32,451 nt of DNA. It comes from Candidatus Hodarchaeota archaeon (lineage in GTDB: Archaea > Asgardarchaeota > Heimdallarchaeia > Hodarchaeales > Hodarchaeaceae). The notes under the pieces were generated by a model. The model had not been told where the DNA came from. It did no database searches and worked only from the letters and a program-made list of their open reading frames with translations. Made by a program: the position numbers and the translations under genes. The DNA is taken from positions 1 to 32,451 of the forward strand of contig JAHQWW010000029.1 in the NCBI GenBank assembly GCA_029856365.1, in the 5' to 3' direction. Below, piece after piece: positions 1 through 32,451 of the stretch; the stretch's first letter is position 1, and every line of letters begins with the position of its first letter.

Positions 1-480
1 ACATTACCTGATATAATTGATAAGACCTTGACTGGAACACGTTTCCCATTTCATTCGTTATTAGTCTCGGGGATGCTTTTATTGTTACTCAATTTGATTG
101 TAAAGTATTATATAAACTCACGACCAACACTTTCATCTAAATCCCCAAAGATCTTGAATTATTTGCTCTTAGCATCCTTTGCTTTAATGACTCATCCTAT
201 ATTAGATCTAGAAGGGCTTGTACCACTATTTTACCCTATAGATCTTCGTGGTTATCAGTTAGATTTCCAGATATCAATAATCCAATCAATTCCTCCACGA
301 ATTAGTAATTTTTCACTTGGTGTTATTGTTAAACCATTTGATTATTCTCTTACATATGATCATGAAGGAGATCTTTTTGTCCTTTTTGATGTCCTTCTCG
401 CTTTTTTGTTATCACTAACAATCATTTTCAAGGGTTTGTTTAAAATTATAAATCAAATATTTACACCAAAGAAGGAGTAA
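1..480 (+). CDS. Membrane-bound metal-dependent hydrolase (YdjM/DUF457-like), 5'-truncated by the window edge
   Basis: Frame 1 is open from base 1 (TLPDIIDKTLTGTRFPFHSLL...). It has PD, HSL and HPILD motifs spaced by hydrophobic helices, as in this family. The TTG at 28 is not the real start. Confidence 0.65.
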   Translation, partial: TLPDIIDKTLTGTRFPFHSLLVSGMLLLLLNLIVKYYINSRPTLSSKSPKILNYLLLASFALMTHPILDLEGLVPLFYPIDLRGYQLDFQISIIQSIPPRISNFSLGVIVKPFDYSLTYDHEGDLFVLFDVLLAFLLSLTIIFKGLFKIINQIFTPKKE

Positions 481-487
481 ACTTGGT

Positions 488-1006
488 ATGTCTAGACTTG
501 AGGTTCCAAATTTATGGGAATTTAATTGCTTCGGGTGTTCTCCGTCAAATGATCACGGTTTAAAACTTAAATTTTATCTCTCGGATGAAGAGGAAGGATG
601 TTTTACAGAATGCATTATTTCTGATAATTTTTGTGGATTTGATGGATTGGTTCATGGGGGAATCATCGCAGCTCTTCTTGATGAAGTGGCTGCGTGGACT
701 ATCATTTGTCAGCTTTATGAGGTTGGGATCACACGCGAAATTAAAACCAGATTCCTAAATCCAGTTCGCGCAAACTCTAAAATTCGTGTTGAAGGGGAAA
801 TCATTGATTATGAGGGAAAAAATGTGACAGTTCTTTCAAAAATCACTTCTAATAAGGGTTTATTACTTGCAGAGGCTGAATCCAAGTGGGTGATTCCCTC
901 TATATCCACTCTGGCAAAAATTGGTGGAATGAATAAGGAATATATAAAGCAATTAATCAAAAGTGTTATCCAACCTATTCAACAACTTAAGGTAAACAAT
1001 AGATAG
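488..1006 (+). CDS. PaaI-family hotdog-fold thioesterase
   Basis: CFGCSPSNDHGLKL N-terminal motif and VHGGIIAALLDE hotdog signature; AAGGAG upstream. Confidence 0.9.
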   Translation: MSRLEVPNLWEFNCFGCSPSNDHGLKLKFYLSDEEEGCFTECIISDNFCGFDGLVHGGIIAALLDEVAAWTIICQLYEVGITREIKTRFLNPVRANSKIRVEGEIIDYEGKNVTVLSKITSNKGLLLAEAESKWVIPSISTLAKIGGMNKEYIKQLIKSVIQPIQQLKVNNR

Positions 1007-1066
1007 ACTTTTTTCCTGTTTGTATTAAATAGAAAACAGGAGAATTAAAATAGTAAGGAGAAATTA

Positions 1067-2377
1067 ATGACATTATTTGACCACCTGGGAGTAAAGGATC
1101 CATTTCCCTTCATTGACAAAGAACCTTATCCAGTGTATCGAAACAGATGGAGGGATCTCTTAAGGGGGAAGTTAAAAAAGTCATTCAAGTTGGAATTCAA
1201 CAAAAAATTTGATTCGAAACTCTATAATGATGAATTCTATTCAAATAATTACTCTAGGACGTTGAAAAATGCAATCAAGCTTCTAAAAACTGTTGGGTGG
1301 CGTGATGATCCCTATGATAGACAACATTGGGGAAATTGGTTACATAGCTTATCTCCATACCAAGGTCGAATGACTCCTTCCTTAGCTCATTGGCTCATAA
1401 AGATTTTTTCCAAAAAAGGAGACCTTATATTAGATCCTTTTATGGGTGTTGGGACTGTTCCCTTAGAAGCTGACTTTTTACAGAGATTTACTATTGGTAT
1501 TGATTTGAATGTCTACGGATATGTGGTAGCTAAAGGAAAATTTGAACGAAAATCGATTGATTATTATCTCAATTATTTAAAAGAAATGAGAAATATTGAC
1601 ACTTCAGAAATCGATATAAGTGGTGTTTCAGATTGGATTCAAGCATACTTTCATCCTAAAACTCTTAAAGAAATCGTTTTTCTAAATAAAAAGTTGAGAG
1701 ATGAAAAAGAATACTTCTTACTTAGTTGTTTAATGGGAATTTTACATGGGAATCGACCAGGTTATCTTTCCGTTTGGACTGGTTGTATTATTCCAATGAC
1801 ACCACGTCCAGTTTCACATCCAAAATATCGTCCTGATAAGGATAAACCCGAATATAGGGCTGTTATTCCACGGATGGCAGCGAAAATCATGCGAATGTAT
1901 TCAACAGGGTTTCCGTTGGAAACAAATGCCCGATTAATACTCGGGGACGCTCGTAAGATAGAATTAAGAGATGACACTATCGATGTAGTGATCTGTAGTC
2001 CTCCATATTACAATACACTTGATTATGTGGGACAAAATAGGGTACGTCTTTATTTTCTTGGATTAAACCGGGAGAAACAAGTCGATCTGAGACAGGAATT
2101 AATTCAGGACAGTAAGAACTATCTAGATGATATGATTACTGTTGGAAAGGAGCTAAAAAGAGTGGTAAAGGATGGTTCACTGATTATTTTCGTCCTTGGT
2201 GATGTTCATCGGACTAAATATTCAATTAATACAGCTAAAGAAGTTTCAGAGAAGTATCAGCAGCTTGATTTTGAGGAAATAGCAATAGTCAACGACGAAA
2301 TCCCCCTAAATAAAGTCGTAAGTCGCTCTAAAAGAAAAAAATTCGATCGTATACTTGTACTAAAAAACCAGGAATAA
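1067..2377 (+). CDS. Site-specific amino-DNA methyltransferase (N4-cytosine/N6-adenine), orphan
   Basis: SAM-binding motif LDPFMGVGT precedes catalytic motif CSPPY (alpha-type order); HSLSPYQGRM motif; AAGGAG SD upstream. Confidence 0.85.
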   Translation: MTLFDHLGVKDPFPFIDKEPYPVYRNRWRDLLRGKLKKSFKLEFNKKFDSKLYNDEFYSNNYSRTLKNAIKLLKTVGWRDDPYDRQHWGNWLHSLSPYQGRMTPSLAHWLIKIFSKKGDLILDPFMGVGTVPLEADFLQRFTIGIDLNVYGYVVAKGKFERKSIDYYLNYLKEMRNIDTSEIDISGVSDWIQAYFHPKTLKEIVFLNKKLRDEKEYFLLSCLMGILHGNRPGYLSVWTGCIIPMTPRPVSHPKYRPDKDKPEYRAVIPRMAAKIMRMYSTGFPLETNARLILGDARKIELRDDTIDVVICSPPYYNTLDYVGQNRVRLYFLGLNREKQVDLRQELIQDSKNYLDDMITVGKELKRVVKDGSLIIFVLGDVHRTKYSINTAKEVSEKYQQLDFEEIAIVNDEIPLNKVVSRSKRKKFDRILVLKNQE

Positions 2378-2589
2378 TCCTTCTCCTTTGGCTGAAATAT
2401 AACTTGAGATAAATCCCCAAGATAGTTAGTTATCAACTTATATCTGCCAATACCGATGTTGGTCAGTATTACTTCTTTATTACCCATCTTTATCTCACTC
2501 AGGGCGTTTTTATTATTACGTCACTATCCATAAGTTGAAAAATGAAATAGAGTGTGAAAAAAAAAGGACCAAATAAGAGAGGAAAAAGA

Positions 2590-2958
2590 ATGAACAGAAA
2601 TCTTATTGCTTACTTTTTCCTTTCAACGTTTTTACTATTTGGAATTATAGTACACTCGCTGGATGACAACCAAGAACCTACCACGTCTCTATCAAATATG
2701 ACTCAGTGCCAGTTAACCCCTATTTCAAGAATGAATTTTAGAAAACTCTCTTCAAGTTCAATTAATCAGTATATTACACATAAACCAATATCAATTGAAA
2801 ATAACACTGATTTCATAACTCAAGCTAAAAATGAAGGATGGAAGGGAAGTGGCAGCCAAGAAAATCCATATATTATTCAAGGTTTCCATATTTATACTTC
2901 TGGTGTCTCAATAAAGATTGAAAATACTGATTTATTTTTCATATTAAATGAAATATAA
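2590..2958 (+). CDS. N-terminal fragment of a NosD/parallel beta-helix surface protein (split gene)
   Basis: Hydrophobic signal/TM segment, then HKPISIENNTDF...GWKGSGSQENPYIIQG...IKIENTDLFF, the typical cap of archaeal beta-helix surface proteins. ATG 2590 follows GAGAGG. The frame ends at the junction with the next ORF. Confidence 0.7.
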   Translation: MNRNLIAYFFLSTFLLFGIIVHSLDDNQEPTTSLSNMTQCQLTPISRMNFRKLSSSSINQYITHKPISIENNTDFITQAKNEGWKGSGSQENPYIIQGFHIYTSGVSIKIENTDLFFILNEI

Positions 2959-4069
2959 TTCATTAGAGGGGCACATGACTGAACCTATATGGGCAATTGA
3001 AGGATCAGGAATAGTATTCTGGAATGTTACAAATGGAATTATTGTTAACAATACCATTTGGAATGCTGCAGCGGGAATTTTCTTACGATTCTCCTCTAAC
3101 AACATTATTTCGAACAATATTATTGAAAATAATGAATATGGTGGTATTAGGATGCATTCATCCTCTAATAATACCATTTCAAATAACATAATCTCTGATA
3201 ACGGTAAAACCGACCAATTCAGTTCATCAATCTGTGGGATTTTCCTAAAGCAATCTCCCAATAATACCATTAATAATAATATCATTAATAACAATAATCA
3301 ATATGGTATCAATTTATACATGTCATCTAATAACTTTGTTTCCAATAATCGCATTGATGACCATTTATTTGCAGCTATTGATATGGTTAATGATGACATG
3401 TCCCAATATTCTTTCGTTAGCTCTTATAATAATACTTTTTCTAAAAATACTTTATCTGGTAGCAAATGGGGTATAGGTATCCGTGGAAGTGACAATGTTA
3501 TATCAGAGAATATCATTTTTAATAACAAAATTGGAATTTATCTTGGATTATATAACTACGAAATGTATTTAGTGGGGACTATTATCTCTATAAACGCAAA
3601 TAAGATTAATGTTTCGGACAATATCATCTCTAATAACAGTTCAGGTGTTGTTCTAGCAAATTCACTCGAAATCAGCATATTGAATAATACAATATATAAT
3701 AATACAAATTATGGAATAAGGATAGATCCTCCTTCGGAAGACAACTTAATAAAAAGAAATGATTTCATTACAAACAACCTCGATGGTATTTCGCAAGCAT
3801 TTGATAATGGTTCTAGTAATATTTTCCTTAATAACTATTGGTACGAATGGACCAGTCCCGATTCTGATGGTGACAACATCGTAGATAAACCTTATTCCAT
3901 AGCAGGAGATATACAGAACACAGATCCTTTTCCTCTTATTTATCCTTTTAATCCTAATAGTCCTACCGATATCACACTCCCTCTACCTAAATCGAGCCCT
4001 GGTTGGAATTTTGCCATTCTTTGGTTAGTGTTTGTTACAGTAATTGCACTAAGAAAGGTAAGAAAATAG
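2948..4069 (+). CDS. NosD/CASH right-handed beta-helix surface protein, C-terminal part, with PGW-CTERM-like anchor
   Basis: Many GIxLxxSxNNxIxNN repeats; NYW..W..PDSDGDNIVDKPY; Pro/Ser/Thr linker; PGW + TM helix + RKVRK basic tail. Confidence 0.85.
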   Translation: MKYNSLEGHMTEPIWAIEGSGIVFWNVTNGIIVNNTIWNAAAGIFLRFSSNNIISNNIIENNEYGGIRMHSSSNNTISNNIISDNGKTDQFSSSICGIFLKQSPNNTINNNIINNNNQYGINLYMSSNNFVSNNRIDDHLFAAIDMVNDDMSQYSFVSSYNNTFSKNTLSGSKWGIGIRGSDNVISENIIFNNKIGIYLGLYNYEMYLVGTIISINANKINVSDNIISNNSSGVVLANSLEISILNNTIYNNTNYGIRIDPPSEDNLIKRNDFITNNLDGISQAFDNGSSNIFLNNYWYEWTSPDSDGDNIVDKPYSIAGDIQNTDPFPLIYPFNPNSPTDITLPLPKSSPGWNFAILWLVFVTVIALRKVRK

Positions 4070-4225
4070 AATAGGCAAAAAAGGGTCAGAAATTAAATAA
4101 ATTAATGAGATTACGCCACTATACTTAGACATATGATTGAACTATTTTTACCTGTATTGAAATTCGTAAAGCAAAATTCATAGATTTCAATTGATAGCTA
4201 TCATTCAAAAGGACTAAAGTGGTCG

Positions 4226-4804
4226 TTGGTGATAGAATTGAAGTCAGTATTAATTGTATTCGCAAGTCGGTTTGGAAGTACTGATGAAATTGCTCATGAG
4301 ATTGCAGAGGAACTTGAAAAGCACGAAATTATCACTGAAATGCTTAACCTAAAGGATGGGGAAAGTACCCCCTCTCTGGATGAGTTTGATGGCATTCTTG
4401 TTGGTTCAGGCGTGAAAATGGGTCGCTGGACAAAGGAAGCTTTTAGTTTTTTAAAACAAAATCATAATTCACTTAACAACAAGGTTCTAGGTTTGTTTGT
4501 CAGTTCTGGCGAAGCAGCCAATCCTAAAACCCATGATGGCGCCCGAAATAATTACTTGGAAAAGATTATGGAAAGAACGGGTGGGAAAGCTGATATGGCT
4601 GAAGCATTTGGAGGTATTTTTGATCTTTCATCCAATTCAAATTATTCATTTCTAGAAAAAAAGATCATCTTAAGATTGGCAAAGTCTGTGAAGGAAGGCA
4701 TTATAATGCAAGAAGGAAAAGTGAATGATTTCCGAAATTGGCAATTAATTCGTAATTGGGCAACTGATTTTGCCAATTTAGTGAAAACCTATAAAAAAAA
4801 ATAG
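4226..4804 (+). CDS. Flavodoxin-domain protein (HemG-like/Flavodoxin_5)
   Basis: FASRFGSTDEIA FMN phosphate loop, FDGILVGS, FGG and DFRNWQLIRNWA C-terminal motif. Confidence 0.85.
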   Translation: MVIELKSVLIVFASRFGSTDEIAHEIAEELEKHEIITEMLNLKDGESTPSLDEFDGILVGSGVKMGRWTKEAFSFLKQNHNSLNNKVLGLFVSSGEAANPKTHDGARNNYLEKIMERTGGKADMAEAFGGIFDLSSNSNYSFLEKKIILRLAKSVKEGIIMQEGKVNDFRNWQLIRNWATDFANLVKTYKKK

Positions 4805-5142
4805 GAGAATCTCATTATATCTAATCTTTACCCTTTAAGTTTTTTTTGTAAAATAGTGTAACCTAATATATTCTTTTCTCGTCAATCAAAGAGTACAGCA
4901 ATAAGTTGATGGATTTTAGGCTTAGATTCGAGACACAATATAGTCTATCCAACTTGTGGGGAGTTTTTCCGTAGAAGAAAAAACCTTGAGGTGTATTTGA
5001 ATGTTAAAATATTCCGAGGAACTTACTTTTTTACTAGGTTGGTTGAACTTGATATAATAAACATTAATTCTCTGGATAAATTGCAAGGAACTTACCCTCA
5101 GAAAGATATTGTAAGACAGAATGAAACAGAGGTTGAAATAAT

Positions 5143-5391
5143 TTGGGAACTGCAAAGGAATTAGCGGAAGAATACATGGAAGAATTTTAAAAACGAGAAA
5201 AAGAGGCAAGAGAGGATCGTAAAAATTCAGTAAATTGGGAGCTTGTGGAAAAAATGTGTACACCAAAACAGATTGAAGCAATCCAGTTGTTTGTCGAATA
5301 TCGATTTTATGAAGGAGCAGCTTCAAACGCAGAGATGAGTATCTTGGATTTTGTCCAACTATTAAATAAATTGGGTATTTCTCGTGGGTAA
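5143..5391 (+). pseudogene. Small HTH protein (UPF0175-like C-terminus) interrupted by an in-frame TAA
   Basis: TTG 5143 after GAGGTTGA. Translation: (M)GTAKELAEEYMEEF*KREKEAREDRKNSVNWELVEKMCTPKQIEAIQLFVEYRFYEGAASNAEMSILDFVQLLNKLGISRG*, with TAA at 5188-5190. Absent from the ORF track. Confidence 0.55.
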
Positions 5392-5636
5392 ATAAGATTT
5401 TGAGAGATTCTTCTATTAATACTAACCATTGTACCGACGTCTAGCTAACTTATTGATATCTAGTTTGTAATCATAAGTTCCTTATCTTGAAGGATTGTCT
5501 AATCCAAACAACAAATATATAAGCTTCTAAGCTTTAATTATGTTTACTCCAACTATTTTCTAAGTTATATTGAAATTACTACCTTTAATATAGGAGCTAC
5601 TCCAGAAAAGGTCATAGAAAAACTAGGTGGCTTCAT

Positions 5637-6863
5637 ATGTCCAGTAATGCCAAGAAGGCCATTCCAGATCGAATAAGGAGTTTAATAATGGACAGTCACC
5701 TCGAAAAACCCATTTATGAATACAAACGTGAAGAGATTTCAGGATTTACATCAAAAGCAATAATTGGTATTGGAAAATATTATGCTGCAAAACTTAAGCG
5801 GAAAGCAAAAATCGAAACAATAGCTGATCTGGCAAATCTAGATCTTAAAATAGCTGACGAAATCGGAATAAGTCGAAAGTTGTTAGAAAAATGGACACTT
5901 TCTGCTTCTATTATCCATAGGTTTGCTTCTAGTACTGAAGTACCTTTATCGTCACATCGTGTCTGCATAGCTGGATTGGGTGCTGCAGGTAAAAGCTCTT
6001 TAATAAAAACCTTGCAAACACAAAAAACAACACCAGTCACCTTTCCCACTTTAGGAGCTTCAATAGAGCATCTTGATTTTCTTGGATTAAAAATCGCGTT
6101 GTGGGATCTTGGAGGGCAGCCAAGTTTTCACAAACTCTATCTAGATGATCCAAAGCAATTCCTATCAAGAACTATGCTACTAATCTTCGTATTAGATACA
6201 CAGAGAGAAGAACGTTCAGGTGAGGCAGCCCAATACCTAAATAATTTACTAATAAAATTCAAATATTTAAAAGAAAAACCTAAAATATACTTAGTTCTAC
6301 ATAAATACGACCCAATTCTTGATAAAACCGACCTTGATAATTCAATCGATGTTATTCTCAATAATATACGGCCTGTATTAACTAAATATAGGTACAACTT
6401 TAGGATGTTAAAAACAAGCATTTTTGACGTTGAAGAATTGGTTAAATTATTTTCACGAGTTTTCGCAGACGTTTCCCCTTTAAGTGAAATTCTTTCTGAT
6501 TCTCTTGCGTTTTATTCTGAGACTCATGGTTTTACAGCAAGTTTTCTCTTAACCGAGAATTGTTTTATAGCTGCAGAGTGGACCACTCAATTAACAACAG
6601 AACAGAGAGACAAATTATTTCTAGAAATAATGGAAGGAATCCGCCAAGAAGTTTATGAAAGCGAAAAAAAGCATGACAAACTCGTAATTATGAGCCAGAT
6701 GGGAGGGATATTTATTACCATTGATCGAATGGAATTTGATTCAATCAAGTTGTTCCTTTGTTCAATTAGCACCGAATTCAAATCAAATACTGAACCAGAG
6801 ACGGAAAAATTTATTGGCGAAATCCGGCCTTGGATTATTAATTTCTTTTCAATCATTACTTAA
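5637..6863 (+). CDS. Rag/Arf-like small GTPase with N-terminal HhH-like domain and C-terminal roadblock/longin-like domain
   Basis: G1 GLGAAGKS, G2 PTLG, G3 WDLGGQ, G4 HKYD, G5 TSIFD. N-terminal IIGIGKYYAAKL...IETIADLA (HhH-like). C-terminal alpha/beta domain beginning ILSDSL...ASFLLTENCFIAAEW. Confidence 0.85.
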   Translation: MSSNAKKAIPDRIRSLIMDSHLEKPIYEYKREEISGFTSKAIIGIGKYYAAKLKRKAKIETIADLANLDLKIADEIGISRKLLEKWTLSASIIHRFASSTEVPLSSHRVCIAGLGAAGKSSLIKTLQTQKTTPVTFPTLGASIEHLDFLGLKIALWDLGGQPSFHKLYLDDPKQFLSRTMLLIFVLDTQREERSGEAAQYLNNLLIKFKYLKEKPKIYLVLHKYDPILDKTDLDNSIDVILNNIRPVLTKYRYNFRMLKTSIFDVEELVKLFSRVFADVSPLSEILSDSLAFYSETHGFTASFLLTENCFIAAEWTTQLTTEQRDKLFLEIMEGIRQEVYESEKKHDKLVIMSQMGGIFITIDRMEFDSIKLFLCSISTEFKSNTEPETEKFIGEIRPWIINFFSIIT

Positions 6864-6889
6864 GCCGTGTAAAATTATCTTACAATTAA

Positions 6890-8716
6890 TCACTTGAGGA
6901 GCTCTTCAATTCTTTGTTTTTCATCTAGGGTGAGATCACCATCATTTTGACATCGTCTTATTTGATAGAACATTCTTAATCCATTCTTGAAATCTTCTTC
7001 TGATTGAAAAGCTTTGGAACCTTCCGCGGATCCTGATGGAAGGGCTTCGTTTAGTAAACGGAAAGGTAATTGATCATAGGCTCCTGCGGGTTCTTCAAAT
7101 TCTCTCATGTTAAAATATCGTGTTAAGCTCCAAATATTCTGAGCAATTTTTCGCACATCAATTTGGGATCCTGTAACTGCAGAATAAAGGGCTTGACCAT
7201 CCTCTAAATTCAAAGCAGGAATTATTGAATGAGTGAAATGACAAATAATCAGAGAATCTTTGATAATTTTCAGATCTTGATCGGTTACGAGAGTCTCGAC
7301 AACTTCAGAAGTTATAAATTCGTCTTTGGGTATTTTAGTTGTAACTGGCCAGCCACGTAAATGAGATGCACCGACTGCGGCTGTAGCATAACTTAATCCT
7401 AAAGCTAATCTTCCCCGAGGATCCCATGCGGCCATTTCTAAGCCTTTAACATTGATTGCATATTTTTCTGTCTCTTTTTCGAAGATCTCTGCTACAATCC
7501 TTGTTCCTTCTGCTAAGATGTCACCCACACCTTGTCTATTTGCAATCTTATGGATTAAATTTATTAATCCTTCTTTATCACCAAAGGAAATTTTATCAGA
7601 TTTGTATTTTTTAGGAACTACATCTTTTTCAGAGCATTCCATGAAAAAAGCAATAGTTGAACCGAGAGAAATTGTGTCAAGAGAATACATATTAGCGAGA
7701 TAGTTAGCTTCGATTACTGTTTCGAAATCGACTCCGCAATTTGATCCCAACATCCCTAAAGATTCATATTCTGGGACTGATACGATGTGATCTTTTTTTG
7801 CATATGAGAATTCTTGGTTAAAAATGTGCGCACAAGAAAGTGGACAGCGATAACAAGGTTTCGTTTTGGTTGTGTAGTGATTGATAGCTTCCTCTTCGAG
7901 TAATGCTGGATTTTCAAGCATTCCCTCTTGGAAATTACGAACTGGTATCTGATCACGATTTGAAGCTACAGTAACTAAGTTTGGAGTACCAATGCGATAT
8001 ATTCTAAGACCAGATGTTCGACCTTGTGTAACTCTATTACGGAGTTGTGCAGCTAATTCATTCAGAGCTTCAAGATCTGACACTGGAATGTCTTTCGATG
8101 AACCTTTAATAGCGATAGCTAAAAGGTTTTTACTTCCAAAAACTGCTCCTACTCCACCACGGCCCGCATTACGAAAACTTTCGCTTGTTACACAAGCAAA
8201 TTTAACCATATTTTCTCCTGCTGCCCCGATTGACATAATCTTAACTTCATCAGTTTCTAAGTCTTTTTGGATCTGGATCTCCTTTTCTAAGGCAGATTGC
8301 CCCTTTAGATGTTCTCCTTCCTTAATTTCAACATTATCATCGATAATCAATAGATAACATGGTTTTGGAGCAATTCCTTCGATAATTAGGCAATCATAAC
8401 CAGTAAATTTCAGTTCTGGGCCAATAGATCCACCTATATGTGAATCTAAAAAGAGGCCTGTTAATGGTGACTTAGTTACAATCGAATAACGTCCACAAAT
8501 CGGAACAACAGAACCTTGAAGGGGCCCCGTTACAATAACTAATTTATTTTCTGGTCCTAAGGGATCAATTCCAGGTGGTAATTCCCTAGTGAGAATATAT
8601 GCGCCCAATCCCTTACCCCCTAGAAAGGTTTCAATAATATTTGGAAGAGGTTCAGTAGTTATTTGATTTGTGCTTAAATTGACTCGAACTAGACGATTAT
8701 TGTAACCATTAGTCAT
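6890..8716 (-). CDS. aor: Aldehyde:ferredoxin oxidoreductase (tungstopterin family)
   Basis: FLGGKGLG, TKSPLTG, SIGAAGEN, AGRGGVGAVFGSKNL, CYRCPLSC Fe-S motif, PEYES, DTIS, DPRG and GASH motifs. Confidence 0.95.
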   Translation of the reverse strand: MTNGYNNRLVRVNLSTNQITTEPLPNIIETFLGGKGLGAYILTRELPPGIDPLGPENKLVIVTGPLQGSVVPICGRYSIVTKSPLTGLFLDSHIGGSIGPELKFTGYDCLIIEGIAPKPCYLLIIDDNVEIKEGEHLKGQSALEKEIQIQKDLETDEVKIMSIGAAGENMVKFACVTSESFRNAGRGGVGAVFGSKNLLAIAIKGSSKDIPVSDLEALNELAAQLRNRVTQGRTSGLRIYRIGTPNLVTVASNRDQIPVRNFQEGMLENPALLEEEAINHYTTKTKPCYRCPLSCAHIFNQEFSYAKKDHIVSVPEYESLGMLGSNCGVDFETVIEANYLANMYSLDTISLGSTIAFFMECSEKDVVPKKYKSDKISFGDKEGLINLIHKIANRQGVGDILAEGTRIVAEIFEKETEKYAINVKGLEMAAWDPRGRLALGLSYATAAVGASHLRGWPVTTKIPKDEFITSEVVETLVTDQDLKIIKDSLIICHFTHSIIPALNLEDGQALYSAVTGSQIDVRKIAQNIWSLTRYFNMREFEEPAGAYDQLPFRLLNEALPSGSAEGSKAFQSEEDFKNGLRMFYQIRRCQNDGDLTLDEKQRIEELLK

Positions 8717-8826
8717 TATATATCAGAAAGACGAATGAATGTGAAGATGTCTAAAAGTTTTAGTGCCAGTAAGTAAACTCTGAATTAATAAGAGATTCAT
8801 ACCAAGAATTACTCAGGTGTCTTATA

Positions 8827-10536
8827 ATGTCCAATAATTTGTCTATTTCTGGCGGATCGTTGGTTGCAAAAAGTCTCGCTCAAGAAGGGGTTCAATATGT
8901 GTTCTCGATTTCTGGAGGACATATCAATGCTATTTACAAAGCTCTTGACGAAGAAGGTATTCAGATCATCACCACACGACATGAACAAGCTGCAGGTAAT
9001 GCGGCTGAAGGATGGGCTATAACCACCCGTAAGCCTGGCGTTTGTTTAGTAACTGCAGGCCCAGGCTTTGCCAATCTTCTTCCCGCCCTTATTTCAGCGT
9101 ATTATACCCGAAGCCCAGTTGTTGCTTTAACAGGGCATAGTGCTCTGTGTCACATTGATAAATATGCTAACCAAGAAAGTGATCAGATTCCTCTAGCAAC
9201 AAATGTTACGAAATATGCCAAAATGATACATAAGACCGCTAGGATACCAGAATATATTCAAGAAGCATTCCGAGTTGCTACATCAGAGAATATGGGACCT
9301 GTATTATTAGATATCCCTCAAGATATTCAGACGCTTCATTGGGAGCCCAATGATGAGGATTTTTTCTTTAATCGTAAGCCAAAGACTTATCGAGTGCATG
9401 GAAAGACATATCCAGACCCTTTACTAGTTAAAAAAGCTTCCCAGCTTCTTCTAGCAGCAGAAAAGCCAGTTATCATTGCAGGAAGCGGCGTTTATTGGGG
9501 GAATGCTTCCGAGAGTTTATTACGAGTAGCAGAATTTTTATCAATTCCCATAGCACACGATGAGCTAGGCATGGGCTGTATACCAGGCCTACATCCTCTC
9601 TCGATTGGAAATGCGATCCAGAATATACTTCTCAGAGACGCTGATGTCATACTTGTTTTAGGAGTAACCTTTGGAGAAATGCAAGGATTTGGAACCAATC
9701 CTAATATATACAATAGGGATGTTAAAGTAATTTGGGTCGATCCTGATTCTCAAGTTATTGGTAAGAATCGTCCGTTTGAACTTGGAATCACTTCATCCAT
9801 TAAACCTTTTCTTATAGAATTGTTATCTGCTTTAAAAAAAGAAACTATTAGAGATAATCTCCATGGAGAATGGAGTAAATTAGTGAAGCAAAACCGTTTA
9901 GATTTAGAATCCATGCTTATGGATTCTACTGATTCAAATGATATCCCTATAAAACCACAGCGGCTTACAAAAGAGATTCAACCATTTTTGGACGAGAACA
10001 CTAGATTAATTCTGGATGGAGGGGACACTACTGTATGGGCGTTATTAATCCTGAAGTCAAGCTATCCAGGTCAAATATACATGGCACATGGCCCAGCAGG
10101 GCATCTAGGTGCTGGACTGCCTATGGGAATTGGGTCTAAGCTTGCGGAACCTGACCGAAATATAATGGTTCTGACTGGTGATGGAAGTTTCCTCTTTAAT
10201 GGAGCTGAAATAGATACTGCTGTTCGATATGATATTCCTCTCGTTATCATTATTGAAAATGATTCTGCTTGGGGTATGATTGCTCACAACCAAGAATTAT
10301 CTTGGGGCCGTCGAATTGGTACGGACTTAAATGAGAAAATTGATTATGTTAAATTTGCTGAAAGTCTTGGTGGTCAAGGAGAACTTATCACCCGGCCCGA
10401 AGACATCTCTGGAGCTATAGAAAGAGCCCGTCAAAGTGGCCATATAGCATTAGTTGATGTTCGGATTGATCCCAATGAAATAAATATATTGAACCAACGG
10501 GCGGCTGCGGCTAACGATCCAAGCTTTTGGCAATGA
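8827..10536 (+). CDS. ThDP-dependent enzyme, acetolactate synthase-like superfamily (ILVBL/2-hydroxyacyl-CoA lyase-like)
   Basis: SGGHI, RHEQAA, TAGPG, DGGDT and the ThDP motif GDGSF...END. Confidence 0.9.
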   Translation: MSNNLSISGGSLVAKSLAQEGVQYVFSISGGHINAIYKALDEEGIQIITTRHEQAAGNAAEGWAITTRKPGVCLVTAGPGFANLLPALISAYYTRSPVVALTGHSALCHIDKYANQESDQIPLATNVTKYAKMIHKTARIPEYIQEAFRVATSENMGPVLLDIPQDIQTLHWEPNDEDFFFNRKPKTYRVHGKTYPDPLLVKKASQLLLAAEKPVIIAGSGVYWGNASESLLRVAEFLSIPIAHDELGMGCIPGLHPLSIGNAIQNILLRDADVILVLGVTFGEMQGFGTNPNIYNRDVKVIWVDPDSQVIGKNRPFELGITSSIKPFLIELLSALKKETIRDNLHGEWSKLVKQNRLDLESMLMDSTDSNDIPIKPQRLTKEIQPFLDENTRLILDGGDTTVWALLILKSSYPGQIYMAHGPAGHLGAGLPMGIGSKLAEPDRNIMVLTGDGSFLFNGAEIDTAVRYDIPLVIIIENDSAWGMIAHNQELSWGRRIGTDLNEKIDYVKFAESLGGQGELITRPEDISGAIERARQSGHIALVDVRIDPNEINILNQRAAAANDPSFWQ

Positions 10537-10552
10537 AATAGTGGATGCTACC

Positions 10553-11512
10553 ATGACAACACTCATTACTGGGGGAACAGGATTTATTGGGTCGTTTTTA
10601 GCTCGTTATTTGATAGAGACAACAAATGAAGAGCTAATCCTCTATGATTATATCATTAATGAAAAGAGAATAAGAGACTTGAAAGATAATCCGAGGGTAA
10701 AAGTTATTCAAGGGGATTTATCCAGCAGGCCAGAATTAAACCTGTGTTTTGAATCTCATCAAACGATAGAAAATATCTTTCATTTTGGCAGCTTGATGCC
10801 TCCATTTACCGAGTCTAAGACCGAAAATGCTTTTCAAGTTAATATTCAAGGTACTTTCAACATACTTGAGTGTGCACGCATCTTCGGCTCTTCTAAGGTT
10901 TTCTATTCGAGCAGTGCAGCCATATACAGCCCAGGTGACGATCTTCCTATTACTGAAAAGACATATCGTGAACCCTTAACCATGTATGGCGTTGGTAAAG
11001 TATGTTCAGAAGTAATGGGAACATTTTACCATCGTCGGAAAAATATTAACTTTACTACTCTTAGACTCCCCGCCCTCATTGGACCTGGAAGGACGGGTGC
11101 AGGTATGACAATATATGCCAATAATATCATCCAGTATCCCGCTCAAGGACTGAAAGGGGTCTGTAATGTAGAACCAGAAATAACAATTCCCATTTTATAT
11201 ATTAAAGATGTAACAAAACTTTTGGGAAGCTTCTTAGAGCGGGAAAGTATTAGCGAACAGGCATACAATCTTGATGGCTTTTGGATTTCGGCCAAAGAAT
11301 TAGCTGATCTAGTACAACAAGAAATTCCTGAGGCTGTAATTGAATATGAACCAGATGTTGAGTTATCTTTTCTACTGAAATTCTTATCAATGATGGAAGG
11401 CGATGATACATTAATTCGCAAAGATTTGGAATTTAAACCTGAATTTCCCCCTAAAAAAATGGTAAAAGATTTTATTTTGGAAGTCCGAAGAAATCCTTAT
11501 TATCAAGTTTAG
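10553..11512 (+). CDS. Extended SDR / NAD-dependent epimerase-dehydratase (L-threonine 3-dehydrogenase-like)
   Basis: TGGTGFIG Rossmann motif, YSSS, and PLTMYGVGK (YxxxK). ATG 10553 is preferred over GTG 10541. Confidence 0.85.
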   Translation: MTTLITGGTGFIGSFLARYLIETTNEELILYDYIINEKRIRDLKDNPRVKVIQGDLSSRPELNLCFESHQTIENIFHFGSLMPPFTESKTENAFQVNIQGTFNILECARIFGSSKVFYSSSAAIYSPGDDLPITEKTYREPLTMYGVGKVCSEVMGTFYHRRKNINFTTLRLPALIGPGRTGAGMTIYANNIIQYPAQGLKGVCNVEPEITIPILYIKDVTKLLGSFLERESISEQAYNLDGFWISAKELADLVQQEIPEAVIEYEPDVELSFLLKFLSMMEGDDTLIRKDLEFKPEFPPKKMVKDFILEVRRNPYYQV

Positions 11513-11522
11513 AAGAACACTG

Positions 11523-12491
11523 GTGAAAGAAGTGGATGTTTCCATTATAAAGGAAATTGGCATAGTTGGAGCTGGGGTTATGGGACCATCGATTGCAGAG
11601 TTATTCGCGATTTTTGGAGCCTCTTATGATTTTTCTATTGTAGTTTATGATATCTCTCCTACTCAGTTGGAGAAAGCGAAGTCTCGGATAGACATTGATT
11701 TCACTAAAGTTAGCAGTACTGGTTTGTTTAGTTCTTCTGATCTCGAGATAGCTCGCAATCGGATCCAATTGGAGACCGATATCAATTCATTTGCGGACTC
11801 CCACCTTATCATCGAAGCTGTTCCAGAAAAGCTTGATTTAAAACTTAAAGTTTTCAAAGAATTAGATAAACTCACATCTCCAACAACTATCCTAGCAACC
11901 AATTCATCTGGATTAAGTGTTACAAAAATCGCAACAGTAACAAACCGACCTACATTATGTATTGGAACTCATTTTATGAATCCTCCCCTTCTCATGCCCC
12001 TTGTAGAAGTAGTTAAAGGTCATCAGACATCGGATCAGACTGTTCAAACGATTATGGAACTTCTTTCAAACGTCAATAAACGTCCAGTCCTAGTTAAGAA
12101 AGATATTCCTGGTTATGTCCATAATAGATTACAAGCAGCGTTATTCAGGGAAGTCATGCACTTATTAGATGAAGATGTAATAAATGTTTCAGATCTGGAG
12201 ACCACAGTAAGGTACGGGTTGGGTTTACGTCTTCCTATCATGAAGGTATTTGAGATGGTAGATTTTATGGGGTTGGATACAATTCAAAATGTTCTTACAT
12301 ATCTTTATCCCGCATTAAATCGGTCAATACTTCCTCCTGACTTCTTGAGAGAGATGATCGAGGCTGGAAATCTAGGGGTGAAAAGTGGAAAAGGATTTCA
12401 TGATTATTCACGACAAGATATACTAGCGTCTATGAAACAAAAAGAAGCTGCCACTTTTCAGCTCCTTATGATGATGCAGCAGTATGATTGA
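11523..12491 (+). CDS. 3-hydroxyacyl-CoA dehydrogenase family protein
   Basis: GAGVMG, IIEAVPE, ATNSS, THFMNPP, GYVHNRLQ and LGVKSGKGFHDY motifs. Confidence 0.9.
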   Translation: MKEVDVSIIKEIGIVGAGVMGPSIAELFAIFGASYDFSIVVYDISPTQLEKAKSRIDIDFTKVSSTGLFSSSDLEIARNRIQLETDINSFADSHLIIEAVPEKLDLKLKVFKELDKLTSPTTILATNSSGLSVTKIATVTNRPTLCIGTHFMNPPLLMPLVEVVKGHQTSDQTVQTIMELLSNVNKRPVLVKKDIPGYVHNRLQAALFREVMHLLDEDVINVSDLETTVRYGLGLRLPIMKVFEMVDFMGLDTIQNVLTYLYPALNRSILPPDFLREMIEAGNLGVKSGKGFHDYSRQDILASMKQKEAATFQLLMMMQQYD

Positions 12492-12498
12492 GAAGTGT

Positions 12499-13227
12499 TT
12501 AATCAGAAGGATCTGTTGTTAATAGAGATAACAATTCTTCGATGGATTCTACTCTTTCTTTAGCGTAAACATTTATTGTCGTCTGTAATATAAGACCATT
12601 TATTCTCTGTAATTCTTCATATGACGGTTTATATGTGTTCAAACCAATTTTCTGCAATCTCTTATCACTTCTATCAAATGGAGGGAGTATTTTATTAGTC
12701 TTGAATATTCCATTCCATAACCGAGGAGAACTTTGAAACAAGATCCACTGTGCTTCTTTAATACTAACTTGCCAATCATTAAGTTTAATATTTATTTCTG
12801 TGAAGAATTCCTTTGTTCTAGCTAAACGGAGTTTAGCTCCTCCCCGTGCTTTACCGCGTTGAGCCTGATAAATTAATTGAGCTTTTCCCTGTTTTTTTCT
12901 TACCATATACTTTTTTATAATCTTATGATGGATTAGAATGCCATTTTGACTAAAACCCAATGCTGCATGGCCTGCTCGGATGAGAAGGATTAAATAGGAA
13001 GGTACTTCTGGTGGAACGTCCTTCAATTGATTTAAGTTTATCTGTTCAACTTTTTTCATGAAAAAAAGAGGAGAAAATTGCATTTTGCATTGAAAATCCC
13101 CGTAAGTATTGATATATTGAAAAATTTTTTCAGACTTGTTATAAACAAATTTATGATGAATTGTCATTATCCGTTTTAAGAAATCGAGAGAGTCAACATA
13201 TGAGAGTACCAATTGGAAGTGTGTCAA
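12499..13227 (-). CDS. Vms1/ANKZF1-like release factor (VLRF1, bVLRF1-type)
   Basis: LLIRAGHAALG...HKIIKKYMVRKKQGKAQ...GKARGGAKLR and C-terminal DKRLQKI...KPSYEELQRI. These match the Vms1 pattern HRYTxRxKQGxxQ...AGSxLR...RPTxxEL. Confidence 0.8.
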   Translation of the reverse strand: MTHFQLVLSYVDSLDFLKRIMTIHHKFVYNKSEKIFQYINTYGDFQCKMQFSPLFFMKKVEQINLNQLKDVPPEVPSYLILLIRAGHAALGFSQNGILIHHKIIKKYMVRKKQGKAQLIYQAQRGKARGGAKLRLARTKEFFTEINIKLNDWQVSIKEAQWILFQSSPRLWNGIFKTNKILPPFDRSDKRLQKIGLNTYKPSYEELQRINGLILQTTINVYAKERVESIEELLSLLTTDPSD

Positions 13228-13296
13228 AATTCTTAACCATATTTCTGTAAATAGTATAAGTTATTAAAATGCCTAGGTTTGAAAAAAAGGCTTATT

Positions 13297-13866
13297 CTAA
13301 AAATTCTTTGGTTTACAGATCGGCACCTTCATTTTCAATTTAAAAAGCTTGTGCGAATAAGAGGGCCTGATAATCCATGCCGTATCAAGTCCCCTACCTG
13401 TTCCAGCGACAGATATAATATCTTTAGTTGTATCCACAAGGCCTGCGTCGGAAACCATGATCGCCATTTCCATTGTTACCTTAGTTCCTTCACCAAAGCA
13501 ACGTCTTAATGTAATCGCTAGCATTTCAATAGGCAGCATTGTTTGATGCTTTAAACGAAAACTTCGTTCTAATCCCGCAAATGCATGAGTTCCAGTGTGA
13601 AAAATAGTAGTGGACCGTTTTTGAAGTATTTCTTCTTTGATTTCTATGGGAAATTCATTACCAACATCTTGAAAGCCGTCTTGATGAGTAACAATTATTA
13701 ATCGAAATGATTCACTAAAAATATTAATAGCTTCGAGGGCTGATCTACCCTTAGTGCTTGCGACAACAATGGTGGTTATATTTAACTCGTTTGCAGCTAT
13801 ATATGCAAGCTTTAAAGTGGTTAATGTATTTTCACGCCCAGATTTGTTAAAATAATTTGATTCCAT
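13297..13866 (-). CDS. Stand-alone pyruvate kinase C-terminal (PK_C)-like protein
   Basis: YFNKSGRENT, IVVASTKG, VTH, THAFAG, FGEGTKV..E..IM.SDAG and GTGRGLDTA, typical of the archaeal PK alpha/beta domain-only family. Confidence 0.85.
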   Translation of the reverse strand: MESNYFNKSGRENTLTTLKLAYIAANELNITTIVVASTKGRSALEAINIFSESFRLIIVTHQDGFQDVGNEFPIEIKEEILQKRSTTIFHTGTHAFAGLERSFRLKHQTMLPIEMLAITLRRCFGEGTKVTMEMAIMVSDAGLVDTTKDIISVAGTGRGLDTAWIIRPSYSHKLFKLKMKVPICKPKNF

Positions 13867-14058
13867 AATATAACCTTCTAATAGATCCTAAATTTATAAT
13901 AGGATTTCAATATTGCTTCGTATGTTAAGATTTTTATAAAATATTACTCAAATGAGCAAATAGGAAATTTTTAATAGAATCATTCGTTAAACATGTAAAA
14001 AACAATTCACAGGGAGATTTCAAAGATAAAAAAACCACCAAAGTATCAAATCCGCAAT

Positions 14059-14502
14059 TTGGGCTCTAAAACTGATTTTCATGAATTAACAAAGATTTTT
14101 TCGCAGTTCGACATTCCTAATTTCTATCATGGATTGAAAAAGAATCATCTTTGTCTAGTAGCTAAAGCTGATTATGGTGAGATCCTCGGGGGGATTGTTT
14201 TTCAAATTAAAGAACATCATGCATTCGTTATCAGTGTAGCAGTTAAAAATCAATATCAAAGAAACAGAATTGGAAGCTCCTTGATGCGTGTCGTTGAAGA
14301 AATTGTTATTTTTGATGTCAAAAGAATCGAAGTTATCGCCCCAAAAGATGAGAGAAAGAATTTTTACTTATTCTTGGGTTATAAACAATATAGAGAAAAT
14401 CATATGGATAAGTGGCTAAGTTTTTTCAAGCGATCCTATTATTTTGTTAAAAAAACGTTTAATTATAAGATGGCGCCCAGTGGTATCCCATATACATCTT
14501 GA
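14059..14502 (+). CDS. GNAT-family N-acetyltransferase (true start uncertain, probably upstream)
   Basis: Motif A VAVKNQYQRNRIGSSLM and NFYLFLGY. The frame is open upstream to 13999 and includes KYQIRNL. Confidence 0.75.
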   Translation: MGSKTDFHELTKIFSQFDIPNFYHGLKKNHLCLVAKADYGEILGGIVFQIKEHHAFVISVAVKNQYQRNRIGSSLMRVVEEIVIFDVKRIEVIAPKDERKNFYLFLGYKQYRENHMDKWLSFFKRSYYFVKKTFNYKMAPSGIPYTS

Positions 14503-14523
14503 AAATGAGTTAAGCTTAATTAT

Positions 14524-15573
14524 CTATATGAAATCTCCAAAAGAAAGATAATCAATCCTTGATTTTATTTGTTCTAAAATAGTAGATTTGATTGTGGACT
14601 GTGTAAGTTTAGACGCAGATTCTAACGTTTTTATTCCATCCCCAATCGAGAGACTTATTGTATCAAAGATTTGATGAGCCAGTTTCATGTCTCCGAGTGA
14701 ATACTCGATCCATAGGGCAATATCACTTCTCGGGCTTGGTGACGTCCTCTCGCCTGCGAGATTAGATTGACTCATTCTGTAACAGTGAAAACAAAATACG
14801 TCTAATGGAAGTTCTGTTAACTGTTCATAGAAACTCACGAGGTCATTAGCCATTCCAATGATTTCATTTCCTTTGAAAAAATAGAATGGTGCATTGCTTT
14901 TTGATAGAGCTCGCTTAGCAATAAAAGGAAGTGAATCCTTAATCTCATATGCTTCATTAGTATCCCATGTCATTGATTGAATGAGGGATGAACGATGTTT
15001 TACTCTTGGTTGTTGATATTTATCAAAGATTTGATAACCGTCATGAAGATCAACCAGCTCTGCAAAATCTAAAATATCAATAGAAGAAGGATATAGACAG
15101 CAGCAATCTATTGGAAAACCATACCTATTTTGAAAAAGCTCTTTCAATATTTTTTCAAAATTAATGACTCCAGGTTTGTTAGAGACAATATGTTCTTCAA
15201 AATTAAATAGAAAACAAACGCCGGAAATATCGTCTCCCTTTATTGCTTCCCAAATATAGTTTCGTAGGATTTCCCTTATTTTTTCTAATTGATTTTGATT
15301 CATTAATTGAAGAAGCTTACTTATTGGGTATTGATTCAATATTTTATGAAATAATAGATCCCCACTCTCTTTCTGATCTGTGAATTTTATAAAAGATAGA
15401 TTGATCGTTTTATCATCATAGACTAATAGTTTCTTCTGATTGAGATATTGATCCAAACTCCATCCTTTGATTGCGTTCCAAGCGATGTCCGCTTCGAATA
15501 GCAACATTTCATGACCGTTTATAATAGGTTGCTCGAGAACAGAGTGAGAATTATTCAATATATCAGAGTTCAT
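14524..15573 (-). CDS. MEDS-like sensor domain fused to a DUF5752-like domain
   Basis: N-half GHEMLLFE...CCCLY...LVDLHD is MEDS-like. C-half PFYFF...ANDLVSFYEQL...FH...SDIALWIEYSLGDMKLA is DUF5752-like. Confidence 0.55.
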   Translation of the reverse strand: MNSDILNNSHSVLEQPIINGHEMLLFEADIAWNAIKGWSLDQYLNQKKLLVYDDKTINLSFIKFTDQKESGDLLFHKILNQYPISKLLQLMNQNQLEKIREILRNYIWEAIKGDDISGVCFLFNFEEHIVSNKPGVINFEKILKELFQNRYGFPIDCCCLYPSSIDILDFAELVDLHDGYQIFDKYQQPRVKHRSSLIQSMTWDTNEAYEIKDSLPFIAKRALSKSNAPFYFFKGNEIIGMANDLVSFYEQLTELPLDVFCFHCYRMSQSNLAGERTSPSPRSDIALWIEYSLGDMKLAHQIFDTISLSIGDGIKTLESASKLTQSTIKSTILEQIKSRIDYLSFGDFI

Positions 15574-15602
15574 ACCTTCGTTCTAGAATATGGGAGTACT
15601 AC

Positions 15603-15611
15603 TATATAAAA
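15603..15611 (-). promoter_or_regulatory. Putative archaeal TATA box for the 14524-15573 gene
   Basis: TTTTATATA on the minus strand, about 30 nt upstream of ATG 15573, the spacing expected for a short-leader transcript. Confidence 0.4.
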
Positions 15612-15858
15612 TCATCCAATATTTGATTTGTTTGAGGAATTCACTGAAAACTGTTAGATTTGGAAGCTAATTTGTCAAAAAGGGACAGATAATATCTAAT
15701 CCGGAATAAAATTCAAGGATTATCGCGATGGTGTGTCACCCTGTTATGAAGTGAAACAAAAAAATTTCTTCATCAATCTTAATCTTGGAGATATGAATTA
15801 ACCGATTTTAAACTTTAAAACATAAAAAAAGAATCACAGGAACCATTAAAAGTTTCTT

Positions 15859-17094
15859 TTAAGTTCTTGTCTGATTTTTTCCCCACCATCGCCATTGTGC
15901 TTCTTGCAGTTTCAAGATTGTCCATTCTAAGCTAAACTTGAAGTTCCACTTCTGCCAGATAAAAGCAATAAGAATGAAAATCAATGAATAAAAGAATCCT
16001 AGAATCATGGCAGCTGTTTCAGAAGAGATCAATGCTTTTAGGAGTGGTGTTTCTGGTGAAATAATATAAACTACATTATGAATAATAAAAATTGTCAATG
16101 TAATCTTACTAATAAGAATAAGAGGGGAGACTATCTTGATAACAGTTTGATGAGAACCATGTGAATTTAAATCAAGAAAAAGAATTAAGAACATTGTTGA
16201 AAGTATTATGGTGCCAATAGATATGAATAAAAACGAGGAGGAAGCAGGATAATACACTGCAGTTGAAATATATTTTTCTATTCCTAAATATAAAGCCCCT
16301 ATAACCAGAGGCACTACCCCACTTAATAATACTAATCTCACTTTCTTTAATATTGCGGATTTCTGTTCATGAGGTAAATCAAGAAAGATTGCAATAATTC
16401 CTCCAATAATTGGAAAAGACAGCCAAGGAATAACTGGGTTTTGGCCATATTCGAATACGGTTCGCTTAAGAATCGAGTCAACTGTTAAATCTACATGCAT
16501 TTTTTCAATTGCCAAACCACTTGAAAAGTCATGAATGAATAGAAATATCGCTATTATAACGCCCAGAAAGAACACCAAGACGCTTATACTCACTTTCCGA
16601 TAGTTATAGGCTTTTTTTTCCTCTAGTTTCCATGTCAACTCAAATACCAATAACAGAAAGATTGTAGAGAGAGAAAATAAATGAAATAATTCCCAGGTGA
16701 GAAAATAATTAAGTAGATACTCAGGATTTGTCACTAATCCTGCCGATCCTTCACAGAATTCTGCAACCAAAAAGAAGATTACTGCGCGTTTTAACAAGCG
16801 AGTTCGACTATTACGACGTTCGAAATTTGAGCTGCTTCTTCTCAACAGAGAATTAACAACGTTAAATCCATAAAGAAAAAAAAATAAAGGAGGGATCACC
16901 ATTGCTGTTGTCATAAAAATGTTTGTAGTCAATATCACGTTTGGCCATCGATTATCAAGTTGATGATCCCACCACAACATTGTATGCCAGACAATGAAAT
17001 AAAACACTGAAATCCCTTGAAGAATGTCAACTGATGCTAGATAAAACTGTTCCTGCTTGCCTTTTTGGATTGTATTCATATTTATTCTTCTCAC
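15859..17094 (-). CDS. Polytopic membrane protein, HGSNAT/DUF1624-like acyltransferase domain
   Basis: LASVDILQGISVFYFIVWH (SLDxLRG...H-like), PPLFFFLYG, LLKRA, PVIPW, TLTIFIIH and SLEW; about 10 hydrophobic segments. The start may be ATG 17079. Confidence 0.7.
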   Translation of the reverse strand: MRRINMNTIQKGKQEQFYLASVDILQGISVFYFIVWHTMLWWDHQLDNRWPNVILTTNIFMTTAMVIPPLFFFLYGFNVVNSLLRRSSSNFERRNSRTRLLKRAVIFFLVAEFCEGSAGLVTNPEYLLNYFLTWELFHLFSLSTIFLLLVFELTWKLEEKKAYNYRKVSISVLVFFLGVIIAIFLFIHDFSSGLAIEKMHVDLTVDSILKRTVFEYGQNPVIPWLSFPIIGGIIAIFLDLPHEQKSAILKKVRLVLLSGVVPLVIGALYLGIEKYISTAVYYPASSSFLFISIGTIILSTMFLILFLDLNSHGSHQTVIKIVSPLILISKITLTIFIIHNVVYIISPETPLLKALISSETAAMILGFFYSLIFILIAFIWQKWNFKFSLEWTILKLQEAQWRWWGKNQTRT

Positions 17095-17206
17095 AAATAC
17101 AAATCAAGATTTTAATGATTAAATTCATTTTTTCTACTTGATGTTTTTAAGGAACACTCCTTTTAGGAAAAAATATAAATTAAGATTATTCTTAAAGGCT
17201 GATTAA

Positions 17207-19315
17207 ATGCCAGAAAAACAATATCAAGATAAGTTACATCGGTATCTGGGAATAAAATTAACCCAGAAGGAGCTGGAGAAGCATCTCTGGGAAGCTGGAA
17301 ACATTCTACGAGGAAGTGTCGACGCATCAGAATATAAACACTATATCTTTGGTTTACTGTTCTTGAAAAGATTGAATGATGTTTTTGAGGAAGAAACAGA
17401 GAGAGTAGCTAGTGTAATTGAAGATCCAATGGACTATGATGTTTATATTCCACCTGAGGCACGATGGAGCTCACTCAATTCATCTTCTATAATAGAAGCC
17501 TGTAAAGCAATTGAAGAGCATAACCCGTTGTTAGAAGGAATTTTGACTGGAATTGGCTTCAGTATAAATGATCGTCTGACCGAGGAAACTTTGGATCGCT
17601 TAATTAAACATTTTAGCTTATATAGACTTCGAAATAGTGATTTAACTGATCCTGATATATTAGGGAGAGCATATGAATATTTAATTGCACATTTCGCAGA
17701 ATCAGCTGGTAAGAAAGGAGGTGAGTTCTATACTCCGAATATGGCCGCTCGACTGTTGGTAGAATTACTTCAACCAAGAGAAGGTATGCGCATAGCTGAT
17801 CCAACAGTAGGCTCTGGTGGAATGTTGATTCAGTGTGTTGAATATGTGAAGGGGAATGGTGGGAATTGGCGAAGTTTATCCTTATTTGGCCAAGAGAAAA
17901 ACATATACACTTGGGTAATATGCAAAATAAATTTACTACTTCATGGGATTGTAAATTCACTTATTGAAAAAGGGGATATAATACGAAGTCCAAAGCTAAT
18001 GAAAGAGAATAACCTCTTACTCTTTGACATAGTGATTGCTAATCCACCATTTTCTTTATCTAATTGGGGAGTTGAAATAGCTCAAAAAGATCCTTACAAT
18101 CGTTTTCGTTTCGGAACCCCATCAAAAAATTACGGAGATTTTGCTTTCTTACAACATATGTTTGCAACACTTCGTGATGATGGTCGTATGGGAATTATAT
18201 TACCTCATGGAGTTTTATTTAGAGGAGGAGCGGAAAAAAAGATAAGAAAAGCGTTAATTCAGAAAGATTTAATTGAAGCAATTGTGGGTTTACCCCCCAA
18301 TCTTTTTCATGGAACTTCAATTCCAGCAGCAATAATACTGATTAATAAAAGTAAGCGCCCTGACCAAAAAAGAAAAATTTTGTTCATTGATGCCTTTAAT
18401 TATTATAAGGAGGGACGATCTCAAAACTTACTTAGGCAGAATGATATAGAAAAGATTGTTACGACATTTAAAAAATATGAATCGACTAATAAATTCTCTC
18501 AGGTTGTTTCATTAGAAAAAATTCAAGATTTTGACTATAATCTTAACATACCGTTATATGTCGATACTAACATTATGGAGGAATCTAAAGATGTAGTTAA
18601 AGTTCTTTCAAAGATTTCTAAATTAAGAAGATTAGAGAAGGAACAGCGAGACTTTAGTCAAAAGATTAAATTAGATTTGAACAAGTTTAGCAGAGTTCGA
18701 TCTGACAAATGGGATATTATTAACTTAGGGGAGTTTGTTGACTTAGAAACAGGGAAAAGAGCAAAAGGGGGGGCACTAAAAGAAGGAACTGTAGCTAGCA
18801 TCGGAGGAGAGCACATCAATGAATCTGGACACGTAATCTGGGATAATATCAAATTTATACCAGATGAATTATATGACAAGCGTCTAACGCAAGGGAAAGT
18901 TCGAATGAATGATATTTTAATAGTGAAAGATGGAGCAACAACAGGTAAAGTCGCGTTAATAAGAGATTTACCATTTAAGAAAGTAGCAGTTAATGAACAT
19001 GTTTTTATTGTTAGAAGTAAAAATGAAGATATACTAGATAATCATTACTTGTTTTATCTATTATTTTCTTCACATTGTCAGAACCAAATCAAAAAACGAT
19101 TTCATGGGGTGGTGGGAGGAATTAACAGGACTGACTTCAAAACTATCCAAGTCCCACTTCCTCCTATATCGGAACAAAGAGAAATCGTTGAACTTCTTTC
19201 TGTAGTGGATGCTAGAATAACAATAACTCAACAGATCAGTGATGAAATCACTCGATTAAAAAGGGGGCTCGTGCAGCTACTGATGACTGGAAAATTCAGA
19301 AAAAATAGACAATAA
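17207..19315 (+). CDS. hsdM: Type I R-M methyltransferase HsdM fused to a single-TRD HsdS half
   Basis: HsdM N-terminus LWEAGNILRG, GEFYTP, DPTVGSGG, ANPPF and PHGVLFRGG. From about aa 500: W..INLGE, a TRD, and PLPPISEQREIV...LKRGLVQLLMTGK (HsdS conserved helix). Confidence 0.9.
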   Translation: MPEKQYQDKLHRYLGIKLTQKELEKHLWEAGNILRGSVDASEYKHYIFGLLFLKRLNDVFEEETERVASVIEDPMDYDVYIPPEARWSSLNSSSIIEACKAIEEHNPLLEGILTGIGFSINDRLTEETLDRLIKHFSLYRLRNSDLTDPDILGRAYEYLIAHFAESAGKKGGEFYTPNMAARLLVELLQPREGMRIADPTVGSGGMLIQCVEYVKGNGGNWRSLSLFGQEKNIYTWVICKINLLLHGIVNSLIEKGDIIRSPKLMKENNLLLFDIVIANPPFSLSNWGVEIAQKDPYNRFRFGTPSKNYGDFAFLQHMFATLRDDGRMGIILPHGVLFRGGAEKKIRKALIQKDLIEAIVGLPPNLFHGTSIPAAIILINKSKRPDQKRKILFIDAFNYYKEGRSQNLLRQNDIEKIVTTFKKYESTNKFSQVVSLEKIQDFDYNLNIPLYVDTNIMEESKDVVKVLSKISKLRRLEKEQRDFSQKIKLDLNKFSRVRSDKWDIINLGEFVDLETGKRAKGGALKEGTVASIGGEHINESGHVIWDNIKFIPDELYDKRLTQGKVRMNDILIVKDGATTGKVALIRDLPFKKVAVNEHVFIVRSKNEDILDNHYLFYLLFSSHCQNQIKKRFHGVVGGINRTDFKTIQVPLPPISEQREIVELLSVVDARITITQQISDEITRLKRGLVQLLMTGKFRKNRQ

Positions 19316-19453
19316 ATGAAGGAGAATCACCTAAGATGTGGTATTAAATCAAATTCTGCAATATTGAATTATACAAAAGTTTTTTTAACTTTCTACCTGA
19401 TTAAATCACTACTTTTCTCTAACATTGTTATCATCGTTTCAGAGTGATTTTTT

Positions 19454-20791
19454 ATGCCCGAATCGAAAAATACTAGTAAAATTCCTGTTTTAATTGCTGG
19501 GATAATTGGTTGGGCCCACGATGGGTTTGCCTTGGTATTAGTAAGTCTACTTGCCACAACAATCAGTGCTGCGTATGGTGTAGATAAAATAGCTATAGGA
19601 TTCGTCTTCTCTGCCCAATATGTTATGACAGTGCCTGGGGCTATGCTCTTTGGTGAACTTGCTGATCGTTTTGGCAGAAAAAACATCCTATTACTTTCTG
19701 TATTATGGGATTCTATATTTACTTCGCTTTCAGCAATTGCCCCAACCTTTGAAATATTTGCTTTACTAAGATTATTATCTGGACTTGGGGTTTCATGGGG
19801 GATTTCCTTTTCTTTGCTATCAGAAACCTTTTCATCAGAAAAACGAGGAGCTGCCGGTGGATTGGTTCATGCGACCTTTGTGGCTGGTTATATTGGGGCA
19901 GTTGTAATCACTCTAATTTTTGGGAATATGGATCCAATTATTTTAGGGCCTCTAGCTCTTGATGGATGGCGAATATGTTTTCTCTCTGCTCTTTTTCCTA
20001 TCCCATTTTTAATTTATTTGGAATTTACTCTAGATGAATCTCAAGTCTGGTCAGATTATAAAAAAGCCACACAACTCGATGAAGAAGTAAAACCAGAGAG
20101 AATCCGTACATTTGACATATTAAGAGGAAAATACCTTAAATATACTCTCTTATTAACATTATTATTCTGGCTTTCTGAATTTGCTTATCATACACTCGCT
20201 GATTGGGCACCTACCTATTTTGAATATTTATTTACTTATGAACTCCAAAAAGCAGATGGGAATGTTGACTCTGCAGGCACACTTTCAATGGTGGTGATGT
20301 TAGGTGTGATGGTTATTGCTGCTTTTGCTTTATTCACTACAGGTTGGTTAAGTGATCGTGTTGGTAGGAGAAATGCATTTATTGGCTGTTCAATTATTGG
20401 TCTTGTTGGAGCATCTTTATTCTTTGTTTCTAATTTTGTATTAATTTTGACTCCTTTAATTATAATTGGATGTCTCATTTTAACAGTTTCATTTGGAATG
20501 CATGGCGTCTTTGGTGTTTGGTCAAGTGAGGTCTTTCCTACAAGAGTTCGTGCGACGGCCACTTCTCTTATTTTCTCAGTCGCTCGTGGATTAGCATGGG
20601 GAGCATTCTTTGTTGGGATTGTTGCAGAAGCCTTAGAACCTTCAGTGACGGTGCTGGAGAATCCTCTTGGACACGCCCAAGCATTAGCTGTTGCAATGCT
20701 CGCTTGTACATTTGCCTATCTTGCTATGTTATTCGTCCCACGACTAATCCCTGAAACGAAAGGGATTGATATCACTACAATCCAAGAATAA
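19454..20791 (+). CDS. MFS transporter (aromatic acid/metabolite:H+ symporter-like)
   Basis: GELADRFGRK and GWLSDRVGRR motif A; SEVFPTRVRAT; C-terminal PETKG; 12 TM segments. Confidence 0.93.
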   Translation: MPESKNTSKIPVLIAGIIGWAHDGFALVLVSLLATTISAAYGVDKIAIGFVFSAQYVMTVPGAMLFGELADRFGRKNILLLSVLWDSIFTSLSAIAPTFEIFALLRLLSGLGVSWGISFSLLSETFSSEKRGAAGGLVHATFVAGYIGAVVITLIFGNMDPIILGPLALDGWRICFLSALFPIPFLIYLEFTLDESQVWSDYKKATQLDEEVKPERIRTFDILRGKYLKYTLLLTLLFWLSEFAYHTLADWAPTYFEYLFTYELQKADGNVDSAGTLSMVVMLGVMVIAAFALFTTGWLSDRVGRRNAFIGCSIIGLVGASLFFVSNFVLILTPLIIIGCLILTVSFGMHGVFGVWSSEVFPTRVRATATSLIFSVARGLAWGAFFVGIVAEALEPSVTVLENPLGHAQALAVAMLACTFAYLAMLFVPRLIPETKGIDITTIQE

Positions 20792-20799
20792 ATGGATTT

Positions 20800-20821
20800 C
20801 TCTAGAAGACGTTCTCTAGAG
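20800..20821. terminator. Inverted repeat between convergent genes (possible terminator)
   Basis: CTCTAGA-agacgttc-TCTAGAG lies between the stops at 20791 and 20836. Confidence 0.3.
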
Positions 20822-20835
20822 GTCTACAATCTTCT

Positions 20836-21411
20836 TTATTCTAAAATTGATTTGAGTAATCGATTTAACTGTTCCTGAATTTTCTCATCACCATCCCCCA
20901 TTGCTGCAATTTTTTGCCATGCTTCTTCTGTTAATCCATATTCTTGTAATCTTTCAGGTAATAATAGGTTCCAGCGGAAAAGTCCTTGACGGTAATTTGA
21001 AGCTTTATTTAATATGAGTTGAAATTCAATGGACAGCTGAAAATAAACTTTTTGAGAAGCAGGATCAAGTGATACGTTCTCAATAATTGGGAAAATATCT
21101 TCAAGAGGGATATCCTGGGAAACTCGTTTTGGTGCGAGATCTGGTGTTTCTTGCATTTCAGGAGGTTTTGGTAATTCTCCTTCAGTACCATATGTCTCTT
21201 GAGGAGTGGGAGCTATGTATATATTTGTATCATCGCCTATTTCTTTATGAAAGTCAAATTGCATGTCCTTTGGAATAACTGGCCTAAAATCCTCTTCCAA
21301 TCTATCAGTTAACGTCTCCATATTACCACAATGCGGACATGGGTTGTCCTCATCTAATTTCATGACATAATTATGGCATTTCTTGCAAACAGGAATAATA
21401 AAAACCCCCAT
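20836..21411 (-). CDS. Hypothetical protein with N-terminal zinc ribbon
   Basis: CKKC-x12-CPHC, an acidic Pro-rich linker and a helical C-terminal domain; ATG 21411. Confidence 0.65.
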   Translation of the reverse strand: MGVFIIPVCKKCHNYVMKLDEDNPCPHCGNMETLTDRLEEDFRPVIPKDMQFDFHKEIGDDTNIYIAPTPQETYGTEGELPKPPEMQETPDLAPKRVSQDIPLEDIFPIIENVSLDPASQKVYFQLSIEFQLILNKASNYRQGLFRWNLLLPERLQEYGLTEEAWQKIAAMGDGDEKIQEQLNRLLKSILE

Positions 21412-21511
21412 TCGATCCTTCAATTATTAATTATTTTCTATTTGAATAATAGAAGCCCTAGTTACTATGAATCATCTCCTACTACAGGAATAAGACTAAT
21501 TTCACCTCTAT

Positions 21512-22000
21512 TTAAATCTTAATTAATTGGTGATTTGCAATAAAAGAACTTTTATCCTTTATTATCACTTTATTCATTATGTCCCCATTAAGAAGTTTAT
21601 CAATAATTTCTAGTCCTTCTATAATATTACCAAAAACCGTGTGTTTCCCGTCAAGATGAGGTTGGGGAGCTCTAACTAGGAAAAATTGTGACCCGCCTGT
21701 ATCTTTACCCGCATGAGCCATTGAGAGAGCTCCACGGATGTGCTTATGTTCGTTTTTGGTATTCTTTTCAGTTTCACAAGGAATAGAATAACCTGGGCCA
21801 CCTGTACCAGTCCCCTGGGGGCATCCTCCTTGAACTACAAAATCTGGGATACACCTATGAAAAGTCAAACCATCAAAAAATCCTGATTCTGCTAATGATA
21901 CAAAATTCTTAACAGTGTTTGTAACTTCATCAAAGAAATCAATTACTATATCCCCGTATTTAGTTTCAATAATTGCTTTTGTCACAATGTTTATCTCCAT
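21512..22000 (-). CDS. ppiA: Cyclophilin-type peptidyl-prolyl cis-trans isomerase
   Basis: [36 protein letters not shown] and [10 protein letters not shown]. Confidence 0.95.
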
Positions 22001-22117
22001 TAAATATATTATAATTTCAGTCAGTTTAAATTAAGAATTATTTATTTTTTGAAGAAATACACCCAAAAAAGAAAAAAATAGCTAATGATTAAATTGGTTA
22101 AAATAGGTAGTTTACCA

Positions 22118-24385
22118 ATGAATTGGAATATCCGCCTAGCTTATATACAAACGATCTGTTCTTCCATCGGAATGGGTATTATTCAAATCGCTTTCTCGGT
22201 ATTTGTCATCCAAGGGCTAGGACAGACAAATTTTATTCTAGGGACTCTTTTCACTATGCAAGGGCTAGCCTCAACGATATTTGTATTTCCATCGGGGTTT
22301 TTAGCGGATAAATACAGACGAGATACCTTAATCCGAACCGCGGTACTATTTGGAGTCCTCTCTCAACTATCACTAATATTTTCTACATTTTTGGGTGAGA
22401 CTCCTCAGTTAGCTCTGAATATCTTATTTTTAGCTCAAGGTTTAGGGGGTTTAGCTTGGGGTTTATCAGGTCCAGCTGGTCAGGCACTCATCGCTGATAG
22501 TATCGAACCCGGAAATCGTAGTAGAGTCTTTGCAAACATGCATTATGCTAGTTTTTCAGCCTCTGCGGCAGGGCCGTTTGTAGCTGCAGGTATAACTGTC
22601 TTTCTCGGTGACACATGGGCAATCGAAGTTCTTAAATCAGTCATCTTTATTGGTGCACTAAGCTCCTTAGTTGCTTGGTGTGCGTTCATTTTAGTATCAG
22701 ATAATAAAGCTCTTGTTGTAAAAAATGAAAGAAAAGAGGAGAAAGAAAGAGAAATTCCCTCTAGCAAGGAAATTCACAAAGAATCAACACTTTTTAGACG
22801 GGAATTTTCATATGATGTATTTGTACCATCAATCATAGTTATTTCAGGTATCATCATTGGATTTGGTGCAGGCGCAACCGTGGCATTTTTTCCTGTCCTC
22901 TTTGCTGATCCTGTAATTGGTTACGACCTTAAACCTTTCTTTACTTTCGTCATCTTTGGTGCTACAAATGTAGTTTCTGGATTTATGGGGCTTGTTGCTC
23001 AAAGGTTAATTAAGAACTTTGGCAGGATTGGTTCAATGTTTCTTGTCCAAGGGCTTGCAATCGTCTGCTTATTGGGATTAACGGCCAATCTTGCTTTCTA
23101 TATGAATAAAACAGTCTCTTTCAATTTTTCTGTAGTCCTACTTGTGATATTCTTTATCTCTCGTAATGCATTGATGAATGCATCATCTCCTATTAGTAGA
23201 TCAATAGTGATGGATTGTGTTCCTTCATTATCACGAGCAAAATGGAATTCTCTCGAAACATTGGCCTGGGGGATGTTTTGGTCTGTTTCTGCTTCCATTG
23301 GAGGGTCTATTGTTGACTCTTATGGTTTTCTCTATGTTTTCATCTTTACTGCCACTCTTTATACTATTGCGACTCTTATGCTTTTGTTAATAAAAAATCG
23401 TGTTCCCAAGGAATCGATTCTCACCCATACTTACCAATTAGGAAAGTTAAAGACAAGGAATCGTGTTGTTCTTCCCTCTATAAGTGTTGCGGATGACTTA
23501 AGGTTTGGAGATGTTTCGGGACAACTTTCTCCTTCAGCAATCTCTTATTATGCAAAAATAGCTGAGGGAGGAGCTGGTTTGGTTTATTTGGAACCAGCAT
23601 ATATATCGAATTCTGGTAAAAGCCACAATTATCAAGTAGGAATTCATGAGGATTATGTTATACCGCGCATGGTTGATGCAGTAAACCAAATCCATGGGAA
23701 TGGCGCTTTAGCAGGAATAAGATTACGACACGCAGGAGCAGCTACAACTCGTTTTCTTAGCGGAGATCAACCCTTAGCTCCTTCTGCTATCACAATTGCC
23801 GACAAAAACCTATCTCGTCCTATGACTGATGATGAACTCTCACATCTTATTACCTGCTATATTCAAGCTGCTAAACGCGCTGTATCCGCAGGTTTTGATA
23901 TAGTGGAAGTTTCTGCTTGTATCTTTCCTAATAAATTTTCCAATTTACTTGGTCAATTTCTTTCCCCTAATTTCAATCTAAGAATAGATAAATATGGAGG
24001 ATCTTTGAGGAATAGACTCCTCTTTCCTCTAGATGTCGTTAGAGCTATTAAAACTAATATTCCTCCAGAGATCATGTTATCTTTTCATCTAACACTCCCC
24101 TTTCAAGGATTGTCTATTGAAGATTTATTAGAACTCGCAAAATCTTTAGAAATAGTTGGAATTGACTTACTAAGCCTAGGTTATTCAGGTACATGGTCAC
24201 AGAGGGATGGATTTGACGAGTTTTGCGAACAGATAAGAAAAGAGGTCAAATCTCTACCACTAGTTCTGCATGGGGACTTTAATGTAGAAAGTGCAGAAAC
24301 AGCTTTGAAGAGAGGTCAAGCTGATTTTATTGGATTTGAGAAATTAATCCAAGAAGATCGATCTTTTCCGCAAGCACTGCGATAA
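22118..24385 (+). CDS. MFS transporter fused to a degenerate NADH:flavin oxidoreductase (Old Yellow Enzyme) domain
   Basis: 12-TM MFS (SGFLADKYRRD) runs in frame, from about 23411, into LGKLKTRNRVV...AEGGAGLV...HAG...AAKRAVSAGFDIVEV...QFLSPNFNLRIDKYGGSLRNR. Alternative start at 22085. Confidence 0.85.
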   Translation: MNWNIRLAYIQTICSSIGMGIIQIAFSVFVIQGLGQTNFILGTLFTMQGLASTIFVFPSGFLADKYRRDTLIRTAVLFGVLSQLSLIFSTFLGETPQLALNILFLAQGLGGLAWGLSGPAGQALIADSIEPGNRSRVFANMHYASFSASAAGPFVAAGITVFLGDTWAIEVLKSVIFIGALSSLVAWCAFILVSDNKALVVKNERKEEKEREIPSSKEIHKESTLFRREFSYDVFVPSIIVISGIIIGFGAGATVAFFPVLFADPVIGYDLKPFFTFVIFGATNVVSGFMGLVAQRLIKNFGRIGSMFLVQGLAIVCLLGLTANLAFYMNKTVSFNFSVVLLVIFFISRNALMNASSPISRSIVMDCVPSLSRAKWNSLETLAWGMFWSVSASIGGSIVDSYGFLYVFIFTATLYTIATLMLLLIKNRVPKESILTHTYQLGKLKTRNRVVLPSISVADDLRFGDVSGQLSPSAISYYAKIAEGGAGLVYLEPAYISNSGKSHNYQVGIHEDYVIPRMVDAVNQIHGNGALAGIRLRHAGAATTRFLSGDQPLAPSAITIADKNLSRPMTDDELSHLITCYIQAAKRAVSAGFDIVEVSACIFPNKFSNLLGQFLSPNFNLRIDKYGGSLRNRLLFPLDVVRAIKTNIPPEIMLSFHLTLPFQGLSIEDLLELAKSLEIVGIDLLSLGYSGTWSQRDGFDEFCEQIRKEVKSLPLVLHGDFNVESAETALKRGQADFIGFEKLIQEDRSFPQALR

Positions 24386-24481
24386 TTCTTCCGTTAGAAA
24401 AATTATCTGTTTTGTCGTAGGCAGTTTGAGCTGATTTTTTCGAGAATATAACCTTCCCCAAATCTAATAGAGAAAATTAGG

Positions 24482-24548
24482 TGAACCCTATTGTTCGGAA
24501 CGGTTGTCATCACAAATCAGACATATGCCTTTCGAACATCAGGGCTCA
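24482..24548 (-). ncRNA. Candidate K-loop-capped hairpin RNA (L7Ae-binding; H/ACA-like or 3'UTR element)
   Basis: The minus strand forms a long imperfect stem (UGAGCCCUG/UAGGGUUCA, UGUUCG/CGAACA, UGUC/GACA) capped by CUGA-uuug-UGAUGA. Two G-U pairs form only on the minus strand. Confidence 0.45.
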
Positions 24549-24567
24549 TTTAACACATTTCTCCTCC

Positions 24568-25110
24568 TTATTTTAAACCATATGATTCTTTGTGAACAAG
24601 ACTTGTTAGAGGTTTACGTTCAGAGGAACGAGTTTCATCTGCATAACCCACAGCTACCAGTGCTAATACCTGCAAATGTTCTGGTATTTTCAGAAGTTTT
24701 TTGATTTTATGTTCAAAATCTGTACCTATTACTCCCGCCCAACACGTACCTAAATTTAAAGAATGAGCTTGAATCATAAATTGCAGTGTTGCCAGAGCTG
24801 TGTCACTTTGGTGATACTTCGCGTGAATGGTAGAATTAGTCAGCGGAATAAACACAACTGGACTTTCTGCTACGAATTTTCCATAAGGGTGTAGTTTGGC
24901 TAATTTTTTCCTTTTTCCTTCATCAGTTACAATCAAAAATTCCCAAGGCTGCTTATTTGATGCCGATGGTGCCCACTGCGCAGCTTCGAGACATTTTTCA
25001 AGCTTTTCAGATTCTACAGGTGAAGATTTATATTTTCGAATACTTCTTCGCCCTTTTAGGAGTTCTAATGCGTCCAAAATACTATCTTCCTTTGAGTTGT
25101 TTGCTTCCAC
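24568..25110 (-). CDS. Nitroreductase family protein
   Basis: RRSIRKY, APSASNKQPWEF, LGTCW and VGYA motifs. Confidence 0.93.
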   Translation of the reverse strand: MEANNSKEDSILDALELLKGRRSIRKYKSSPVESEKLEKCLEAAQWAPSASNKQPWEFLIVTDEGKRKKLAKLHPYGKFVAESPVVFIPLTNSTIHAKYHQSDTALATLQFMIQAHSLNLGTCWAGVIGTDFEHKIKKLLKIPEHLQVLALVAVGYADETRSSERKPLTSLVHKESYGLK

Positions 25111-25174
25111 TGGTAGAAATTTCTTTTATAAATACCTCATGAATTAACTTTTCATGCTTGTTTTTTAGAAAGGA

Positions 25175-26158
25175 TCAAAGCACTTTCCACTCTTTTAATT
25201 GTCGAAGTGAAACGTTAGCTCCACATAGAATAATACAGATTTTTTTAATACCTGACAAATCAAACTTATCATGCAGCAGCGCTGCAATAGAACAAGAAGT
25301 GGCAGGTTCTATCAGTATTTTTTCGTGTTCTAGCATTAACAGTAATGCTTCTAGGGCTTCTTCGTCTGTAACTGTTTGCATGTCATTTACTACGGCCCTA
25401 ATTCTTGCTAATGTACCTTCAGTAGTTTGTTTTGCTCCAAGAGTATCAGCGATGCTTGTTATAGCAGGAAGCTTTACTGGATATCCTTTTCGAAAACTTT
25501 GTGTAACGGCATCACAACCTACAGTTTCTACCCCCCAAATTCTTATTTCAGGCTTCATCTGTCTTGCCACGACTCCCAGTCCACTTATTAAACCACCTCC
25601 TCCGACTGACGCAATTATAGCATCTAGATAAGGATTTTGCTCAAGGAGTTCGAGTGCAATAGTGCCTTGTCCCCTAACTACTGCAATGTCATCGAATGGA
25701 TGAATATAAGTTAATCTTTCATCTTGTGCGTATTCCTGAGCTTTCTGATTAGCCTCATCCCAAGCATCCCCGTGTAGAATCGTTTTTCCTCTCCACTGCT
25801 CAATTTTCTTAACTTTCTCTTTTGCAGTCTTTAATGGAAGAAAAACTACTACTGGAGTATTAAGTTCTTTTCCTGCATAACAAACCCCCAGACCATGGTT
25901 TCCGCCAGACGCAGTCACTAAACCATAAGATAACTCCTTTTTATCCAATGAAAGAGCTTTTGAGCATGCTCCTCGGACTTTAAAGGATCGTGTTGGCTGT
26001 AAAAATTCTAACTTTAGATAAACTTCTTTTCCAATCAGTTTTTCAAGGTGATAAGATCGAATGACTGGTGTTTTAATTACATACGGTCGAATTTGGGAAA
26101 GAGTTTCTTTAACTTCTAATAAGGTCAAATCTTTGAAAATATTGGATAAATCCAACAC
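25175..26158 (-). CDS. PLP-dependent threonine/serine dehydratase (no regulatory domain)
   Basis: SFKVRGA (PLP lysine), ASGGNHG, HPFDD, GQGT, VGGGGL, EPA and CGAN. Confidence 0.92.
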   Translation of the reverse strand: MLDLSNIFKDLTLLEVKETLSQIRPYVIKTPVIRSYHLEKLIGKEVYLKLEFLQPTRSFKVRGACSKALSLDKKELSYGLVTASGGNHGLGVCYAGKELNTPVVVFLPLKTAKEKVKKIEQWRGKTILHGDAWDEANQKAQEYAQDERLTYIHPFDDIAVVRGQGTIALELLEQNPYLDAIIASVGGGGLISGLGVVARQMKPEIRIWGVETVGCDAVTQSFRKGYPVKLPAITSIADTLGAKQTTEGTLARIRAVVNDMQTVTDEEALEALLLMLEHEKILIEPATSCSIAALLHDKFDLSGIKKICIILCGANVSLRQLKEWKVL

Positions 26159-26177
26159 CTCCTTGTCTTAGATTGAT

Positions 26178-26969
26178 TTATTTTAGGTGTTTAGACGCTA
26201 ACAGAGCAGCTCCTAATGCTCCGATCATTTGGGGGTTTGGTGGGACTTCTATCGGCGCGTTCATTTGATGTTCGAGCATCTTTTTCACACCAGGGTTTAA
26301 TGCAACGCCTCCTGTTAGAGCAATTAGGGGGATTATGCCAACACGGGCGGTCAGAGCAGCAATTTTATTTGCGATAGTCTTATGAATACCAGCAATAATA
26401 TCTAATCTATTTGCTCCTTGGTTTAGACGTGATATAACTTCTGACTCTGCAAATACGGTACATGTACTCGAAATAGAAGCTGGATTTGTCGAAATAAGCG
26501 CTTGATTACCAAATTCTGATAACTCTACTTCTAAGGCATTGGCCATCACTTCTAAGAAACGCCCTGTTCCAGCACTACACTTATCGTTCATCTCGAAGTC
26601 TTGAATTTGTCCGTCCTCATTTATTTGAATAACCTTCGAATCCTGCCCACCAATATCAATAATGGTTCGAATATTAGGATTGACAAAAAAGGCCCCTGTG
26701 GCATGACATGTGATCTCAGTTATATTTTCATTAGCAGCTTTGACTAATTTTCTTCCATAACCAGTGGAGATAGTATATGCAAAGTTTTCCGTACCAATGG
26801 CGTCTTTGGCATCATTTACTAGGCTTTCTGCAATTCCTGTAGGATTATAACCTACACGTCTTATAAATGAATATTTTTGTTGGATGGAGGTGTTAATTTT
26901 ATTTGAAACCGCAAGTACTACAATCTTTGCTGTCAATGAGCCAATATCTATGCCTGCAACCAGATCCAT
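26178..26969 (-). CDS. 2-hydroxyacyl-CoA dehydratase activase (HgdC/BcrAD-type ASKHA ATPase)
   Basis: GIDIGS, TGYGR, EITCH, DIGGQDSK, NDKCSAGTGRF and STCTVFAESE. ATG 26969 follows GAGG. Confidence 0.92.
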   Translation of the reverse strand: MDLVAGIDIGSLTAKIVVLAVSNKINTSIQQKYSFIRRVGYNPTGIAESLVNDAKDAIGTENFAYTISTGYGRKLVKAANENITEITCHATGAFFVNPNIRTIIDIGGQDSKVIQINEDGQIQDFEMNDKCSAGTGRFLEVMANALEVELSEFGNQALISTNPASISSTCTVFAESEVISRLNQGANRLDIIAGIHKTIANKIAALTARVGIIPLIALTGGVALNPGVKKMLEHQMNAPIEVPPNPQMIGALGAALLASKHLK

Positions 26970-26998
26970 GTCACAAACCTCTATTATCTTTAGTAGTA

Positions 26999-28978
26999 TC
27001 AGCAATATTGACATTTATTAGTAGTAACCATGTGTTTTTTACAATACCATCTGTTACATGAGTTACATTGCCCAAAAAGGGAATAAAAATCCTCTTTATC
27101 AATACCTCGTCCAGCTCTGGCTTTTCTGAGTTTATTAACTGCATTATCTCTTTGGGTATTAGTAATTAAAAGTTCATCTAGGTTTTCAATGAAAAGATAA
27201 TCTTCCAGTACAAAATCTTTGTTTATTTCTTCTTCCTCTATTAAAGCAATGAGGTTTTTAAGGCGATTTTCAAGAATTGTTTTTAATTTGATGACAATTG
27301 GGGGAGATTTTTCAGGAAACCCATCATAAATGCCAAGAAGTGTCGCGAAAACACTTAATTTGACCCATGTAGTCGAATTATCTCGAATCCTAACTGTTGT
27401 TCTACAGTTATAAGCAGAACATTTGAAAATAACAATGACTTTTTTCTTTCTCTTAGACCTATTAAACTTAACAGGAGGAGGAAGTAATCGGATAAATAAG
27501 CGATAAGAATTGAGAAGATCTATATAAAACCTACTTACTTTCCCAGTGATTGCTGATCGCTGTTCAAAGATTTTTTCGTCTAAATTACCGCGCCTTCGTG
27601 CCAACTCAGTTTGAAGAACGTCATCTTGATCTGTTTCTGATAATTGCTGTTTCAAAAGATTCAAAGTTTTTGTAGAGCTTTCCAATTGTGCTCCTATACT
27701 TCTCAGGTCATTAACAAATAAGTATAGAGGATCTGTATCCGCCAAAGTTAACATTATCTGGAATTCTCCCAGAGCTTCAGAGATAACCTCTTGAACAGCT
27801 ACTTCTGATGGTTGAACTGAGGGAAGTTGCGTAAGAAGGGGATTTATGGGAATAAAAAGATCTCCTATTTGAGTTTTTACGATTTTTATTTGTTCTATGT
27901 CATCCTTGTCAATATCAACGCTTGAATCAAGAACTAATATTTCCCGTCCTGATTTACGAGCCTTACCAACTTTACCACTAATAGTTCCTTCTCCAATAAG
28001 ATATTCTAATGCCATTGATAAGACTTCAGCAGGTAATCTCATCCTCCTACGTAAATATCCAATTGAGATCTCATTTGCTCTATATTTTTTAGCTACTGTT
28101 TTTATCTCATTTTCAAGAGATTTGAGCATTTCAGTGTCAAAAATATTTAATGTTTGAATTTCTTCATCAGTTGTTTCACCTTCAAATGCCTGGCGGATTT
28201 CTTCCAACATTTGTTCCCGATCTTCATCAATAATTTCTGGTACAATTGCACTATATATCACAGGATCCACAATTTTTTGATAAAGAGACTTTAATTCTGG
28301 ATCAAGAGTCACTGCATCTAGATCTGTCCCTTGTTGCGTTACAACTAGAGCTAAATCCTGAGATGGGTTAAAAGCAACGTTTAAAAGTAGATTTCCAGTT
28401 CCTTGAAGGATACAAGCGTCTATTCCACCTGCAGATACCTCATAATCTATCCGTTCAACCAGAGAGAGAAGAGAAGTAATTGAGATTGCAAAGAGAAAAT
28501 CATCCATTTCTTCTACAGAATTCAACCAGACTGGATAACCTTCTGAGGAAACCAATCCAACTGTTTCGTATTTTTTCTGGTAACCAATCTGAAAGATAAA
28601 TCTTAGTATAATTTTAAGGACATCCAGAGAATCAACAGCAGCTTCGGACAAGATTACAAGAAGTACATCAAAGCCTAGGGAGTAAATCGTGACAACTTTA
28701 CTGTGACTCTTGATGGTAAGAGAATTCCAAGTTTCTAATTGAAGTTCGTTAGTCAAAATATTGGTAAGACTACGCCATGCTTGCCCAAGTAAAGCAGCGC
28801 TTTCCACTTCTACTTGGCTTTTTGAAGTTGAAAATATTTGGAGATCTGTATCTAGCTGAATTAAGATCATCAATTCAAATTGGGAGGTGTCAAGTTCAGA
28901 TTCAGCAAGAGTGAGAGCTTCTTTTGTTAGATTAAACCATTGAAGAGGATCCATTAGGAAATCAAATCCCTTAATCAT
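26999..28978 (-). CDS. Multidomain protein: two roadblock-like domains, winged helix, coiled coil and C-terminal multi-Cys Zn finger
   Basis: Roadblock-like pattern twice (LMILIQLDTDLQIFS...; VGLVSSEGYPVW...LLSLVERI...CILQG...LALVV); wHTH-like ISIGYLRRRMRLPAEVLSMALEYLIGEGTISGKV; CSAYNC ... CNSCNRWYCKKH...CQYC. Confidence 0.7.
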   Translation of the reverse strand: MIKGFDFLMDPLQWFNLTKEALTLAESELDTSQFELMILIQLDTDLQIFSTSKSQVEVESAALLGQAWRSLTNILTNELQLETWNSLTIKSHSKVVTIYSLGFDVLLVILSEAAVDSLDVLKIILRFIFQIGYQKKYETVGLVSSEGYPVWLNSVEEMDDFLFAISITSLLSLVERIDYEVSAGGIDACILQGTGNLLLNVAFNPSQDLALVVTQQGTDLDAVTLDPELKSLYQKIVDPVIYSAIVPEIIDEDREQMLEEIRQAFEGETTDEEIQTLNIFDTEMLKSLENEIKTVAKKYRANEISIGYLRRRMRLPAEVLSMALEYLIGEGTISGKVGKARKSGREILVLDSSVDIDKDDIEQIKIVKTQIGDLFIPINPLLTQLPSVQPSEVAVQEVISEALGEFQIMLTLADTDPLYLFVNDLRSIGAQLESSTKTLNLLKQQLSETDQDDVLQTELARRRGNLDEKIFEQRSAITGKVSRFYIDLLNSYRLFIRLLPPPVKFNRSKRKKKVIVIFKCSAYNCRTTVRIRDNSTTWVKLSVFATLLGIYDGFPEKSPPIVIKLKTILENRLKNLIALIEEEEINKDFVLEDYLFIENLDELLITNTQRDNAVNKLRKARAGRGIDKEDFYSLFGQCNSCNRWYCKKHMVTTNKCQYC

Positions 28979-29364
28979 AATTTTGCTTTAAGCTCGGTAT
29001 TCAACTTTTCAGCAATGAGGTTAGGACTCCCAGAGGGTTCAGTCACCACTAGGGATATTAAATGGGGTGAAACAGCAATAGCGATATCTTTAGTTTTACC
29101 TTGGACATGTATTAGACGAACTTTCTCTTGTGAGAGAGTTGAAAGTGTCCTTTCTCCTAATGTCGTACTCGCACCTGCAAGAGCTGCATATCTATTCAGG
29201 ATGCCTGAATCTGTGATTTCAGAAAGCCCATTTTCTGATTCACGGTTAAGTGTCAGAATTGGAAGCCCTTCAGGAGTAATCAAGGAGATCATTTGAATCT
29301 GTGAGTTCTTTTGGAACACCTCTTCTAGAATAGTGCGCAGTTCATTCTTTATTTGTTCGTCCAT
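28975..29364 (-). CDS. Roadblock/LC7 (MglB-like) domain protein
   Basis: ISLITPEGLPI, YAALAGASTTLGERTL, IHVQGK and LVVTE. ATG 29364 follows GAGGTG. The stop overlaps the next start (ATGA). Confidence 0.85.
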   Translation of the reverse strand: MDEQIKNELRTILEEVFQKNSQIQMISLITPEGLPILTLNRESENGLSEITDSGILNRYAALAGASTTLGERTLSTLSQEKVRLIHVQGKTKDIAIAVSPHLISLVVTEPSGSPNLIAEKLNTELKAKL

Positions 29365-29423
29365 CTCAGCACACCTCATTAGCCAAGTTATGGGCGAGTT
29401 CAGGTACTAATAAAGGCTTCATA

Positions 29424-29431
29424 CTTATATA
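29424..29431 (-). promoter_or_regulatory. Putative TATA box of the roadblock operon
   Basis: TATATAAG on the minus strand about 60 nt upstream of ATG 29364. Confidence 0.3.
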
Positions 29432-29452
29432 GATCTAGGATATGCTCATAAG

Positions 29453-29708
29453 GTTATTAAAAGTGATAACAATATATTCAATTTTATTTACAAGAGGTCA
29501 TCAACTAGCTCGTCACCATGGCTAGTCTCCATCGTGTGGGATGTAACCCAACAGCCTCTATCCTGTCAGCTTCAACCGCGTTCAGGAATGCTTTTATCAG
29601 AATGTTATACGCCCCATTCATATCCGCATTAATTATTGTGCCTTTTTGAGATTTGAATAGCCCTCTGGTCATTCTTCGGCCTAGATATTTGTTATGGTGT
29701 TCGATAGC
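29453..29708 (-). mobile_element. Truncated IS200/IS605-superfamily element: tnpB 3' end plus structured right end (omegaRNA region)
   Basis: A TnpB C-terminal coding remnant is followed by inverted repeats, ending in a GTTAT-N8-ATAAC hairpin at 29453-29470. No tnpA or left end is visible. Confidence 0.75.
29505..29708 (-). pseudogene. tnpB: TnpB C-terminal fragment (67 aa)
   Basis: AIEHHNKYLGRRMTRGLFKSQKGTIINADMNGAYNILIKAFLNAVEADRIEAVGLHPTRWRLAMVTS*, containing RGLF, the RuvC-III motif NADxNGAxNI and GLHP. Absent from the ORF track. Confidence 0.85.
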
Positions 29709-30019
29709 TGAGTCAGCGCTTGGATAAGGGGGGAATCATCTATGCCAATATCCAATAAGACCCGACGAGGGCGTGGATTTTGCTTTTTCGCTTTATAACT
29801 GGAAGAGTCAAATAATTTGGGACTGATCTCACTAACTTTGAATCCACCCTGCACTCCCGTTAGTTGTAAAGCAGCATCCACGATAGATGAATGCACCCAA
29901 AAAACGAAAGTGTGAGAAGTGCTTAAGGTTGGTTTGGGAGGGAGTAAATAAGCGCGCTTCCACTGGTATAACTGATAGAGGGATGCCAATTGAATTTCAG
30001 ATCTGTATTTTCTTTCAAG

Positions 30020-31219
30020 TTAATTTCTTGATTGAACTCGTGTTGCTAAAAGAGAGAGGTTCTTTAATGCTTTAAGTTGATTATTATTGGATAACTGGGC
30101 ATTATCAATAGCTGACCTTAATGTTTGAATGGTTGAATCATATACTTTACGATCAACAGGAAAAGGAATTCCATCTTTCCCCCCATGAGCGAATGAATAT
30201 TTAACGGGATCCTTCCAGCTTACTTGGGTTCCAAAAATCAGTTCTGAGACTAATGTAAGAGCTCGAAGCTTTTTTGGGCCTATTCCTTGGATTTCAACAA
30301 GATCATCGAACTGCCTCGGTTGTTGTTCATAAGCTGAGAGTAATGTTTGAAATTCTGACTCCCCTAAGTCTATTGGAAGAATTTGATGGCGAACAGGCAT
30401 CAGCAACAAAGAGGGATGCTCTGATACTTCAGGTTTCGATGATAAATTTAAAAAATGATCTAAAGGAAGTATTAGTGATTTTTTCTTCAAAGGGAAATAC
30501 TTTCTCAAATGGTTTGGATTGTCTTTAATAAGATCCAAAATACAATTTCGTGTTTGCTCACTCACTTCTGCAGTAAGATCAAGAGTGTTTTTAATAATTT
30601 GATTACAGGCAATTAGATCACGAGGCTTTTCACTAAAAGATCCTCCTCTCACTCCTACTCGATGTCTATCAGATGACCAATGATATCGTCTGGCCCATTT
30701 GTTATTCATTCCTTGCTGGATCACAGTGTAGTTACCATCTGAATCTATTAAAAAGCAATGGTGATAGAGTTGAAAAGAATCCTGGATGACTGCATTGTCA
30801 ACTTTTGCAGATAGCTTACTAGCACGAATGAAATTGTTAATTTCTTGATCTGAAAAATCTGCTTTCAGATGATGATTAACACGTTGCAACTCTATAGGGG
30901 TTTGTTTCGAGACATGTCCTTTACCGCCAGCTACATATATTTGACAGGAGGTATCTGTAATGGCATTTAACGCCAATTTAAGGGCTCCACATGTCGTAGT
31001 AGTAGTTCCAGAAGAATGCCAGTCAAATCCTATAACACAAGATAATGCCTGAAAAAAGAAAGGATTACTTAGACGATTTAATAATTCATGAGAACCATAT
31101 TCATCCATAATAATTCGACAAATTTCTTTGCTTAGTTTTTCCATTCGATGAAATAGCCATCGAGGTGCTTTACCAGTATGCAGCGGCATTTCTGCAAAAC
31201 CCGTGTGCTGCATTAACAT
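30020..31219 (-). CDS. DUF763 family protein (HhH-containing)
   Basis: PLHTGKAPRWL, GFDWHSSGTTT, GGKG, QQGMN, ARRYHW, IQGIGPKKLRAL and FAHGGKDGIPFPV. Confidence 0.9.
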   Translation of the reverse strand: MLMQHTGFAEMPLHTGKAPRWLFHRMEKLSKEICRIIMDEYGSHELLNRLSNPFFFQALSCVIGFDWHSSGTTTTTCGALKLALNAITDTSCQIYVAGGKGHVSKQTPIELQRVNHHLKADFSDQEINNFIRASKLSAKVDNAVIQDSFQLYHHCFLIDSDGNYTVIQQGMNNKWARRYHWSSDRHRVGVRGGSFSEKPRDLIACNQIIKNTLDLTAEVSEQTRNCILDLIKDNPNHLRKYFPLKKKSLILPLDHFLNLSSKPEVSEHPSLLLMPVRHQILPIDLGESEFQTLLSAYEQQPRQFDDLVEIQGIGPKKLRALTLVSELIFGTQVSWKDPVKYSFAHGGKDGIPFPVDRKVYDSTIQTLRSAIDNAQLSNNNQLKALKNLSLLATRVQSRN

Positions 31220-31233
31220 CTACTCCAAACAAT

Positions 31234-31794
31234 TTATGGAAATCCCCAAAGGAAATAATTTGTACCAGAGGAAGTATGAACAGCAGACTCCTTTGTTATT
31301 TTCTCCTGATCTGCTAATATTTCGAGAGACTGTACTAGTGTTTCTTTATCAATTTCATATCCTTTATCAACTAGCTTGGATAAAATCCTTGTCTTGGATA
31401 ATTTTTGGTTTTTGAACTCAGTTAGTAGTAATGATTCTAAATTCATGCTTACGGAGTGAAAATTCTCTTCTGATCCAGGTGTTTCGGTGAAAACCAGAGG
31501 CAATTCTTTCTGTTGGTTTTTAAACTCGAAATTTAATCTTCTTCCATTGATAATAAAGTTTGATATCAAATCTGCAATGAGAGCTGACAATCCATCACAA
31601 GGAAGTCGAATAGGTTTCCCATAGGATATTTGATTTTCGTCAGAAATTCTGACTTCCTGTAATTCAATTGTTGATCGAGTCATTCCCCATTTAGAATGAT
31701 CTGAAGGCCCCCATAGCTTAATATATATCAGTCTCTTAGGACTTATCGTAATTTTTTCAATTCTTACTGGACGACTTGAATTTGTCTGAGTCAA
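31234..31794 (-). CDS. Hypothetical protein: beta-rich (PC4-like?) N-domain plus C-terminal winged helix
   Basis: TTG 31794 follows GGAGGA; the track's ATG 31920 extension looks non-coding. The C-terminus LSKTRILSKL...IDKETLVQSLEILADQEKI...YFLW is wHTH-like. Confidence 0.55.
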   Translation of the reverse strand: MTQTNSSRPVRIEKITISPKRLIYIKLWGPSDHSKWGMTRSTIELQEVRISDENQISYGKPIRLPCDGLSALIADLISNFIINGRRLNFEFKNQQKELPLVFTETPGSEENFHSVSMNLESLLLTEFKNQKLSKTRILSKLVDKGYEIDKETLVQSLEILADQEKITKESAVHTSSGTNYFLWGFP

Positions 31795-32073
31795 CTGATC
31801 TCCTCCATTAGAAATAAGATAATAAGAATAAATAAGTACATCGGAGGCTGATGTATAAATAATATTAGAGTGAATTGGTGAAAACTGTTGACTAATATCA
31901 GCGACTAATATCAATAACATTTATTATATGGCGAGGTTACAAAATATAATATGTGATACTGATTTCATTGAAATTTTCTGGATTTATATCATCTTCAATG
32001 CATCAATAGTTCAATTTTAATACAAAAGGATTATCTTGAACTAAAAGCCTTCCTAGGGCGTGAGTATTCATCC

Positions 32074-32451
32074 ATGCAGGAGTCTTTCACTAAAGCTATC
32101 CATACTAGAAGAATAAGAACCGCTCTTTTGACTCTAAAGGAAGGAACCCGTGAAGTTATCCGCTCTAGAAAAGTAATGAAGACGCTATCGGCCGTAAAAG
32201 GAAACTTTAGAGATATAATCCGTAGTAAAAGTGTAATGATAAGGCATACGTCCTTGAAAAAAGTTGTCATGAAAGTATTTTACAATAGTAGCTCTCAAAT
32301 GAGGTTAACGTTTGGTTTAGCGTTACGGAATGCAACTCGTTCTAAATATCGATCATTCTTGCTAATATTTGGTATCTTACTCACAGTTGGACTGGAAACA
32401 GGAATTGTGATAAGTGTAGACACATTATATGAGGATTTTATCTTAGATCAT
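32074..32451 (+). CDS. ABC transporter permease (FtsX/MacB-like), N-terminus, runs off the window
   Basis: The frame is open from ATG 32074 to the end. LALRNATRSKYRSFLLIFGILLTVGLETGIVISVDTL is the typical first amphipathic helix plus TM of this family. The real start could be a later ATG. Confidence 0.7.
   Translation, partial: MQESFTKAIHTRRIRTALLTLKEGTREVIRSRKVMKTLSAVKGNFRDIIRSKSVMIRHTSLKKVVMKVFYNSSSQMRLTFGLALRNATRSKYRSFLLIFGILLTVGLETGIVISVDTLYEDFILDH
32098..32244 (+). repeat. Degenerate 60-bp tandem repeat (about 2.5 units) in the permease N-terminal extension
   Basis: Units start ATCC at 32098, 32158 and 32218: IHTRRIRTALLTLKEGTREV / IRSRKVMKTLSAVKGNFRDI / IRSKSVMIR. Confidence 0.45.

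Follow-up and report, generated by a model that had tools for sequence, protein, structure and literature searches.

Few flavoenzymes have been studied as much as the Old Yellow Enzymes (OYEs), and the locus described here raises the question of what a barrel of this family does when it is joined to a membrane transporter and has lost its catalytic residues. In the window, that is, the whole 32,451-nucleotide stretch of DNA that was analysed, one uninterrupted ORF (22085-24385, plus strand, 766 aa) joined a 12-TM MFS transporter to an OYE-like barrel; Pfam and the AF2 model bore out this description, which had been given in the first-pass annotation. Position 22085 holds the first ATG in frame, and the stop codon is at 24383-24385. 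Homologues begin with MNWN at position 22118, the start chosen in the first-pass annotation, and this conserved position is likely the start of the gene, giving a protein of 755 aa (Table 1). An identical fusion protein was present on two contigs. The gene is monocistronic; the nitroreductase-family gene does not share an operon with it because the two are on opposite strands. Gene neighbourhood was rejected as a functional clue. The neighbours, which encode a cyclophilin, a nitroreductase and PALP, are on the other strand, form a generally syntenic block and show stronger conservation than the fusion does, so the context of this monocistronic gene gave no indication of function.

Table 1. Features of the fusion locus and its neighbours (positions in the window)
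Feature	Residues	Position	Strand	Basis
MFS-OYE fusion gene, whole		22118..24385	+	ORF scan, homologue alignment
12-TM MFS domain	12-445	22118..23419	+	Pfam, AF2 model, motif A
Junction	437-458	23393..23458	+	Alignment, AF2 model
OYE-fold TIM barrel	446-766	23420..24382	+	Pfam, HMMER, AF2 model, Foldseek
Codon of the Gln102 equivalent (flavin-pyrimidine-binding)	Arg546	23720..23722	+	HMMER, alignment
Remodelled beta4 motif	608-628	23906..23968	+	HMMER, alignment
Codon of the Arg215 equivalent	His668	24086..24088	+	Alignment
Replacement of FMN-phosphate Gly307-Arg308	Glu752-Lys753	24338..24343	+	HMMER, alignment
Cyclophilin-type PPIase, divergent		21512..22000	-	Neighbour kept at nearly all family loci, in syntenic block
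Nitroreductase-family gene, convergent		24568..25110	-	Conserved neighbour, 70-86% identity

The transporter part was matched by Pfam MFS_1 over residues 21-338 (E 2e-33; 116.6 bits, cut-off 33.4). The AF2 model contained 12 TM helices at 14-436, arranged as the six-helix bundles 14-203 and 243-436 and, between them, a central cytoplasmic loop at 204-242, which is the MFS architecture. Motif A, sought as a GxxxDxxGRR-like pattern between TM2 and TM3, was found as G71-x-x-A-D75-x-x-R78-R79-D80, with G71, A74, D75, R78, R79 and D80 invariant in 35 sequences. Lys and Arg were clustered in the even-numbered loops, a positive-inside charge pattern that places both MFS termini in the cytoplasm; from this pattern and motif A, we infer that the barrel sits in the cytoplasm. 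The nearest MFS families, weakly, were the EntS/DHA3-type H+ antiporters. The best NCBIfam matches of this part scored 24-30 bits against cut-offs of 131-626, assigning it to no specific subfamily. A PDB sequence search returned no solved relative of the MFS part at E <= 0.01, and only OYE chains were among the Foldseek matches listed (to rank 50) for the full-length model. The end of TM12 (RVPKES) joined the N-terminal beta-hairpin of the OYE part directly, without a spacer.

The barrel was matched by Pfam Oxidored_FMN (PF00724) over residues 451-761 (E 6e-36; 124.9 bits against a gathering cut-off of 27). In the AF2 model it started at residue 449, with eight strands and helices behind the N-terminal hairpin, and this (beta/alpha)8 barrel together with the Pfam score places the domain in the Oxidored_FMN fold. 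All top Foldseek matches of the model were OYEs, and the best solved relative by HMMER was TsER/YqjM (3hf3/5ogt, E 2e-33). The barrel shares the TIM-barrel fold with the 'thermophilic-like' OYEs YqjM, TsER, GkOYE and XenA (PDB 1z41, 3hf3, 5ogt, 3gr7; Foldseek E 5e-16, TMt 0.76), as well as about 50 scaffold positions, among them the motifs NR (beta1), HAG (beta3), GFDxxE (beta4) and NxRxDxYGG. However, identity to these proteins was only 26-33%, the beta4 loop was 3-5 residues longer, and the beta5 and beta6 loops were shorter. YqjM-type OYEs are soluble and carry a C-terminal tail with an inter-subunit Arg finger, whereas here a membrane transporter precedes the barrel in the same chain and the protein terminates right past beta8/alpha8 with no tail. 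Scores against the NCBIfam equivalogs FadH, BaiCD, mycofactocin-OYE and NamA (119-126 bits) were below their cut-offs of 431-825, and no Fe-S or FAD/NAD(P) domain was found in the fusion protein.

Active-site residues were compared between 35 aligned fused members and 136 canonical OYE domains, using YqjM/GkOYE numbering. In the HMMER alignment with TsER, ELHMAHGYLL was aligned to EVSAC-IFPNK-FSNLL, IQLAHAG to IRLRHAG, RVSA to HLTL and LLGR to GFEK. The remodelled beta4 motif, EVSACIFPNKFSNLLGQFLSP, was confirmed at the position first assigned to it, and both substrate-binding His residues and the proton-donor Tyr were absent from it, showing that the His-His or His-Asn pair and the Tyr of an ene-reductase are gone. 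The His164 equivalent is S610 (canonical His 86%) and was replaced in all 35 members; that of His167 is the variable residue 618 (canonical His 85%), replaced in 33/35. The Tyr169 (Tyr196 of OYE1) equivalent is N620 here and D, N, S or G across the family (canonical Tyr 85%), with replacement again in 35/35. The spacing between the two His positions was 8-10 residues, compared with 5 in every canonical sequence, and the beta4 loop carried the insertion that had been noticed earlier (3-5 residues in the family, 5 in the window's protein).

The residues that anchor FMN (Gln102, Arg215 and Gly307-Arg308) were likewise missing from the window's protein, with R546, H668 and E752-K753 in their place. 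Arg occupied the Gln102 position in 34 of the 35 fused members, against Gln in 125/136 canonical OYEs (92%). The Arg215 position held Y, H, S, F or C and never R or K (0/35; canonical R 94%), and both equivalents were replaced in all 35 members. The changes of Gln to Arg in QLxHAG (RLRHAG) and of Arg to His in GxRL had thus been read correctly in the first-pass annotation. Its third substitution, of the FMN-phosphate GR (90/92% in canonical OYEs) by GFEK, held for the window's protein and for the 21/35 members in which the Arg308 equivalent was replaced, but this Arg was retained in the other 14/35. About 50 scaffold positions were still canonical, and the catalytic and most flavin-contact residues were replaced, in agreement with the earlier view of an intact barrel that had lost catalysis. 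Gln480, Pro504-Ala505, His521, Tyr524 and Arg546 were invariant specifically in this family; in the alignment and the AF2 model they lay mostly at the C-terminal ends of strands and in the loops that follow, which form the former flavin face. Residues 618, 620, 668, 699, 731 and 752-753 varied between subclades. Loops 467-479 and 551-572, normally the OYE active-site entrance, were variable, with family indels and low pLDDT, a pattern that a tight, specific pocket would not usually show.

Mutants of GkOYE lacking any two of Q102, R215 and R308, or all three, were colourless and contained no FMN by LC-MS, and the apo barrel without FMN anchors still folded (PDB 8X0J; PMC11233575). Because these double and triple mutants bind no FMN and the equivalent positions are replaced here, our comparison strongly suggests that the barrel has lost FMN binding, as had been surmised. 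The redox-sensing role proposed at the same time is unlikely for a barrel without flavin. The engineered variants GkOYE.7 and GkOYE.8 (Q102A/R215A/R308A, with or without Y169F; PMC11233575) are substituted at the same three flavin anchors and Tyr as the barrel. They are soluble laboratory constructs that keep the His164/His167 pair, whereas in the fused family this pair is also replaced and an invariant Arg stands for Gln102. Since 14 members keep the phosphate-binding Gly-Arg, the barrel may bind a phosphorylated ligand, even flavin, in a weak or non-canonical way.

A gene of this kind could be an artefact, produced by misassembly or by reading through two genes, or a decaying relic of a once active fusion that erodes neutrally; consistent with this, barrel sequences diverge faster than those of the MFS part (on average 52% vs 66% pairwise identity), and the barrel was lost several times. 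The data refuted this reading. A search of other genomes, which the first-pass annotation had called for, recovered about 40 full-length homologues (barrel identity 45-87%) from independent assemblies in NCBI, JGI, ENA and Logan, all with one common junction and including the closed genomes CP070760.1 and CP070695.1. The fusion is therefore real and conserved, neither unique to this assembly nor an assembly error. Stops and frameshifts were absent, and the junction was among the best conserved segments (12/22 positions conserved at >=90%). For the five most closely related pairs, whose dS was 0.12-1.1, dN/dS of the barrel was 0.22, 0.17, 0.11, 0.12 and 0.09, comparable to 0.08-0.18 for the MFS part, showing that the barrel is under purifying selection; neutral evolution was not borne out. 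Loss of the catalytic residues combined with purifying selection makes the barrel a pseudoenzyme domain.

The fusion was limited to one Asgard family of the Hodarchaeales type, where it was found in 13/21 relatives and the window's genome; no full-length fusion was found in any of about 377 further genomes from the phylum, and no free-standing or otherwise fused copy of the dead barrel among 1.84 billion representatives. The second-best full-length match to the barrel profile (P0075, 569 aa) was rejected because it consists of two canonical OYE domains in tandem and is not a relative of the dead barrel, and P0074 was a chimeric fragment of the fusion family. Within the family, at least three losses removed the barrel but left the transporter in place. 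A tblastn search detected no barrel remnants at outgroup loci or downstream of MFS-only genes, where the lost barrel was cleanly absent, which again argues against a decaying relic. When MFS positions invariant in fused forms and changed in at least three of four barrel-less lineages were screened for an interface, only four conservative changes (I315V, I409V, L431x, R439K) and no candidate interface were obtained. The barrel is dispensable, because several lineages dropped it and kept the transporter, and any coupling between the two parts is not essential, because the losses occurred without compensating MFS change. On these sequence comparisons, a dispensable add-on fits better than an obligatory gate, given at least three losses and no convergent change in the MFS part.

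The explanation that we prefer, with a probability of about one half, is that the barrel is a flavin-free, non-catalytic cytoplasmic accessory module that binds a ligand or a partner. A functional 12-TM MFS secondary transporter would be welded, at the cytoplasmic end of TM12 and without a linker, to a pseudoenzyme OYE barrel that would no longer take FMN canonically or carry out ene-reduction, and selection would keep this barrel as an accessory module in the cytoplasm. The face that formerly held the active site, now remodelled and putatively carrying Gln480, Pro504-Ala505, His521, Tyr524 and Arg546, most probably binds a small molecule or partner and would thereby assist or tune transport, possibly by catching substrate at the inner mouth or through allosteric modulation. 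That the barrel binds a ligand is what we infer. A YqjM/FadH-like OYE would have been the source of the barrel, in a single fusion event at the root of one Hodarchaeales-type Asgard family, and several lineages would later have shed the barrel and retained the transporter. The proposal that the barrel is a built-in metabolite sensor, gating the MFS allosterically or making it a transceptor, and with it the first natural flavin-free OYE pseudoenzyme, is possible but doubtful. Overall, the interpretation offered in the first-pass annotation was partly supported.

The invariants on the former flavin face, rather than on the outer helices, also weigh against a purely structural barrel, one that would serve dimerisation or scaffolding, stability or membrane insertion, or protein docking and would have no small-molecule pocket. 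Such a role, which we regard as unlikely, would agree with the variable, low-confidence entrance loops, with the tolerance of barrel loss without MFS changes, and with the behaviour of YqjM-type OYEs, which are obligate dimers or tetramers and of which apo GkOYE.8 still crystallises as a dimer (PMC11233575). However, the C-terminal Arg-finger tail is missing here and the protein ends right after alpha8. MFS transporters, moreover, usually work as monomers.

TIM barrels evolve new activities readily, and the domain could still catalyse a reaction of the transported substrate, as in LplT-Aas, through non-flavin chemistry or a non-canonical flavin or deazaflavin. Arg546, His521, Tyr524 and Glu608 are the residues proposed for non-flavin chemistry. 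The strong purifying selection, the polar residues that have become invariant on the catalytic face and the Gly-Arg phosphate site retained in part of the family are compatible with an enzyme, and FMN-free engineered GkOYE catalyses a Morita-Baylis-Hillman reaction (PMC11233575). That promiscuous activity, however, depends on His164/His167, which are absent here. The subclade-dependent key positions are also unlike a fixed catalytic constellation, and repeated loss of the barrel would strand a pathway that needed the reaction, which leaves a surviving enzyme even less likely than a structural barrel.

MFS transporters are known to carry accessory domains at the C-terminus (PMC10710835, which cites a survey of CBS, cNMP-binding, PAS and UspA fusions by Willson et al. 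2019). YajR-YAM, the surveyed fusions and LacS-IIA-like proteins resemble the present fusion in having a soluble cytoplasmic C-terminal 'plug-on' after 12 TM, and the function of the appended domains was mostly inferred as regulatory. These appendages are small known sensor or regulator folds, whereas here a 320-residue enzyme fold has turned pseudoenzyme. No record of an Oxidored_FMN appendage on an MFS transporter was found in the literature, a search that did not cover the contents of Willson et al. 2019. In LplT-Aas, an MFS lysophospholipid transporter is fused to an acyltransferase/acyl-ACP synthetase (PMC8154325), so that an MFS is covalently joined to an enzyme-fold module on the cytoplasmic side, as here; Aas, however, is active and processes the transported lipid, whereas the barrel is without the catalytic equipment of its family. 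The yeast proteins Rgt2 and Snf3, examples of the transceptors to which the analogy was originally drawn, likewise have a cytoplasmic extension at the C-terminus of an MFS fold, and it serves signalling, not catalysis. Their tails are unstructured signalling sequences and their MFS no longer transports, in contrast to the intact MFS motifs and the folded barrel found here.

Literature searches found no report of a natural flavin-free member of the OYE family (queried with old yellow enzyme and pseudoenzyme), of an OYE barrel and a transporter in one protein, or of Hodarchaeales MFS transporters. The dead barrel on the MFS transporter is probably an undescribed accessory module of one Asgard family and not an enzyme. 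The fusion by itself touches no major open question. The fusion family cleanly marks one Asgard family as a lineage, and the barrel, expressible as a soluble domain, is a tractable target. Should the barrel prove to bind a ligand, it would represent a plug-on module of a type new to secondary transporters and a natural case of a cofactor-dependent TIM barrel that was repurposed. The Hodarchaeales-type lineage is currently placed closest to eukaryotes; if the reading as a sensor or transceptor were true, the innovation would be limited to this lineage.

The first-pass annotation had described one open reading frame, starting at 22118, that joins an MFS transporter to an Old Yellow Enzyme (OYE)-like barrel, and both points held: the frame was uninterrupted and matched Pfam MFS_1 and Oxidored_FMN, and alignment of homologues placed their conserved N-terminus at this start codon. 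OYE-type NCBIfam models (BaiCD, mycofactocin-OYE, NamA and others) all scored below threshold (119-126 bits vs. cut-offs of 431-825), and DHA3/EntS-type MFS families gave very weak NCBIfam matches. An AlphaFold2 model with 35 homologues as input (mean pLDDT 76, pTM 0.64) contained 12 transmembrane (TM) helices and a barrel comprising an N-terminal beta-hairpin from residue 449, then eight strand/helix units through the last residue. Lys and Arg were concentrated in the N-terminus, in loops 2-3, 4-5, 6-7, 8-9 and 10-11 and past TM12, and motif A (G71..D75..R78-R79-D80) lay in loop 2-3, from which we infer that the barrel is cytoplasmic.

Coordinates of the fusion gene, its domains and other genes discussed (L, locus; G, genome; C, contig; others, window or fusion-protein residues)
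Feature	Position	Detail
Fusion open frame	22085-24385 (+)	766 codons
Fusion start (ATG)	22118	conserved MNWN
MFS_1	residues 21-338	Pfam, E 1.6e-33
TM helices	residues 14-203, 243-436	AlphaFold2 model
Oxidored_FMN	residues 451-761	Pfam, E 5.9e-36
R-M methylase/specificity gene	17207-19315 (+)	702 aa; HsdM_N + N6_Mtase + one Methylase_S specificity domain
Second MFS gene	19454-20791 (+)	445 aa; Sugar_tr/MFS_1
Convergent intergenic region	24386-24567	182 nt, fusion stop to nitroreductase stop
Own-genome canonical OYE paralogues	L004:1501-2532:+ (C172), L005:1414-2517:- (C17), L006:1414-2460:- (C23)	343-367 aa
OYE frames, other families of the class	G020:C99:2418-3401, G024:C300, G081:C15, G087:C207, others	790-830 aa
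MFS-only tandem paralogues	L038:3350-4714:-, L041:1970-3250:+	
Gene after barrel-less MFS	L003:7638-8843:+	401 aa

The barrel was aligned by HMMER to the Thermus scotoductus ene-reductase (3hf3/5ogt; E 2e-33) and, separately, to three canonical OYE paralogues from its own genome with close canonical relatives. Both alignments agreed with the earlier motif reading that the catalytic residues are replaced. A comparison of 35 fused barrels with 136 canonical OYE domains drawn from the profile search is tabulated below. The fused family had also lost the Met from its N-terminal Pro-Met motif, and the stretch separating the two His positions measured 8-10 residues, as against exactly 5 in 136/136 canonical sequences. 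About 50 scaffold positions were kept unchanged, including N459-R460, G479, Y489, H549-x-G551, R598, G603-F-D605, E608, F625, S627, N631/R633/D635/Y637/G638, R644, G675, G692, P725, G730 and D747. Other residues were invariant only within the fused family (Y450, Q480, P504, A505, H521, Y524, L542, G544, R546, P672, F732 and Q745); judged by the secondary structure of the model, most of these lie at C-terminal strand ends or in the subsequent loops, the former flavin face.

Residues at canonical OYE positions (YqjM/GkOYE numbering) and their fused-family equivalents
Position	Canonical OYEs	Fused family
Gln102	Q 92%	Arg546 in 34/35
His164	H 86%	Ser/Ala610
His167	H 85%	variable at 618
Tyr169	Y 85%	Asp/Asn/Ser at 620
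Arg215	R 94%	Tyr/His/Ser at 668, never Arg or Lys
Ser249-like	S 79%	Asp/Gly at 699
Gly307-Arg308	G 90%, R 92%	Gly 54%, Arg 40%

In the YqjM-type OYE of Geobacillus kaustophilus (GkOYE), the single mutants Q102A, R215A and R308A remain yellow, while all double mutants and the triple mutant are colourless, with no FMN by LC-MS (PMC11233575). An OYE barrel without flavin is stable: the apo quadruple mutant crystallises with its TIM barrel unchanged (PDB 8X0J, rmsd 0.24 Å to holo; PMC11233575). The Gln102 and Arg215 equivalents were both absent in 35/35 fused proteins, and those of Gln102, Arg215 and Arg308 all absent in 21/35, including the window's protein. By analogy, the mutant experiment is close to decisive as a guide to FMN loss here, and with the same positions lost, canonical FMN binding and ene-reduction are very unlikely.

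The three own-genome paralogues retained Gln/His/His/Tyr as free-standing enzymes. Their C-terminal ends were Cys-rich (C-[IV]-S-C-N-x-C ... C), resembling the Fe-S motif after the barrel in FadH-type enzymes, but no FAD/NAD(P) domain followed in any of them. In other families of the class, open frames exceeding the 640 aa usual for the FadH-type architecture contained an OYE domain that looks canonical and shares 31-34% identity with the fused barrel.

The same fusion was recovered from other genomes, as the first-pass annotation had proposed checking. About 40 full-length members, of 737-780 aa, were retrieved by word-indexed search from 5.8 billion proteins; they shared 54-84% identity along their whole length and 45-87% within the barrel, came from NCBI, JGI, ENA and Logan assemblies, and without exception carried PF07690 and PF00724. 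Two were on closed chromosomes (CP070760.1 and CP070695.1), both complete 'Heimdallarchaeota' genomes (PMC10833476), and the window's own protein was present on two contigs. Most submitter labels read Hodarchaeales, Hodarchaeota or Hodarchaeum mangrovi; some older ones read Heimdall, Thor or Hermod. When 399 genomes of the phylum were scanned in six frames, the full-length fusion was confined to the window's family-level group, where the window's genome and 13 of the 21 others carried it; elsewhere in the class the only matches were MFS-only relatives (35-40% identity) and ordinary OYEs (31-35%). An exhaustive barrel-alone profile search of 1.84 billion cluster representatives found no free-standing or otherwise fused copy of the dead barrel; the family scored 467 bits and canonical OYEs at most 200, except P0075 (243 bits), rejected as a relative since it is a tandem of two canonical OYE domains. 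One chimeric fragment from the fused family, the metagenomic protein P0074 (245 aa), was also retrieved. In a barrel-only word search, all proteins with PF00724 and PF07690 fell within the fused clade, at whose edge scores dropped from 265 to 132 bits. P0074 matched the C-terminus of the fused-family barrel over its last ~180 residues, its first ~60 being unrelated, which probably reflects a frameshift or a chimeric gene call.

The five closest pairs of genes, arranged by increasing MFS-part dS (0.12-1.19 over both parts), gave Nei-Gojobori dN/dS values of 0.22, 0.17, 0.11, 0.12 and 0.09 for the barrel and 0.08, 0.18, 0.09, 0.10 and 0.11 for the MFS part. The barrel is thus under purifying selection, answering the earlier suggestion of such a check. 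It evolved somewhat faster (mean pairwise identity 52% vs. 66% in the MFS part), and the junction (residues 437-460) was among the most conserved stretches. An artefact or a neutral relic is excluded.

A 53-row maximum-likelihood tree, built from the MFS part and rooted with an outgroup, nested MFS-only proteins in the fused clade at four places, and well-supported branches forced at least three changes; the simplest history is one basal fusion followed by at least three losses. At three loci (L003, L023 and L024) the barrel-less form occupied the fused gene's own site, beside cyclophilin. At L038 and L041, MFS-only paralogues lay convergent to the adjacent fused gene, separating it from the nitroreductase gene; they were ~54% identical to the MFS part, and their clade branched near the fused-clade base. 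Neither barrel remnants at loci without the barrel nor convergent MFS-part change after its loss was found. At L003, which comes from a Hodarchaeales genome, the barrel-less gene was followed by one encoding an unrelated polytopic membrane protein with a C-terminal CxxC...CxxC zinc-ribbon-like motif and no Pfam hit on record.

The fusion gene was monocistronic, with a divergent cyclophilin PPIase gene upstream and nitroreductase-family, PALP and BcrAD/BadFG genes downstream on the opposite strand. These neighbours occurred in nearly all family loci, were more conserved than the fusion and belonged to a generally syntenic block, so they were rejected as a functional clue; the co-occurrence of a nitroreductase with an efflux-like MFS and an OYE-like domain gives no more than a hint at xenobiotics or electrophiles as a theme. 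The second, unrelated MFS gene, two genes upstream, recurred at syntenic locus L002, and a gene similar to the fused type I R-M methylase/specificity ORF at both L002 and L041, likewise syntenic.

Pseudoenzyme regulators are already known. C-terminal MFS accessory domains (CBS, cNMP-binding, PAS, UspA, YAM) are described in PMC10710835 and PMC8154325; neither an OYE barrel in this role nor a natural flavin-less OYE was found in the literature searched. The analysis establishes that an MFS transporter confined to one lineage bears an OYE pseudoenzyme appendage, which is maintained by selection and predicted to be flavin-free. The redox-sensing role proposed earlier is unlikely in a barrel without flavin, and the repeated, uncompensated losses of the barrel argue that it is an expendable addition, not an obligatory gate. 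A structural or oligomerisation role is unlikely, and newly acquired catalysis or use of a non-canonical cofactor slightly more so. We give a probability of about 0.5 to the barrel being a non-catalytic cytoplasmic accessory module, whose remodelled pocket face would bind a small molecule or partner, and which in its bound state may assist or tune transport.

Follow-up and report, generated by a model that had tools for sequence, protein, structure and literature searches.

On the minus strand of the 32,451-nt stretch of Candidatus Hodarchaeota archaeon DNA analysed here (the window), open reading frames were called at 26999-28978, encoding 659 aa, and at 28975-29379. Comparison with homologues places the start of the small gene at ATG 29364, downstream of a Shine-Dalgarno-like GAGGTG motif, giving a product of 129 aa (P0002), and its stop shares an ATGA overlap with the start of the gene for the 659-aa protein (P0001, Table 1). 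A small roadblock-like gene lies directly upstream of the large gene in all loci with upstream flank (L001-L005 and L020-L022), with a weak Robl_LC7 match at L003-L005 and L020, and it is also kept in relatives at 22-28% identity. An earlier, sequence-only reading of this DNA had described an ATGA-coupled roadblock and 659-aa gene, and ORF calls, homologues and flanks agree that the arrangement is present and conserved. We took the antisense ORFs 27897-28157 and 29015-29296 and the TTG ORF 29681-29989, all without family support, as spurious, and an Rfam scan of the whole window returned no RNA families.

The large-protein family is conserved full-length in 59 database proteins, with one gene copy in the window's genome. 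The pair is present in 19 of the 21 genomes of the window's genus and also in a sister family, and in none of the other sampled Asgard families. Among 1.8 billion cluster representatives there was no eukaryotic homologue, which speaks against the 'eukaryotic trafficking-type modules' proposed earlier. Pfam and NCBIfam gave nothing at or above their cut-offs, sub-threshold Robl_LC7 and zf-AN1 being the only hits, and a profile search of PDB sequences with the large-protein family found nothing, in line with the suggestion that the architecture matches no described family. The same search with the small-protein family returned dynein roadblock alone, at E 0.65.

Table 1 Features of the gene pair and its downstream neighbours, in window coordinates.
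Feature	Position	Strand	Remark
Small roadblock/LC7 protein, 129 aa (P0002)	28975..29364	-	ORF reaches 29379; homologues begin at ATG 29364
Scaffold protein P0001, 659 aa	26999..28978	-	ATGA overlap with small gene; 59 full-length homologues
Roadblock domain 1, aa 11-112	28643..28948	-	Without its own C-terminal helix
Roadblock domain 2, aa 118-234	28277..28627	-	alpha2 helix 160-181 is the protein's most conserved stretch
Acidic linker, aa 257-281	28136..28210	-	Conserved motif GExTEEEIQTLNxFD; modelled as disordered, pLDDT below 50
Winged helix, aa 282-350	27929..28135	-	Canonical in AlphaFold2; basic (pI 9.8) within an acidic protein
Helical hairpin, helices 394-412, 416-448, 453-498	27485..27799	-	Ends in invariant LPxP turn
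N-terminal predicted zinc knuckle C520-x4-C525	27377..27484	-	Within three beta strands; pLDDT 93-97
Four-helix insert, aa 535-632	27083..27376	-	Between the finger halves; from the C-terminal half model
C-terminal six predicted zinc ligands C638-x2-C641-x4-C646-x2-H649-x6-C656-x2-C659	27002..27082	-	Invariant; sub-threshold zf-AN1 match
HgdC-type acyl-CoA dehydratase activase	26178..26969	-	TIGR00241, 252 bits; 29 nt after scaffold gene
Threonine/serine dehydratase-like PLP enzyme	25175..26158	-	19 nt beyond activase; also in L001 and L002

Roadblock domains and winged helix

The AlphaFold2 model of the N-terminal half of P0001 (pLDDT 77) shows an alpha-beta-beta-alpha-beta-beta-beta topology at residues 11-112 and again, followed by a C-terminal helix, at residues 118-234. 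This is the Roadblock/LC7/MglB fold, and it superposes on solved roadblock proteins, dynein roadblock being the best structural match of domain 1; topology and structural matches together bear out the tandem roadblock proposed for the 659-aa protein. The gathering score of Pfam PF03259 was not reached, neither P0001 nor P0002 having a match at E<=0.1. Among relatives, Robl_LC7 was matched below threshold by 3 of 24 large proteins and by 14 of 24 small ones (best E 1e-4), and several small-protein homologues are named COG 'Roadblock/LC7/MglB' by their sources. P0001 and, probably, P0002 are divergent Roadblock/LC7/MglB members by fold, and the pair represents a genuine variant, confined to its lineage, of a fold known from small-GTPase regulators. 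The most conserved segments are the alpha2 helix of roadblock domain 2 and its counterpart in the small protein, the latter being nearly invariant among homologues. Aligned by hhalign to the N-terminal half of P0001, the small-protein family falls on roadblock domain 2 with a probability of only 6.9%, too low to count as evidence, and a complex prediction for P0001 residues 1-245 (roadblock domains 1 and 2) with the small protein scored 0.25 against a mark of 0.32, a value that favours neither binding nor its absence.

Linker residues 257-279 are disordered in the model despite their conserved sequence; E273, L277 and F280 are invariant, distant clades included, and residues 237-281 carry a net charge of -12. 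The winged helix that follows is the sole sizeable basic part of a protein with an overall pI of 4.85; R310 and R312 are conserved, the wing is basic, and residues 317-329 (EVLSMALEYLIGE), which take the place of a 'recognition' helix, are hydrophobic and acidic. TREX-2, with a PCI-type winged helix, tops its structural matches (VIA), which further include proteasome and proteasome lid, UFL1/DDRGK1 and kleisin chains, and those to TREX-2, proteasome and UFL1 score no more than 1 Z unit apart from matches to unrelated winged helices. The label 'PCI/ESCRT-II-like' had been attached to this domain together with an 'LI.EG.I.G.V' pattern, which does match literally at L327-V337; of the label itself, only the winged-helix fold survives. 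For a PCI domain (PF01399), Pfam is silent and the helical-repeat arm is absent from the model, in which the winged helix is preceded by no more than three short helices, modelled in part with low confidence. For ESCRT-II (Vps22/25/36), the second winged helix is missing and no ESCRT-II chain appears in the 50 best VIA rows. DUF742, the conservon CvnC/MfpC GEF, was likewise ruled out as the identity of the winged helix, because PF05331 finds nothing at the locus; its genome-wide search gave two weak matches, both elsewhere (E 0.088 and 0.7).

C-terminal helices and Cys/His ligands

In the model of the C-terminal half of P0001 (pLDDT 86.7), the hairpin helices are followed by three strands, the four insert helices and a knuckled tail. 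VIA alignments cover model residues 40-267, that is, hairpin and insert together, and since the matches span both, the model suggests that the two pack as one bundle. The eight predicted ligands (C520, C525, C638, C641, C646, H649, C656 and C659; spacing C-x4-C, 112 residues, C-x2-C-x4-C-x2-H-x6-C-x2-C) are invariant in 26 homologues at 39-76% identity, a conservation that, judged from the alignment, is far beyond chance, and pLDDT is 92-97 across both knuckle regions. Members of the most distant clade have His in place of the final Cys, by residue type still a potential zinc ligand, and in member P0134 C-x3-H takes the place of C-x4-C. The sequence-only reading was right about the helical hairpin and the eight split ligands: both are present and conserved, with 112 residues between the two ligand groups.

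For AN1 fingers we used the pattern C-x2-C-x9-12-C-x1-2-C-x4-C-x2-H-x5-H-x-C at or above the gathering score. PF01428 (zf-AN1) matched the six C-terminal ligands at E 0.0057 and 19.6 bits, below the cut-off of 27.9 bits, with the core C-x2-C-x4-C-x2-H aligned to model positions 12-29; P0001 is the genome's third-best match, behind two bona fide AN1 proteins. The same family was matched by 12 of the 24 large-protein members and ranked first, and FYVE is absent from the 25 families that these 24 most often matched. The WxxD, R(R/K)HHCR and RVC motifs of FYVE are all absent from the sequence, and the 'FYVE-like' assignment of the finger is not upheld. The ligand spacing fits AN1 rather than FYVE, at sub-threshold Pfam support, and the finger is probably AN1-like and cross-braced, with zinc as the predicted metal of the eight Cys/His. 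Like AN1 (PF01428; ZFAND and the two AN1 proteins in the genome), it has C3-x2-C4-x4-C5-x2-H6 with an aromatic residue before C5, and eight ligands for what would be two metals. In contrast to AN1, whose last pair is H-x-C, the family ends in C-x2-C or C-x2-H; the first pair is C-x4-C, and a 112-residue helical insert replaces a loop of 9-12 residues.

Neighbouring genes and the proposed role

Roadblock dimers regulate Ras-like GTPases, as in MglB and Ragulator. We see an even chance that the pair forms a roadblock platform that controls a small GTPase or anchors it. Both gene products would then bind each other as subunits of one Hodarchaeales-specific roadblock-platform complex, to which the small protein would supply one roadblock domain and the 659-residue protein two, paired via their beta-sheet edges by analogy with MglB dimers and with Rag C-terminal domains and Ragulator. 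The putative client, a Rab-like small GTPase, would dock on the nearly invariant alpha2 helices, and the complex would serve it as GAP, co-GAP, GEF or anchor. Further partners or a cellular site would be reached through the winged helix with its basic character, the conserved acidic motif of the linker and the helical bundle that a split two-zinc finger is predicted to close.

In clade C, the most distant, a convergent Rab-like GTPase gene adjoins the pair at 3 of 3 informative loci, 12-37 nt past the large-gene stop; the large proteins of these loci are ~30% identical to one another, and the two GTPases compared are 68% identical. Because clade C keeps this gene beside the pair at all three loci, the earlier idea of a scaffold or regulator for Asgard small GTPases gains some support, of a circumstantial kind. 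Being convergent, the GTPase gene is not co-transcribed with the pair, and with at least 36 small GTPase genes in these genomes some proximity is due to chance. The loci examined in the window's clade and in clade B have no GTPase gene beside the pair. The Rag-like GTPase at 5637-6863, named in the sequence-only reading as a partner, was rejected, as it is not syntenic with the pair and lies 855 kb off or on another contig in sister genomes. MglB-type GAPs are not known to supply a catalytic residue, which leaves none to look for in the roadblock proteins. Also counting against the GTPase platform are the metabolic genes downstream in the window's clade and the generic nature of the roadblock fold, which is common in prokaryotes and not invariably tied to GTPases (PMC12962969).

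Downstream of the pair in clade A, the window's clade, the activase follows the large gene after 17-65 nt at the loci examined, and the adjacency persists in relatives down to 35% identity. The window's activase matches 1hux at E 6e-66 and retains both [4Fe-4S] cysteines; no dehydratase subunits lie near it. Beside the pair in clades B and C the activase is absent, and clade B loci adjoin NifU/SUF genes. Mammalian NAGK is a member of Pfam BcrAD_BadFG. NAGK binds the dynein roadblock DYNLRB1 (PMC4558486), which might have accounted for an activase next to the pair; we dropped this parallel, since the gene product in question is a true [4Fe-4S] activase of the HgdC type.

Among the closest known systems are MglB, the bacterial roadblock GAP of the Ras-like GTPase MglA (PDB 6hjm, 6h5b, 3t1r, 1j3w), and the stand-alone Asgard roadblock proteins of solved structure (PDB 9jue, 7yh1, 7f8m; PMC10933270). 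Compared with these, at 12-16% identity, the pair spreads three roadblock domains over two chains instead of a homodimer, its winged helix, helical bundle and predicted zinc finger add ~430 residues, and it has no GTPase in the operon. Ragulator (LAMTOR2/3, LAMTOR4/5) with the Rag roadblock C-terminal domains (PDB 3cpt, 6u62, 5x6v, 6ehr) is also close, but the pair lacks a LAMTOR1-like wrapping subunit and a eukaryotic sequence homologue, and the window's Rag-like GTPase is unlinked. Actinobacterial conservons comprise the roadblock protein CvnB/MfpD, a GAP, the helix-turn-helix DUF742 protein CvnC/MfpC, a GEF, a Ras-like GTPase and a sensor kinase (PMC11343762, PMC9769811, PMC13621833). Conservons act jointly on one GTPase through roadblock and helix-turn-helix-type modules, which the pair holds in one chain; in contrast to them, its winged helix is not DUF742, a histidine kinase is lacking, the GTPase is outside the operon, and the domain of life is another. 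The tri-longin-domain Rab GEFs (Mon1-Ccz1, Fuzzy-Inturned; PDB 9rs8, 9lol, 9rs7), which are the top multi-domain Foldseek matches of the large protein (E 1e-5 to 2e-4), likewise carry tandem longin/roadblock-type domains per chain and pair with a second subunit.

A GTPase-independent scaffold is an unlikely alternative reading: the roadblocks would serve only for dimerisation, as they do in the dynein light chain LC7, and contacts with protein-quality-control or other complexes would run through the winged helix and the AN1-like finger, because AN1 fingers and PCI-type winged helices are found in proteasome- and p97-associated proteins. The closeness of domain 1 to dynein roadblock, the proteasome, UFL1/DDRGK1 and TREX-2 chains among the winged-helix matches, the AN1-like spacing and the presence of the C-terminal module in proteins without roadblocks (below) are all consistent with such a scaffold. 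However, the AN1 support is sub-threshold, the winged-helix matches are tied with unrelated ones, ubiquitin-like, proteasome and p97 genes are absent near all examined loci, and clade C has its adjoining GTPase.

CodY joins GAF and winged-helix domains, and by this precedent the roadblocks, of profilin/GAF-like fold, might sense a ligand or partner and the winged helix bind DNA or RNA, so controlling the activase and dehydratase genes. We think such a sensor-type regulator quite improbable. The Foldseek alignment with CodY extends over ~275 columns (E 4e-5), but the CodY alignments are non-rigid, with rmsd 15-17 A. The basic character of the winged helix and its top match, TREX-2, whose winged helix contacts nucleic acid, would suit this role; yet its 'recognition' helix is hydrophobic and acidic, and protein-binding winged helices (kleisin, UFL1, proteasome lid) score equal to DNA-binding ones. 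Similarly, the long-lived activase adjacency is offset by clades B and C, which keep the pair without metabolic neighbours, and a chain of 650 residues that carries a helical bundle and has a roadblock partner of its own would be unusual among archaeal transcription factors. Finally, a redox partner of the activase, with iron or Fe-S instead of zinc on the eight Cys/His and a part in its electron-transfer chemistry, is highly improbable: the adjoining activase is a genuine [4Fe-4S] ATPase and NifU/SUF genes stand beside clade B loci, but C-x2-C/H knuckles with His are typical of structural zinc sites, clades B and C have no activase, dehydratase subunits are absent nearby, and we know of no redox role for roadblock or winged-helix domains.

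Hodarchaeales are among eukaryotes' closest known archaeal relatives, and the proposed GTPase platform is relevant to how their many small GTPases are regulated. Conserved, single-copy and nearly universal within one hodarchaeal lineage, the pair brings three roadblock domains together with a winged helix and a new helical domain that zinc is predicted to clamp. Since it is without eukaryotic sequence counterpart, it favours the view that Asgard archaea elaborated GTPase-regulator platforms independently over one in which Ragulator or the tri-longin GEFs descend directly from such a pair. A concrete set of proteins for the GAP/GEF question comes from clade C, with its adjoining Rab-like GTPase.

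The C-terminal module in other proteins

In other Asgard lineages, the C-terminal helical/zinc module recurs at the end of two proteins without roadblock domains, a surface protein of 2463 residues and a TPR protein from Ca. Borrarchaeum; it is therefore a mobile domain. A word-indexed search of longer proteins for further architectures gave family members only, a scan of genome contigs found just two loci, both already known, and the nine-sequence module alignment is too divergent for building search patterns. We tentatively propose, while considering it doubtful, that these C-terminal 160-200 residues are an undescribed mobile Asgard domain, possibly a docking module common to a single signalling network peculiar to the lineage, in which surface receptors and TPR adaptors would connect to a roadblock/Rab-like GTPase switch.

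The three architectures ended by the module are unrelated: the tandem-roadblock scaffold, the TPR protein and the cytoplasmic tail of the integrin-like 2463-residue surface protein. As a docking domain, the module would run from a helix through an LPxP turn into a helical bundle, with a split two-zinc finger of AN1-like type as its clamp.

The gene pair and its lineage

Both the extent that the sequence-only reading had given the small roadblock gene and its ATGA overlap with the downstream large gene were borne out. The aligned homologues of the small protein all share a start that corresponds to the ORF's second ATG, which sets its length at 129 residues; 8 nt ahead of this codon is a GAGGTG motif. 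A TATA-like ATATAAGT is found about 55 nt before ATG 29364. The roadblock gene is separated from the DUF763 gene by an intergenic gap of about 650 nt (29365-30019), as against 121 nt in sister genome L001; the window's gap contains nothing but a TTG-started 102-codon ORF without a family match, and Rfam gave no hit there.

Neither protein reaches any threshold in Pfam or NCBIfam. Profile searches of PDB sequences found nothing for the large protein and only a weak dynein-roadblock match (E 0.65) for the small one. Searched against 5.8 billion clustered proteins, the large protein has 59 relatives, 39-76% identical over the full length and nearly all of 640-660 residues, and those that are named carry the labels Hodarchaeales or Heimdallarchaeota. 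Exhaustive phmmer against 1.8 billion cluster representatives gave only 19 matches, including more distant full-length relatives at 22-35% identity, and no eukaryotic homologue. Of the 399 Asgard genomes sampled, those with full-length matches belong to the window's own genus-level group (19 of its 21 genomes) or to a sister family, and to no other family (for instance, 0 of 31 genomes in one family of the same class). Outside those groups, the profile matched stand-alone roadblock ORFs of 120-140 aa, which cover its roadblock domain 2 with E values of 1e-6 to 1e-9. The large gene is single-copy in the window's genome.

Coordinates of the gene pair, its neighbours and related loci
Feature	Coordinates	Strand	Remarks
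Large gene	26999-28978	minus	659 codons, ORF call; small ORF overlaps
Small roadblock gene	28975-29364	minus	129 aa; start at second ATG of ORF
HgdC-type acyl-CoA dehydratase activase	26178-26969	minus	29 nt after large gene; 1hux, E 6e-66
Threonine/serine-dehydratase-like PLP enzyme	25175-26158	minus	19 nt after activase
MFS transporter/Old-Yellow-Enzyme-type fusion	22085-24385	plus	one ORF
Rag-like GTPase	5637-6863	plus	408 residues
Clade C Rab-like GTPase	L005:9855-10406	minus	convergent to distant relative of large gene
Clade C Rab-like GTPase	L021:7228-7767	minus	convergent to distant relative of large gene
Clade C Rab-like GTPase	L023:2047-2586	minus	convergent to distant relative of large gene
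P0154, genome G126	L016:856-8247	plus	2463-residue Asgard surface protein
P0155	L017:6174-8039	minus	621 residues; N-terminal TPR repeats, beta-sandwich, split-zinc module

Domains of the large protein

The N-terminal half was modelled with AlphaFold2 from a 35-sequence alignment (mean pLDDT 77, pTM 0.61). In the model, residues 11-112 and 118-234 each fold as an alpha-beta-beta-alpha-beta-beta-beta unit; next come an acidic linker, conserved but modelled at low confidence (257-279), and, at 282-350, a canonical winged helix. Roadblock domain 2 matched Asgard Roadblock3 (9jue, score 11.8), MglB (6hjm, 11.4), MP1/p14 (11.3) and the Rag C-terminal domain (9.9), and domain 1 matched dynein roadblock (9.4, rmsd 2.3 A). 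For the winged helix, the matches were TREX-2 (9upb_B, 9.7), UFL1/DDRGK1 (9.3), a proteasome chain (9.1), and kleisin and MarR-type proteins (8-9). Model and matches thus confirm the proposed tandem roadblock and winged helix; the label PCI/ESCRT-II-like holds for the winged-helix fold and for nothing beyond it. Multi-domain matches to Fuzzy-Inturned, Mon1-Ccz1 and CodY had rmsd values of 15-27 A and reflect recurring folds rather than a common domain arrangement.

The C-terminal half was modelled confidently (pLDDT 86.7, pTM 0.74) and had no meaningful match in structure libraries. A long helical hairpin leads through an invariant LPxP turn to three strands bearing C520 and C525, then to four insert helices and a knuckled tail with the other six ligands. 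Structural alignments cover hairpin and insert together, which suggests that they form a single bundle. All eight ligands are invariant across the close family; the most distant clade has His in place of the final Cys, a substitution that would be expected of a metal ligand.

The finger had been taken as FYVE-like, a label that fell away. FYVE motifs are absent, and zf-AN1 is the only recurring Pfam family (matched by 12 of 24 members, with E 0.013 at best). When the whole genome was searched with PF01428, the large protein's C-terminus ranked third, behind two true AN1 proteins, with E 0.0057 and 19.6 bits, under the 27.9-bit cut-off. The genome's own AN1 fingers show the same C-x2-C-x4-C-x2-H spacing, in which an aromatic residue precedes the third Cys. 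On these grounds the putative zinc finger is probably AN1-like, a 112-residue insert displacing its first knuckle. The genome's AN1 reference comprises two 138-residue membrane-anchored proteins with a canonical C-terminal AN1 finger (G000 C118:4732-4833 and C88:13392-13499).

The family profile also matched the C-terminus of P0154, from another Asgard family. In this protein a signal/TM segment is accompanied by FG-GAP-like 'DxDxDG' repeats, numerous Ig-like repeats, a transmembrane helix and, on the cytoplasmic side, a beta-sandwich; a zinc ribbon is also present. The module shared with the large protein closes its cytoplasmic tail, as a helix, LPxP, C...W.K, TxxER and C-x2-C-x2-W-x-C-x2-H-x6-C-x2-C. 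A module-only profile retrieved one further case, P0155 of Candidatus Borrarchaeum weybense, with ligands C-x-C-x3-H and C-x2-C-x4-C-x2-C-x7-C-x2-H and 33% identity to P0154 over the module (E 3e-21). Two more TPR proteins are encoded just downstream of P0155. The helical/zinc part is therefore a domain in its own right, joined to various N-terminal parts in different proteins.

Gene neighbourhoods and a putative small-GTPase client

At every locus with upstream flank, a small roadblock-type gene directly precedes the large gene, even in relatives of only 22-28% identity; at L003-L005 and L020 it matches Robl_LC7 weakly. The conserved unit is the gene pair, and the neighbours beyond it differ among three clades. 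In clade A, the window's own, an HgdC-type activase follows 17-65 nt downstream at loci down to 35% identity, usually with a threonine/serine-dehydratase-like enzyme next. Clade B (P0136, P0137) has NifU upstream and HIT and BacA genes downstream. In clade C (P0138, P0139, P0141), a convergent gene for a Rab-like GTPase of 179-183 aa lies 12-37 nt past the stop at all three informative loci.

These GTPases, with the motifs GDGAVGKT, WDLAGQE, GNKIDL and ETSAK, are candidate clients of the pair; two that we compared are 68% identical, whereas the clade C large proteins share only about 30% identity. In the window's genome, where small GTPases number at least 36, the clade C GTPase has no single orthologue. 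The Rag-like GTPase proposed earlier as partner, which carries an N-terminal helix-hairpin-helix motif, a Gtr1/RagA-type G domain (E 2.8e-20) and about 85 further C-terminal residues, proved unlinked: in sister genomes its gene is 855 kb from the pair, sits on a different contig or could not be found.

The best-supported reading, to which we give an even chance, is a three-roadblock platform that would regulate or anchor a small GTPase, probably a Rab-like one. It is favoured by the folds, by the strictly paired occurrence of both genes, by the near-invariant alpha2 helices in the small protein and in roadblock domain 2, by the clade C adjacency and by what MglB, MfpD and Ragulator are known to do; the winged helix, acidic linker motif and zinc-clamped bundle would be its docking parts. 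Against it count the lack, in the window's clade, of a GTPase gene close to the pair, the abundance of small GTPase genes in these genomes and the generic nature of the roadblock fold (PMC12962969). A CodY-like nucleic-acid-binding regulator would fit the winged helix, which alone among the domains is clearly basic (pI 9.8) in an acidic protein (pI 4.85), as well as the metabolic genes retained downstream in clade A, but the helix at the recognition position has a hydrophobic, acidic character and those neighbours are clade-specific, and we consider this alternative unlikely. The pair is a lineage-restricted variant of a known regulator fold, joined to an undescribed, putatively zinc-clamped helical domain.

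The window's activase retains both [4Fe-4S] cysteines and truly starts at ATG 26969, not 27014; no dehydratase subunits lie near it. In the MFS fusion, the transporter (aa 21-338) is joined to an Old-Yellow-Enzyme-type NADH:flavin oxidoreductase (aa 451-761), an arrangement also present in sister genome L001.
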